Origin: Podarcis gaigeae
Lineage: Eukaryota
Length of the DNA stretch: 64,000 nucleotides
Assembly (NCBI GenBank): GCA_964106915.2
Contig: OZ066916.1
Strand: one strand, 5' to 3'
Position numbers and translations under genes: made by a program. The notes below the pieces were generated by a model. It was not told the origin of the DNA and searched no databases. It saw nothing but the letters and a program-made list of their open reading frames with translations. Shown one piece after another: positions 1 to 64,000 of this stretch. Position 1 is the first letter of the stretch. Every line of letters begins with the position of its first letter.

Positions 1-469
1 CAATAACATATATTTTTAAAAAGCCTTAGATCACTTCCCCTTTTCAAACAATCCTTTCCCTTTCTTATGAGAGAGAAAGCCATTTAGTGGGTTTTAATGG
101 TTTGGGGAGATCAGGCTATTTGTTTATATATCCACTCACTCCATCCACCCAGAGGCATCTTTCTAACTGACCAGCAGGACTGGATTAGGAACCACAACTA
201 ATGAATGAAGCATACTTAAAAAGCATAAATAAAAAGAGTCATGGTTTACCTCTCACCACAAGAAGGAAAACATACAACCATGATGGGTGGCGTATTGCGG
301 TTGCTTTACTGTGAATCACAATATAGCAGGGGAATATGAAACCTGGGATACTAAGGGGAATTCGGTAAACAGCAGTGAAGAGGATGCTGGTGAACAAAGT
401 ATGCTGGAGAGATTTAACTTTCCATCCATGCGCTCATTTCCATCAAATCCAGGAGGGCAGGAGTGGAAG

Positions 470-960
470 TACTGGCTCAGCTTCAAGGCTTTTGAGTTGA
501 TATACAAAGCCCTGAACAACTTGGGTCCCAGATACATTAAATGACTGCCAGAGCCCATGTATCCCAGCTCAGTCACTGAGATAATCTAGAGCAGTCTTCT
601 TCAACCTTGGGTTCCTAGATCTTGTTAAATTTCAACTCGCACCGGCCCTGTCCATTGGCTAAATTGGTTTGGGATTGTGGTAGTTGTGGTCCTACAATAT
701 CTGGTGGCCAAGTTTGAAAAGCAGTGATCTAGAGGAATGTTGTTAGTTGCTCCCCATGTTACAGAAGCCTGACTAGCCTAGACCAGAAGTAGGGGGTTTA
801 GCCTTTCCAGACCTATTCTGCGGGAAACTCATCAAGTAGAGATTCAGAAGGCTTTTTGACTTTCAGGCATCTCTTGAAGACTTGCTGACAAGCCTATGCA
901 GTTGTTTAACATTTTCTTGAGTAGCCAGTCATTTTAATGATTGTTCTGTACTTTTAATGT
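470..960 (+). mobile_element. L2 LINE 3' fragment, interrupted by a hAT MITE
   Basis: Translation FKAFELIYKALNNLGPRYIK matches the L2 ORF2 C-terminal motif; the fragment continues after 735. Ends approximate. Confidence 0.7.
592..726. mobile_element. Palindromic hAT (Charlie-like) MITE
   Basis: 8-bp TSD ATCTAGAG at 584-591 and 727-734; hairpin body homologous to 5238-5375. Confidence 0.8.
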
Positions 961-2089
961 GAAATGTGAAATGTTCTTCCATTGCGACTTGGGCAACCAT
1001 TTATGCATAACTCCAAAAGAGGAAATACAGCACCCAAAAAAGAAGACAAAATGGGAAAGATAGATATGAAAAAATGTGCATATGCTAATTTAGAGAGAGA
1101 TGCAAACTTACAAATCATTAACAATAATTTATACAGAAATAGTGCATCTCACCATAGTGAAGACTGACCAGGTAACCTCTGTGCCTTCTCAGGTGCTCAT
1201 ATTTGATGGCAACTTCAAGGCCTCTGCTCACCTTTCGTCTGGGTTTTTATCATTAAACTAGACTTGAACTGGGCAGCTTTTCAAACAGAGGACACTAAAC
1301 AGAGACCTACCACCCCTTTTCCAGGCCCAAGCTAGTCTCTTAACAGTCCACTCCCAAATCCAGGAAATACTACGGCAAGCTCCAATGTTGTTTTGGTTTG
1401 CAATTAATTTGACAACCGCTTTTAAAATAAAAATAAAAAATAAAATAAATGAGAGTTAATTTCATTGGGCACCCCCCCACCCTTGATTCAATCCTCTGGC
1501 TTCTCCTGAACTTTTGAAATGCAAGACATGTTCATTCTGTGGTTGGAACACCAGCGGCTGATTCTGATTTATTTTTGGTTGGATGTCAACACAGCTGATG
1601 TTGGCATGATTTGTCATGCATTAAGATCGGCCAGGAAAATGGGGGGGGGGGGGAGAGAGAAACCCATAATCTTTCCTGAAAATTGCATGTAGCCAGGTGC
1701 TAGAGGGCATGTGAGAGAGGGTGGGTTGCTGCGCCTTCCAAAGCTCATATAAGCAAGTGCTAAATATGGTAGAAGATAAAAGAAAATCATCAAACCTCCT
1801 CTCCAAAATGTAAGAAAAAAATGACAAGCTCCAGAATCTGCCAAGAATCTTAATAAATCCATGTTCTGGTAGATTAAAAAGGAAAGGCACAGGAGGTTCA
1901 AAGCCATGATGCCATTCTACAGTATAGGGCTCAAGCTAGAGTTAATAAAATCTGATTATTATTTTTTTGCACTGACCTGCCTTGATATTGCCAGGAAAGG
2001 TGGCATTCTTCCTAGTACTGCCAGAATGAATGCCCTCTAACATTTGCCAGAGGAAATAAGTACTATAAGGTGAGGTACATAGGGATGGA

Positions 2090-2808
2090 AATAAGAAGAT
2101 AAAAAGAGCCTTCTGGATCCTGTCAGGTGTGCGTGCAGGAGCCTGGCCCTGTGACCAATGGGACTGGGGTCTTCCTAAGTTTGTTCTGAAGAGGCAAGGC
2201 GTGGCCACACAAGTGAGGCCGATTGGTAACTCACAGCACCTGGTGGCAAGAGCTGGGAAGGGATATAAGGTCAGCATTTCCCTTTGGCTCTTTGCCACAG
2301 CAACACGCTCCCTCCCTTGCTGTGTTTGGCTTCTTGCTTCCTGATCCTTGAATCTCAGCTTCTTGACTCCCTGCTTCTTGATGCTCAGACCCCTGGCTTC
2401 GTGACTCCTTGCTTCTTGACTCTCAGACCCTTGGCTTATTGACTCTGGCTTCTGGACCCCGTTCCTGCTCCCACCCCACCATCTTGCCCCCGGTCCTGAC
2501 GTCCCCTGCCATGACTTTGATCGCCCGTGACAGATCAGGCCGATGGCCTGATCTAGTCCAGCATTCTTTTCTCTCACAGTGGCCAACCAGAGGCCTGTGG
2601 GAAAGCTGCAAACAGGAGCCAAGCACAAGAGCCCTCTCCCCTCCTGTGGCTTCCAGCAACTAATCTTCAGAAGAATGTGGCTTTTGCAAGCACAGCATTG
2701 CCATCATGGCTAGTAGACCACCAATAGCCTTCTCCTAAATCAGTCCAAGGAGGTGCCATCACTGCCTCCTGTGGAAGCAAGTGCCATTGTTTCACTAGGC
2801 ACTGCGTG
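2090..2808 (-). mobile_element. CR1 LINE 3' end, split by a solo LTR
   Basis: Minus-strand peptide TQCLVKQWHLLPQEAVMA resembles the CR1 ORF2 end; tail homologous to 47370-48170 and 63870-64000. Confidence 0.75.
2121..2532 (+). mobile_element. Solo LTR (Gypsy-like)
   Basis: TGTCA...TGACA termini; 5-bp TSD GATCC/GATCA with one mismatch; TATA-like GATATAAG near 2262; internal GCTTCTTGAC repeats. Confidence 0.8.
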
Positions 2809-2929
2809 GCTGAACCTCTCAATTTTGTTTCTCTCCGTTTCTCGTTTTTCCAGCCCCAGTTCAGCTCTCCAGATTTCTGCATCAGTTCGTGAAATATTCC
2901 ATGAAAATTTGTGAGCATCTTAGTTCTCC

Positions 2930-3134
2930 TGACTAAACATCAGGAAGAAGTTTGGGCTGGTGGCTGGAGCTGCTCAACAGTGGAAGAGACTCCCTCGGAA
3001 GGTTGTGGACTCTCCTGGCTTGGAGGTTTTGAAGCAGAGCTTGGGTGGCCACCTGCCATGGAGGCTTCAGCTGAGATTCCTGCATTGCAGGGGGTAGGTG
3101 ACCCTCGTGGTCCCTTCCAGCTCTATGATTCTAC
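2930..3134 (+). mobile_element. CR1 LINE 3' fragment
   Basis: CCTGCATTGCAGGGGG...GGTCCCTTCCAGCTCTATGATTCT tail typical of squamate CR1. Confidence 0.75.
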
Positions 3135-3225
3135 AGTTGATCTTAGCCCAAAGGCCGAGAAGCGATTTTTTTCATCAGTGAAACCAAAAGATACCTCAGT
3201 TCCAAAATCCCATATATAACCAAGC

Positions 3226-3556
3226 TAAAGGTAATGGGAACCCTGACCATTAGGTCCAGACACGCACGGCTCTGGGGTTGCGGCGCTCATCTCGCTTTAT
3301 TGGCCAAGGGAGCCGGCGTACAGCTTCTGGGTCATGTGGCCAGCATGACTAAGCCGCTTCTGGCGAACCAGAGCAGCACACAGAAATGCCGTTTACCTTC
3401 CCACCAGAGCCGTACCTATTGATCTACTTGCACTTTGACATGCTTTCAAACTGCTAGGTTGGCAGGAGCTGGGACCGAGCAATGGGAGCTCACCCTGTCG
3501 CGGAGATTTGAACCGCCGACCTTCTGATCGGCAAGTCCAAGGCTCTGTGGTTTACC
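3226..3556 (-). mobile_element. Sauria SINE (Squam1)
   Basis: Reverse complement of the copy at 39682-40044; ACCTTT-type tail; slightly 5' truncated. Confidence 0.9.
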
Positions 3557-3867
3557 TAGAAATACCAAAATAGTGAAGGGCCTTCACTTTGGCCTGATGC
3601 CAGGCCCTCCCCTCAGCTATCCAGGAAGGCCATTTCAGGAATGTATCGTACAAGGAGAGGAAATGCCCCTGTGGCTCAGGGCAACTAGAAACTGCTGAAC
3701 ATGTCTTCTTCCACTGCCAATATTATACAGACATACTAGTCAGGTTCATCCTGCCAATACTACACAAATTCCCTGGATGGACAGAGCAACTCTATACCTT
3801 CTTGCTGCTTGAAGATGCAAACCCAGACATAACAAACTCAGCAGCCATATTTTGCGCTGCTATGGTG

Positions 3868-4125
3868 GAGAGCCAGTGTGGTGTAGTGGTTAAGAGCGGT
3901 AGTCTTGTAATCTGGGGAACCGGGTTCGAATCTCTGCTCCTCCACATGCAGCTGCTGGGTGACCTTGGGCCAGTCACACTTTTTTGAAGTCTCTCAGCCC
4001 CACTCACCTCACAGAGTGTTTGTTGTGGGGGAGGAAAGGAAAGGAGAATGTTAGCCGCTTTGAGACTCCTGAAGGGGAGTGAAAGGCGGGATATCAAATC
4101 CGAACTCCTCTTCTTCTTCTTCTTC
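3868..4125 (+). mobile_element. Squam3-type tRNA-derived SINE
   Basis: A box TGGTGTAGTGG, B box GGTTCGAATC, (CTT)n tail; homologous to 47439-47749 and 53180-53410. Confidence 0.85.
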
Positions 4126-4515
4126 ATTCACTGAAGAATAGTTTGGGTCATGCACCAGACCTAAACTGAAGGCTCAAACTCAAGAACTGTGCCCTCTGCT
4201 GCAGCCTCCCTTCTAGAGTTACTTTTGCAACAGCTTGCTCTTAACCCTCTAGCTGATTTTAAGTTTCCCTCATGCATCCCCCCTTCTATGAGTCACACCT
4301 TTTACCCGTTTTATGTCCTAAATTACTATGTGTTTCTATCATCATCTTTATTACGGTCACAGACCAGCCGGTCTGTGAACGTAATAAAGAAGAAGAAGAA
4401 GAAGAAGAGTTTGGATTTGATATGTTAATGGATTGAAAATAATTAAAGCAACTGGAGATAAAACTGCACCACCAGAATAAAGCAAGATACAAATGCAATA
4501 AGTGGTGGATACATA

Positions 4516-5142
4516 TAAGGTGTGACGGGAAAGTTCTGTGAATTTCACAGAAATTGGACAGAGAGAAATATTTGAACACATATACCTTGCAGGCCTTCAA
4601 AGGAGGCCCCCTCTGATACAATGTACTGTGGACAACGTTTGTAGAACTGTTGGAAACTTCTGAGAAGTCCTCTTTTCATATTGCTTTCAGTTCCCTTGGA
4701 CATGTGAAATGTTGGAAAATCTGTGCCCTTTCAGTGCAAATTTCAGTTTTGGAAAAAGAAAGAAATCCGGTGGGGCCAGATCGGATGAATGTGGAAGGTG
4801 GGACAACTCAGTAACCTCAGTAACGATTCCGCGCGGAATATGCAATTCTTCCGCCATCATTCGGTCGGACAAATGCCGATCCTGCATCAATAACTCACAA
4901 ATTCTGTCGACATTTGCCACCATTCTGCTCGTCGATGATCTGCCAGAGCAAAGGTCATCTTTGATGGTTTGCCGCCCTTCATGGAAATGCTTAAACCACT
5001 CATACACTGTCTTTCGAGTTACAGATTCATCTCCGTACACATGTGTGAGCATTTTGTGGGTTTCCAATGCCAGTTGTTTGTTCGAATATTTCCCGCTGTC
5101 CGATTTCTGTGACCATGCACCAAACTTTCTGGTCACATCTTA
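4516..5142 (-). mobile_element. Internally deleted mariner transposon (transposase relic)
   Basis: ORF 4687-5136 has the mariner HTH (VYGDESVTRKTVYEWFKHF...SGRSSTS) fused to HSSDLAPPDFFLFPKLK. Imperfect ~20-bp TIRs TAAGGTGTGACGGGAAAGTT / TAAGATGTGACCAGAAAGTT; TA TSD. Confidence 0.92.
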
Positions 5143-5237
5143 TACATTCCACTGCTTATATTCAGGCTTATGAAGGACCACATGCAAAATAAACCCAGAC
5201 TGGAAAAAGACTGATCCATCCATCCCTCTCTCTAGAT

Positions 5238-5375
5238 CAGCGGTTCTCAACCTGTGGGTCACCAGATGTTGTTGGACTACAACTCCCATCATCCCTGAGC
5301 TCTGGCCTTGCTAACTAGGGGTGATGGGAGTTGTAGTCCAACAACATCTGGGGACCCACAGGTTGAGATAGGCTG
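5238..5375. mobile_element. Palindromic hAT MITE
   Basis: Near-perfect hairpin with 8-bp TSD CTCTAGAT at 5230-5237 and 5376-5383. Further degenerate copies near 23250, 29100, 31845, 40633, 44555, 58880 and 62187. Confidence 0.9.
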
Positions 5376-5389
5376 CTCTAGATCCTTAG

Positions 5390-5489
5390 GCAGGGGACTT
5401 TCATAGCCTTGGCTGGGGACGCCAGGAATTGAACCTGCGATCTTCAGCATGCAAAGCAGATGTTCTACCACTGAGCTACAGTCTTTTCC
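5390..5489 (-). mobile_element. tRNA-Ala-like SINE head
   Basis: Minus strand TAGCTCAGTGGTAGAACATCTGCTTTGCATG...GGTTCAATTCC; related copies at 35805, 52245 and 59891. Confidence 0.7.
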
Positions 5490-6276
5490 AGATTAGCACT
5501 TGTGCATCTGATGCATAGTCAAGTTAAAAATGACATCTTCCATGACCCATTTAGGTAGCTGTCTCCATAGGTTCAAAAGCTGTGACTCTTGTTTCCTAAA
5601 GAAATCCATTGGTATCAGGGTTTTGATTTTTTAATCATAATCATAATCACAAAGCATAATGGCCCTGACTGTTTTTGTTGGACTGCAAAGCTGTAGATAA
5701 ATGCCTCATAAATCAAGGGCTGGCAGCTTGACTTTCGGGGGTTTATTAATTCCCGTGCTATTTACCTCTTTGCATGTGGCATAGCAAAAGCAATTTGAAC
5801 TTCAGTATACCAGTCTTCTGCACCACTTGATCATTTTGTGTTTGGCTTGGTTAAACAAATGCCTCCAAAGGAAGACAATGGAATGGTGGAGGGTCTTTTA
5901 GTTGGAGACTGCCGAGTCACTAGAAGGTGCAGCCATAGCTCAAAACCATCATTTTTCTGGAGCACTGAATTGGAAACATGGATCTCTGCCACAAACCTTA
6001 AGGTACCATGTTTCCTCCATATTAAAGCCTCTTCCATCATAAGAACACAGGATGTATTACAGCAGCTATTCGTAAGCAAGGTGAAGGTTCAAAAATAAGA
6101 TCAACTTTTTTGAGGGGGGGATGTTGTGGTTAGGTGCCAAACTAGCTCCCAGAGAGAATCAGGTTCACATCCCCATTCAGCTACAAAACTTGCCTAGCGT
6201 ACCTCACAGGGCTGTGGTGAAGATAAAGTAGGTGAGAGTGAGGGATCATGTACTCTGCTTTGGCAGAAAGTACTTC

Positions 6277-6358
6277 CAGACCCTCCAAGTTTCCCTATTT
6301 TAGAGGGACAGTCCTTGTTTTACAGAAGCCATCCCAGTTTCTGATTTGATCCCAGAAT
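6277..6358 (+). mobile_element. Left end of a CATACCCTCCAA-TIR DNA transposon (hAT-like)
   Basis: Starts CAGACCCTCCAA; its TTACAGAAGCC...TTCTGATTTGATCC segment overlaps the element at 13962-14293. Confidence 0.6.
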
Positions 6359-7182
6359 ATAGGATTGTTACAGGTACTGTTGCTTTACTCCCAGCAAAAG
6401 TGTGCTTAAATGAGACTAACTGAGCAGGAATCCTTCAAGCCCTCGCTTTCAAATGTGTTTCCACCTGGCAACTCGGTCAGGCTGGGGAAATGTGGAAAAG
6501 ACCTTTCCTTAAAAATCCTGCACCAGTTGCACCCCCCCCCCTTTCCTAGAAACATCAAAGTAAGAGATTTCTTGCCTCTCCCAAGCTTTTTACCTGTACC
6601 ATTTCCTGGTCAAGTTTCTACTCATTCTGAAACAGCTGCCTGGTCTAACCACAGCTATGGAAATTGCACATAACATAAATAGTTGAGCTCCATATACCGC
6701 AGCAAAAAGAGAGAGAGGAAGTTGAATTCCTCTAGTGTTTTTGCTTATTGTAATAGTTCACAGTTGCTCTGACATTGTCCGGGCATGTGGCTCTATTTGT
6801 AAGACACTGGGAGGTCGCCATTTGTTCTTTCATTAAAGACAGGAAAAAAATACAACCTTTTCCTCCATTGCGGCTGCATGAACCATGTTTTGTTTGTTTA
6901 TTTTTAATTTATGAATATGTTTTTCAGATTAACAGTCTAAAAAGCCATTTTTAATAGTGAGATTTCTGAGAATGCAATGTACATCAAGCAAAAAAAGAAC
7001 CCAGCAAAGAATTTTTTAGGGAAATGGAATAGGCAGAACATTTTTATATCAATAGCTGCTGAAGACTAAGGCTTACTAGCATTTAGAAATCAGCAGTACC
7101 AGATGACCCCACTCAGCTAAGCTAGATTTTTTCTTCAGTTCTCCAACCAATAAATTTGTACAGCTAGTTGAGCTGCTACCTG

Positions 7183-7344
7183 GGACTCAGTTACATTAGT
7201 AAAGAAAAAGCATTTTGTATGTGTTATAACATTGTGACACCAGATGGCGCTGTGGAGTCCCATCTCTCACCAACGTGTTTTCCCACCTAGAGGTTTACAA
7301 CACTTTTTCCCTGAAATGCTTTTTTGATGTGTTTAGATCCAGCC
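7183..7344 (+). mobile_element. PIF/Harbinger-like MITE with CTCF motif
   Basis: 3-bp TSD CTG; ends GGACTCAGTTACA / TAGATCCAGCC shared with 41152-41335. Confidence 0.65.
7237..7252 (+). promoter_or_regulatory. CTCF-like motif
   Basis: ACACCAGATGGCGCTG versus consensus CCACYAGRKGGCRC; one mismatch, CpG retained. Confidence 0.55.
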
Positions 7345-8404
7345 CTGGTGTGAGAATGAGCCTTCCACCATGGCTCTGTAACAACTCTTTAAAAATGATG
7401 TTTGAGAATCCGCCACAGCTGAAAACAGAGACCACTTCTTAAACTGGCACAGGCACCTCCATATTCTACAGCATGAAAACAAAAAAGTATCCACCTTAAT
7501 GCTATAATAATGTAAAGCATATTCAGTAAGGATTATTGGTGATGGATGGATGTTTGTAAATTCAAAGCCTGTTCTCAGACGGAGCCATCTGACCCTTTGC
7601 CTGAGGCAAGATCAACAGCGCTTAATCCATGCCCTCAGCTAGACTTCAGCTCTTTGGCCTTCTTCAAAGCCTCTGTCCTTTCTTCCTTCTTCGGAAGAAT
7701 TGCAATAAAGTACACAAAAAGCAAGAGAAGGGAATGAACTAGACAAAGGAGGAATCAACCAGTAGAGCCAGCGCAAAAGTCCAGGCTTCCAGAACTGGAT
7801 ACATTTTCAGATAAACCCACAGGTGTGAAGAATTGTTCTCTCTCTCTCTCTCTCTCCCCTTTCTCCCCTTTTATTGAATGTGAGCAAACTCTGATCTAAA
7901 ACTATGTTAAACACAATTTCCCTTAAATTTCAGGGTGACTTTCAGATGTGTCCATTTCAAAGTCACTGTCTGAGACTTATGGGTGCAAAGAGGAAAATAA
8001 ATTTGTTTTTAAAAATAAACAAACAGGTTGGCCACATGTCCTGCTTTGTGATAGACAGTCTGTGTTTGAAGGGTTGTGAGGTCCAAATCTGGTTTAAAAG
8101 GTTTAAAAGAGAAGGGAAAAGGAACAGCCGAGAACTTGAAGTTGCTCATCGGCAGACTGAGCAGGCTCACAGCTCACCTGTTCACAGTCTTCCCCACAAT
8201 GTATTACATTTCTGTTTTACTGACTTTTTTGCAGTGGTTTTGCTCCTTAAGGTTTTAATGTTTTTGTTATTTGTATGGTGGATAGTAAGAACAGGAGGAG
8301 GAGCAGCAACACTTAAAAGTAGAGCCACTTTGCTGTTGCGGTAGAAGAGACTGGGGTGATTTTAAGAGTGCATTGTACTGTCACCTATACTGTTAATTCT
8401 ATTA

Positions 8405-8660
8405 CATGTGGCTTCCTGTCAATGGAATGCTCTCCCCAGTGAGGTCCACCTGATGCCTTCACTGCCATCCTTTTGGGGTCAGGTGTATACTTACCTTTTC
8501 TTCCAGGGTTCTGATAGACTGGTGTTGTTTTGTTACCAGTGTGTTGCCAAAGCTTCCGGTGGAATGTTTTGTTTTGATGGTATAATGTACCTATATTAAA
8601 GTGTTCAAGTGTGTTGTAAGTCATTTGGAGACCTTTGGGTAACAAGGGACTAACAAGTCT
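8405..8660 (+). mobile_element. L2 LINE 3' fragment
   Basis: WNALPSEVHLMPSLPSF motif followed by a degenerate L2 tail. Confidence 0.65.
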
Positions 8661-10004
8661 AATGATAAGAATGACAACAGCAACTCTGCTGATTGCATCT
8701 TAATTAGTACTGTGCCCAATTCTGGGAGCATATGATGAGTGAAGAATGAAAAATGCCCTTAACCAGCATTCTTCTAGTGGTCATGAACTGAAAGATTTTT
8801 CTCCATGGCTGCTTCCATCAAGAATAAAAGCTTCGATGTTCATATTAAACTTGTTTACTTAAACCAGCTGAGTGTTGAGCTTGGGATCAATTTGTTTAAT
8901 AAATGGGTCATAATGAAATGGCCAGACATAAATAAGGCATCTGATTAGGTGCTATTCATTTTGTACACAACTGTATCCAGAATAATTCTTGTAACTGCAA
9001 GATCCTTTCTAAATTAAATTTTCCTGACTGCCTTCTGAGCTGTCTGCACCCAATGGTAAAAATCAAAGTGGCTTCTAATGGTTTTAGGAAATTGGTCGTT
9101 CTCCTAAGGCGGCTTCCTTTAATATCCCAACAGACACTGAATCAAATAGGCACCTGATGATTTGTTGGCCTATTTTAGGATATGAGCTATTTCGGTCATT
9201 TGTGACTTTTACAGGGTTAATTCTTGTGTGTTCTGTGGAGAGGGGAAATGAAAGCCTTTGAGATCCAGGAGACAACAGAAAACTTTCCATGACTTCAAGC
9301 TTGTACAGCTGCAGCCCCCAAGGATCTTCAGATCCATAAAGATATTGCAAAAGAAAAACCGTGCAGATTCTTTTTGAACCAATACCAGTATTTATGGACT
9401 GAAGCCACATGAGGTCACTTACGTTGCTGAAGGTCTGGGTCTGGTCAGTGCCTGTATGGGAGACCATCTGGGAACCAGACCACTTTAGACTCCATGAATG
9501 TAAGAAAAACTTTTCTGGCAGTTATGCCACAAATCAGTCTGAGACCATATGTTTCTTGTGCATGCTACATCCAGTACATGCATAGCCTTGGTTCAGCTTC
9601 TACTATGCTGTGCGAAGAAGAATCAGCCAGTCGGGGAAACATCAGAGAAACAGGCCAGGCAGGAATGCAAGTTCTAAGTGGACTACGTATCCCAAGATGT
9701 GCCAATTGGTTTGTAGAGCTGTGACCATCAGGGTTCTCATTGTTGCCAAGGGGCCCTGATGACCACTGAATTCTTCATGCATTTCATCCATAATGTTGCT
9801 TCCTCTTTATCTGCCCACTCCAATCATGCAAGCTGTGACAAGAGGAAGTGATAGAAGAGCACCTCTTTGCTTCCCTTTCTTCTGGGTGTGTGTGCAAGCT
9901 GAGCAATGGTGGTAAGGAGAAGCATGGCCAGCTTGGGAAATTTTGTCCTATACGGCACTGGAAGGAGCACCGAGTTCTGTGGTGGGCAAAGCCATGCATT
10001 AGGC

Positions 10005-10142
10005 CAGGGGCAGAGAACCTGTGGCCCTCCAGATGTTGTTGGACCCCAGCTCCCATTGGCCCTGGGCAATATGGCCAATGGCCAGGGATATTGGAAGTTT
10101 TAGCCCAGCAATATCCAGAGGTCTACAAGTTCCTCATCCCTG
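10005..10142. mobile_element. Palindromic hAT MITE (degenerate)
   Basis: CAGGGG...CCCTG ends; same hairpin family as 5238-5375. Confidence 0.7.
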
Positions 10143-11219
10143 CTGTGGACCATATGTGGTTTTCCCTCAAATTGCTAGGGTTCTTGCTAGTTCCACACAG
10201 TGGGTAGCAAGCTATTGCCCAAACATTTCATTCTGGGATGTATAGAATTAAAGGCTGAGGTGGGCCACAATCCAGGTCTCCCTGTCTCTGCTCCAATGCC
10301 CTAGTGACTGGGCCAGAGTAGGATTTTTGTAAAATGTTCCGCGATTGGTGAGAGCATTTGCTCAAAGCCACTTACGATCCTCTTTAGCAGAGTGCACACA
10401 CAGGCCATTGATCGCCAACTCCTGCTTGTTCCGCAGCCGCCTCTGTACCCAAGTAAATATTTATCTTGGCATTTGCCCCATTTGTTTACCAACCATTCAC
10501 CAGCTGGAGAGCTTGGGGGAAATTAATTGGGTTACATAAAGATGCTGTTTATTATTTGACAGCCTTCTTCGGACTGACCCTTGTAGACGGCGGCTTTGAA
10601 AACATTGCCAGATGAAAACACACATGATCTTCCAGGGGAGAGTTAGTTTAGAGAGCAAATGCATATGGGAAACATAAGAAGCCTTGTGTGTGCATCTGTG
10701 AGCTGCACTGAGCCAGAGTGTCTCCTCAAAGGAGCATGTGCCAACTGTTAATACATATGTTTCAAGATATTACCCCAAATGCACATTGTCAAATGACAAA
10801 CCAAACTTATATCCCAGTGCTTTCATCTCTATTAAGAGTGTGGTCCTATGCTTGTTGACTCGGAAGGCTGCTTCAATGTGTTCAATGGGATTTACTCCAA
10901 GGTAAATTAGTTAAATGGACCTACCTTGGGCTACATTTACACTGTACATTTAAAGCACTATGATGCTACTATAAGCAGTCATGGCTTCCCCCAAAGACTT
11001 CTGGGAGCTGTAGTTTGTTAAGGGCTGAACACAGCTGGTCTCACTTTTGTGTAAACAAGCATAGGCTTGCACTGTTAGCGTTGAATGAAACTCTGTTATT
11101 CACTTACATTGGTGGATGGGGGGGGCAATAAGGAGGACTGGAATGAACCCATTTCTACTTATTTATATGACAGTGGTACTGCTGTTGTGATTCACTTTGC
11201 ATCATGCTGTGACCCAGTA

Positions 11220-11450
11220 CAGTGGTACCTCGGGTTACAGTCGCTTCAGGTCACAGACGTTTCAGGTTACAGACTCCGCTAACCCGGAAGTAGTATCTCG
11301 GGTTAAGAACTTTGCTTCAGGATGAGAACAGAAATTGTGCGGCGGCAGCGGGAGGCCCCATTAGCTAAAGTGGTACCTCAGGTTAAGAACAGTTTCAGGT
11401 TAAGAACGGACCTCCAGAATGAATTAAGTTCTTAACCCGAGGTACCACTG
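11220..11450. mobile_element. Tc1/pogo (Tigger-like) MITE
   Basis: TIRs CAGTGGTACCTCGGGTTA / TAACCCGAGGTACCACTG; TA TSD; seven copies in this window. Confidence 0.93.
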
Positions 11451-13304
11451 TACTGGGTCCTCCTGACTCACCAGCAGAAGACCAGTGAGCTAGACAATCA
11501 TCTGGATTTCCTTTTTCACGTAGGACTCAATAGCCTACAAGGCCTCATCTATGATTTAAAGAGGCTTCATTTTTGTTTATTTAATTTTCCTGCACTTGTA
11601 GTCAAGCAACTGGTCAAATGAAGGTCAGCATCCTCCACATGAAGTCAGAAATTTCACTATGGTTTCCATATGCCTCTCCTCTGGTTCCCATGAAACCATC
11701 AGAAAGTTAAACCATTTGGTTTCCTTCTTCTATCTCTGGGCAAAGAAAAGAAAAATGGTTTCAGACTAGCTCTTTCTCTCCTGTCACGTGGTTAGTCACA
11801 ATCCAATGAGAATTGACATTCCACACTGAGATGCCACCCTGGTTTCTGACAGGATCCCAACAGCTTTCTTGCTTAAAGGCTGGTAGCGTCAGAGTGCCCC
11901 GTGAAGGGGATCCTTTTGGACAGCCTGATTCTGTGTTAGTCCTGTTCTTAACGAAAAGCAAAAAGTCAGAAACAATCTGATTCTGCCTGATTTTTTTTAA
12001 AGAAACCTCTCTATTGTCAAGTTCTTTTTCTTGTTAATTATCTCTTGGAGGCTGAGCAATTATTTACACAGAAAAGCAAGTTTCAGCCAAACAACCCCCA
12101 CTCTCCTCCCCTGTCCCACTTTATTATCAACATCCTCTTTGTGTTGCTTTCTTTTGTACTTTCTCCCCCATCCCTCTGCACCTTCTGTCTTGTCTCTTAG
12201 TTATGCGTTACTTTCTAAAAGCCAACATCAATATTTCTCTCTGTAGACATTCACAATTAGGGAATTTTTATAGCCGAGCAGGGGGGCATCGGCAATTCGA
12301 GATATTGTGTTCTCTTTCTTCCCCTAAAGCTGCTTTGTGGGTTTGGAGGAAACTCCTTCGAAGCAGCTCTCCACACTTTGGGGTGCTTTGTAGGTTGTTG
12401 CTGTGTGTTTTTGTTGTTGTGCAAGTGGATCCTCATTAGTTTGTTTCTGCATGCTGAATCCCCGGCGGCTGCTTTGAAGACATGTTAATTATAGTAATAA
12501 TTTCCAAGTCATTTACTAGTCGTTGCCAATTTTCTTACAGGAGGGGAGAGGGAAGCTAGGACTTGTCCAAACCACTCCGTCTTGAACAGAAATGCCTTGA
12601 GAGCTGGATATTTTTATTTTCTTGTAATTTATTTATTTGCTCCAGTGATAGTTGCCAGAAGTGATTTTTCCTCACTCTCAAGGCCTTTTCTAAGATGCTG
12701 CTTGATCCAAACTGTACTAATCATCTCCCCCTGCCTCCTCCCCACTCCCAATTTTGAGAACGGGGGAATAAGGGAAATTAACCATCAGCAGGAGTGTATG
12801 AAAGCTGTAAGTCCTGTTAGATGGAACATATTCATTTACTGCCGGCTAAATACATCATGATTATATGCAAGCTCACGGTCTCCGAATTCTAACCTCTGAG
12901 CTTGTGAACATAAGATGGCTCACTGTGGTTATTGGAACAAGAACTGCCTGTCTCAAAGGCCCGACTTGCTGAGGTGTAGGCGACTTTCTGTGTGGCACTC
13001 CGTTCCCACCAGGCTAGCAGAGCCAATTCTTGGTGAATCAAGCACATGGCCAAATGTCCTCAAAAGCAGACAAAGAGCTAGTTCTTTGCGTGACAGTTTG
13101 CATCGGATATTTGAGGGCACGTTCACTGCGAAAGGAATGGGAACGTTGTTCCCTTCGAAATTCACCAAAGGCTGAACTGGGCTGGCATATGATGATTTCA
13201 CCAATTCATATCTCCAAATCTTGGCATTCGTGGTGAAAGTCACCACATATCTATCCATTAAGGAGCAAAGTTATTGTTGTACTCATATGGGTATTAGTCC
13301 TAGC

Positions 13305-13430
13305 TTCAGATGGGTATCCATCTGTCATGGATGCTTTAGTTGAAATTCCTGCATTGCAGGGGGCTGGACTGGATGACCCTCGGGGTCCCTTCCAACTCTA
13401 CAATTCTGTGATTCTGCAATTCTATCATTC
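13305..13430 (+). mobile_element. CR1 3' tail
   Basis: CCTGCATTGCAGGGGGCTGGACT...CCCTTCCAACTCTACAATTCTGTGATTCT. Confidence 0.75.
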
Positions 13431-13506
13431 CACTGGGATACCTGCCTTTTGCTTGATTAGTTGGTTGGTTGCGCCTATATACCTCCTTTCTGCCAAGGCA
13501 GATTCT

Positions 13507-13666
13507 GGACTAATCTACACTGGTCAGTTATAACGTTAAAAATGTGTTATAAAAATGTGACACCAGAGGGTGCTGGAGAGCAGCAATTCATCATTGATGG
13601 AAATTGCATTGACAGCTATATGATGGGGGGGGTTAGCGGGGGGTTTCATAGCGTGTAAATTCAGGC
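13507..13666 (+). mobile_element. Harbinger-like MITE with CTCF-like motif
   Basis: Core TGTGTTATAA..ATGTGACACCAGAGGGTGCTG shared with the 7183 and 41152 copies. Confidence 0.55.
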
Positions 13667-13961
13667 TATAAATTAAAATACTAGAATAAAACAGATGCTA
13701 CAAAATATTTCCAGGCCAACTTCAAGAGCCGATAACATAAGCCTGGTCTTCCTTGCTTCTATCTTCCCTCAGGTCTGACAGGTCTTAAGTAGGTCTAGAA
13801 ATGGGGAAGGAGCTGTAGTAAACCATTTTTACTGTATGCTAATCCTTTCTAACCACGCCAGTTCTTGTACAGAAATCCACATCATGTGTATTCTATGGTG
13901 CATTCTTTTTCTTTCTTTTCTTAAAATATTTTATTGCTTTTTTGCATATAATAAATACAAC

Positions 13962-14293
13962 CGATTTACAGAAGCCGTCCCATTTTCTGATTTGATCCTG
14001 GAATGTCCTGCTTTTCCTTAGGACGTCCCTATTTCCACTGGAGAAATGTTGGAGGGTATGGAGTCATGTGACCCCCGAGTCAAGGAGATAAGTAACTATG
14101 CAATCTTTAGAAAACATCTGTATACGGACTTTTTTTAATGTTCAGTGTTTTATTATGCTTTTATCTATGTTGGAAGCCGCCTAGAGTGGCTGGGGCAACC
14201 CAGTCAGTCTGGCTGGGTATAAACAATAAAATTGTTGCTATTATTATGGAACAAGATGTCCCTATTTTCATCGGAGAAACGTTGGAAGGTATG
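13962..14293 (+). mobile_element. Composite hAT-like element with duplicated right terminus and captured L2 tail
   Basis: GAGAAA(T/C)GTTGGA(G/A)GGTATG occurs twice (14041-14060 and 14274-14293); the intervening sequence is shared with 30442-30921. Confidence 0.7.
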
Positions 14294-14639
14294 TGAAAAT
14301 AGCAGCTAGTGTGCCATTGCTTGGAAAAAAGCATAAAAGGCATAAAGCAGCTTCAAGTTGCAACCACTTAGAACAAGTGTATAACACATCTTAAAGTCTC
14401 TAGGCCAATACATCTCTCCAGATGTTTCCATGGGTCTGGGAAGGTTGCCTCAATTGATTATCACATCCCATATGGGAGATGAATGGATACCAGGTGTTGT
14501 GAAATGATAAAGGACTCAACTTACCTCTGGCTACCCTGACAGGTCAATTTCTCAGCCAGAGCAATGGAACACACCTGAGCGTACCATGAGTCTATTGGCA
14601 GGCCTGTTGCAGAGGACCAACATTTCTAACCGAGCATCT

Positions 14640-14990
14640 CCCAGCAAAAATATGGCCCTCCAGGCCTCTCTATGTGGCCCTCAAGATTCTCTCCAGGCCA
14701 CACCTCCTCCCTATCCACACCCCTGCTCCCCAAGCCATACTGCTCCCCAGCCCTGCTAGGCACCCTCCACCAGTGTTTTGCCTGACTGGAATGTGCCCTC
14801 AAACTCTTGACAATGCCTTCTGCTTGGTTGATTGGCGAACTGTGCCAAAACCAGTCTATGACAAAGGTAAGATTTACATTGGTTGCTCCATCCACTTTTA
14901 GCCCTGCCCCTGACAACCCTGTGTCACCCAGGAAGGTTGCTAAGAAGAAAGCATTGCCCTCAGCCTTAAAAAAAAAAAAAGATGAGTCAA
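14640..14990 (+). mobile_element. hAT Charlie-like non-autonomous element (degenerate)
   Basis: GGCCCTCCA...TGGCCC...CTCCCCAGGC body shared with 53025-53590 and 55270-55600. Boundaries approximate. Confidence 0.5.
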
Positions 14991-16529
14991 AGGCGGTTCC
15001 AGCCTAATCAAAGCCTTAGTGCAATATTTCCACAAGCCCATTTTCTCATTGTTAAGCACATATTTTTTGCTCCATGAGTGTAAAAAAATAATGGAGAGAA
15101 GGGAGATGCTTTATTCCCAGTAACATCAGAAGGGTCTTCCCCCACCTAACATCTCCTTAGCATCTGAGCCTTCTGCTTTGATTGTTAACATGAGCTGCTT
15201 TAATTAATATCTTAAATATAATTAACTATGGGGGGTTCAGTAGCAGATTTATCACCACAATCAACCTTCGGGCTTTATTTTATCTATAATATCTGAGACA
15301 GGAACAATCATGTCAAGCACATGACGGCTTTTCTGAAAGCCCTCAAGGCAGAGTGAACTTTGAATGGTATTTCTATTTGCTGGAGTTCCCCGAGATTTTC
15401 AAGTGAGAAGATCCAGGGCTTCTTTCGGTTTGGCAACTTCTAGTTTCCACCAGCTGAAGCATCTCATTGGATCCAATAAACAATAACAGTCAGAACATTA
15501 ATCCAATAGAAGGAGACAGAGCTTGAGAACTTCCCATGGGTGAGCAGGGAGGACATATTAGGGAGACAAGACTTTGATATTACACAGAGCTGGAACTTAA
15601 TAGAATGGCTCTGTTTGATTTATATTTACTACCCAAGCTGAAGAGTTAAAGACCACCAGCAATACAGTCCTTACAATGGCATTGCGCAGAAAGTTGTACT
15701 CTAGCATAACTCCCCGGACAGTGACATTATGTGGACACTGCAAAGTTTTTACATGTGATGTGATGCAAACCATCAAATGTTTGCTTTTGAATTAAGCAGG
15801 CATTGTGAGACAAGAGCTCCCTCAGATGTAAACGATCCTCAGGGACATTATCTTGTTTTAGGAACAATTCTGGGCCTGTCTGACAGCTAAATAAACTCAA
15901 ATATAACTAGTATTCAAAGCTCTGAACTGTTCCAGTGAGCATGTAGACCTTCGTGAGGCATGGGAGAGTTCCCTGCTTGATCAGGATTGAAGTTAGACTC
16001 TGGTAGAAATGTGGGTTGCTAATTCTAATGTGTTGAAACGGATGAAGTGTTTTAAATATGATTTATTGTGATTTATTGTTGCATTTTATGAATGATTTTA
16101 TTTTTTTGGAAGATGGGATAGAATTTCAATAAAATAAATAATTTTGTCGGAATTCCCCAACATCTCTACAAAGAGCAAATACTTTCAAGTGAATGAAGGG
16201 AAAGCACAAGAAGTGACATGATCTGCCGGGGTTATCAGCACAATGGGACTCCCATTTATTTAATGAGACTTGTGTGGGGATGTTTCACCTGAAGAGAATC
16301 ACACTTAGAAGTTTAGTGCAGTAAAACATTTGCCTGTAAATCAATGGGAATAGCTACTAGGTCTGTTGTGACCCCCTAATTGGCATGAACTTATAATTTC
16401 CCCCTTACAGCGTTCTATCAACACCTTATTTTTATTTTTATTTTACATCTATATCACTTGCATGGGCAAGCAACATCTAAATACATCTCTCTGGCATGCA
16501 TTGTGACTTACCACCCTTGTAAAGGAGTA

Positions 16530-16741
16530 CAGTGGTACCTCCGGTTAAGTACTTAATTCGTTCTGGAGGTCCGTACTTAACCTGAAACTGCTCTTAACCT
16601 GAAGAACCACTTTAGCTAATGGGGCCTCCTGCTGCTGCCGCACCGCCGGAGCACGATTTCTGTTCTCATCCTGAAGTAAAGTTCTTAACCTGAAGCACTA
16701 TTTCTGGGTTAACGGAGTGTGTAACCTGAAGCGTATGTAAC
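16530..16741. mobile_element. Tigger-like MITE, right TIR deleted
   Basis: TA then CAGTGGTACCTC start; homologous to 38041-38282. Confidence 0.9.
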
Positions 16742-17319
16742 ACTCCCAGCACAGTTTATTCTCTTGGAAAAGCCAAAATTGAGGCAGGTTTCCTAATCTT
16801 GCAGCAACAGGATGCAGATGTTGACTACTGAAGATATTAAGGTTAGTCTACTCCTGCAAGGCTCCTCCTATCTTCTGAGGTCTGCCAGGAAGGTGTGTGT
16901 AGAGACTTCACGATTGTGTTCGGAGAGGAGCTGAATTCACCAGGTACATTTCACAGAAAGTGACCAGATCTATCCATTTGCCCATAAAAAGGGTGGATAA
17001 CCATATACTGAGAGCAACATAACCCAAGCACATACTGGCACTAAACCTATAACGAACCCTATGTGTAATTGCATATCCGCCTCCTGTTTATCCCAGCCTG
17101 TTTGGCAAAGCTTAGAATCCTGCTGGGAGGAGCACAGAAGGAAGAAATGCCATGGTGCATCTGCAGCAGCACATCCAAATGCCTTCGTTTGCCCCAGCTG
17201 CAACCCAACATGTCTCTCCCGTATCAGTCTCTAGATGGTTTGACTTACCCCTAAAGGCACATTCCTCCATTGTCTCCTGAGACAGATGGGTACCAGTCAG
17301 CTCATTTACTCCTGTTTTA

Positions 17320-17700
17320 AAACAGCTGCACTGGTTGGCAGCTATTGTCAGGTCTAATTCAAGATACCCAGGTTGGTGTTTGATGATGTGTAGGGTGTTC
17401 AAAGCCCTAAATTACTTAGGCCCTAAACATCTGAAAGACTGCCTCCTTTCCAACCAGCCTCCTCTGGTGTTAAGATAACCAGAGGAGGGGGCTTTCTCAG
17501 TGGTTTCACAAACTTTGCTGGGGACAGAGCCTTCTCTGGGGCAGCCCCTTAACAGTGGAACGCCCTCCCCACAGATGTGCCTCTAGTGTCATCATTGCCC
17601 AGTTTCTGCTACATGCTGAAGACACACCTCTTTAGCCTTTGACACCTGAGAGGTTTTCTGATTCTAAATTGCTTTAACTTATTTTAATGTTGTCTTTTTA
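17320..17700 (+). mobile_element. L2 LINE 3' fragment
   Basis: Coding remnants QLHWL, FKALNYLGP and WNALP. Confidence 0.7.
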
Positions 17701-17895
17701 ATAGCCGTAACAGAGTGAAGGAGATGGCGAAGCCACGGCAAGGAGGAAGAGACCATAGATGTGAAAAGGGAAGAGAGTGTCCCTGGGAGAGGGAGACCAG
17801 AGTGGTGGTGAGTCCTTTGGCGTGGTACCTTCCCAATGACCCCCTAAAAACCTGGCAGTGCTCCTGGTGCTCCAGGAGACAATCGCTTTCAGGAG

Positions 17896-18116
17896 ACAGT
17901 GTGGTGTAGTTGTTAGATCGTTGGACTAGAACCAGGGAGACCCGGGTTCAAATCCCCATTCAACCATGATGCTCACTGGACGCCCTTGAGCCAGTCACCT
18001 CCTCTTACCCTAACCTCCCTCACAGGTTTGTTGTGAGGATAAAACAATGAGGAGCAGAACACCACCTTGAGCTCCTTTGAGGAAAGGTGAGGTATAAATG
18101 TATCAATAAATAAACA
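17896..18116 (+). mobile_element. tRNA-derived CORE-type/Squam3A-like SINE
   Basis: A box, B box GGTTCAAATCC, CORE-like CCTCACAGG-TTGTTGTGAGGATAAA, (TAAA)n tail. Confidence 0.75.
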
Positions 18117-20164
18117 AAGCAACAAAGCAAGGCCCAAAAGTCTCCAAAGAAATGATGAAGATTATGGCTACAGACTTCCCCAGTGCTTCTGCTTAGAGTA
18201 CCAGATCGATCGCTGCCATCTTAGATATGAATTTTATTTTATTTTTAAGGTAAAAGGCCCTGGTATTTGCCCTATCATGGTGGGTGCTGAGACCAGGTAT
18301 GCATTGTGTTGTGGCCACTGGCCTTGATTAAATTTAATGACAGCTTATTCAAACAACAACAGTTATAAATTCTGAGCAGTGTACACAAACTAGCATAAAT
18401 AAAAAATACTGATAAAATCATTAAGCTTTCAAAACAAGTCAACGTCAATTACTCCAAAAATATAGATTAAAATCAACATTTTTTAAATAAAATAAAATGT
18501 ATGGGTAGGTTTGCCAAAACATAAAAGTTTTTAGCAGGCATTAAAAAATAGAAGAAAGACGCAATGCTTCCCATCAGCAAAAGAAAGATTTTTCCAGCCC
18601 TGATCTGATTAAAAAAAAATGCCAAATTTAACTTAAATAGCAGAATGGGCAGGATTTAAGAAGAGACAGCAGAGCATCTGAGAAGCATGCCAAGTATATG
18701 AACAGAAGGCACAACTTTATTTTCCCAACTCCCAAACTCATGAAGTTGTGAAGGCAATAAAACAAGGATTTTCGTGCATGAAATAAGAAGGAGTTCTGAG
18801 CATTAAGCGAAGAGAGTCTGGCAGCTGAAGTACATTAGCCCCGCTCTGCTAAAGATAACAGGAAAATTCACAACAGCGAAACACCAGGAAATGCGTAAGC
18901 AACTACAGTAATATGTGATTCACCGCATATTGCTGGAAATAATAATCTCTAGACCGCTGACATGCATGGTAGAGAAAACAGTCACATATATACCTAACCA
19001 ACTCAGGTTTGAACCTAATAGTTACTTGGCCTTTCATTCATCTGGGACTCACTACCGGGAAAATGGAGGCAGGTGGATTGGTGCCCTGTCCCAAAATCAG
19101 ATATCCTTACGTTTAACCTGGAACTTTATTTATTTGTGGTATCTGTGTACATAAAAACCCTGGTTTGTACTACAAGAGTTCATGTATAAACTTAGTTGCT
19201 GCATCCCAGTGTATGCACAGACAAGTTACAAAGTGGACCCATAAAGTAGCAGTGGTTTCAATAACAACAGCCACCCATGTACTTTGCCAGATACTCGGAG
19301 AGAGCAAGAGAAAGTTAATATTTGGCAGATTCCAGATGCAGCTGAATGCAAGCTAAAAATAAATTTTCTTTGTTTCTCTTCTTAATGGCCAGTCATTAAG
19401 GCAACTGTGCAAATGTAACATATTGTGAAGGTTCTCTTAAGAGCTGCTTTCATCCATCTTTATTATTTATTGGTTCAAGTCAGATGACACAACTGAGCTA
19501 CTTTATAGTTGGAGGTGCGGCTGATGGGCTGTTTGCCCTATCTGACCTTGGAAAGGGCAAACGTAGTTTAAAGATGTTTATAAATGGTAAATTTCGTGGC
19601 AGAGAATGATGTGAAAATAAATCGAGCACACTCCTGAAATGATTAAAAGGAGGACATTGTATAAACAGGATGCTGCAGTGGGCAAGCTTCTGAAAAGTAC
19701 GATACAACGCTGGGAGCCAGAGCGAGCCGTGAATCAATGTGTTCCACAAGCGGATCATTATAAAGGATTTCTGTCATTGCTCTTGCTGGAAACGGCATTC
19801 GTTTCGAGGGCAATGGCTGCAACGTTTAACAATGGATTACCTGTGGGATGTTGATGTTTAACATTATAGAGAAATGCGAGGTGAACTGGAATGCCTTTCA
19901 TAATTGAACAATGAAACAATTCATCACTCCCAAATGAACAAATTAAACAGCCAGGGCCCTACCTATCTGAGAGACCAATGCTTTCCATTCATGCTCCAAT
20001 CTGCTAGGGGCTGCTTTGAAACTACTTACATTGTTTCATGCTTGTTTTTGTAAATGCTGAGAAGGACCTCCTGGTTTCGTCTTTGTCAATGACTTTCAGC
20101 ACCTGATGCAAAAACGGCCATGTTGGCTTGATGTTGCCCTTTGTGTACCATTTGCCTGCATTGC

Positions 20165-20480
20165 CATTTATTTATTTTACTTTTATTTATGCATTTTTAA
20201 TAGCTTTTATACACACATCATACAGTTCCCATCTCTTTTCTTTATTCCTAAGACTTTCCATCTATCTGTGGCATTCCAGGGAAATCTTGATCTGCTGCAT
20301 ATCCTGGTATTTCACCCATTATCATCTCAAGTCTTCCTTTTTTGATGTTATCTGCTGCTCATATGTTAATTCTTACTTGTATGTTAAATTGTATATTGTA
20401 CCCTCTAAAATAATCTCCCAAACACCTCCACTCTTCTCTTAACTCATCATTATTCCTTAGTTTCACAGTCATAGTTACTA
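20165..20480 (-). mobile_element. L1 3' fragment
   Basis: Minus-strand MTVKLRNNDELREEWRCLGDY resembles the squamate L1 ORF2 end; A-rich tail. Confidence 0.55.
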
Positions 20481-22619
20481 GTTGCCATTTAATCCTGTTG
20501 AATGTGGGGACACACATTTTTTGCCAATAAAATCATACACTGACACCAGGTTGAACTTGCAATGGGAAACCATGGTTTTCCACTGTGAGAATAAACTATA
20601 GCAAGCCATGGGCTCACATGTTCTCCCAACCTTCTCCTCTTCCTCTGTGTTTACATTCTTCTTCCAGTACCTTGTGATGTCCTAGCTCAGAAAACTGTGG
20701 TTTGTTTAAATTATAGTCAGTGAGAACAAATCAGGGTTTCAGAATCTAGCTCCTTGACAAACCATAGCTGAAACAAGCTGCAAGTTCCTCAGTTTTGAGG
20801 GGTTCTGGTTTGTTCAAAACTGGAGATTAATGTTTGACATTTCCCTTCTGACACAGGAAAGAAGAGATGTGGGGAGAGAAGAACATGGGAGCCAAGTTCA
20901 CTCAGAATGATTCATCCTGTGGCATATCTGAACTGGTCCAAAGGCTGTCCTGATGATGTCACAGACATTTGGAAACTCAGTCATGTGAGTTACTACAACC
21001 AATCAGATTGAATGGGACTGGAATTATAGAGAAGCACATTTGTTATCTACATGGACCAAGGCCTAATGGGAGGCTGCTCTTCCTGGAAGAGCATAATGGC
21101 ATGGTAAAGGTTGGCTTGGCCCCATTCATTGGCCAAAGAAGGCACTATTGCTCTCCATTTGCATATAGAAAGAACACTCTATTCTCACAGCCAGTTGCCC
21201 TGGCGGTATGGAAGTAAGGGGAAAGGACCCTGACCCTGGCTATTGGCCAAAAGGGTCACTAATGCAAGCAAGGAGACCAGCAAGGTCTTTTGTGTTTTAT
21301 TCAGTTTGTACCTTGTATACCATGCAATGAAGTGGTCTATACAATTTGTTAAAGAAATGCATAGCTTCATAAGTGGTTGCTGTTTTGCTTATCCTCCATA
21401 TCTATAGCCCACTGTTCCTCAGAAGGGAAAGCTATCCAGCTAGTGTCTCATTTTATCCTAACATAAATCCTGTGTGGTAGGTCAGACTGAGATAGATTGA
21501 ATAGCCTTGGTCCAAATAATTGTTCCATGAGCATCAGTATGAAGTCCTGTATTCTAGCTGCCACACCAAAGTAGAAAAATCAGCATCTCAGTTAACTGGT
21601 AACTGGGCAAATGCTGCCAAAATAGTCCCCCCCCCCTTCATTATACCTGTCCAAAGACATCCAAAAAAAATTAAGTTCATGCCAGCATAGAGCACATTAT
21701 GGTTACAGTCTCAAGATAATATGGATGCCTTAAGTACTCACAAAGTCTTTCTTTGCCACCTCTGCATTTAAGAAACACATGGCAGCTGTTAATGCCTCTG
21801 CTGTACTTCTAATAGACTAAGCGTCTCATCGACAATGTTTTTCCAGCTACGTGAAAACAGATCTACATCATACATAGCTGTGAAGTCTGGACAAAGATTG
21901 CGCTGCGCTGCGATGCCAAATGTTCTCTGTTGTCCTCGGGGCATTGGAGTTCTTTATTTTTGGTCAGGCAGGCAATGGCTATCAATTAAAACTAAAATGA
22001 AATAAAAAAACCGGATTCATCTCTAGAATTTAGATCTTACTTTCTAATCCAAACCTGGTTCCTGTTATTACTAGCCCCCTGTGACTATTAGAGAGAGTCT
22101 TCCCAACCCAATGTTCCTGATATTTCCTTAATGGCATGGAGTCTGGAGTGTAGCTAACAAAAAGCATATTACCAAAATTTGAATGTGCATAATGGAAAAC
22201 ATTTCACTGGGCTTTCTCCAGAGAATGATGTATTGTGGCCACACCCTCCTCGATGAGCGTGGAGAGCTTATCTCTCAAAGGAAAGCAAAATTATATTTAG
22301 TCCATTACAGAGATCTTTAACGGGGAAGGGAATGTTTTTTAGAAACACCACACACACACACACACACAGTTTCTCTTTGCCATGCTGTTAGTGACCCTTA
22401 TTTTTACTGTGTATGGAATAAAAATTCATGAGCAGATGTCTCACTTTGCCATTGTAAGCACAACCTTAAAGAGGTTAAAAGCAGAAAAAAGGGGCTCTTA
22501 GTGCATAGACATTTTGGAAACAGATGTTTGGTGTCTAGTATGTGATTTCTATTCATACCCCCCTTCCTTTTGAGTGTGTGCATGTGTGCTAAGTAGAGAT
22601 TGTGAATTGTATTCATATC

Positions 22620-22898
22620 ACTTTAAACAGTCGCGGCTCCCACCCACCCCCCAAAGAATTCTGGGAACTGTAGTTTGTTAAGGGTGCTGAGAGTTCTACA
22701 ACTCCAGAGCTACAATTCTTAGAGGTTTAAAAGTCAAACCCTCTTCCCAGAGAACTCTGGGAATTGTAGCTCTGTGAAGGGAACTGGGGTTTGCACTCAC
22801 CACCCTTAACAAACTACAGTTCTCAGGATTCCTTGGAGGAAGCCATGGTAGTTTAAAGTTGTATAATTCTGCTTTCAATTTATAGTGCAGGTGTGACT
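22620..22898. mobile_element. Palindromic MITE (probably Harbinger-like)
   Basis: Inverted arms CTGGGAACTGTAGTTTGTTAAGGGTG / CACCCTTAACAAACTACAGTTC; partial copies at 10928-11030 and 34890-35085. Confidence 0.7.
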
Positions 22899-23375
22899 TG
22901 TTTTTGTTTGTTTTTTTTTTAGAAATGCAGCAGGAACTGTCTCTAACTCCACAGGAAGTGCAAATGGGAGCTGTTGGCTATTGAGAGTCACTGCAGTTAC
23001 TTTAGAATTATTAGTTTGTTTACTGGGTAACTGTGCCATGCAATTATACTCCTGCTTTGCTTTCAGCGTGGAATTAAGTTTCAGACTGCCCTTAGACAGG
23101 AGCTTTAAAAATCAATCATACAAGAATCTGGGTTACTGTGAATTGCCAACACAATAACAGTCCCTTCATCTCTTCACATGGTGTGACTATGAAGGAGCTC
23201 CACTCCTCTCACATTCAACTTCTCTGTAAGTGGGATATGGCTTAGCAAAACCTTGCCCTTTTGCCCTCCAGATGTTTGGACTACAATTCCTATCAGCCCC
23301 AGCTACCATGGTCAATAGGCAGGGATGATGGGAGTTGTAGTACAGAATACCTGGAGAGCGGCAGGTTGGGGAAGA

Positions 23376-23801
23376 ATTGTAGAGCTGGAAAGGACCTCGA
23401 GGGTCATCTAGTCCAACCCCCTGCAATGTAGAAATCTCATCCATGACAGATGGCCATCCAACCTCTGCTTAAAAACCTCCAAGGAAGGAGAAATCACCAC
23501 CTCCCAAGGGAGAGTGTTTCACTGTCAACCCAGCTCTTACTGTTTGAAACTTCTTCCTAATGTTTGTGTGGAATTTCCTTTCTTGTAATTTGAAGTCATT
23601 GATTCGAGTCCTACCCTCCAGAGCAGGAGAGAACAAGCTTGCTCCATCTGCTGTGTGACAGCCCTTCAGATAATGAAGATGGCTATCATATCTCCTCTCA
23701 ATCTCCTCTTTTCCTGGCTAAGCATACCAAGCTCCTTCAACCGTTCCTCATAAGGCTTAGTTTCCAGACCCTTGAATATCTTGGTTTCCCTCCTCTGCAC
23801 A
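23376..23801 (-). mobile_element. CR1 LINE 3' fragment
   Basis: Translation [39 protein letters not shown] matches the CR1 ORF2 C-terminal region; CR1 tail present. Confidence 0.92.
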
Positions 23802-24914
23802 AGCTGAATAACACTTATCCCAATACTGAACAGATCCTTGGAGGACCCCATGTCTTACTTCTCTGCACTGAGAGATCTGCTTGTTTTACGCATGTTGTTT
23901 AGCCAGCAACTGATTCATACAATAACCCACTCTCCTATCCCATGACTGCTAAGTTTACTCAAAAGCCTCTGTCAAAGGTTTACCTATAACAGTTGTGCTT
24001 ATTTGAAGAATTTGAACGGAGACAGCTTTTCTCACTACTGCCATGCTTCAATTCAGCAATCTGGCCTCCACACAATATAAAGTATGGAAGATATGGCCTG
24101 GATCCAACTGCAGTCAAGGGCAACTGATGGCAGCCAGTGGCCTTGGTAGCTGGTCCCTGTTTGTATCTATTTAGTTCAGTGGGGCTCACATCAGAATGAA
24201 TATGGATGGGATATCAGATCCATGCAACTGTCTTCTACTGCATCTGGTTACTTTGGGAGCAAGACATTGGAATTTAGCGGCAAATAATTGTTCGGAACTC
24301 CCAGTGAGTAAGCAGGCAAGAAATGCATTTCTGACTTCAGAGGTACCTGGATGGGTGGTTTTTCAAAATAATAATAATAATAAAGTTCACTAAAGGGAGT
24401 AGGAGAAATCCTTAGGACAAAAGGATATGATGGATGATAGCCCTGTGGCTTAAATTGCCATTCCAAAACCATATTTTGTAGCAAGCGCACAATCCAAAAA
24501 AACCACCCACTCAGACTCTGATCTTGCTAGATGAAGTTGCATTAAACAGTAATGCCTTTTTCCTTTAGTAATTGTTTTTATGGTCAGTTGGGTTGCCAGT
24601 TTATTAAAGAACAGTTCTTTTATTTCCATTTTGGAATTACCCAGGCGTTTTATAAATGATGCAGTCATGACTGTTCCTGGCTTCAACATGGCTTCATTTT
24701 GCTTGAGTAATAATAATGAACTGCTAGATTTTAGCAGTACGTGGGCTGCTTGCAGATAATCGACAGGCATTCCTGCAAGCATATCTTTCTTACGCTTGGT
24801 GGCCCATCTGTCTCTGCACCTTCTATAATGAAATGTGCCCTAGAGGTGTTTAACAGTCCTGGTATTCTCCTCCCAGAGGACCACATGAATCCAACAAAGG
24901 AGGCAGGACAGAGT

Positions 24915-25830
24915 GGATGCAGGTGACCTCCCTGGGGCACAAACCTGGGCAGTGCGTATGGAGGTCCTGGGCTGCCCAGATGATGACCCCACTTTTGGCC
25001 CTGCTGATGTGGTCCAAAGGAAAACAGAGCAATATGTTTGTCACCAGCTTGGCTGCAGGAGTTTCTGGAAGGAGGCATACAAGGCATCAGCCTATTGCCT
25101 TAGGGACTCCACTCTGGATTTGTATAGGGTTTACTCCTTGGCCTTTTCTTACTCCAAATATATCCTGCAAGGCAGTGGAGGTTTAGGATCAGAGTTTCCT
25201 TTCTCCTAGATGGGCCACCTTCCCAGGTTGAGGAGCCCCATCTGGCCCTTATTTCCCTCTGCATCTCATGCAGAAACCACCTTCTTGACCATGCGTAGGC
25301 AAACTAAGGCCTGGGGGCTGGATCCAGCCCAATAGCCTTCTAAAACTGGCCTGTGGACAGTCTGGGAATCAGCGTGTTTTTAAATCAGCATCCTTTTATT
25401 TAAAATACATCTCTGGGTTATTTGTGGGGCCTGCCTGGTGTTTTTACATGAGTAGAATGTGTGCTTTTATTTAAAATGCATCTCTGGGTTATTTGTGGGG
25501 CATAGGAATTCATTCCCCCCCCCCTTCGAAATATAGTCTGGCTCCCCACAAGGTCTGAGTGACAGTGGACCAGCCCCCTGCTGAAAAAGTTTGCTGACCC
25601 CTATTCTTGACCATTAAACCCACTATTGTCTCATTTGCTCAATCTGCCTGAGCCTGTCTTCACATGCAGGAAAAGTCCTTTACTCACTGAGACCCATCAG
25701 CTACTCTCTTCTAGTTTAGCCAGCCAGACAAAGCTTTTCTTGGGATGTGGCCAATGTTGCATGCTGACAGCTTCTAGGAGCCACAGGTGAGAGTTGAGTG
25801 CAAGGTAGGGGGACCAATGATGGATGAAGT
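24915..25830 (-). mobile_element. Degenerate RTE-like LINE 5' region, split by a hAT element
   Basis: Resembles RTE-clade 5' UTR segments (from recall); sequence is continuous across the TTCTTGAC TSD. Confidence 0.4.
25290..25603. mobile_element. hAT Charlie-like non-autonomous element
   Basis: 8-bp TSD TTCTTGAC at 25282-25289 and 25604-25611; ends CATGCGTAGGCAAACT / AGTTTGCTGACCCCTA. Confidence 0.85.
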
Positions 25831-28800
25831 GATGCTATTTGTCTGGGATCCCTCTAGAATGGCTGGAGGCAGTTTTGAAGAGAGTCCCTGGAAGGCAACC
25901 CGTGACAACGACAAGTAGGTAAAGGTTCAACCAAAGCCTCAGAGTTTCAGCCTCCTCCTCAGGTCTTCAGCCTGACCTGGCCTGTGAATGCAATAGAACT
26001 ACAGTAGACTGTACCACTTCTGGTTGCACTTGGCTCCCATGAAACCTCCCTTCCCATTAGGAGGAATTGTTCCCATTGTGTTTTCTAGATGCAATGTGTT
26101 ATGTAAGTGAGGATTCATAAATGGGATTCCTCGCCTCTAAATTGACGTGCTACAGCTCCTTTGTACCAACTCTTTCACATCATGTGCTAATTCCTAGGCA
26201 GAAGTGGCTCAGTAGTAAGGACAGAGCAGCAATGCTATCTTCTGAGCGGATGGATCACCATTGCATACCAGGAGGGAGATTGAGAGAAACAAGGTGGTAG
26301 AGAGGTCAGCACAGTGCACACACATGAGCAGGAGTGTTGGATAGGCTCCGCAGCCGCATTTGCACTGTGACAACCTCTCTACCATCTCACCCTTCTCCCA
26401 GGAAGCAACAGCAGCCCTTCTGCCTGTACACAAGTCTTGTGGCTCAGCTCCACCCAGTGAGCCATTTCTGTTCCTAGGCCTCAGGCTGGGAAAGAAGCAG
26501 CTCAGTTTTCACCTGGGCAGCCAGAGGCTGAATTTTATTGTCCCTCTCTTCACAGTGAAGCTTGGTGTGATTTCGCATGCAGTCAGCCAAGCAAACCTCC
26601 CTGTGCATTTCTTGCTCTGCAGTGTTTCCACCTGCCACTATCAGACTTGCTAGTCTCTCCTTTGCTAAGCCAGGAGACAGGCACGAGCAATATGAGGCAA
26701 CTCCCAATTTGTCAATAGCCACTCCCAGCCATTAGATAAGGTTTGCGACAGTCAAGATGAAAGAGATTGAGGACCTTGTAAATTCACAGAGGAACCTTGA
26801 ACATTGCCTGGTAGTGTGTGGGCAGCCATTGTAGTCTTTTGAACAATGCAGTTATGTGCTGGTGATAGTTTGCCCCCAGCAACAGATTCTTTTGACCTTT
26901 TCTGGCCTGTGAAAAGGACCACCTGGTTGATCCTCACCCCCCAATAAGCCTTCAAAGAAGCTTTGAGATGAAATAGTGTCGAATTCTGGTGTTATGAGTG
27001 TGGGTTTCCTTCTCCTACCCCTTTGAGACCTTTGGTGAGAACTGAAGCTGTCTTACAGGTTCTGGAACAAACTTTGGCATTATTCCTGGCAACGTCTAGA
27101 GGAAAAGATGTGGATAACCACTTCAAAAGTCATTTTTTTCATTTTTCAAAATATGCATTATTCTCCTGGCATTGACTAGACAGTATTCTCCCTCAAGCTT
27201 CCTAGTGCCATAAATTAAATATTCTAAACTTAGTTTAGGATAATAATGAAAGTCCTTTGATGTCAGCCTAATTTCTAATAGCGCTAAATGCAGCAAAGCT
27301 CAGCGCGCCGTCCTCATTAACCAGAAACACACTGCGGTGTAAGTTCTCGCCGCAACGCAGGATTTCTCCTTTGTATCTAAGGAAGTTGGGACGTTTCTCT
27401 GCATCAAAAACAGAGCTGTTCATCTATGGCTCAATCTAAAGCCCCATGAAATCAATGAAAAACCTTCCACTGCAGTATCAAAAAGAGTTACCAAGAAGCA
27501 TTTTGCTCCTAGTTATAGAGATACAGTCTGGGTGACTTGGCCTCTTGTGTTGGAATGGAATACCCAAATGTATCAGCCTCTGGCCAAGCAACCTGCCAGG
27601 GCAGGAGCCCCCAGAATTCATTTTTGGAAAATATTTGTGATGGAACAACCCAGAATGCTGTGCAGAGAAGGGCTTCCACTGCTACAAGTGACTTCCACGG
27701 CTCCAATTGGCATATGCATAGTATGTATGGATATTTCTCATTCCTGCCAGCCCCTGAAGATACAAAACAGAGATTCAGAGTCCATTCTAATAATATGCTG
27801 CCAAGCAACTGTCACAGAAACAACCTCACTTGTGCACAACATCAACGTAACTCATTGGAGACTAGATAAGATCTCACAAAATATAATCCATGATACATTT
27901 TTATTTTAGGAAATGTTGACCCTGTCTTTCCATCCAAGGGTTCTCAGAGCAGCCAACGATTTTTTTTTTTTAAAAACCCAAAAATAATTCACAGTGCATT
28001 AAATCTGATGTCTTCCTTGGTTCCAAATCCACATCAAGGCAGAAGGGTTTTTTTTTTTTTATAAAAAAGCATTTTTTTTCATCTCTTGAAAAACAACAAC
28101 AACATATGTTTCTTTTAATTAAAGTAATCAGTGCAAACTTATTTAACCAAAACACAGGGGTCAATGTAACGGTGGGGCAGAGAATCATCATGGAGAGTTT
28201 AAAACTGATTAATCAGAAATAGCAGACACAGCTTTTGCTGATTAGGATTGGGATTTCGCCTCGTTCCACTCTCCCCCCAACCACAAGTCCTACCACTGTT
28301 GTGGAGGTGTTTGTTGCAAGGTTTTCTAGTTGTAACTGGTTTGTTTTTTGTCAGGTCACTGCCTGAGTCAGGTCAGGGCTTGGCTTGGCTTTGAAACAAT
28401 GTCCTCTTTCAAACTGGCCTCACAAGAGACAGTGCAAATGTTCAAGTTGTCAATTAGCAAGAGAAAGTGGGTCATGTCTCCCCTGGAAAACCTAGAACAC
28501 TCAGATTTCCATTCTAAAATGGAAACAAATGTGAAAGCCAGCATTCAAAATACCTTTCTCTTTTCTTTTTCAGCATCACGCAAAATATCTAAAAGCCTTC
28601 GTGAAACAATAATGCGATGCCTTCACTTTATTTTGCTGTTTTTCAGTGAGTTGAGGCGATAAGCAGAACAGACCAAAGATATATGAGGGAGGCCCTGTAA
28701 GCTTTCTCTCATATGCACATTGTGACCTGGTCTCTGCAACTCATTGCAAAAGCTTACAATCATAAAATTGTGCCCGCAGATTTGTGGAATTGCCTCCCAC

Positions 28801-29681
28801 CAAAAAGAGGGGGGATGCCTGTTTTAAGGACCTTGTGGTCCATTTAAGAGTGCAATAAAAAACTTTTTTTAAAAAAAAATCGGATTTGCTTTCAAATACT
28901 GACAGTGAGATTTCAGAGTTGCAAGCACGGCCTGCTACTTCTGTTTTAAGAGTTGATTGCATTTTTTTGTTTATCTTACTGTTTTAGTGGTGTTATTGGT
29001 GACATTCTTCTTGGTAATACCTTTTCAAAAAGCAGATTTTAAATGCTCTAAATAAAAATAAGAACCATAAACTGCTATGACTCTATACCTAGGATGGGGG
29101 GGGGGAGGAGAGACGGTGCCTTTTCCATTCACATCTCCTCAGTATTGTTGGACTTCAACTCCCACATGCCCCACCCATTGTGGACGATGGTCAGGGGCGA
29201 TGGGAATTGTGGTCCAGCAACGTCTCAAGGTTTCCCTAATTCTTTCCCCTGCACTAAGCCATCTTTCTTATATGGTAGAAATTTAATCACTGAGTGTACC
29301 TCACGACACAGAGACCTGAAGGCAGTACAAGGAGGGGTTTTATGTTTTCAGAGGCATTCTTAAATATCAAAGTAACATAGGAGACACCTAAAAAACAACA
29401 ACAGCCTACCAAGAATGTTAAAGAAATTAAAAATGAAATGAAACATTTTTAAAATAAAATTAAAGCATTAATAAGATGTAAAAACGTTTCAAAACAAATC
29501 ACATACCCTCACAGGTAATAATTTCAGGGTTCAATACCTTTCAGGCATCGAACAGCTGGGCAAAGATGTGTTTAAATGCCATCTTGTTGTTAATAATGAG
29601 GGAGAAAAAGGTGCACCACCCCAGGGAAGGCATTCCAAAAAGACAGAGCCACCACCAGGAAGGCCGTACTGTAGCTCAGCG

Positions 29682-29771
29682 CATAGCTGTCAACTTTCCC
29701 CTTTTTTTAAGGGAAATTCCCTTATTCCGAATAGGATTCTTTGCAAGAAAAGGGAAAAGTTGAAAGCTATG
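29682..29771. mobile_element. 90-bp hAT MITE inside a decayed L2 fragment
   Basis: TIRs CATAGCTGTCAACTTT / AAAGTTGAAAGCTATG; 8-bp TSD GCTCAGCG. Confidence 0.9.
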
Positions 29772-30478
29772 GCTCAGCGGCCTCAGGGGAGGCCACCACC
29801 ACCACCAGTGCCAATCAATCAATCAATCTCAACCCTCTCTTCTGCCTCTTACTTCCTGGCTCCCTCAACAAGTGATTGATGTCAGAGCAAATGGCATTCA
29901 CCATCTATTTGTGCACTGAATGGGCACAATTCTCCACTGCACCCAAGAATCTTTGGATTGGGGCAATTACTTGGAAACAAGCCCCCGTGATATCTGTAGC
30001 ACTGATATCCAAATATGCGCGTTTCAGATCGAAGCCTACAGTGACAATCCTTTGCAAATTCTCCAGGGATTGCAGCTCAGCGGCATGCTTTCTAAATGTA
30101 CATGCTTTGGCTCACACTGTGAACATGAAGTCAGAAGCATTAAAAACGCTATAATAAAGGCATGACAAATGACTGTGCTAACAGTATGTATCGATAATGG
30201 CATGTATTAATGAGAGGGTTGCTCCATTTCCCTTTTCATCAGGTTGTCAGCTCAGGAGAGAATTTCTTTTATCCATCTGATGGCATTTCCCCCGCCGACA
30301 CTGATGTCTAAAATCATGCACTCAGTCTGATTGTTACTTTGGCTCAAGCATTTAGCCCAATAGCCGCAGTGACCTTTTGGAAGTCTAAAAACATATAGAA
30401 ATGTACAAAAAAAATTAAAGCACCACAGAGCTGGAAAAATACAGGGTATGGAGCTATGTGACCCAGGGACCCAAGGTA

Positions 30479-30719
30479 CAGTGGTACCTTGGGTTAAGAA
30501 CTTAATTTGTTCTAGAGGCCCGTTCTTAACCTGAAACTGCTCTTAACCTGAGGTACCACTTTAGCTAATGGGGCCTCCCATTGCTGCCATGCCGCTGCGG
30601 CAAGATTTCTGTTCTCATCCTGAAGCAAAGTTCTTAACCTGAGGTAATATTTCTGAGTTAGTGGAGTCTGTAACTAAAGTGTCTGTAACCTGAAGTGTCT
30701 GTAACCTGAGGTACCACTG
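30479..30719. mobile_element. Tigger-like MITE
   Basis: CAGTGGTACC...GGTACCACTG with TA TSD. Confidence 0.92.
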
Positions 30720-30827
30720 TACAACCTTTAGAAGAGATGTGAGGGGAAGGTTTTTTATGTTTAATGTTTTATTATGTTTTTATATATGTTAGAGGCAACC
30801 CAGTCAGATGGGTGGAGTATAAATAAA

Positions 30828-30828
<1 letters not shown>

Positions 30829-30858
<30 letters not shown>

Positions 30859-30876
30859 CTTCTTCTTCTTCTTCTT
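30829..30876. repeat. (CTT)16 microsatellite
   Basis: Read directly from the sequence. Confidence 0.95.
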
Positions 30877-31956
30877 GAATAGGACATCCCTGTTTTCATT
30901 TGAGAAATGTTGGAGGGTATGCATGCAGCCCAGCATTTATCCAAGAATATAAGATGTGGGAAGAATTTGTTGCCATTTCGTGTTACAAGTAGGAGCACAT
31001 GTGGTGTGCCTCCCTCCCCAGAAACCAAGCCTATATCTTAATAGTTCCCCTCTACCTCCCCCCTGCCACCGCCCCACACCTTCCGACTTAATTGCCAGCG
31101 AAGATGAAAGCCAAGAGTCGAAAAGCTAAAGGTCAGGCTCCACCTGTTCTAACAGCAGCTCCGTTTTCTGCGAGATAGCAAACAATGGCGGCAGATAAGT
31201 AAGAGATTACAGCAATGCATTCGTCCAGTGGAGGCAATGAAAGCACAGCTTACGCTCACCCCATTCACATACAGGAAAGAGAAATGGCCAGGCTAGATGT
31301 GTTTAGATTGTAAGGCTGGGCATACAAAGGAGTGTATGGTGACAAGGTAAAAGGTTGAGTAAGAGTTACAAGGTGCCATAGCCCTACAGGTGCCCAAAGA
31401 ATAAGGCAGATTGAAAGTGGGGGTTTTTTTTAAAAAAAAAAAGAAGAAGAAAGAAAGAAATCTGCTTTTAATAGGCTAAGCCCTTTTAAAAAAATAATAG
31501 GCAGGATTTACATTATTAAAAAGACTGGAAATGCAGAAAAGATTAAACTCTGATAAGCGGCCACCATAAACCTTTGACTTGTACTGTATCAATATTCTGT
31601 GGACCTTCTCTATGGCTGCACCTAAATTGTGGAGCTCCTTGCTTCACTCCCATCTTCATTCGAGCTGAATGCATATGAGAGGCACACTTTCTCCATTGTT
31701 TCCCAAGACAGACGGGTGCCAATGAAAAATTGTGTATTCTATTGGTCATAGGCCATAGGCGTCGTCCTTTTAAAGTTTTTGGATCTTGTCATATCTGAGT
31801 TTTAGAAATGCATGATGCTTAATTAGTGCCTTAACTTTGTTTCAGGAGTGGTGAAACTTTGGCCCTCCAGATGTTGCTAAACTGCAGCTCCCATCAGCCC
31901 TTGCAGCATCTGGAGGACCAAAAGTGTCCCACGGTCACGTTATTCTTCTGCATCTA

Positions 31957-32286
31957 CAGTGGTGCCCCGCAAGACGAACGCCTCGCAAGACGAAAAACCC
32001 GCTAGACGAAAGGGTTTTCTGTTTTGGAGGCGCTTCGCAAAACGAATTCCCCTATGGGGTTGCTTCGCAAGACAAAAAAAGTCTTGCATCCCCCCGCGGG
32101 TTTTTTTCGCTTTTTTCGCCCTTTTCTTAAGCCGCTAAGCCGCTTATCAGCTGTTCCGCTGATAAGCCGCTTAACAGCTGATCGCTGGAAGCCGCTTGAC
32201 AGCTGTAGCGCTAATCCGCTAAGCTGTCAATGGGCTTGCTTCGCAAGACGAAAAAACCGCTAGACGAAGAGAATCGCAGAACGAAT
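31957..32286. mobile_element. Tigger/pogo-like MITE, second family, right TIR missing
   Basis: TA then CAGTGGTGCCCCGCAAGACGAA; repeated AGACGAA subterminal motifs; CpG-rich. Confidence 0.7.
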
Positions 32287-33621
32287 GTATTTATTGGCCA
32301 GGGAATATATTTTCGGTAATTGATTTTTAAAAAAACAACCTATAGAATTGCGAACGGAAGTTAGTTATAACTTCAAAGATCCTGAGCATGTCTTCTTGCT
32401 GTACAGAACACATTTGCTTGGATCCTGACCTTGTTTTTGGAGACAGAAGAGGGAGAAGGAGCAACTTTTGCCTCTTTCCTCTTCCTCCTTGCACCCTCCC
32501 AAAATCTGCTCTTGTCAACATTTTAGTGTCCATTTCTCCAAATGCACACATTTTTGCAATAGCATATTATATTCACTAATATATTTTATGCACTCTTTCC
32601 TCTAAGATATTCTTTTTTTATACCCCCTCCCTTTTGTTGGAAGATTGCAATATTCGGAGTAGTGTACATTTGGAAGAATAGCTGCATTTTAGTTCACATA
32701 TTGCTTCAAGAAGTGCAAATTAAGTAGCTTCATATTTAAATGTGAAGGGAACCCGATTCCACCCGCCTTCCTACTTCTTGGTAGCCAGACAAAGTCGGTG
32801 CGAACATTTCACATACCTTTGGGTTTATCCAACAATGTCTTCCCAGTGTGTGCTACTTCTTCAAGAATGTTAAGCTTCTCCATTCTGATTCAATTTTCAG
32901 AAATGATCCTATAAAGCCCCCAAAAATGCACTTGAAAGAAATAACCACCGCTTTATGGAGCAATAGAAAATAGCCACCCACTGCTAGGGAGTAGGTAGAG
33001 AGCTTGGTAAGTAAGGGGAATGATTTGCCAAGCCAGTTAAAAGATAATTGAAACCTGAAATTAAAACAATCCGCAAATCCCCAAATGATTATCATGGATG
33101 CAGGGGCAGAAGGGAGACTTTCAGAATAATAATAAAAACACTGTACATCTAAGTAGTTAGGGGTTGCTGAAGGTGTTCAACCAACAGAGGCTGGCCTGAG
33201 TCCTGGATTGTCCTCCAGAGGCCATGGGGCCCAATGACCTTGCTGGCTACTCATGTTGCACGCAGCGTAAGGGGCTGCTAAAAAACTTGCATCTGTTGCT
33301 GTTTTTCACCCATGCTCCCCACACATCTTCCCTAGGATCCATACCATTTTTCAGGTGGATTTTCTAGCGGTGATGGCCGGTGCTCATTGGATTGGTATGA
33401 GTAGGATGAGCCAGAACCAATGACCGTTAAAGCTAAGTTCATCTAATTATGTTGCCATCCTCGTCTCTGCTGAGCACTACAAGGGCAACACTGAAACTGA
33501 AAAGGCCAGCAGGAAGTCCCTCCCCCAATTATGGCAATCTTCTTTATTTTTTCCCCAAAAGGGGGAAGCCAGAAATTATTGGTAAGCATCAGAAGGAAAA
33601 CAAGTATGTTATTTTTCATTC

Positions 33622-34422
33622 TTGACTTCCAGTCATAATGCCACTACCGAGCTTCAGGAGGAGGTGGGGTTGCGGGCTCTCGACCCCCCCCACACACACT
33701 CCCGCGGGGCTGGCGTCAGCCTCGTGGGAAGCAGGGATTCCCCTTGTTTCGCATCACCGCGCACCAGCCAATCGGCTGGCGGCAGGGGCGGGCCTTCTAG
33801 AGTCCACTTAAGGTCGGGGCAGCCCTTGGCTCGCCCCTTTTCTCTCTTACAGCTGACGCGGTTTCCCACCCACCCACCCCTTAGGTTTGCCATCGACATT
33901 GCTATGGGCTTCGGCTGGTTGCCGCAAGGGGCCAGGTAGGAATTTTTCCATTTGGCTAATTGGCTGGTTTTTGGAGCCACTTGGTTTTTTCGCCTACCTC
34001 GTAGCAAATTGTCACAACTTCCTCGGTTTTGGCGGTAGGCATTGGCCGGGGTATTGTCATGCAAATGAGATCGGGGGGGAGGAGCGCCATCACCTCCCCC
34101 AAGCTTGAAGGGTAGTTCGTTAAAGGACTCCGAGGGGCGACGCCTCGTCCGGAACCTACGGAGGCTAGGGCCTAAAGCGCGTCCCCGAGCGGTAACCCCT
34201 CGGGGAGCGCCTAGGGATATGCATCTCGGGTAGCTCCCCCTGTTGGTGTTTAACCCTTCCCGGTTAGACCGGATAGTCGGTTAGGGGCCAATGCCTAAAG
34301 CCAATACCTCTCTTACCTGTAATCAATAAAGTTGTGGCCATTTTCACCCATTAACCTAAATACTTGTGTCCGGTGTCTTCATTCATTCCACCTGTGGGGG
34401 GGGGGAGGGAATAGCCACGCAA
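33622..34422 (+). mobile_element. Ngaro/DIRS-like (tyrosine-recombinase retroelement) terminal repeat unit
   Basis: CpG-rich, no TSD, AATAAAGTTGTGGCC motif and CACGCAA end shared with 44697-45560 and 56557-56952. Class assignment from recall; left boundary uncertain. Confidence 0.65.
33766..33812 (+). promoter_or_regulatory. Retroelement promoter: CCAAT box, GC box, TATA-like
   Basis: AGCCAATCGG (33766-33775), GGGGCGGGCC (33785-33794) and CTTAAG (~33807) in canonical order. Confidence 0.5.
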
Positions 34423-35200
34423 TAAACAGCAGAGTTTTGAAACTGTTCAGGGATACTGTTAAATAAAGACACTTGTCAAGTTTTCTTTTTTAATGAGCTT
34501 GTTAAAAATTCAGATCTGGGGTTCTGTATTTATTTTTTTCCTTGTGTGTGTAAAATGATCGTTTTCTTTCATTTAGAAAGAACATGTTTTGGCAGATCAC
34601 AGCTTCGGAATGCAGAAAGACATGTTGTCGCAATTAAAAAGAAAAGCTTTCAGATTAACCATCGCGTAAGGGTTGAACGCTTCCTTTGGGTTCTCTTGCA
34701 TTTTATCATTGTATTAACATTTGTGCCCTGGGGGGCAACATGGATTGTTTTGACAGCATGAAACCGCACTTTTGACAACTTTAGCTGCGATCCCACCCCC
34801 ACCCCCACTCCGCAAGTTCTTGTATATCTTTTAACATATTATTACATTATGCAATAACAACTCATGAATCCAGCACCTTTGACAACAAAGGCCCCACCTG
34901 CACCATGCATTTAAAGCAGCATCATACCAGTTGAAGCAGACATGGCTTCCCCCAGAGAATCCTGGGAACTGTCATTTGTTAAGGGAGCTGAGAGTTTTTA
35001 GCCTATTCCCCTTCCAGAGCTACAGTTTCCAGAGTTTCCTCAGGAAGAGGGATCATTAATCCACCCTGCATAATTGTAGCTCTAAAAGTGGGACGGGATC
35101 TCCTGTTCATACTCCTGTTTACTGTGCACACACTTCATTTCCAGTCCTGGGTTTTAAATCTGTGTCCACACGATACTATCATAAATGGCTATTTACCCTA

Positions 35201-35439
35201 TACACCTTGGTTCTCGAACTTAATCCATTCCGGGAGTCCATTCGACCCCCAAAACCATTCAAAAACCAAGGTGTGGCTTCCAATTGGCTGCAGGAGCTTC
35301 CTGAACTCAATCAGAAGCCACAGTGGACATTCGGCTTCCAAAAAAATGTCCACAAACCGGAACACTCACTTCTGGGTTTGTGGCCTTCGGGAACCAATTT
35401 GTTTGACCACTAAGCCGTTCGGGAACCAAGGTAGCACTG
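35201..35439. mobile_element. Tigger-like MITE, third family (degenerate)
   Basis: ACCTTGGTTCTCGAAC / GTTCGGGAACCAAGGTAGCACTG inverted ends. Confidence 0.7.
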
Positions 35440-35804
35440 TGCTTTGATAATACTGCTTGGTGCATTTTTTCTCAGACCAACTTCACACCCCATCTTTGCA
35501 TGGGTTAAAGGCAGCATCGCCCCCCTAGAGGCTGGAGGGTGGGAAAGAGCTGTGAAGCACACTGGAGGAAAAACAACTTAGCTGTGCTGTAAAGAGGCAA
35601 CGTGAACAACATGCCCTTTGTCAAAATGTTGGTGGGGAGAGTTTGAGTTCTCCTTCACCCCAGACCCCCCAGATGAAAGCTGAATCCCTGGAAGAACAGG
35701 ACTTATAGTTCAATGGTAGAGTACAGCACATCCTTTGCATTTGTGAGATAACAATGTTTTCCGTTGATTTCATTCATTTGTGAGGGTGGGTGAAAGAGAA
35801 AAAG

Positions 35805-35955
35805 AACTTAGGAAGTTGCCTTCTATTGAGTCAGACCTTGTGTCCATCTAACCTGGTACTGTCAACCCTGACTGGCAGCAGCTCTCCAGGGTTTCAGATG
35901 GGGGCATTTGCCAGCCCAACCTGAGACCCTTTGCATGGAAAGTATATGCTGAGGT
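35805..35955 (-). mobile_element. tRNA-Ala-like SINE with CR1-type tail
   Basis: Reverse complement of the family at 52245-52362. Confidence 0.65.
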
Positions 35956-36785
35956 ATAGATCTGCCCTCTTTTTTTCCCATTGCTATTCACAGCACCATT
36001 TTTACAGCATCAGGCAAGTTTCTTTTTAGGGTGAGAACCAAGGACTCATGCTTGGAGTTTAAACATGCTGAAAAACTCCTGCCTTTGCTCTTGAATTCCT
36101 CTGAAATGGAGCTCTGTTGCTTCTGATGGCGGACTAACACCTAGGAAAAGAAATAAATGTATGCCAACAACCCAGCTCATACCACACAAAGTGTCAGACT
36201 ACCCTTTCCCAGACACATGGAAGGAATCTGCCATGTACCATCTCATTAACCACCTGCAAACATTTTGGTGATGCAATCCCCATGTTATGCCATGCATTTG
36301 TTTTCATATTCTGTACAGTATTTGCAATATATTTTTAATCAAAGCAAAGCTCGCTTTCATCCGTCAAAGCCAAACGTCTCCTTTCAGACCATTTGTTGAC
36401 TCTTTTCAATACCCATCCTTCATTTCAGTTCTTCTCCCAAGGCGTACTGCAGCCAAGCAGAAAAGTATTATTTTAACAAATGGAACGGGGTTCAGCAAAG
36501 GCTATTTCTGAATTCAGAGGCAATCAAAACACAGAGGGAAAGATTCTGTCCTCTGCTCCTGTTGGCCCAAGAATGAAGAAGAAATTCAAAATTGATTGCA
36601 CCCCTTTGTCCCATTATATGTAACAACAGCGCTTCCTACCATAATGGTTAAAAATAGGGAAAAGACTTGCTGAGAAACTCAGTGTTGAGCTTATCCATAT
36701 GGATGTTTTTCTGATTCCCATGTCACTCCTTAATCTTCTTGCCATACATCCAGTTCAACTAAAAATACAAGACTTGCATATTATA

Positions 36786-36920
36786 TCACAGAATTATAGA
36801 AAATTGTAGAGTTGGAAGAGACCATGAGGATCATCGAGTCCAATCCCCTGCAATGAAGCTGTCCCATAGGGGGATCGAACCTGCAACCTTGGCATTATCA
36901 GTACCACGCTATAACCAACA
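36786..36920 (-). mobile_element. tRNA-Ile-like SINE head fused to a CR1 tail
   Basis: Minus strand GTTGGTTATAGCGTGGTACTGATAATGCCAAGGTTGCAGGTTCGATCCCC, then CATTGCAGGGG...TTCCAACTCTACAATT. Confidence 0.75.
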
Positions 36921-38040
36921 TACATTTTATATTCATTATTATACTTCAAATATTATATGAATATCATAAGTTTATGAGTATACTTATACCATAAGTATAT
37001 AATGTTTGATCGTATCAGTATTTTTAATTGATCTTTTATATTGTTTTATGCAAATCCTTAGAGGCTTTCATTGATTAACCAGGATTTAAATCCCATCAAA
37101 ATAAATTGAAAGGCAGACCCAGGCCTGCTTAGCTTCAATAAACAGATAGCTTTATGTGCCTTTAGAGCATACTCTGCATTAGTATAAGGGCACAAAAGAA
37201 GGAAGATGTATGCTACCCTCAGTTATTGGAAGGAAGGGTGTGTTATAAATGCAATAAATAATAACTGGATCAGTGATCCAGGTAGTCCACCATCTTGTTT
37301 CCAGCAATGGTCCACAAGCAAGGCGTTAAGTCAATGTTCTCCCCTGTCGTTTGTCCCCTGCACCTGCTATTCAGAGATGTTGTGTGTCTTGACATGAAGG
37401 TTTCACTCAGCCCACAGGCTGAGAGCTTTTGAAAGTAATAATTTCTGCTTCAGTATAGCTGTTCCAGGAACCAGCCGTGACTTCTAGGACTGGGCCTGGA
37501 GTCCATAAAAATGATTGCCGCTGATTATCCAAGAGGCAAATAAAAGCAATATGCACCCGATTCCCACCATTTCAGACATAAAAGCATGACAACATTCTTG
37601 TTTTCTGTGCGACTGGTCACTGGGCGTATTTCGATCTGCCTGGAGAAGTAAATTACCATTCCCGAACAGAATCGTTTCCGGGCATCCTGTTTTACATTTC
37701 TTTAATGCTTCATTACAAACAAAATCAATGTAGCGTGAATAAACAGGCAGGGGCTGTACCTCCCTTTGCTAGCTGCTGATACACATCTGTAGATGGCTTA
37801 GACTTTGATTAGAGTCAGCCCAACTGTAAGCTGTGACTTCTTTCATGGCAACGGCTGCCTGGAATTGCACGTGTATAATGTACTATAAAGGGGCCAAGCC
37901 GAAACTGGAAGTGATTGTAAGATATATCCCACATTGAAAAGTCCATGTGCTTGGGTTTTTCAAGGCTGCATATATGTTCGTATTTTTAATGAATTGTAGG
38001 GTGTGGTAAGATAAACCCTATTATATTGGCATTTGCAATA

Positions 38041-38282
38041 CAGTGGTACCTCGGGTTAAGTACTTAATTCGTTCCGGAGGTCCGTTCTTAACCTGAAACT
38101 GTCCTTAACCTGAAGCACCACTTTAGCTAATGGGGCCTCCTGCTGCCGCCGTGCTGCCGGAGCACGATTTCTGTTCTCATCCTGAAGCAAAGTTCTTAAC
38201 CTGAAGCACTATTTCTGGGTTAGCGGAGTCTGTAACCTGAAGTGTGTGTAACCTGAAGCATATGTAACCTGAGATACCACTG
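38041..38282. mobile_element. Tigger-like MITE
   Basis: Full TIRs with TA TSD. Confidence 0.93.
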
Positions 38283-39006
38283 TATAGGAAGCTAATATTG
38301 GAATCCCATGCACACTTACCTGGGAGGAAGTCTCATGGACTTAATGTGACATTTATTTATTTGTTTGTTTTATTTATACCATTTTCATACCACTTAATAT
38401 AGTAAAAACATCTCTAAGCAGTGTACAGAAAACTGAAGCAACACCAGACAACAAAACTATTACCAAAATATATGAATGTTACATGGATGCAAAGTTTCTA
38501 ATATATAAATATCTCCTTCTCAGCCTCCAGGTTCTCACCCCAGGTCCAAACACTCACAAAAGTCTCGCAACGAGAAGAGTTCCTGGAAACAGGGGACACC
38601 ATGCTAGTCTTATAATCTAGACTTGCTTTTTATGGGCAGGCACAAAGTGGATGGTAGTTCTTCAGACTGCCCACCTCACTCGGTTCCATGTACAGCAGCT
38701 AAACTCAAAAGTCAGTCAGTGAAGGACATTTTCAGTCTTTGGCAATCCCAATATGAACTGGCAACCTGCACCTCCGAGACCAAGCTGTGTTGAAGAAACC
38801 GTGTGCTGCAGACCTCTTAGCCAACATCAATGGACTATCTCAGATTTAACACTAATCAGGTCCTGAATTTAGATTGTAAACTTATTGGGACAGGACGTCT
38901 GTCATATTCCACGTGGACTGCACTTGATGTCCAGTGTGGGGTAAGACTTTGAGTGTTAAGACTACGAACTGAGAGATCAGGTTTCAAATCTGCAGTTGGA
39001 CATGAA

Positions 39007-39316
39007 TGGTGGCGTAGAGTTGCCAACACCCAGTGCCACATGGAGGGGGTGGGTGAGAGGGAAACAGATGAAGTACTCATGCGCATTCAACTGCCTAACA
39101 GCATCCGCATCACCCAGGAGATCGTAGTCACAGAGATAAGAAAAGAGTTGTTCTGTTGTCTGTAGTGGTTACTTCCTGGTTCGTATGGAGAAGCCATTTT
39201 CGACAGAGCACAGCAACAGATGCACGCAGCTGTAGTGAGGCAGCACCAGATGTTGAAATTTTGTGCCCCTAACAAATTTGTGCCTGGGGAAATTCCCACC
39301 CCACTCTACGCTACTG
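39007..39316. mobile_element. hAT-like element inserted in an old SINE
   Basis: Inverted ends TGGTGGCGTAGAGT / ACTCTACGCTACTG; SINE remnants at 38930-39006 and 39317-39430. Confidence 0.55.
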
Positions 39317-39681
39317 ACCATGGGTGACCTTCCCTGGGTGAAGCTCTTAGTCAGATAACATGGGGAAAAGGGGAACCCTGTGTGTCACCACGAGCAACTT
39401 GGACTCAATGTGGAATATAAATACAACAACAAAATTATATATCAGAAGTATGTAACCCCCAATCCGGGGCTTGATCTGCCCCAAAAGCAATTTGCTCTCT
39501 CCCCATTAGACTTTACTAACCCTGGCAAATAAAGAAAACAAATGGCATAGTATGCTTAGGTGGTCATAGAGATTTAAATTTCTCTGTCCAGCCCTGCGCC
39601 CTGATGTACATAATCCTGCTCATTCATCAGATTGATCACAGATGGAGCTCATGGTGTACTTGCTGAAATCCCCTCTATTAT

Positions 39682-40044
39682 GGGACGTGGGTGGCGATGT
39701 GGTCTAAATCACAGAGCCTAGGGCTTGCTGATTGGAAGGTCGGTGGTTCGAATCCCTGCGAAGGGATGAGCTCCTGTTGCTCGGTCCCTGCTCCTGCCAA
39801 CCAAGCAGTTTGAAAGCACGTCAAAGTGCAAGTAGATAAATAGGTACCACTCCGGCGGGAAGGTAAATGGTGTTTTCATGCACTGCTCTGGTTCGCCAGA
39901 AGCGGCTTAGTCATGCTGGCCACATGACCTGGAAAAACTGTCTGTGGACAAATGCCGGCTCCCTCAGCCTATAGAGCGAGATGAGCGCGCAACCCCAGAG
40001 TCGTCCACAACTGGACCTAATGGTCAGGGGTACCTTTACCTTTA
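39682..40044 (+). mobile_element. Sauria SINE (Squam1), full length
   Basis: tRNA head with GGTTCGAATCC, (ACCTTT)n tail, 11-bp TSD CCCCTCTATTA at 39670-39680 and 40045-40055. Confidence 0.95.
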
Positions 40045-41151
40045 CCCCTCTATTAAAGGTGTGAGTGTCCCATCCTCTTTTTGCATCTCACCGTCCTAAG
40101 GCAAAAGGATGGTGAAAGTTGAAGAACAAGCGGAGTGCTGAGAGAAACACTGCTCAGAATCTAATGCTTCTAGCTGAACAAATGAGACCAGTGTTCTGTT
40201 TGTTTATTAACCGCCCAAATGGCAGGCAGGGGTTTCGTTGTGCATGTGTGTGTCAAGATTGTTAAACAAAGGACGCAAACAAGGCGACACTTGCAACGGC
40301 CTCTTATATGGCCTTCTCCTGTTTGATCGAGACGTTTACCAACTCTTGCATTTAAATGGGTTAACAATTAACCCAAGACCAAACAATAGGAATGTTATTG
40401 GTGTAGCAAATTATGCCCAGTCCAAAAGAAGTAAGTCAGAGCTGGCAGCTCTTTGGGGGCGGGTGGTGAGTTTTGGAGAGACTGGGAAGTGATTGCCGTC
40501 AGCATACCAAGGCTATATAACACTGCTTCATATCATTGATAGGGTTCCAATAGAAAACCCAGACCTACCACCAATCCTAATGACAGATACTTTGCTAACA
40601 TGGAATATATTCAAGCAATACACTTCCTATTTCAGGGATGGGGAATCTATGGCCCTCCAGATGTGTTTGGACTACAAATCCCATCATCCTGAGCCATAGG
40701 ACATGCTGGCTGGGGCTGATAGGAACTGGAGCATCTGGAAGGCTACAGGCTCATCATCTCATTCATCCCTGCTATAAGGGTTGCTTGGTCCTTCATGAAA
40801 ATGATGGTTGGTAGAGCTTCTTGGCTTGGTCTCAGAGAACGAGCATGATAAAATGGGTGGAAATAGGATTTCACTGGAGCCCTTTTCTGATGACAGAGGC
40901 ATGGCCATGACAACCACAGGAAAACTAACAAAACTCTCACAATTTTCTGAGTTAATGGGGTTGCAATTTTTTCCTGGAAACAATTAACATGGATGGAGAT
41001 GAGCACTAGACTTCTGCTAGATTCCACTAGATCTCCAGAAGTGGCTTTTAAATCATGTGGAAGATCACATAAAAAGCAAAAATTATCAGATCAGGAAAGG
41101 TCAGGAAAACAGAATAAAGTCATGATAGCTACAGGTATTTAGAACATCTAG

Positions 41152-41335
41152 GGACTCAGCTACATTACTCACATTACACCACTATAACTGTGTTATAAAC
41201 ATGTGACACTAGATGGTACAGTAGAGCACAAAATTTTATCTAAACAATTTTACATAGAGTTTTTTTCTTTTGATATGACGATTTAGTTTATTACTTATTT
41301 ATAGCGTGTGTTTTTTCCTGTGTGTAGATCCAGCC
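41152..41335 (+). mobile_element. Harbinger-like MITE with degenerate CTCF motif
   Basis: Same ends as 7183-7344; flanks TAG/CAG. Confidence 0.65.
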
Positions 41336-41782
41336 CAGGTTGAGGGGCACATACCACTGAATATATCAGTGGCTGAGGAGCAACAGCAGGATGGGACCTT
41401 CAAGCCCCACTCTGCTATAGGGGTGAAGGGGAAATTATCTTATATTATCCAAACCAATACACAAACCCAAACACAGCTATGCTTTACAATTCACATTGTC
41501 AAAATGTGTGATATAGTTATCTCTGGGGGAAATTTGTGAAGGCTGATTTTGAGATGTATCCCTGTTTTCTTTGTTGTAAGCCATTTTGAGCCTTATTGTT
41601 TATGTGGAAGGATGGCATACAAATGAGGTGAATTATGGTTATTATTCTCCCACCCTTCACCCTAAGGTCCTAGAATTTGCCAAAGCAATGTAAATTAAGC
41701 ACAGTTCCAGAACAAATTACAATATATTGGGGGGGGGGTTGCTTGTTAAAATGTTTATATTGGGCAAACCAAAATAAGTATA

Positions 41783-42024
41783 CAGTGGTACCTCGGGTTA
41801 CATACACTTCAGGTTACATACGCTTCAGGTTACAGACTCCGCTAACCCAGAAATAATACTTCGGGTTAAGAACTTTGCTTCAGGATGAGAACAGAAATCG
41901 TGCGCCAGTGGCATGGCGGCAGCAGGAGGACCCATTAGCTAAAGTGGTGCTTCAGGTTAAGAACAGTTTCAGGTTCAGAACGGACCTCCAGAATGAATTA
42001 AGTACTTAACCCGAGGTACCACTG
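41783..42024. mobile_element. Tigger-like MITE
   Basis: Full TIRs with TA TSD. Confidence 0.93.
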
Positions 42025-42258
42025 TATTAGGAGCAATGCGCATGGAAAAAATGGGCAACTTTATCCAAACACGGAAAAAGAAATAGGGTGAAGTGAACAA
42101 CTGAGAGCAACCAGTGTTGGGAGAGATATTCTCCTCTACCTTACTAATGCATCTGGTTGTCCATCGTGGGAAATAGACACTGGATTGAATGCCCCGTTCA
42201 CCTGATCATTCATCTGGGCCCTCCTTAAGGGTTTACACTAACCAAGATGGAAAGATAC

Positions 42259-43018
42259 TGTCAGAGCCACCCGAGGTCCCAGCTCACAAGAGACCAAAAT
42301 CCAGTCCAAGTTATATACAAAAGGTTTTATTGAAGAACATTGTTGTCGTTACATCCAAGCTCCGTGGCTCAGCATCTGTTACCCTTAGATGATTGAAGTC
42401 CCCTCTGAGTCAGTCCCGCCCCTGCACCAGCTTAAGAGGCTTGTACTGCTCCACCTTTTCCTCTCCTTCCTTTTCCGCAGGGTCTTCCTGCCCCCCTGTG
42501 CTCCCTCCCTTCGGGACTCCCCCGAGGCTGAGTCTTCTGACGCCTGCTCCCCCCTCCTTCGTGCTTTGGGACCAGGCTCCTCCTCAGGGCTCTCCTCATT
42601 TCCGCGCGCCTCCACATTTGAACTTGGCGCGCGTACGTTGCCTCTGACCTTCCTTTCGACCGTTACGCTACTCTCGGTACTACACTCCTCCCCTTCCGGC
42701 AGGACATTCTGCTCCGAACTCCTTCCCCTCTCTGCTCCCTGTTCTGCTCCTTCTGACACACTGGTAACTCCACCCCCTTCACTCCGTTCCGACGGAGAGG
42801 CCGGTCCCGATCTCCAACCCCCACTGGGGATTCCCTCTTCGTTCTCCTGCTTCTGACTGCTTCCCTCTCTACTGCCCCTTGGCCTGACCAGGGGGGCTCC
42901 CTTTTGGGAATCCTCGGATTCACTTGACGGACTCACTGACAACCTCGGGTCATCGTCGTCCTCTTCCTCGTCACCCTGGGACCCCTCCCCCTCGCTCTCT
43001 GTCCCTGAAACCCTGACA
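42259..43018 (-). mobile_element. Young Gypsy-type solo LTR (760 bp) with an open reading frame
   Basis: TGTCAG...CTGACA termini; perfect 5-bp TSD GATAC; minus-strand AATAAA near 42326-42331; CpGs intact. Confidence 0.92.
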
Positions 43019-44696
43019 GATACTAACAAAAGAATAACATTCCTCCTGAGATCCAGTATCCTGCTTAAGTAAGAACACTGCCAGTGTGCTTTTATAAAAG
43101 TTCTGTTGAAAGCCTTCAAGTTCCAGCCTGGCTTTGGCATGAGAAGCAGTCTTTAAAGATTTTATTGATATTATTTTTACTGGGCTGGTTTGAAGTAATG
43201 GCATACCATTAAACTGGTACGGTCGGCACAGAAATATTTCACACAGCTGGAGGCTGTCAGTGCTGGGAATGGTGAATTAAGAGGCTGCAAACAAACAGTC
43301 CACTGGAAGCATTTGCAGGCGCCCTGGCGCAGGTCCAGATTTATTATTATGATTTCCCTGGCATGCCAGGAAGGAGGGCTCTGTTTCAGACCTTGGTTCT
43401 GATTCTGTTCCATTAACTGACCTTTCAGGTCTGCGTTTTTCACATGCGGTGCCTTAAAAACACCCATTAAGACATATATTTGAGGCTGCTTTCAACAGCA
43501 GCTATACTGTGCATTCCATTCCTTAAGCTTTATGGCAGAATCATCAAGCAGGCCTACTCCAGTACAAATCAGTCTTACTTACACAAACGTTGCAGAATTG
43601 TGCCTCCAAAGTCATTCCTTGGTTGGGGGCCTGTGCGGATTCAGCAACAAGAGACTCAGGAGCTACAAATGGTCAAATCTGACGGTTTCTGTTTCCCTCA
43701 GTTTCTTATTTTTTTCCAATCTTAGGCAGCATTCAGGCATGGGGTTTATTGGGTTCGTTTTACTGGTTACAATGCTAGCGCTTCTGTCCCAATCTGCAAC
43801 ATGCCTTTTAATTATTTGGGGTTTTTTATTATATTTCTTTTCACTTACATGTGTCAGAAAGCAGCTTACATACCATAAATAATAACATAGTAGAACACCA
43901 CAACCAAAACATAAATCATATATAATAATTAACAAATCATCAGTAATACAACCGCCTTCTATAAAACCTTCTATTAACAAAACAACTTAAAAAACAGGCT
44001 AACCACAAGAAAAGCCATATTATATAAAATCCACAAAGCATTACAGCAAATTTAATACACAAAACAACATTAACAGAAGAAAACTTCGTTACCTGTTGTG
44101 TTCTGGAACCGTGGCTTTTTGACTGATACCAGGATACCACATGAAAATTCATCCTAAGTGTGAGTTGTACGATCATGCAAACTCCTATGCTTTTCTGATT
44201 TGACTGGGTGGCAACTGGATTTTTTTCTGGAAAAAATTCACGTGGAAATAAATGCTAAACTTACACTAGATTTCCCTAGATTTTGAGAGGTGGATTTTAC
44301 GCCTTGTGAAAGATCGCCTAAAATTAGCAGGTAAGGATATATCAGGAAAACACAATGAAGTGCCCTCTGAATGCAGCCTGAAATTCATTTCTCCACATTT
44401 CTGCAGCAATTTTCAAATTTTTCTTTTAAAAAAATCCTCATGAGAGTTTGTCAGCATTTTAGGGTACATTACTCCTCTTTTGCATGCGGTTTTGACCAAT
44501 TTACACATTTTGCAAGCAATTTCCCCTAAGATTATGCATTTTGATGTGTTAAAACTCATTCAGATGTTATTGGACTCCAACTCCCATCACACATGAGTGT
44601 TGGCCAGGTTGACAGGGGCTGAGTCTAACAGCATCCTAGAGAGACATAAGCTTAACACTCCTGTTCTGTATCATGGAATGAAATGTCTTCAAATCT

Positions 44697-45560
44697 TTTG
44701 CGTGGACAGGTGGAGTCCCCAGATCCCGCGTGGTTCCCCCCCCCCCCCGTCATGTGGAATAATGACTCATGACAACGTGCTATGGGATTAAATTGGCCAC
44801 AACTTTATTAAATTTCAAATGTGGGTAGACCTTGGCTCAGGCATTGGGCGTTCTCCCTCCCCAGTCCCCAGACCTAGGGAGCATCAGGGTTATCCAGTGT
44901 GTGGGGGGGGGATGGGCCAGCTCTGGAGAACATATGTTCAAGCAGAGATAGCCGCCCCCGTTATGCCGCCGCCGGGGAGAGCAATGACGACCTTTCGGCG
45001 TACGGTCAAAGCCTTCCTTCAGAAACCCCTTTAATGGGGAATCCTGGTATCGCCGCCGCAAAGACGAAGATGGACTAAAGGATTCCGCCCAAGGCCTGAT
45101 ACCGCCAAAGTTGTGACGTTTTGCAAGGGAAAGGCGAAACCTGCCAATGCAGGGAAATTCCTTTCTGGCCCTTTAACAGCGACCTTAACGTAGCAGCGCC
45201 CGCATACCTGTGAAGAAAAGTTAACCTGCAAAACCTGTGAAGAAAAGTTAACCTGCAAATAAGACATTAACTGAGGGTGGGTAGGGTGGGAGAAGCTCTG
45301 GAGCCAAGTGAGGATTCCCAGGTAAGATCCTCCCTCTATTGTGTGGGCAGGTAATCCCTCCCCTACCTGGCCTGGTCTCCTTGGCAACGCTTCCCCCAGG
45401 TGGGATTGGACAACTGACTGAGGTAGGCGGAGACCTCCAGGTATACCACCTGAGGGAAGGCAAAGCCAAGCCTATGCTGTTGGAGCCGCTCCAGATCCAG
45501 GGGCTGCGCGCGTCCACGCAAAGGGTGCCCCCCGTTTTAAGCAGGGAGCGGTCATTCCAA
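44697..45560 (-). mobile_element. Ngaro/DIRS-like terminal repeat unit
   Basis: Reverse complement of AATAAAGTTGTGGCC at 44795-44809; CACGCAA end; 11-bp inverted repeat TTTGCGTGGAC / GTCCACGCAAA. Confidence 0.65.
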
Positions 45561-46079
45561 GATAACACTGCTTGTAAACTGGTACTTGGGCCAACCCAAG
45601 GAAAAGAAGTACTTCAAGAATCAAACCTTAGTTGAGGAGCAGAGCATGCTGGGACATGATGGCTGAAAAACCAAAACTATTTGTTCTTATGCTCCAACAG
45701 CGTGCCTCAATGTATTCATTAAAGTCTGGCAAACTTTCATATGGATGCACATGAAAAGGATGATTGTTGGCTCACTTGCTTGCAAGAAAGAGATTTGATG
45801 TTACACCCCAGACCTATTTCATCAGATCAATATGTACCATATTGCATGGCAAAAGTAAAACAACTTGATTTTGGAAATATATTGATAATAGTGGTACAAC
45901 TTATTGATTGTCTAGGAAGTGAACCAAGTCATTCTCACCCCTGCCATTTAAAGATGACATAATGAAGTATCGGGCGTCTTAATTATAGAGATGCTTTCTA
46001 TGGCATTTTGTTTAGCATGGATGCTTTGAAAAGTGTCACCAAAAAATATGAATGGGGAAAATTTGGCTGACTTTCCATT

Positions 46080-46416
46080 TTATTGATTAATTAATTAACC
46101 TGCTCTTCCTCCCAAAGGAGCTCAAGGAGGCACACAACAAAGTAGTAAAACAACACAATTAAATTTTTAATTCTAAAAAACTTATTTAACACAAGCATTT
46201 AAAAACAGTCACATGTTCTCACAGCTAATAATTTAAAACTTTGGCCCTCAAATGCCTGGGTGAACAGCAATTTGTTTAAATACCTCCAGAATGTTAACAA
46301 TAATGGAGACAGATTCATCTCAGCTGGGAGGGCCTTCCACAAATGAGGAGCCATCACTGTAAAGGCCTTGCCGTGGATGAATGCCAACCGGGCCTCACCC
46401 AACAGTGGTACCATCA
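46080..46416 (-). mobile_element. L2 LINE 3' end
   Basis: Translation KAFTVMAPHLWKALPAEM...LFTQAF plus an L2 tail. Confidence 0.8.
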
Positions 46417-47399
46417 CTTACCAATTCTAACTTCCCAAAACAATTCGTGAACCAAAGTGCAGCTATACACTGAAATTCACATTTTTCTGAATTTTCTGAT
46501 GCAGCTCTCAAACAAACAAAAAGTTTGCATATGCATATATTAGGAGAAATAGTCCACTAAAAATCATATATTGGTGAAAATAAATACTGGGGAAAGGGGC
46601 TTTCAAAATCTATATTAGACAAAATTGTTACAAAAAAAGTGTGCATATTAAAAGAAACAATCACTAAAATGATGGAAACTCTTTATGATATCTCTAGACA
46701 AAAGATTGGAAAAATAAGTAACTGAGAGAAACTGAGGTTGCCCATCCCTACCCAGAAACATAAAAGGGAGAACAATAGTTGACACTGAAGAAGCAAGCCA
46801 CTGTGCAAGTTGAGTCTTGTAGTTTTTTTACCACATGCTGCTAAAATAAGCACTTCTGAGTGCAGTTTAAGTACCGATTTCTATTTCTACCGCATTCTCT
46901 TGTCTTGCAGCTCTTTCCTCTCAACCTGTTCAGGAAAAACGCTTTCATTAATTATTGTTTTCAACTGAAGGCTAATTTACAAATTGTGAATGATCAGATT
47001 TTTTTTTTTACCCTTAGAAAAAAACCCGCCCTTTGTTCACTCTTGTTTGCTTCCTGCTTACTATTTATAGCTGACCCGAGCCAGATTCATTTAATGTTCT
47101 AGCACATAGCAATTCTGTGTGTTTTGTCTGGGTTTCCTCTGCTTTCAACAAGAAGAATTCTGACTTCATTTAGAGTCACTTCTTGTGAAAGTCAGGCTTT
47201 CCTTTTATTTGCGGTGCCATGGACTTGGGCAGAAGAGGAAGGGCATGCAGGACACACCCCAGAATGTGTCCACCAGACAAAGAATTGGTGCCCTTTGCTC
47301 TGCATTGAGCATGCAACATTCCTGCCCTCAGACTTGATGTCCCAGTGACATCAAAGTCTCTCTTGCTCTAATGTAAGAAGAGCCTGCTGGATCAGGCCA

Positions 47400-48037
47400 T
47401 GTCAGGGACACGCCCAGCAGAGAGGAATTGGCTGCACCAGAAGAAGAAGAAGAAGAAGAAGAAGAAGAAGAAGAAGAAGAAGAAGAAGAAGAAGAAGAGT
47501 AGTAGTAGTAGTAGTAGTAGTTTGGATTTGATTTCCCGCTTTATCACTACCCGAAGGAGTCTTAAAGCATCTAACATTCTCCTTTCCCTTCCTCCCCCAC
47601 AACAAACACTCTGTGAGGTGAGTGAGGCTGAGAGACTTCAGAGAAGGGTGACTGGCCCTAGGTCACCCAGCAACTGCATGTGGAGGAGCAGAGACGCGAA
47701 CCCAGTTCACCAGATTACGAGTCTACCGCTCTTAACCACTACACCACACCTGAGTCTCCAACTTTAGAGGAGGAGGAATTGGCTGCACCTGAGTCGCCAA
47801 GAAGTAGGAGGCAGAGCAAGCGATTAGAGCAGAGGCGGTCCAGCAGGAGGCGGGGAAGGATGTGGCGTATATCTGGCCTTGGGAGAGGTCAGAAGCCAGT
47901 CAAGTCAACTGACTCTGACGGTGAAGGATGTGTTGTGGAAACTTGGACTGCTGTAAACCTGATATTGAGAAATAAACCTCAGCTACTTAAACTGCCAGCA
48001 TTCCATGTCTTGTGTGGGAGAAGCGCTAAACCTGACA
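47400..48037 (+). mobile_element. Gypsy-type solo LTR containing a Squam3 insertion
   Basis: TGTCAGG...CCTGACA termini; perfect 5-bp TSD GGCCA; AATAAA near 47970. Confidence 0.9.
47439..47749 (-). mobile_element. Squam3-type SINE with expanded (ACT)n(CTT)n tail
   Basis: Reverse complement of the family at 3868-4125. Confidence 0.9.
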
Positions 48038-48199
48038 GGCCAGTGGCTCATCTTGTCCAGCATCCTGTTCTCACAGTGGCCACCAGGATACCTGTGGGAA
48101 AACCTCAAGAAGGACCCAAGCAGAAAAGCTCTGTCCTCTCCAATGGTTTCTAATAACTGGTATTCATAAGCCAGGCATTCGATGGCTGAAATTCCTGTT

Positions 48200-48616
48200 T
48201 CTAAGATGGAAACAAGAAAAGGTCCCTGCCAGAGAAGAATGGTAGATTAAGTTGGTGGACTATGCTGAAATGGCAAAAATGACCGGAAGAATCAGAAATC
48301 AGGAAGACCAAAATTTTAATAAGGAATGGGGAAAATTTATAATCTATTTTAGAAATCATTGTAAACAGCTAAAATCGTTAGTGAGATTGGAAGGACACTT
48401 GAGGTTTAATGGTGAATTTTGGACATCATGGAAATGCAAAAGATTTGGATTATTATAAAAGATGCAGGAGGAAAGGACTAACAATAGGACCCACAAAGGG
48501 GAAGAGGGAAGTCCAGAAAGATTATGTGGAATCTTGCTTCTATATTGTATGTTGATATTTTATTATAAAATTTTAATTTGAAAAACCCAAATAAATAAAT
48601 TTACCAGAAGAGAAGA
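48200..48616 (+). mobile_element. L1 3' fragment
   Basis: ORF2 end DYAEMAKMTGRIRNQEDQNFNKEWGKF; 12-bp TSD GAAATTCCTGTT. Confidence 0.9.
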
Positions 48617-49286
48617 GAAATTCCTGTTCCTGGCAACCCTGAAGTTATTTCTTTGAGAGTAGGTAATTCGTTTGAGAGTAGGTGATTGCTTTCAGGAGTT
48701 CCTAATTGTTTTTAGAAGGTGTTATTCTTAAACTATTTTTAGAAGGTGGTTTTTAACTGTTTTCAGAAGTTTTAATTGTATCATCTTAATATTGTGTTTA
48801 CTGCCCTGGGCTCCTTTGGAGGGAGGAGATATAAATTTAATAAATGAATGACTACACCAGCTGATGGAACTGTACCACAGGGTCGAAGGGACAATTCCTG
48901 TCCTAACCAGAATTCAGCTGGAGGCAGCAGTGGAAGCAAGGAGTCCCTCTAGCCCCCAGTCCCCGAATCATCAAGTGAGCACCACCATCCTCTTGTCTTT
49001 CTCATTGCACTCAGTGTCAGTTAGTTATTTTTCACTGCTTCTGTTGATACGGGTTGCTCCAAGGCTAAGAACTATGGCACGCGCCCTCCCCCAACAAGTA
49101 GGAGATACATCTCCAGGCCAACAAAAATGCACCGTCAAGAAGATATTCTTTGTTTGCAATCTTTGATTCTTCTGTAAATTTAGAACTTTCACGATCAAAA
49201 CATGCAGAGAAAAGGGAGATAGTAAAAGAAGGGGGCACAGCAATTCCATATGCTCATGTGACAAGTCTAGATGCAGATTTAGAAAT

Positions 49287-49693
49287 TGTTGTTGTTGTTT
49301 AGTCATTTAGTCGTGTCCGACTCTTCATGACCCCATGGACCAGAGCACGCCAGGCACTCCTGTCTTCCACTGCCTCCCGCAGTTTGGTCAAACTCATGCT
49401 GGTTGCTTCGAGAACACTGTCCAACCATCTCATCCTCTGTCATCCCCTTCTCCTTGTGCCCTCCATCTTTCCCAACATCAGGGTCTTTTCCAGGGAGTCT
49501 TCTCTTCTCACGAGGTGGCCAAAGTATTGGAGTCTCAGCTTCAGGATCTGTCCTTCAGGGCTGATTTCCTTAAGAATGAATAGGTTTGATCTTCTTGCAG
49601 TCCATGGGACTCTCAAGAGTCTCCTCCAGCACCATAATTCAAAAGCATCAATTCTTCAGTGATCAGCCTTCTTTACGGTCCAGCTCTCACTTC
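49287..49693 (-). mobile_element. BovB (RTE) LINE 3' fragment
   Basis: (CAA)n tail, GAAGAGTCGGACACGACT end motif, 13-bp TSD CAGATTTAGAAAT. Confidence 0.95.
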
Positions 49694-51406
49694 CAGATTT
49701 AGAAATAAGCACAGCCATTTAAACAAAGCAGGTGCTCTACCACGCATCAACTGATGATGCAACCTGCCCTTCTCTTCCAAGACTGGGTGCCCCAGCCCTC
49801 TCCGATAGGGATCCTGCAGAGGTCTCCTGGCAGGGAGCACAAAAAGGGCTCGCTTGCATGAAAATGCTTTCCCATTCACTTCATCAGCTGGTCCAACAGA
49901 CCTAATCCCTGGAGAACACATGGAGAACTTCTACTGAAGTAAATGGGAATCTTGTACACTCATTAGCACTCCCATGCCTACAGGAAAAGCCAGAGCAAAG
50001 TGATGAAAAGGCAGATGCTCAAAGAACTGCATGCGTAGTAGGCTCTCGCTGAGTGGAAACAGATGCCTTGGAATCATGCAATAGCTGCTTAAAGGCTTAC
50101 CACTGTCTAAATACTCAGATTATGGGCATAATCTACTGGGAACATCTGTATTCTGGCGTATTTCACATTCCTGGATTGTGCCCTTAATGGATCTACCAAG
50201 ATTTCTGGATCCAGGTGGCTGACATTTCAGTGCAAATCCCTATAGCTCTTTGGCAGTATTTTTTAAACAACCTTCATCATAATGAAATCCTCAAGTTAGT
50301 CATGTATTTGCCTGTCCTCAGCTTTAGCATTTGTTTTCCCTAAAAAAATATGGAGCATATTTAAGGTTTGAGACTGGATTTCTTGGGTTATGGGTTAAGG
50401 GTGTGAGGAGGCAGCCTGTCTGAAAAGTGAAGACATAAAATCACCCAGCTGAGCACGATAAGTGAAAATACATGTTCTGCACTCTGGGCTGGCTTTGCCA
50501 GGGTGCCAATTTTTATTCTTATTTTAGTTTTTCCAGGAATCATCAGAGCACAGGATCAAAAGCTTCCATCATTTCTTTCTACACTCAGGATTCTGCATGA
50601 ATTATCTGATTGTAGAAGCCATTTTCTGAGTACCGTGCAATTCTAATAGCAGATCCTTAAAAAATATTATTTGGAGAATGAGTACAATTTTTTTGCAAAG
50701 AGGTACTATTTTATTGATTGTGCCACACACATGTGAATGAACACAGTTGTAGACCACTGGTCATTTATCATGGAAAGACACTTTAGGTTAAATTGATTTC
50801 ATTTGAGAGTTAGCACTTTGGAAACATTTGTACATGAGAATGCTCATTGCTTGTTCACCAGTTGCTTTTCCTGTTGTCACTAGGATTTTCTTTTTCCCAG
50901 CTTAACAGAAAACAATGGCATAAACGAGGTCCACTATTTCTGACTTCAGGATTGATAAATGACCATAAGGACATGTAAGGAATAGTATTGTAAGCTTGGT
51001 GGGTTGAACTAGATGGCAAGCAGAAGACTGCTATAAAGTGGTTGAAACAGTTGAATAGACCTGGCTGGTAACATCCTTTTGTTAGGAAAACTGGGGCAAT
51101 GTGTTGTCTTTGGAACTAGTTGCTAGGCCATCTTCCTGAAAGACTAGGAAATAGCCAGAGACAGTTTTGGAATGGATCTTGGCTTCTCCTTCATAATGTG
51201 ATCATAATGTGCATTCAGACATTGGGTTTATTGTGTCAGGCTTCCTGGTTAGAAACTGGTACCGAAGTGCTTGTATCACATTCCTTTCACACTGCATTAC
51301 CTGTTGTTTTATGGAACTTAAAAAACACACAGATGAACCTCCATGTTGCGCTAGATTTCATTCCTACCAATGGGCATGGTGTGATACAATAGTATGTGTC
51401 AATTGA

Positions 51407-51634
51407 TAGGGCTGGCAAGTCAGACCCTGAGATTTCAGAGCCCAAACCTGAGAATTTGGGGGGACCCATGGTGAAATCATGAGGGTGAGTCCTGGAGATG
51501 GAAGTTTTAATTGGGGGAGAGAAGCAGAGGAGGACAGATTCGCCCAGAGATCCATGATGCCGAGAATCAGCAGTCAGCTCCTGCCAAGCTGAAGCTTGCG
51601 AGCTGTCTCCACAGTCTCTCTCAAGTCTCTCGTG

Positions 51635-51665
<31 letters not shown>

Positions 51666-51705
51666 CCTGGATCCTTCAGGCTAGAGCTGGAGGCCTAGCA
51701 ACCTC
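51407..51705. mobile_element. hAT-Tip100-like MITE with internal (CA)n
   Basis: Degenerate TAGGGCTGGCA / TAGCAACCTCA ends. Confidence 0.45.
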
Positions 51706-52244
51706 ATCATTGGGCATACTGCCACCCTTTATGTGCACATGAGCAAACTTTAAATTTCATTTCAGGCAAAAACCTTGGTATCAATTCTGAATGACTTTCT
51801 AGTAATTCATTCCCCAGTGAAACTATTGAGCAAAGCCTGGGCTTCCCCCGTAGATTTTATTTTGAGCTGTGAAGTGCTGCAAGGTTGCAACAGTGTTGTT
51901 TTGGGGAGCTTTTAATGTGGGATGTTCTGTTGTATTTTTGTAATTGTGCCTGCCACTCTGTTTTATTTCAAATTTGTGGCTCAGTACGCAGTTCCCCTAT
52001 TTAGTATTTTAACTCATCTCTGTTAACCTGTCAGAACATGCTGCAAGTTCGATTGACAGAATATTTTGATCTTATTGCTGAAAGCACCTCACCTTTCTCA
52101 TTAATCTGGGATGCCATGAAGGCTGTGCTGCTAGTGACTCTTTCAAGCTGAACATGATTTCCTCTCCCTTCTGGCATATCCCATTATAAACAGAAATTAA
52201 GGAGCTGGAGATAAGACATAAATCTTTCAGATCCTACAGGGTCC

Positions 52245-52362
52245 TAAATTCAATTCCGGGTATCTCCTGGTAGGACTGGAATAAACCTCTGCCTGAAACC
52301 CAGACCGTGTAGACAATACAGAATTGTAATGGTCTGACTCAGTATAAGACAGCTTCCTATGT
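52245..52362 (+). mobile_element. tRNA-derived SINE with CR1-type tail (3' part)
   Basis: GCCTGAAACCC...GTAGACAATAC...ATGGTCTGACTCAGTATAAGACAGCTTCCTATGT. Confidence 0.65.
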
Positions 52363-53179
52363 ACCAAATTTTAACTAGCATCATAAATAGTTTACTCATA
52401 GTTGCAGGCAGTTGGAAAAGAAGACTGTTTTCAAAACCTGCGGGAGATAAGAGGCAGTCCACATTGCACTGTTACCATTCTCTCGCATAAAATCCATAAC
52501 TGCTCTGCAATGCTAACATTTATTTATATCTCTTATGTTTATCACTTTCTACTTGCACTTTCTAACAACTGGCAGTCAGAGGCAATATACAGAGACTGCG
52601 GCCTGTTGAAGCACCGCCACAAAACCACACAAATCTCATTGGGGCAGAACAAACCTTCACCTAACACAACAACCCTAAACGACTTTCCCAATACATGCTA
52701 ATCAGATCTGGGAAAGAAGAATTTCTCCTGTCTAGGCATGCACTGAAAATATGCCAATAAAATTAAAATGTAAATTGTGTCTCTGGTGCCAGTTCTCATG
52801 CCAGTGTTCCGATCTAATGTTATAAATTTGGGATGGAGTATAAGTTCAGGGTTTCCAGTCATGGCTGGCATCGACACCTCTCATCTGCACAGTACCCTGG
52901 CAATGCACAGTGCTGATGCCTGTCTTGCCTCCCACCTCAATTTCTTTTGCACAACCAGCACTCTGAATATTGCCAGAGTGCATCAAGCAATGCTTTTAAT
53001 ACCCCACCATTCCCCTCAGTACACTGGGGCAGGGTGGAGAAACTCAGGCCAAGGGGACCATGTTCAGTGTGGCTCTCCAAGCATCTCTGTGTGGCCCCCA
53101 AGATTCTCCCCAGGCTGTATCCTTCACCAGCCCTGCCTTGCATCCACCATGAGTGTTTGTGCCTGGGTGGAAGGTGTCC

Positions 53180-53410
53180 TTGTAGTGGTTAAGAGTGGTG
53201 GACTCTTAATATGGTGAATCGGGTTCGCGTCCCCGCTCCTCCACATGCAGCTGCTGGGTGACCTTGGGCTAGTCACACTTCTCTGAAGTCTCTCAGCCTC
53301 ACATCACAGAGTGTTTGTTGGGGGGGGGGGAAGGAGATTGTTAGCCGCTTTGGGACTCCTTAGGATAGTAATAAAGCAGGATATCAAATCCAAACTCTTC
53401 TTCTTATTAT
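53180..53410 (+). mobile_element. Squam3-type SINE inside a hAT element
   Basis: Homologous to 3868-4125. Confidence 0.85.
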
Positions 53411-53597
53411 TCATGCTCACCTGGATGGAAAATAGAGAGGGGTGGGTGGGTGTAGACACTAGACTACTGTTGAAAGGTGAGAATTGCATCCATTCCTACA
53501 CCCATTTCTGCTTCTAGCTCCACTCACCACTGAAACATATCTCCCATAAAGGTTGCCCAGAAGAGGAAGAGAAAGGTTGTCCCACTCATAATCACTG

Positions 53598-53884
53598 ATC
53601 ATAGAATCATAGAACTCTAGAGCTGGAAGAGACCCTGAGGGCCAACCCCCTACAATACAGGAATCTCAGCTAAAGCATCCATGACAGATGGCCACCCAAC
53701 CTCTGCTTAAACTGCTCCCCAAAGGAAGTAGAGTCCACAACCTCCCGAGGGAGACTGTTCCATTGTCAAACAGCTCTCACCGTCAGAAACCTTTTCCTTG
53801 TATTTAGTCGGAATCTCCTTTATTGTAACTCGAAGCCATTGGTTTGAGTCCTACCCCCAGAGCAGAAGAAAACAAGCTTGCTCC
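53598..53884 (-). mobile_element. CR1 3' fragment
   Basis: (ATTCTATG)n tail on the minus strand; homologous to 23376-23801. Confidence 0.88.
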
Positions 53885-54177
53885 TTTGATACATTTCACC
53901 TGTAAAGGTTACCCTTGGTTTTGGGGTATTATGAGAAATTAAAGTGTGACTAGGCTCAGCTGTCCAGTACGCTTCTGAGTAGTTATTCTGCACTCAGCTG
54001 GTAAGCCCACTGACAAAGGGGGAGACGTACCATAGAGCCTCTTTGACTAGGGCCACCTCAGGCCTAGACAAAGAGTTTTTTGTGTTTGGGTGCTGAAGTT
54101 CCAAAAGGCAAACAAGTTTAAAATGATATTATTCTCCTTCCTATTGAGTTCACACACACTATAACATTATGGCACTT

Positions 54178-54393
54178 GAGGGTTACAAACGCTTCAGGTT
54201 ACAGACTCTGCTAACCTGGAAGTAGTACCTCGGGTTAAGAACTTTACTTCAGGATGAGAACAGAAATCAAACAGCAGCGGCGTGGCAGCAGTGGGCAGCC
54301 CTATTAGCTAAAGTGGTACCTCAGGTTAAGAACAGTTTCAGGTTAAGAACAGACCTCCGGAACAAATTAAGTTCTTAACCAGAGGTACCACTG
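54178..54393. mobile_element. Tigger-like MITE, left TIR lost
   Basis: Ends GAGGTACCACTG followed by TA. Confidence 0.9.
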
Positions 54394-56556
54394 TACATAC
54401 CTAGTTCGCTTCAGCATCTGTTTCTAATGATTTTTATAAAACAAGTCTCTCCATGGGGGAGGGTTTAATATATTGTGAGCTTTTAGTCACAAAATGCCCT
54501 AAGAGTTAAGGAGGGTACGCCTTCCCCCAAATGCACTATCTGAATTTTGTGTGGTCAGTTGGAGCCATGGCAAGAAGATTACAGCCATCTTTATGTGGTA
54601 AGCCATTGTCATCCTTTCTGGCAGAAACGCAAGGAAACTTGAGAAAGTGCCTAAATCATGCCCAAAGCTTGTGAAGGAGAGACTATTTAGACAGATGCTT
54701 CAGGATACGCTGGGCCTGTGAAACAGATACAGGCTTCTAATGATAGTGGAGGGCTCTTTGGACTGTAGAACGTCCAATGATGTAAAACACCACTCTCTCG
54801 ACACGTCATTACCACATTAAATAATGGAATGCAGCACAAAGGATAGCTCCCCTGCCCCCCAGCATATTTGGCCTCGGAGGTGCAGGATAATTCTCTGTAA
54901 TTTCCCCTCCTCCAAAGCATACAAATGTGTGAACATCCGTGGCACAAACAGAAGGCTAAAATTGCCCGCCGGCAGCCAGCTATGCCAACCAGGAAAGTAT
55001 GCCTTAAGCTGCCGAGTCGTAATTGTGTTTCTCTCTTGATGAAAGCTTTGAAAACATCTTATGTAACTTGTAAGTTTAAAAAGACGAAATAATTACAGTA
55101 ATCAGAACATCGAGGGCTGGGCCAAGGCTCAGCAGAGGGTTACGGAGGAGTTGCGCAAGGCAAGCAGAGATCAGCAACGGTTTGGACTTCTGGGAACTGA
55201 CAACCATCTTGGTGAACCTCCAGAAACTCACACTGGGCCTTTCTTTGCATTGTCCCATTATTCTGCATCAAAGACTTTGCAAATCCTGAGCACGGCCCTC
55301 CAAGCCTCTCCATCTGGCCCTTTAGTCTCTCCCCCGGCCACATCCGGCTTCCCAGCCATGCCCCTGCTTTGCACCCACCTTGAGTGTTTTTGGCTGGCTG
55401 GAATGTGTCCTTGAGCTCTGATCATTTCCTTTCCTTGGATGGGTCATACAAAGGGCTGTGTAAGTGCCTGCAGGAACTAGCCCGATGTACATAAGATTTG
55501 TCTCCATTGCCCCACCCACTGCTGCCTCTGCTGCTGCCCACCTCTGACATGTGGCCCCCAGAAGGTTGCACAGACAAGAATAAAAAGTTTTCCCACCCAG
55601 TTTAACCACTGTATCAAAGCTGCATCAATGACTTTGCCAAATTTCTCATTTGCCTTTCCTTTGGCCTCATCTAGGGATGGACAAATCGATGAATATCAGT
55701 TCCTCTCTGTTTCTCATTTTTCCACACTTAAGTTCAGTTTGCTCATTTCCAAATCAGTTTGTGAACTGATTCTTTCCACCAAAAGTCCTTGTGAAACTTT
55801 CTGCTTGCTTTTGTGTTGCAGTTTTCTGAATAGGTACTTTTTATGCAAGTACCAACTTTCCCTACCACTATACCTTTCTTTACATTATTTTCAACTCATG
55901 TAGGCAATTTTCTTCACACATTTCCCCAATGCGTGCTTTTTTGTGTGTGCACAAATCTTGGTTGGATTGCATCACAAAAAAATGGCAAAATGTGGATTTT
56001 GAACAATAGCCATGTTTCAGTTTTTGTAGAGCTTGTGTAATGCAAACTGCACTAATGTCTCCTCCATTTCTAGCCTAATCATGAAGTGTTGATTTTTTTA
56101 AAAAAAAATCTCCTTCATTCTTAGCAAAAGTAGTTGGATAAGGAGATACACAACCCTGCCCATTTATTTCTACATACATTTCTGCCTTTCCACACACTGG
56201 CATCTTAGGCTAACAATAGTCATCCGCAGATGTGAATAAACAATTTTTGAGGTTCTCATCTAAATAATTATTGTGTAACTTATATTATTATTGTCCCTAA
56301 TTTTGGCTTAGCTTCACGTCATCTTCCCCATCTATTTTAGCATCACAATGCAAAACCATTGTGTTGCAGCAATTGTTCAACTGCCTGTGCTGAATAATAG
56401 CTGGCGCAATCAGCAGCTACGCCCCTTTCACACATCTGACAATAATACTCTCAAACATGTTCTGTTTCTGGATCACTTTGCCACAGCAGCAAATATGTGG
56501 GATTTGCAGAAGAAATGGGAAACAAAGGGTATTAGCATCATTCTCGGTGCTAGGGA

Positions 56557-56952
56557 ATGTGTGGCGGTTAGGCATTGGGTAAGCCTTTCTTTAATGGGGG
56601 GGAGGTTGTAGCCTCCACCTGCCCCTGTTAAAGGGATCCGGGGTGTGGATCCTGTCCGAAGCCCAGACATGGACTAGGGCCATGCCATGACCCCAATGGG
56701 GTTGCCTCGGGCCGCACCTATTCAACGTAAGACATAGGGCTCCCCCTCTTTGGTGGTTTACCCTTATTTTTACTCTCTGCAGACAAGCGGGAGTTTCACC
56801 CAATGCCTGATTTCACCCAATGCCTAAGCCTAAGCCACTCACATCTGTAACCAATAAAGTTGTGGCCTGTTTTAGCCCATAAACCTAAATGCTCGTGTCT
56901 GTGTGTTTATTAACCAATAGGGAACTGTGGAGCATGGGGCCTTGACACGCAA
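56557..56952 (+). mobile_element. Ngaro/DIRS-like terminal repeat, 5' truncated
   Basis: TGGCGGTTAGGCATTGG...CCAATGCCTAA...AATAAAGTTGTGGCC...CACGCAA. Confidence 0.65.
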
Positions 56953-57024
56953 GATAAGGTAAGGTGCAAATTTGCCAGCTTACTGTCATTTTCTTTTCCA
57001 CATTCTCTAGCATCAGCAAGAAAA

Positions 57025-57200
57025 GCTGCAGAATTTGGGGCTTTTCAGTCTGGAGAAAAAGTAAGTAAGAGCTGTTGAAAATTATGCATGAAGTGGGGAA
57101 AAATGGGGAAAGTGGAAAGAGAAAGTTCCCATAACACTAGAACTCAAGGACATCCAAGGAAACTGGGCATTGGAAGATTCAGAGCAGATAAAAGCAAGTC
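57025..57200 (+). mobile_element. CR1 ORF2 fragment
   Basis: Coding remnants LGLFSLEK and HNTRTQGHP. Confidence 0.6.
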
Positions 57201-57407
57201 CCTGCGTTAGAAGAGCGGAAATAAAGGCACAAAGTATGGCGTGAACTAAGGCTACTTTCTTAACTACGGCTTAAGAACAATAAAACTCAAGAAATTTAAA
57301 CCTTCTTCTAAGCTGTATAAGGGGAATGAGACTATGTGTGGGAACACAGGTGTCAACTTGACTATACACTGTACATACCTATAGATAGATACCTATATAT
57401 ATTTATA

Positions 57408-57786
57408 GGGATGCAGATGGTGCTGTGGTCTAAACCACTGAGCCACTTCGACTTGCCAATCAGAAGGTTGGTAGTTTGAATCCCTGTGATGGGGTCAGCT
57501 CCCATTGCTCTGTCCCGGCTCCTGCCAACCTAGCAGTTTGAAAGCACACCAGTGCAAGTAGGCAAGCAGGTACTGCTGTGGCGGGAAGGTAAATGGCATT
57601 TCCATGCACTCTGGCACTCATCACAGTCCTCCATGTGCCAATAACAGTTTAGTCATGCTGGCCACATGTCCCAGAAGGCTGTCCCCTCCAGCTCCCTTGG
57701 CCTGAAAAGCGAGATTAGCGCCGCACCTCCTAGTCGCCTTTGACTGGACTTGACCACCCAGGGGCCCTTTACCTTACCTTACCTTG
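57408..57786 (+). mobile_element. Sauria SINE (older subfamily)
   Basis: tRNA head, (ACCTT)n tail, TSD TATTTATA. Confidence 0.9.
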
Positions 57787-59319
57787 TATTTATATCAATG
57801 GCCCAGCATTTCATGGTATCTCTGCTCATTTTAGCCCTCATGAACACAACCATGAGGGAAAAGGAATCACGCAAACTCCCATAAATCTGCAAGCTGTGAA
57901 TTCTTGGCTGTTTGAGATAGCACTAATATGTAAACATAAAAGAAACATAGTCATAGTAGCTACAACAAAACATACCACGTGTCTCAGTGTGGTAGCCTAA
58001 ACTAAACCAGAAAGAGGAAAAACAAGCTAGCTTCTTGGCATATGGTAACTCACATAAGCAAAAGCTACTATAAATAATCCATTCCCTTTGCTAAGCATTT
58101 GGCTAGTTGATTGCATCCCTTATGCAGCAAACAAAACATGTAATTGCCAACTTTTGTAGCTTATAGGGCTACACTGCACATTGGCAGAAGCTTGTCGTTT
58201 TCTCATCTTTGGAACACATTTGGTGAAAGGAATGCACTTTGCTGGTGTGCAATGAATTATATAGGCAGAATGTAATGCAATTCTAGGGATGCACAATGAA
58301 TTTGTTCTTTGAGAAGCCCAATACAAAATGTCCTGATCTGTGCTGCTCAGATTAATGTGCTGATCAGAGCATGGATTTCCACCAGCTTTTACACTTCTCT
58401 GAATGTTGAGACAGTTCTTGGCAGTCTAAGCATGTCAAGCTATGCAGGCGAACATATATTTTGGGAGAAAATAGAATTAAATGCATATTTAGATATATAT
58501 TTTGAAGGGGGAAGATTCAAAAAATAAATTGCAGACTAATGCAGAAATGCACAACAGAATTATGGGCAAAAAAAAAAATTGCAAAAGTGAGAGAGAGGCT
58601 ACCTAGAGAATTGCCTTCCTCTGTGCAATACTGTACTAGTGCTGAGCTGAACCAGAGAGACACATCTTGCTAGCAACTTTCCTCCCTGCCATGCCACTTT
58701 CATTGATCATAAGGAGGCTTGGAAGTGGGGGGAAATAGTTCAACATGACCTTTGCCATTCCTGACAGGGACCCTCACTCTGTCTCTCATTATTTTACTCA
58801 TTCGCCCACACCACATCCTTCCTTATAGACCACAACATCCACAACATCCATCATACCTAATAATAATAATAATAATTCATCTGGCTGGGTTTCCATTGGC
58901 CATGCCTAGGACTGATGGAGATTGGAGTACAACATCTCCAGAGAGCACAATATTGGCTGCTCCGGCTCCAGTACCAACTGGACCGTAGAAGCTGTGGCAA
59001 TCCAATCCTCTCAGGTGGTTACACTGGCAGAAGATGCATATTTGTGGTGCCAGTAGGCAGCTGCATTTGCATTGTTGTTGTTTTGTTATTTTGAAATCAG
59101 TGTCCCATTTCTGAAAATAGCTAGGCCACCAAATAGCTAATGAGATGTGGTTGCAGATTATGTTACTGGTATGGGTGGGCAATAGCTTCAATGGACCTCG
59201 GTGACATCGGCACATAGCCAACTCAGAGTGACTATGCAACCACTTCATTATTTTTGAGAAGAGATGATCAATTGGATGCAGTGGAAAGGGGGCAGGTGTG
59301 GGGCCAAAGTAGCAGCTGA

Positions 59320-59726
59320 TGCAAGGGGATAGGATAATAATATATTAAGGATGGAATAACAAATAAAGTGAATAACACAACAATAGCAAAAATAATAGTA
59401 GGTAAAGAAGATCGCACACAGGTGGAGGGAAGTACTGGGTTGTGGAGGAGGAGTTGAAGGGATTAATTGAAATTGTTAAAGATTGGTATAGGATTTAAGA
59501 GATTTAAATTTTTATAAGGATTCTATAAGGAAAGCAGAAAGCAGCAGGAAATATCAAGTAAAGGTATCGGAGAGGAGATCAGTGTAAATGAAAACATGAG
59601 ACTTATGGTTTTGTTACATATGATTTTATTTTGGAGTTGTCTGTTTATTTTGGAGTTGTTTGTTGTAAAGAATGTATATTATGTGAATAAAATAATAAAG
59701 GATTTGAAAAAGTAAAAAAAAAAAAA
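59320..59726 (+). mobile_element. L1-type 3' UTR insertion
   Basis: AATAAA, poly(A) and 9-bp TSD AGCAGCTGA. Confidence 0.8.
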
Positions 59727-59890
59727 AGCAGCTGACCAGAGATGCAAACACCACTGGAAAAAAGGAAAAGAAAGAAAGTATGAATTGCCAAGCAGGCACT
59801 CCTCAAGAGATTATTGCACTTGAGGAAATGTGGTCCCCTAACAGCAAAGAGGAAAAAAGAGATACAAATATTGCCCACCAATGCTTTAGA

Positions 59891-60201
59891 AGAAGGGTTA
59901 GAGATAAGTGGTATAGCTCCTTCTCACATGAAGGAAGCCCAGGCTCAATCCCCAGCATGTACAGCTGTTGGTTGGTTGGTTGGTTGGTTGGTTGGTTGGT
60001 TGGTTGGTTGGTTGGTTGGTTTAAAGGATCAGGTAGCAGGTGACAGGAAGGACCCTCTACCTGAGATCCTGGTGGTCAGTGGTGTCTCCAGGAAAGGCTG
60101 GAAAAGGGGAATGAACCCCTTAGAGAACCACTGCCGTTCAGCATCAACAATACTGAGCTAGCTGGATCAGTGCCCCAACATGGTGCAAGGCAGTTCCCTA
60201 C
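59891..60201 (+). mobile_element. Degenerate tRNA-Ala-like SINE with a (TTGG)n expansion at 59968-60020
   Basis: Head and tail similar to the 5390 and 52245 copies. Confidence 0.55.
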
Positions 60202-62557
60202 ATGGTCACGGGGTGTCCAAAGTGCTGAGTTATCCTTATAACAACAATGGACATTGAACCAGTATGATTCAACTAAATACAACATCGCCATCTGTGCATG
60301 ATGCAAGATCCGTGCCAAAATAAATAAATAAATTGGGTCCAGCTCTGCTGTCAGGCAGAGTGAGGTGGCTGCTCAAGGAGGCTGTAGGTGCCATGTAACC
60401 TGCCCTGCACCCCATATACCCTAGCCTGCTGCTGCTCGGTGGAGCAGGCTACCATCTGGGTAAAGACCTATGTATTTGGTGTTTGTCAACCAGCTCTTCC
60501 ACCCCTCCAGATATTACTGATTGCTTATCCACTGACTTCACTATTTTGGTGGTGCTGTTGTCGAATGCTGGTTAGTCCATAAAAAGACCAGGTTCATTCA
60601 TGACTTGACCATGAGTGAAGGGGCTGGTCTGGTCTGTATTATGGAAACTTCAGTGGGTGGGTGACCTAACTTAGCTCTGCCAGTCTAGGTTTTTGGTACA
60701 ATACCAGGCTATACTGGGCAGTCAAGGTGTGGTGTTGCTATTATCCATAGAAGCACCATCTCCTTTACTGTCTTGGGACAGGCTTGGAGGATCGGTACCT
60801 GATGTGGGGCCAGACTGAGGATGCTGCTGGTCTGTTGACCAGCCTGTTTGCTTGCAACATCCCTGACTGAGCTGGATGGACCAAAGATAGGGGGTGCAAT
60901 GCACTCACCCCCTTGTCATTGTTGGACTGTTTCCTGTTGAAGTTTGGACTAGTGGCAGAAATTTCCCCCTTTAACGGTAGTGGGTTCAGTGGTTCTCAAA
61001 GTCCTCTCCACATAATTTGTAAATTACTCAAAGCTCTGTTGCATGGGTGTCCCAGTGGTTGCACTCCAAAAGGAGCCATTACTTTGCCTGTTGTCCAAGC
61101 AAGCCCCTGGTGCACACTGACTGGCAGTGGATCACTTGGGTTTCTCTCCCAGCCCTACCTGGTGATGCTATGGATTAAAGCTGGGACCTTCTGCATTGTC
61201 TGCCTCCAAGAGGGCATCTTCTCCCACTGCTGCTGGAACTACTGGCCTTGGCATCTCCAGTGGAAAAATGACCAGGACCATCTCTTTGGTGGAAACAGCA
61301 CACGCAGCATCATTTTCTGCTGGTGGTGCTCAATCTGGTAGCTCCACTTTCAGTCCTAGTCCCTTGGTGGGGAAGACGCTCCACTGTGGAGCTGGGAGTG
61401 CCCACCTTTTCCTGCGCCTGCACCATGGTGAATTTCAATCAAAGGCATTTGTCATCCTGATAATGCGCATTAACATTCAAGGAGGGGTGTTTGCCTAAAT
61501 GAGCGCCACTTTGAGGACCTTCCGAAATCCAAGCATGGTTTTTAAGTCTATGGTTGCAAACTATCCCCTATTGAATGTAATGTCTTGAGCTATATATCCC
61601 TGTGGAGATGACAATTCTGCAACCCCGACTCCTGTAATGTTATTTTTCTCTTACTACAGAGTTGCCTAAAGAGTTACTCACCCCTTTCATATTACCTCAT
61701 CCAAGGCATTCAACCAATTATTGCACAACTTTTCTCCTTGCAGCCTAAGATAAGCTAGACCAGCAAGACCAGAAAATTTAAAGCGACTGCTATTTCTTAG
61801 GGCCATGATCATGCTCCCTGACTTTTAATTTGTCTTTTTTTTTTTACAATTTTTTTTTTACAATTTTAATCTGACAATTTTATCTGCTTAGTCATGTTTA
61901 TACAGGTTTGTACTTTGCATACAAATTGGAAAGGCTGGTGGCTGACGCAAATACATGTTGCTTGTATTTTGTTTTGTTTTGTTTTATCCATAAGCTTTTT
62001 TAATTGATCTGCACCATAAGGTCTTTGGGGGAGGTCACAATAATATAATCATACAGTTATATAAAAAGAGGTAAAACAGCAGCAATCATAAAACCAGTGC
62101 AACCATTCCAACCAGAACAGAATAGTATAGATTCCCTTTAACAAAGTTAAGAAATCAGCAGGTGAAGCTTTTCATGACATATTTCAGAGTAGCCAACATG
62201 GTGCTCTGCAAAGGTTGTTGCACTACAGCTGCCATAATCCCTGGCCATTGCCCATGCTGGCTGGGACAGATGGGAATTGTAGTTTCACAACTGGAGGTCA
62301 CTGCGCTGGCTATCCCTGATACGGAACTGAACACTGTCATCTGCTAAGGGTTGCAGGCCAAGGGACTGCTCTTCAGCCACTCTACTTCCAGTTTTTAATT
62401 CTCAATCCTTAACTCTCACATTGAAGCCAAGTTAATTCACAACTTAGTTTAGCTTCCTGCATTGCAGGGGGTTGGACTAGATTGGACCTCAGGGTCTCTT
62501 CCAATTCTACAATTAGATGATTCTATGAATTTGTTCACCAGGGCCTACTTCTCAGTA

Positions 62558-62764
62558 CAGTGGTACCTCTGGTTACATATTTAATTCATTCCGGAGGTCC
62601 GTTCTTAGCCTGAAACTGTTCTTAACCTGAAGCACCACTTTAGCTGCCGCGCCTCCGGAGCCCAATTTCTGTTCTCATCCTGAAGCAAAGTTCTTAACCC
62701 GAGGTACTATTTCTGGGTTAGTGGAGTCTGTAACCTGAAGCGTATGTAACCCGAGGTATCACCG
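62558..62764. mobile_element. Tigger-like MITE with internal deletion
   Basis: TIRs with TA TSD. Confidence 0.9.
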
Positions 62765-63330
62765 TAGCAGTGTTTAGGATTGCAGCTTTATTTTTTAATC
62801 TTCTGTCCGTATACTAAGCGTCATTATGTCACCCTGGGAGATATGAATTCCTACTGCTAACTGATTAAATTTGGATTTGGATGCATGCAGACAATTCCTA
62901 TAGCATACAAATTAAGTCAGACAAGGCCATGTGCAAGCTCAAGCACTCCTCTGATTATAAATGGGTCCCATATGCCTTGCAGTGTCTAACACACCATTCA
63001 TTTTCTTAATCGATCACATTCAGATATGGTATCATTGTCTACACAAATACGTATCTACAGAGGAAAAAGAATCCGGGTACAGATGAGTTAAATTAGCTGC
63101 AAGACAACATCGGTCTGTGAAACAAAAACAGGTGCTTGTCTTTGAAAAATGGTGCTGAACTGAGGAATTAAGGAATAAAAGTGTGGGATTGTGCTATACC
63201 TTATGTTTCTTTACTCAGAAGGCAGTCTCTCTGCGTTCAGTGAGCCCAAGGCTGTGGTTCTATGCATGTGTACCTGGAAGTAAATCCCGCTCACTTCAAT
63301 GAAACTTACTCCTGAGTAGACAATCCTAGG

Positions 63331-63792
63331 ATTTCCTGGTGCCTGAGAGGCAATTCAAAACAAAAATTTATGGAAAAATGGGATAGATATAAGATACATG
63401 CTCAAAATTATAGTAAAGGTTCGCTATCTATGCTAGCATTTGATTGACGTTGGAGAGAAATTGAGTTGAGAAACAAGATTAAGGGTACATATTGATATAG
63501 GAATGTATTAGATAAAATGTAAAGAAATATACAATAATAAGAGTACATTCATTTGTAAAAAAAAGAATATACAACAAGATTGATAGGAAGTCTGTCGTGT
63601 TGGTACAAATATTATTTTCAAATGGCTTTACGTCTTTCTTTTTTCTTTTTTCTTTCTTTAGGTACATAAATTTGGTATATAAACTTTGTATACATGTTGG
63701 AAATTATATTATAATATGCCCTGTAATGTAATATGATAATGTATACATATGTGATATAAGAACGTTAATAAAATTTTTAAAAAAGAAAGAAA
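63331..63792 (+). mobile_element. L1 3' fragment with 30-bp TSD
   Basis: Peptide LRGNSKQKFMEKWDRY...AFD*, AATAAA and A-tail; flanking 30-bp direct repeat. Confidence 0.88.
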
Positions 63793-63869
63793 GAAACTTA
63801 CTCCTGAGTAGACAATCCTAGGTGCAGACTTACAGCTCCACTGACAACAGTGGTGTTTACTTCTGAATG

Positions 63870-64000
63870 AGAACCTAGAAAGAGTTCTGTTGGATCAGAC
63901 CAAAGGTCCTTCAAGGCCAGCATTCTGGTCCCACAGTGACCAACCAGATGCCTATGGGAAGGCCACCAGTTGAATATGAGAGCAATGTTCCCCTGTGCTG
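63870..64000 (-). mobile_element. CR1 3' tail, uninterrupted copy
   Basis: GGATCAGACCA...CCAGCATTCTG...CACAGTGACCAACCAGATGCC; same family as the 2090 and 47370 copies. Confidence 0.75.

What the first reader, a model, noticed from the sequence alone, without database searches (positions are those of the whole stretch)
34011..34339. Covarying long-range RNA structure shared by three divergent Ngaro/DIRS-like repeats
Seen: the three copies barely align internally, yet each keeps the same nested helices with compensatory changes. Inner helix: TAGGCATTGGCC (34036-34047) with GGCCAATGCCTA (34286-34297); TCAGGCCTTGGGCG with CGCCCAATGCCTGA (minus copy, 45086-45099 and 44837-44850, one mismatch); TTAGGCATTGGGT (56568-56580) with ACCCAATGCCTAA (56815-56827). 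Outer helix: TTGGC/GCCAA in two copies, GTGGC/GCCAC in the third. Basal helix: GTCACAACTT (34011-34020) pairs with AAGTTGTGGC overlapping the AATAAA, also in the minus copy. The enclosed ~240 nt has local hairpins and conserved TTAAAGG and ACCCT motifs. Inference: a selected structured RNA or ssDNA domain, possibly a poly(A)-occluding switch, RT priming/packaging signal, IRES or ribozyme. I know of no description of it.
Basis: partly seen in the sequence, partly recalled or inferred. Interest (0 to 1): 0.8.

Follow-up and report, generated by a model that had tools for sequence, protein, structure and literature searches.

The report
Folded RNA domain in lizard retroelement repeats
Three copies of an abundant, recently active, non-coding 0.8-kb lizard repeat, probably left by a tyrosine-recombinase retroelement, keep the same long-range stem just upstream of their poly(A) signal through compensating mutations. 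This points to a selected RNA fold that the element needs for its own copying, although its exact job is still unknown.

Summary
All three copies (c1 34011-34339 +, c2 45117-44796 -, c3 56558-56841 +) have the helices at the stated coordinates. Over the two closing helices (23 column pairs), 61 of 69 cells pair. Six pairs changed on both sides and still pair in every copy. Sliding the partner gives 0-3 such pairs, and permutation reaches 6 in 12 of 20,000 runs. The ~240 nt enclosed align no better than shuffled sequence.

Copy 1 is a discrete 784-bp insertion (33637-34420). It is absent from the same site in a close relative, carries AAT at both ends, and has no ORF, no TG..CA ends and no 4-6-bp duplication. 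It has short subterminal inverted repeats. This fits integration by a tyrosine recombinase (DIRS order: a solo AB repeat or a non-autonomous unit). I could not link it to an autonomous Ngaro or DIRS element.

The family is very abundant. Its two most conserved blocks are the two strands of the basal helix. There is no Rfam match and I found no description in the papers searched.

Most likely it is a cis-acting sense-strand RNA domain at the transcript's 3' end, serving reverse-transcriptase recognition or priming, control of the poly(A) site, or both. That function is inferred, not shown.

The scan found the same kind of domain before on another piece of this genome (s1-656166), so it is not new to the scan.

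The parts
33640..34420 (+). Copy 1: complete non-coding element, 781 bp plus one AAT. AAT lies at 33637-33639 and again at 34421-34423.
   Evidence: a 1854-nt DNA contig of a close relative joins 33636 directly to 34421 (skips 784, 3 letters ambiguous), which is the empty site. One search gives the sequence of the ends. Searches show no meaningful ORF. GC 0.58, CpG o/e 0.69.
34011..34020 (+). c1 basal helix P0, 5' strand GTCACAACTT
   Evidence: (I4). It lies in the family's most conserved block (depth bins 33981-34017).
34329..34338 (+). c1 basal helix P0, 3' strand AAGTTGTGGC. It overlaps the last two A of AATAAA (34325-34330).
   Evidence: It lies in the second most conserved block of the family (bin 34314-34350).
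34025..34033 (+). c1 outer helix P1, 5' strand GGTTTTGGC
   Evidence: (I2)
34300..34308 (+). c1 outer helix P1, 3' strand GCCAATACC
   Evidence: (I2)
34036..34047 (+). c1 inner helix P2, 5' strand TAGGCATTGGCC
34286..34297 (+). c1 inner helix P2, 3' strand GGCCAATGCCTA
34114..34129 (+). c1 small hairpin AGTTC-GTTAAA-GGACT that carries the conserved TTAAAGG motif. c2 has CCCC-ATTAAA-GGGG. In c3 the motif is predicted inside a longer stem.
   Evidence: motif invariant
34253..34257 (+). Conserved ACCCT motif, preceded by CTCCCCC...TGG in all copies
34325..34330 (+). AATAAA poly(A) signal of c1. A GU-rich stretch TTGTGTCCGGTGTCTT follows at 34364-34379.
   Evidence: AATAAAGTTGTGGCC is exact in all three copies.
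33670..33696 (+). c1 left subterminal inverted repeat. It starts about 31 nt inside the 5' end.
   Evidence: pairs with 34393-34422; kept in the whole-element fold
34393..34422 (+). c1 right terminal inverted repeat. It reaches the 3' end.
   Evidence: (I5, I7)
44700..45553 (-). Copy 2: complete element, flanked by AAT (45556-45554) and AAA (44699-44697). P0 45117-45108 / 44805-44796. P1 45111-45104 / 44836-44829. P2 45099-45086 / 44850-44837. AATAAA 44809-44804. Terminal inverted repeats 45522-45482 / 44737-44697.
56555..56950 (+). Copy 3: 5'-truncated copy. P1 56558-56565 / 56834-56841. P2 56568-56580 / 56815-56827, with a duplicated alternative 3' arm at 56798-56808. AATAAA 56853-56858. Ends ...CACGC followed by AAG.

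Best explanation
The stretch is the roughly 330-nt 3' region of an abundant, recently active, non-coding 0.8-kb repeat. The repeat was inserted by a tyrosine-recombinase type mechanism, so it is either a solo A-B terminal repeat or a non-autonomous derivative of a DIRS-order (Ngaro-like) retroelement.

In the sense-strand transcript this region folds into a closed domain. Three nested long-range helices (P0, P1, P2) clamp a GC-rich, strongly folded interior whose sequence varies between copies. The fold places the conserved block just upstream of the domain directly against the AAUAAA, and P0 pairs with the last two A of the hexamer and the 8 nt after it.

Shown: the helices exist and are kept by compensating substitutions, and the element is a discrete AAT-flanked insertion.

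[quoted passage not shown] My first choice (about 0.4 given that the fold is real) is that it is the platform the element's reverse transcriptase or Gag recognises to start minus-strand synthesis, as with the structured 3' UTRs of R2 and stringent LINEs. That would also explain why short non-coding derivatives that keep it reach a high copy number. My second choice (about 0.25) is control of the poly(A) site, by masking it or by bringing signals together. The two are not exclusive.
For: - Helices at homologous positions in three copies, and present in the MFE of each domain and of the whole elements.
- Six pairs with changes on both sides among three sequences, against 0-3 for slid partners and 12/20,000 for permutations.
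- A fourth pair type at the same position: C>T at 34046 together with GGACCAATGCCT in RNA reads of a related organism.
- The arms carry unequal internal loops, so one arm is not simply a templated copy of the other.
- The interior is not alignable but folds strongly (z -2.2 to -4.2).
- The sense strand folds 5-13 kcal/mol better than the antisense strand in all three copies, and U.G pairs occur only in the sense reading.
- Empty site and AAT at both ends. This matches integration at a 3-bp junction without a target-site duplication, as described for DIRS-order elements (PMC3266345, PMC7192593). Solo AB repeats of Ngaro are known (PMC8547959).
- The family's depth peaks on the two P0 strands.
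- How DIRS reverse transcription is primed is unknown, and a 3' hairpin has been proposed (PMC7192593).
Against: - Only three full sequences could be compared, and I aligned the arms using the conserved cores.
- P0 never varies, so it carries no covariation, and its conservation could reflect a protein-binding or DNA site.
- Interior folds differ between copies.
- No autonomous partner (reverse transcriptase or recombinase ORF), no split direct repeat and no B|A junction was seen.
- RNA reads map to both strands, run past the poly(A) site, and showed no poly(A) ends in the rows listed. Use of this AAUAAA, and of the sense strand, is therefore unproven.
- A 784-bp unit transcribed from an internal promoter to this poly(A) site would lack both of its ends.
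- For c1 the antisense z-score is as good as the sense one.
Confidence: 0.55

Rival explanations
1. The fold acts on the poly(A) site rather than on replication. The folded 300-nt insert works as a spacer that brings the conserved upstream block next to the AAUAAA, as HIV-1 TAR does for its upstream element and as the 276-nt HTLV-1 spacer does for its signals. Alternatively or additionally, P0 masks the hexamer as the HIV-1 poly(A) hairpin does. Either way, an internal copy of the repeat would be read through and only the terminal copy used.
For: - P0 pairs with two bases of AAUAAA and the 8 nt after it.
- The two most conserved blocks of the family are exactly the two flanks that the fold brings together.
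- The interior sequence is free to vary, as expected of a spacer.
- A GU-rich downstream element is present in all copies.
- Precedents are given in PMC2645353.
Against: No poly(A) ends were seen in the reads listed, and transcripts run past the site. Only 2 of the 6 hexamer bases are paired. Where the repeat boundary lies relative to the P0 5' strand is unknown, so internal and terminal copies cannot be told apart.
Confidence: 0.2
2. The complementarity acts in single-stranded cDNA or at the DNA level. Nested inverted repeats (terminal repeats, P0, P1/P2) would fold the linear single-stranded cDNA so that its ends meet for circle formation, in the way ITR-ICR pairing works in DIRS-1. Alternatively the arms are recombinase or transcription-factor sites (GCCAAT/TTGGC motifs) in inverted orientation.
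For: - DIRS-1 replicates through linear single-stranded cDNA and needs internal complementarity (PMC7192593).
- The element has terminal inverted repeats that enclose P0-P2 in a nested way.
- The arms contain CCAAT/NFI-like half sites.
- P0 is invariant.
- The antisense strand of c1 also folds well.
Against: - Similarity between the joined ends and any internal segment (an ICR) is not significant (p 0.24-0.9).
- Binding sites do not explain compensatory changes flanking the motifs, nor the simultaneous TTGGC>GTGGC and GCCAA>GCCAC change in c3.
- U.G pairs become A.C mismatches on the cDNA strand, and the antisense strand of c2 folds no better than shuffles (z -0.5).
Confidence: 0.15
3. There is no function: the inverted repeats are a historical accident of the ancestral element and their agreement among three copies is coincidence or an artefact of the alignment.
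For: Only three copies are available. The core AGGCATTGG/CCAATGCCT and P0 are invariant and could be conserved for other reasons. I chose the register of the arms.
Against: There are at least eight independent double substitutions in six pairs that keep pairing, while the interior has diverged to the level of shuffled sequence. The slid and permuted controls fail to reproduce this.
Confidence: 0.07

Closest known systems
Ngaro retrotransposons (DIRS order): split direct repeats A1-[ORFs]-B1A2B2 and solo AB repeats
   Same: A non-coding unit of the size of an A+B repeat, inserted without a target-site duplication. Solo AB repeats scattered in genomes are described (PMC8547959). An earlier agent of this scan assigned the same kind of ~300-nt domain to the B repeat of lizard Ngaro elements.
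   Different: No reverse transcriptase, recombinase or hydrolase ORF, no A/B duplication and no B|A junction was seen here. Short terminal inverted repeats are present, which are not part of the Ngaro definition. The Ngaro papers I read describe no RNA fold.
DIRS1-like elements: inverted terminal repeats, internal complementary region, 3-bp circular junction
   Same: The same trinucleotide at both ends (AAT; ATT/AAT is the commonest DIRS1-like junction, PMC3266345), no target-site duplication, inverted terminal repeats with an unpaired 5' extension, and reliance on intramolecular complementarity (PMC7192593).
   Different: The terminal repeats are only about 27-41 nt. No segment complementary to the joined ends was detectable. 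The covarying helices are both internal and lie next to a poly(A) signal, so they are not terminus-to-ICR pairings.
HIV-1 TAR and poly(A) hairpins, and the HTLV-1 276-nt spacer (Rex-responsive element)
   Same: A stable RNA structure in a terminal repeat that partly masks AAUAAA or brings distant 3'-processing signals together. The HTLV-1 spacer is of similar size (PMC2645353).
   Different: No sequence or family relationship. Here the structure lies upstream of AAUAAA rather than between the hexamer and the cleavage site, and there is no evidence that the site is used.
Structured 3' UTRs of R2 and stringent-type LINEs and of their partner SINEs (from my own knowledge)
   Same: A 3'-terminal RNA domain conserved in fold but not in sequence. 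It is recognised by the element's reverse transcriptase and is shared by short non-coding parasites that reach a high copy number.
   Different: Those elements use target-primed reverse transcription and end in a microsatellite or poly(A) tail. This element has recombinase-type ends, and recognition by a reverse transcriptase is pure inference.
SIRE/VIPER of kinetoplastids
   Same: A short non-coding repeat that shares its terminal sequences with a tyrosine-recombinase retroelement (PMC7192593 introduction).
   Different: An unrelated host and sequence, and no RNA fold has been described for it.

Membership tests
DIRS-order (tyrosine-recombinase) retroelement or derivative | Integration at a short identical sequence: the same trinucleotide at both ends and no 4-6-bp target-site duplication | tested here: met
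   The empty site in a relative's contig skips 784 bp with 3 ambiguous letters, and AAT lies at 33637-39 and 34421-23. c2 has AAT and AAA.
DIRS-order (tyrosine-recombinase) retroelement or derivative | Encodes reverse transcriptase/RNase H and a tyrosine recombinase, or is demonstrably derived from an element that does | tested here: not met
   There are no coding remnants in or next to the three copies, and a search with an ORF from the element found nothing. Derivation from an autonomous element could not be tested without the rest of the genome.
Ngaro | Split direct repeats A1 ... B1 A2 B2 | tested here: not met
   No internal direct repeat of that kind occurs in c1 or c2, and no 'goes back' (B-to-A) joint occurs among 2030 laid contigs. 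A solo AB unit would not show one, so this does not exclude Ngaro ancestry.
DIRS1-like | Inverted terminal repeats | tested here: met
   c1 33670-33696 with 34393-34422, and c2 45522-45482 with 44737-44697. They are short (27-41 nt) and the left arm starts about 31-34 nt inside the end.
DIRS1-like | Internal complementary region matching the joined termini | tested here: not met
   The joined ends compared with the element body give scores no better than shuffles (p 0.24-0.94).
LTR retrotransposon solo LTR | TG...CA termini and a 4-6-bp target-site duplication | tested here: not met
   Only 3 nt are duplicated, and no rotation of the 784-bp insert gives both TG and CA ends.
Any described RNA family (Rfam 15), including ribozymes | Covariance-model match | tested here: not met
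   There is no hit at gathering score in the window, and only noise at E>1.6 in the three copies.
Conserved structured RNA (in the general sense) | Base pairs maintained by compensatory substitutions beyond controls | tested here: met
   for P1 and P2 only. P0 is invariant and the interior is inconclusive.

The most novel reading that the evidence does not exclude
The domain is the initiation platform for reverse transcription of DIRS-order retroelements, which has not yet been identified. The 3' end of the transcript would fold back through P0-P2 so that the element's reverse transcriptase is recruited, or the RNA primes itself, next to the conserved upstream block. This would explain why these elements carry a duplicated terminal repeat, and why short non-coding units that keep only this domain and the recombination ends are mobilised in trans to a very high copy number in lizards.
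Probability: 0.15. Interest if true: 0.75.

Novelty: new variant of a known kind. Interest (0 to 1): 0.5.

Why it matters
How tyrosine-recombinase retroelements start reverse transcription and rebuild their ends is still open. The DIRS-1 study states that no primer is known (PMC7192593).

This is a covarying, 3'-terminal RNA domain in an abundant and recently active vertebrate family. It gives a concrete cis element to mutate, in marked-element transposition assays and in poly(A) reporters.

It would also explain which part of these elements short non-coding derivatives must keep, which helps in annotating a large, poorly classified repeat fraction of squamate genomes. If the fold only tunes polyadenylation, it is one more case of a solution already known from retroviruses.

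Tried and rejected
1. Collecting more copies from public collections failed.
- The exact 16-mer in viral contigs gave 23 chance hits in phage-like contigs.
- A gapped pattern in metagenome contigs gave 3 bacterial chance hits.
- The 136-aa spurious ORF of the element found no homologous protein, so contigs could not be fetched that way.

2. A fourth site at 18707-18721 (2 mismatches to AATAAAGTTGTGGCC) has none of the other motifs, so it is chance. nhmmer finds no further copy in the window.

3. My idea that the 5' arm is a DIRS-type ICR, complementary to the joined ends, is rejected: the scores equal those of shuffles.

4. The solo-LTR reading is rejected on the 3-nt duplication and the termini.

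5. Ribozyme, IRES or another known RNA: no Rfam support.

6. A consensus interior structure could not be obtained. MAFFT misaligns the arms, the anchored alignment gives an unconvincing alifold, and the single-sequence interiors differ. I therefore did not build a covariance model or use the count of structure pairs, and counted pairs by script on anchor-registered arms instead.

7. A PBS-like reading of TGGCC... after the hexamer is rejected by eye, because there is no complement of a tRNA T-arm.

8. Literature searches for the motifs as strings returned only unrelated primers.

Full report
**What is there.** I read the three stretches.
- In copy 1 (c1, + strand), TAGGCATTGGCC (34036-34047) pairs with GGCCAATGCCTA (34286-34297).
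- In copy 2 (c2, - strand), 45099-45086 pairs with 44850-44837, 14 nt with one mismatch.
- In copy 3 (c3, + strand), 56568-56580 pairs with 56815-56827, 13 nt perfect.
- An outer helix follows: TTGGC/GCCAA in c1 and c2, GTGGC/GCCAC in c3.
- A basal helix joins GTCACAACTT (34011-34020) to AAGTTGTGGC. I place the latter at 34329-34338, so it covers the last two A of the AATAAA at 34325-34330.
- c2 has the identical basal helix. c3 is truncated at its 5' side and lacks the 5' strand.
- AATAAAGTTGTGGCC occurs exactly three times in the window. A fourth near-match at 18707 is chance.

**Is it more than chance.**
- A perfect distant inverted repeat of 12 nt or more appears in about 0.2% of composition-matched shuffles of each domain.
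- I registered the arms on their invariant cores (AGGCNTTGG, CCAATGCCT, TGGCGGT, GCCAA/GCCAC) and counted pairs by script.
- Over 23 column pairs of the outer (P1) and inner (P2) helices, 61 of 69 cells pair and 18 pairs hold in all three copies.
- Six pairs carry changes on both sides: P1 positions 4, 6 and 7, and P2 positions -1, 9 and 10. Two of them show three different Watson-Crick pairs in three sequences.
- Sliding the 3' partner by 1-3 nt gives 0-3 such pairs, and in four of the six shifts none. Permuting the 3' letters among copies reaches six in 12 of 20,000 runs.
- A conserved U.U (U.G in c2) sits at the same place in P1 in all copies.
- Reads of a related organism add a fourth pair type at P2 position 9: C>T at 34046 together with ...GGACCAATGCCT on the other arm.
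- By contrast, the ~240 nt between the arms align no better than shuffled sequence (identity 0.58-0.62 against 0.58), although nhmmer shows that the copies are homologous overall.
- The arms carry unequal internal loops, so one arm is not a templated copy of the other.
- Each domain folds better than its dinucleotide shuffles (z -3.4, -3.5 and -2.2), and the long-range helices appear in the MFE of the domains and of the whole elements.

I conclude that pairing of P1 and P2 is under selection. P0 is invariant and therefore uninformative on covariation. Both of its strands lie in the two most conserved blocks of the whole family (depth bins 33981-34017 and 34314-34350).

**What the repeat is.** Laying contigs of a closely related organism on 33500-34600 gave an exact empty site. 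One 1854-nt contig, nearly identical in both flanks, joins 33636 to 34421, skipping 784 bp with three ambiguous letters.
- c1 is therefore a discrete and recent insertion, 33640-34420, with AAT on both sides.
- c2 runs from 45553 to 44700 with AAT and AAA at its ends. c3 ends ...CACGC followed by AAG.
- No rotation of the insert gives TG...CA ends with a 4-6-bp duplication. There is no poly(A) or microsatellite tail, and no ORF with any family signal lies in or beside the copies.
- The same trinucleotide at both ends without a target-site duplication is what is described for integration of DIRS-order elements by their tyrosine recombinase. ATT/AAT is the commonest junction (PMC3266345, PMC7192593).
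- Solo AB repeats of Ngaro elements, analogous to solo LTRs, are also on record (PMC8547959).
- Both complete copies have short inverted repeats. The left arm starts about 31-34 nt inside the 5' end and the right arm reaches the 3' end. They differ in sequence between c1 and c2 but match within each copy.
- These terminal repeats, P0, P1 and P2 are all nested.
- I found no segment complementary to the joined ends (a DIRS-type ICR), no split direct repeats and no B-to-A joint among 2030 laid contigs.
- The family is very abundant (summed word depth up to about 49,000). The elements are GC- and CpG-richer than their flanks.
- Near-identical pieces of c1's interior occur in runs labelled as RNA, and raw RNA reads of a related species map to it on both strands.

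So the DIRS-order label is supported by the insertion signature only. Assignment to Ngaro in particular rests on an earlier agent's note (s1-656166), which I could not test because this window holds no autonomous element and none of the collections on hand holds lizard DNA.

**Which strand folds.**
- The sense strand (the strand of AATAAA) has the lower MFE in all three copies, by 5-13 kcal/mol for the domain and about 16 kcal/mol for the whole elements.
- Its z-score is better for c2 (-3.3 against -0.5) and c3 (-2.9 against -2.3), but not for c1 (-4.2 against -4.9).
- The wobble pairs in P0 and P1 are U.G in the sense reading and would be A.C mismatches in the cDNA.

This favours sense RNA moderately. 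It does not exclude a role in single-stranded cDNA, which is the main replication intermediate of DIRS-1 (PMC7192593).

**How it most likely works.** These points are shown:
- a closed domain whose closing helices are selected;
- an interior that is free to vary except for the TTAAAGG, CTCCCCC and ACCCT motifs;
- a position immediately upstream of a canonical AAUAAA with a GU-rich downstream stretch;
- a basal helix that touches the hexamer.

The function is inferred. The domain would be the last ~330 nt of a transcript ending at this site. That is the position and the conservation pattern (fold kept, sequence not) of the 3' domains that R2 and stringent LINE reverse transcriptases recognise (my own knowledge). 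How DIRS-order elements prime reverse transcription is unknown, and a 3' hairpin has been suggested (PMC7192593). I therefore put recognition or priming for minus-strand synthesis first, at about 0.4 given a real fold.

Second, at about 0.25, is control of the poly(A) site. The fold juxtaposes the conserved upstream block and the hexamer, as TAR does for the HIV-1 upstream element and as a 276-nt spacer does in HTLV-1. P0 may also partly mask the hexamer like the HIV-1 poly(A) hairpin (PMC2645353).

Against both readings: the reads listed showed no poly(A) ends and ran past the site. In addition, a 784-bp unit transcribed internally would lack both of its ends, so either these copies are solo repeats of longer elements or their replication differs from what I assume.

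**Comparison and novelty.**
- No Rfam family matches.
- Full-text searches on Ngaro and DIRS repeats, on RNA structure in them, and on the motif strings found no description.
- Cis-acting folds in retroelement terminal repeats are a well-known kind. One in a tyrosine-recombinase element appears not to be described, so I class this as a new variant of a known kind.
- It is not new to this scan: s1-656166 reports the same type of domain on another piece of this genome with the same reading. Notes s1-689305 and s1-656194 describe the ~790-bp element without a target-site duplication and its odd termini.

**Limits.**
- There are three sequences, and the arm alignment is anchored on the cores.
- No covariance model was built, because its size would exceed the calibration limit and there was nothing further to search.
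- Organism names are coded, so the species is not known to me.

Noticed in passing
33637-33639 and 34421-34423; empty site seen in run X1: The c1 insertion is absent from the orthologous site of a very close relative whose flanks are nearly identical (0-1 differences in 317 nt). The family was therefore active very recently, and this site may be polymorphic.
   Followed up: partly
33670-33696 / 34393-34422 and 45522-45482 / 44737-44697: Short terminal inverted repeats differ between copies but match within each copy. The left arm starts about 31-34 nt inside the 5' end. At a B|A or circle junction they would flank the AAT crossover like recombinase-binding arms, but about 31-34 nt apart. This is unexplained.
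   Followed up: partly
56798-56808 and 56815-56827: c3 carries a 17-nt tandem duplication (TTTCACCCAATGCCTGA / TTTCACCCAATGCCTAA), so the 5' arm has two alternative partners. The MFE fold uses the 3'-proximal one (56815-56827), which also pairs perfectly over 13 nt.
   Followed up: partly
45255-45200 (minus strand): c2 has a tandem duplication of about 27 nt (TTGCAGGTTAACTTTTCTTCACAGGT x2) in its 5' half.
   Followed up: no
34396-34405 and 44748-44736: G10-G13 runs lie just inside the 3' end of c1 and c2. c1 has a matching C8 run near its 5' end (33684-33691). c3 has no such run.
   Followed up: no
34120-34126 and 34253-34257 (and equivalents in c2, c3): The two invariant interior motifs, AAAGG(G) and (A)CCCU(U), are complementary to each other over 4-5 nt in all copies, which could be a tertiary or alternative pairing. 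Both are invariant, so there is no covariation to test it.
   Followed up: no
5420-5480 (minus strand): A tRNA-like match (Rfam tRNA, 32.6 bits, just above the gathering score), probably a tRNA-derived SINE head.
   Followed up: no
33763-33772 / 33959-33968 and 33766-33794: The 5' half of c1 has a perfect 10-nt inverted repeat ACCAGCCAAT/ATTGGCTGGT, and a CCAAT box followed by a GGGGCGGG box. This looks like a TATA-less, CpG-rich promoter. It is not alignable with the 5' half of c2 by nhmmer.
   Followed up: no

Follow-up and report, generated by a model that had tools for sequence, protein, structure and literature searches.

The long terminal repeats (LTRs) of vertebrate Ty3/gypsy elements are usually taken to be non-coding, and their divergence is read as a neutral clock or as promoter evolution. 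A solo LTR in the window (the whole 64,000-nucleotide stretch of Podarcis gaigeae DNA analysed here) questions this view, as it contains no stop codon for 210 codons from its second base onwards and its frame ends in ...RWSSTSLLSWCRGGTDSEGTSII*. The original prediction was that translation of Pol in full elements may carry on in this phase beyond the PPT and into U3, thereby adding a disordered acidic tail with an NLS-like basic cluster to the integrase. We therefore asked whether the U3 of this lineage is coding sequence, and if so, what the encoded tail might do.

Two solo LTRs and their open frames

The features of the two LTRs are collected in Table 1. Both elements, LTR1 and the more divergent LTR2, were confirmed as genuine solo LTRs by their terminal TG..CA and 5-bp duplications. 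LTR1 belongs to family A, which is a young, high-copy family of Tf1/sushi-type chromoviruses of the lizard. A first look at the 1.5 Gb genome gave 1141 candidate copies, and all 40 that were scored matched LTR1 over its full length at 99–100% identity. The two other sense frames of the same stretch contained 3 and 10 stops. Dinucleotide shuffles of the stretch contained 5.1 stops on average, with 78 of 20,000 stop-free in the flagged frame and 220 of 20,000 stop-free in any sense frame. Since stop-free shuffles are this rare (0.4% for the flagged frame), purine-rich composition alone, the explanation raised against the original prediction, is an unlikely source of the open frame. A 155-codon antisense frame with an ATG start also lies inside LTR1 (window 42389-42853, plus strand). 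It had no match in a Pfam search and, having its third positions in common with the sense frame, is probably a shadow of the latter.

Table 1. Features of the two solo LTRs and copies of a repeat family in the window (positions of the window)
Feature	Position	Strand	Remarks
Solo LTR1 (family A)	42259..43018	-	760 bp, TG..CA, 5-bp duplication GATAC
210-codon frame, U3 and start of R	42388..43017	-	Open frame, purifying selection
Basic cluster, bipartite-NLS-like pattern, codons 169-185	42463..42513	-	Within codons 151-190, omega 0.07-0.17; putative function
TTAA-CTGG TATA-like box, encodes L-S-W	42427..42435	-	Begins 29 nt before predicted +1; putative promoter role
11-nt predicted self-primer of LTR1	42396..42406	-	Co-varies with PBS in families A, B, D, E, F2
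Stop codon of LTR1 frame	42385..42387	-	19 nt past predicted +1
AATAAA polyadenylation signal of LTR1	42326..42331	-	Sequence
Solo LTR2 (older family F2)	47400..48037	+	LTR of 326 bp with an insert, TG..CA ends, GGCCA duplicated
Insert in LTR2, (AAG)n(AGT)n microsatellite and SINE-like repeat	47439..47750	.	312 bp; inverted copies 3876-4070, 53181-53302
TATAT-CTGG TATA-like box of LTR2	47868..47876	+	Reads I-S-G, not W; putative role
F2 predicted self-primer position in LTR2	47898..47908	+	One mismatch against PBS of a family 5' LTR
MITE-like copies	16528-16741, 30477-30690, 38039-38252, 41812-42026, 54181-54395, 62553-62766, 11218-11455

LTR2 belongs to the older family F2, the copies of which are 81–93% identical to one another. 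The in-phase peptide reported for LTR2 after removal of the insert was correct, with the two pieces (the left 39 nt and the right from 47751) translated separately and their common phase obtained by arithmetic. The frame end was right as to the peptide but not as to a stop: a TGA follows DGEG in 28 of 31 F2 family rows and is absent in the LTR2 copy. Counted from LTR base 2, the distance to the stop of the family was divisible by three in 21 of 26 F2 copies, one duplicate, two truncated starts and two SINE inserts having been left out of the 31 rows. The five recurrent length classes (180, 195, 234, 357, 363) were all in frame, which triplet-like GAG/GAA runs alone could favour.

The window also holds a MITE-like repeat family of 215–250 bp with seven copies, one of them 230 bp from LTR1, and a two-copy repeat with AATAAA (34298-34354 and 56826-56882) that may end another LTR family. 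A GC-rich open stretch of 208 codons lies at 33657-34280 (minus strand), and a 150-codon stretch at 4690-5139 (minus strand) presumably resembles the N-terminus of a mariner transposase.

Reading frame from pol into the 3' LTR of full elements

A solo LTR has lost its internal region, and the course of pol can only be followed in full elements. Six LTR pairs of family A enclosed elements of ~6.0–6.5 kb with 0–2 inter-LTR differences and 5-bp duplications. Their gag has 377 codons and a CCHC motif (CX2CX4HX4C), pol overlaps gag in the -1 frame, and GGGAAAC was present within the overlap region in four of the five copies scanned; pol is presumably made through a -1 frameshift from gag. Pfam identified the gag capsid, RT, RNase H, integrase and a Tf2-type SH3 domain in these frames, and the best solved relative in the PDB was Ty3 Gag-Pol (E 3.5e-127).

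The flagged frame, which holds the RT, RNase H, integrase and SH3 matches of Pfam, was open across the PPT/LTR junction in all six elements (…G-G-M-D/V-R…, the slash marking the junction). Upstream of the junction it stayed open for at least 900 codons in three of them, and the others had a frameshift 105 or 342 codons upstream. The absence of an ATG near the LTR start, stated in the original prediction, held for the solo LTRs but not for full elements of the LTR1 lineage, in which an ATG lies in the PPT, 5 bases upstream of the LTR (M-D/V). A DNA search with LTR1 gave 30 loci that were not chosen by frame (12 solos, seven 5' LTRs and 11 3' LTRs), and the 210 codons were kept in every one. Seven of the 11 unselected 3' LTRs were open for the whole 500 codons covered upstream, while four lost the frame 105–342 codons upstream.

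The same junction was found in subfamilies B, C1, C2 and C3, with tails of 207–210 codons; identity between A and the B/C subfamilies was 85% in the integrase and ~50–55% in the tail. Podarcis database proteins bear the same tails. Family D, the integrase of which is 56% identical, reads through to a tail of 100–102 codons, and tail and chromodomain had a common frame in 25 of the 28 loci having a chromodomain upstream, among 30 loci picked with an in-frame query. In family E, three of eight junctions were in frame; a stop or a shift at the PPT broke the frame in the remaining five, of which four were near-identical. Read-through of Pol into U3 in the flagged phase was thus borne out for full elements of the LTR1 lineage but not for the LTR2 family, in which none of the three decayed internal remnants with a readable PPT/LTR junction was in frame. 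Read-through almost certainly occurs in active A, B, C and D elements, and the same design was likely ancestral in F2.

The elements carry the hallmarks of Ty3/gypsy elements (Metaviridae), namely TG..CA LTRs, a short duplication, and gag followed by PR-RT-RH-IN. A chromodomain, typical of chromoviruses, was detected above the Pfam cut-off in D (Chromo, 46 bits) and E (38 bits). In A (16 bits) and B (21 bits) it fell below the cut-off and was degenerate but alignable, with omega ~0.05–0.13. By consensus, we take the A/B/C chromodomain (L033:5303-5500, L129:5354-5551) to be without the usual aromatic-cage residues. The LTR-complementary PBS, matching the predicted RNA 5' end, and a CCHC gag with pol in the -1 frame agree with the Tf1/sushi group. 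In an integrase tree of lizard families and database proteins, the lizard families, E and J among them, and an unnamed ENA protein formed one clade (support 98/99) apart from the fish and amphibian proteins.

Twelve stretches chosen for their nearness to contig ends included two with family-A insertions inside (TTAGGG)n arrays (L199, G000:C15:3000-11500; L209, G000:C33:1-3500) and two with head-to-tail tandem elements sharing a common LTR (L202, L204). Of 42 matches of older internal regions, 23 lay on the contig G000:C32 (29.5 Mb, ~2% of the genome), many as duplicated copies; this contig is possibly a non-recombining sex chromosome.

Selection on the U3 frame and its overlap with a predicted promoter and primer

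Purifying selection on a protein leaves a codon-dependent pattern of substitutions, which was sought in the U3 frame by pairwise maximum-likelihood omega between natural copies only, one per subfamily; the pairs share branches and are not independent. The loci L132, L135, L166, L167, L175, L176 and L178 (LTR boundaries wrongly called) and L136-138 and L161 (no LTR pair) stood outside this analysis. Omega of the U3 tail in the six subfamily pairs was 0.29, 0.53, 0.29, 0.22, 0.25 and 0.34, and was below 1 by likelihood-ratio test in all six (p 0.022 to 4e-9). All six pairs also had an excess of differences at third codon positions, a test that is independent of the substitution model. For comparison, omega was 0.07–0.15 in RT and 0.23–0.58 in the spacer that links the chromodomain to the PPT. 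Within the tail, constraint was strongest in codons 151–190 (0.07–0.17), where the basic cluster falls. Codons 1–150 gave 0.25–0.41 except in the pair B/C1 (0.76, p 0.44), and the last 17–20 codons, with few sites, 0.10–0.76. In the shifted sense frames of U3, NG86 omega was 1.14–2.85 and 0.70–1.17. Synonymous divergence was as great in U3 as in RT, or greater (for example 0.33 vs 0.19, 0.48 vs 0.37 and 0.23 vs 0.24), so that U3 is not conserved as DNA. The tail of family D had omega 0.12–0.27 in five of five pairs. Frame-blind alignments of A with B/C contained three gap clusters, all net multiples of three inside the frame, and gaps of 1–5 nt past its stop. This demonstrates that the U3 frame is under purifying selection in the LTR1 lineage and in family D.

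Both checks put forward with the prediction, dN/dS and an indel bias towards multiples of three, therefore came out in favour of the LTR1 lineage, and dN/dS also in favour of family D, but F2 behaved differently. Its omega (0.55–1.35) was not significantly below 1 in any of six pairs, its shared variants had no third-position excess, and only its in-frame length classes bear on the indel bias. The missing codon signal in F2 is as expected if decay after insertion dominates, and equally if there is no selection. Alternative sense frames of 258–275 codons in subfamilies B/C (L160, L165, L168, L170, L171) overlap the integrase end or the spacer; no sign of selection was seen in these shifted frames.

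The end of the frame coincides with sequences that the element probably needs as DNA or RNA. The PBS of the full elements is an 11-nt complement of their own LTR rather than a tested tRNA match, with a PBS offset of 2 in A, B, C1, C2 and D; an LTR-complementary PBS was also found for one of three E 5' LTRs and for five of eight F2 LTRs tested against one F2 PBS. The 11-mer co-varies between LTR and PBS, being AGAGGGGACTT in A/C, AGATGGAGCTT in B, ACTGACAGATT in D, AGACTCGGCAA in E and AGTCGAGTCAA in F2, and the F2 self-primer was first predicted from promoter spacing and then located behind a family 5' LTR. No chance match to the PBS 11-mer occurred among 4913 internal 11-mers. The minimum free energy fold pairs the self-primer with the PBS, at a stability no greater than that of shuffles (z -0.99). 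In Tf1/sushi self-priming the primer is described as the RNA 5' end (bioRxiv 10.1101/2022.12.06.519325), and +1 of family A is accordingly predicted at LTR nt 613, window 42406. With +1 at this position, the frame would span all of U3 and stop inside R. In every family examined, the stop lies 10–37 nt into R, past the predicted +1, and ~55–60 nt before AATAAA. The TTAA/TTAT-CTGG box 29 nt upstream of +1 encodes L-[S/N/C]-W in A–D, and its spacing to +1 is identical in A, B, C1, C2 and D.

The prediction had described a shared end, W-TDS[E/D]G, in the two LTRs. The motif is present in both, but it is not one aligned site and is looser than claimed. T-D-S ends at the predicted +1 in LTR1, follows it in D and begins at +11 in F2; TDSDG of LTR2 (47908-47922) starts on the last base of the predicted self-primer, and the W of F2 differs from that of the CTGG box. 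Positional homology of W-TDS between LTR1 and LTR2 was rejected, given these unlike places relative to +1. The alternative that TDSE is constrained as DNA through an AP-1 site proved partly right: the element's initiator and self-primer are the likelier cause, and AP-1 was rejected as a sufficient reason because TGACTCA is missing in subfamily B. Inside A/B/C, conservation of the end motif is inseparable from constraints on the promoter and the primer. A component at the protein level is likely as well, since E keeps F-F-H-C-W-K-K without a TATA-like box and similar ends occur in family J and in an unnamed ENA protein.

Anatomy, proposed role and relatives of the tail

The start of the tail is 17–20% acidic and its end basic, and the tail is rich in Ser/Gly with few hydrophobic residues. 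A common anatomy recurs in several lizard lineages, comprising an acidic Ser/Gly linker of varying length, a basic cluster, hydrophobic-x-W or -C-W, and a short acidic/Ser end. The tails of E, J and the unnamed ENA protein have a related basic-hydrophobic-C-W-K-acidic ending (I-F-C-W-K-R-K-E-S-E-G-S-S in J and L-L-C-W-K-R-R-V-T-E-D-S-S in the ENA protein). Family J (L119, G000:C32:20203386-20206757) has a 114-codon in-phase LTR frame that is basic just before this ending. Cross-family homology of the tails is by motif only, as MAFFT put the D/E tail ends against the middle of the A/B/C tail. A bipartite-NLS-like pattern was found in all eight tails tested but also in a fraction of 0.08–0.50 of their shuffled versions, and basic residues were clustered with p 0.0004–0.13. 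The strict K-K/R-x-K/R motif was not found in the A, B and C tails, and the tail matched no Pfam family. A single-sequence AlphaFold model from the chromodomain to the end had a mean pLDDT of 45, with the chromodomain itself unfolded, and is compatible with disorder at most. The tail is very probably functional as a protein; that its job is nuclear localisation or chromatin docking is about an even bet.

We propose that pol runs through the PPT and U3, stops early in R and gives the integrase a tail of 100–210 residues, the end of which would be a module for nuclear import or chromatin docking; we give this reading as a whole a probability of about 0.7. The genomic RNA would begin at the self-primer and gag would be translated first, with a fraction of ribosomes shifting into pol. 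These ribosomes would cross the integrase, the chromodomain, a spacer of 60–150 residues, the PPT with its Gly-rich codons and finally the 3' U3, and would end early in R, ~55 nt ahead of AATAAA. Gag-Pol is thus predicted to finish in a likely disordered tail, which may remain attached to the integrase. The acidic part could be a flexible spacer and the basic/W end the working part, with the conserved last 45–60 residues likely forming the import or docking module of the integration complex. The last ~20 codons would be doubly constrained, given their overlap with the self-primer and the core promoter. In a full element, the tail would be supplied by the 3' LTR alone, and the frame in solo LTR1 and LTR2 would be an untranslated relic.

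Other explanations of the frame were weighed against this proposal. One alternative, which we consider unlikely, is that U3 holds an accessory gene of its own, in frame with pol by chance, whose product comes from an RNA that is spliced or started internally, or is released by protease. The ATG in the PPT of A, B and C has a good context right before the LTR, and a Podarcis gene model (P0049) begins at it. However, family D has GTG at this place and E no Met, the frame is continuous with the integrase in every lineage having intact junctions, and the internal spacer ahead of the PPT is likewise under purifying selection; release of the tail by proteolysis is nonetheless conceivable. Slightly less probable still is a jobless tail, arising by read-through from a stop-poor, purine-rich PPT and U3, with selection only for harmless hydrophilicity or for a pol stop near the poly(A) site, where the RNA escapes long-3'-UTR decay. 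Against it stand omega values in codons 151–190 that near those of RT, and the conservation of the terminal 35–45 residues among family D members that are ~50% identical elsewhere; moreover, the gag stop would end most ribosomes, and a late pol stop would be of little use against decay. A jobless tail would nevertheless account for the low complexity of the tails, their length of ~65–210 codons, their ~50% identity between A and B/C, the constant placing of the stop after the predicted +1 and ~60 nt ahead of AATAAA, and the short read-through that seems common in fish relatives.

The third explanation holds that frame and end motif are by-products of the promoter, AP-1, the self-primer and composition, with no protein-level selection. 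L-x-W and S-[ED]-G do overlie the TATA-like box and the self-primer, the latter co-varying with the PBS, and F2 is without a codon signal. Such DNA or RNA constraints cover only the last ~20 codons, whereas the rest of U3 has a third-position excess, omega below 1 and synonymous divergence equal to RT, in a frame that composition rarely leaves stop-free. The codon tests have largely refuted this explanation for families A–D already, and we consider it very improbable.

Retroviral genes that overlap U3 are known, namely lentiviral nef, MMTV sag and foamy-virus bel2/bet, each an accessory gene in its own right with expression from spliced RNA. They likewise make U3 both coding and promoter, whereas the lizard tail continues pol. 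The closest arrangement is that of the plant CRM group A, described as a polyprotein extending into the 3' LTR, the LTR coding for the CR targeting motif (PMC3059260, PMC3605345, PMC6317226); an ORF extension into the LTR is also given for Bingo1-4 and 7 (PMC3605345). The LTR1 lineage shares the polyprotein frame into the 3' LTR and has neither a CR motif instead of the chromodomain nor a tRNA-Met PBS. CRM elements, as described there, are plant elements primed by tRNA-Met in which the CR motif substitutes for the chromodomain, while the lizard elements keep a chromodomain upstream of the PPT, are predicted to be self-priming and carry a tail over all of U3. The resemblance is likely convergent.

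The vertebrate Tf1/sushi V-clade (Sushi-ichi, Amn-san) is reported to have a CCHC Gag, pol in the -1 frame, the order PR-RT-RH-IN-chromodomain and a self-priming PBS (bioRxiv 10.1101/2022.12.06.519325, PMC6317226). The lizard elements have in common with it the CCHC Gag, the -1 pol, the domain order and the LTR-complementary PBS; their long LTR-encoded tail is unmentioned for Sushi-ichi and Amn-san in the accessible portions of these sources. The integrases of Ty1 and Ty3 are reported to have C-terminal NLS or targeting domains (PMC7459421, bioRxiv 10.1101/2021.07.27.453949), and offer a functional model of a flexible integrase C-terminus with a short basic import or tethering motif, although these domains are encoded in the internal region and the lizard tail in the LTR. 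Neither a review on extra ORFs of plant elements (PMC7264820) nor an LTR survey (PMC3601003) mentions such a case in its accessible parts. The arrangement itself is thus known from plant CRM and retroviral LTR genes, and the open-access literature yielded no account of a vertebrate chromovirus whose LTR encodes an integrase tail, though the overlap may already be noted in Butler et al. 2001, Repbase, GyDB or supplements.

A profile search of 1.84 billion proteins matched the tail solely in Podarcis or unnamed records. A junction-like motif, G-G-x-V, followed the chromodomain in 21 of 149 new matches of the profile search, eight of which continue for 19–21 residues and then end, mostly in P-S-P-x-Y/F (P0063, P0081, P0083, P0085, P0087, P0103, P0104 and P0123, the last from the fish Labeo rohita). 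Fish database proteins often close in R-x-P-S-P-E-Y/F. These protein sequences suggest a short ancestral read-through that may have been expanded in squamates. In Rhineura floridana, one protein (P0157) has a chromodomain, G-D-S-V-M and then a 90-residue acidic-then-basic tail, hinting at the same design in amphisbaenians. A phospholipid-transporting ATPase model of Podarcis muralis (P0012, UniRef A0A670JKR6) ends in the last ~45 residues of a family-D LTR tail, which may mean that a solo LTR has been exonised or else that the gene model is an artefact.

In these lizard families, which are very young and high in copy number, protein constraint acts on most of U3. A vertebrate chromovirus thereby provides a candidate module for nuclear import or targeting that parallels the CR motif of plants, and a coding U3 would explain why host gene models take up such tails as last exons. 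By analogy with plant CRM, a doubtful but conceivable extension is that the whole of U3 encodes an integrase targeting domain with a basic-hydrophobic-W-acidic end that tethers the integration complex to chromatin, replacing in A/B/C the chromodomain without an aromatic cage and independently repeating the plant solution. If this were true, each of thousands of solo LTRs would be an exon ready in frame to supply a tag for chromatin or nuclear import.
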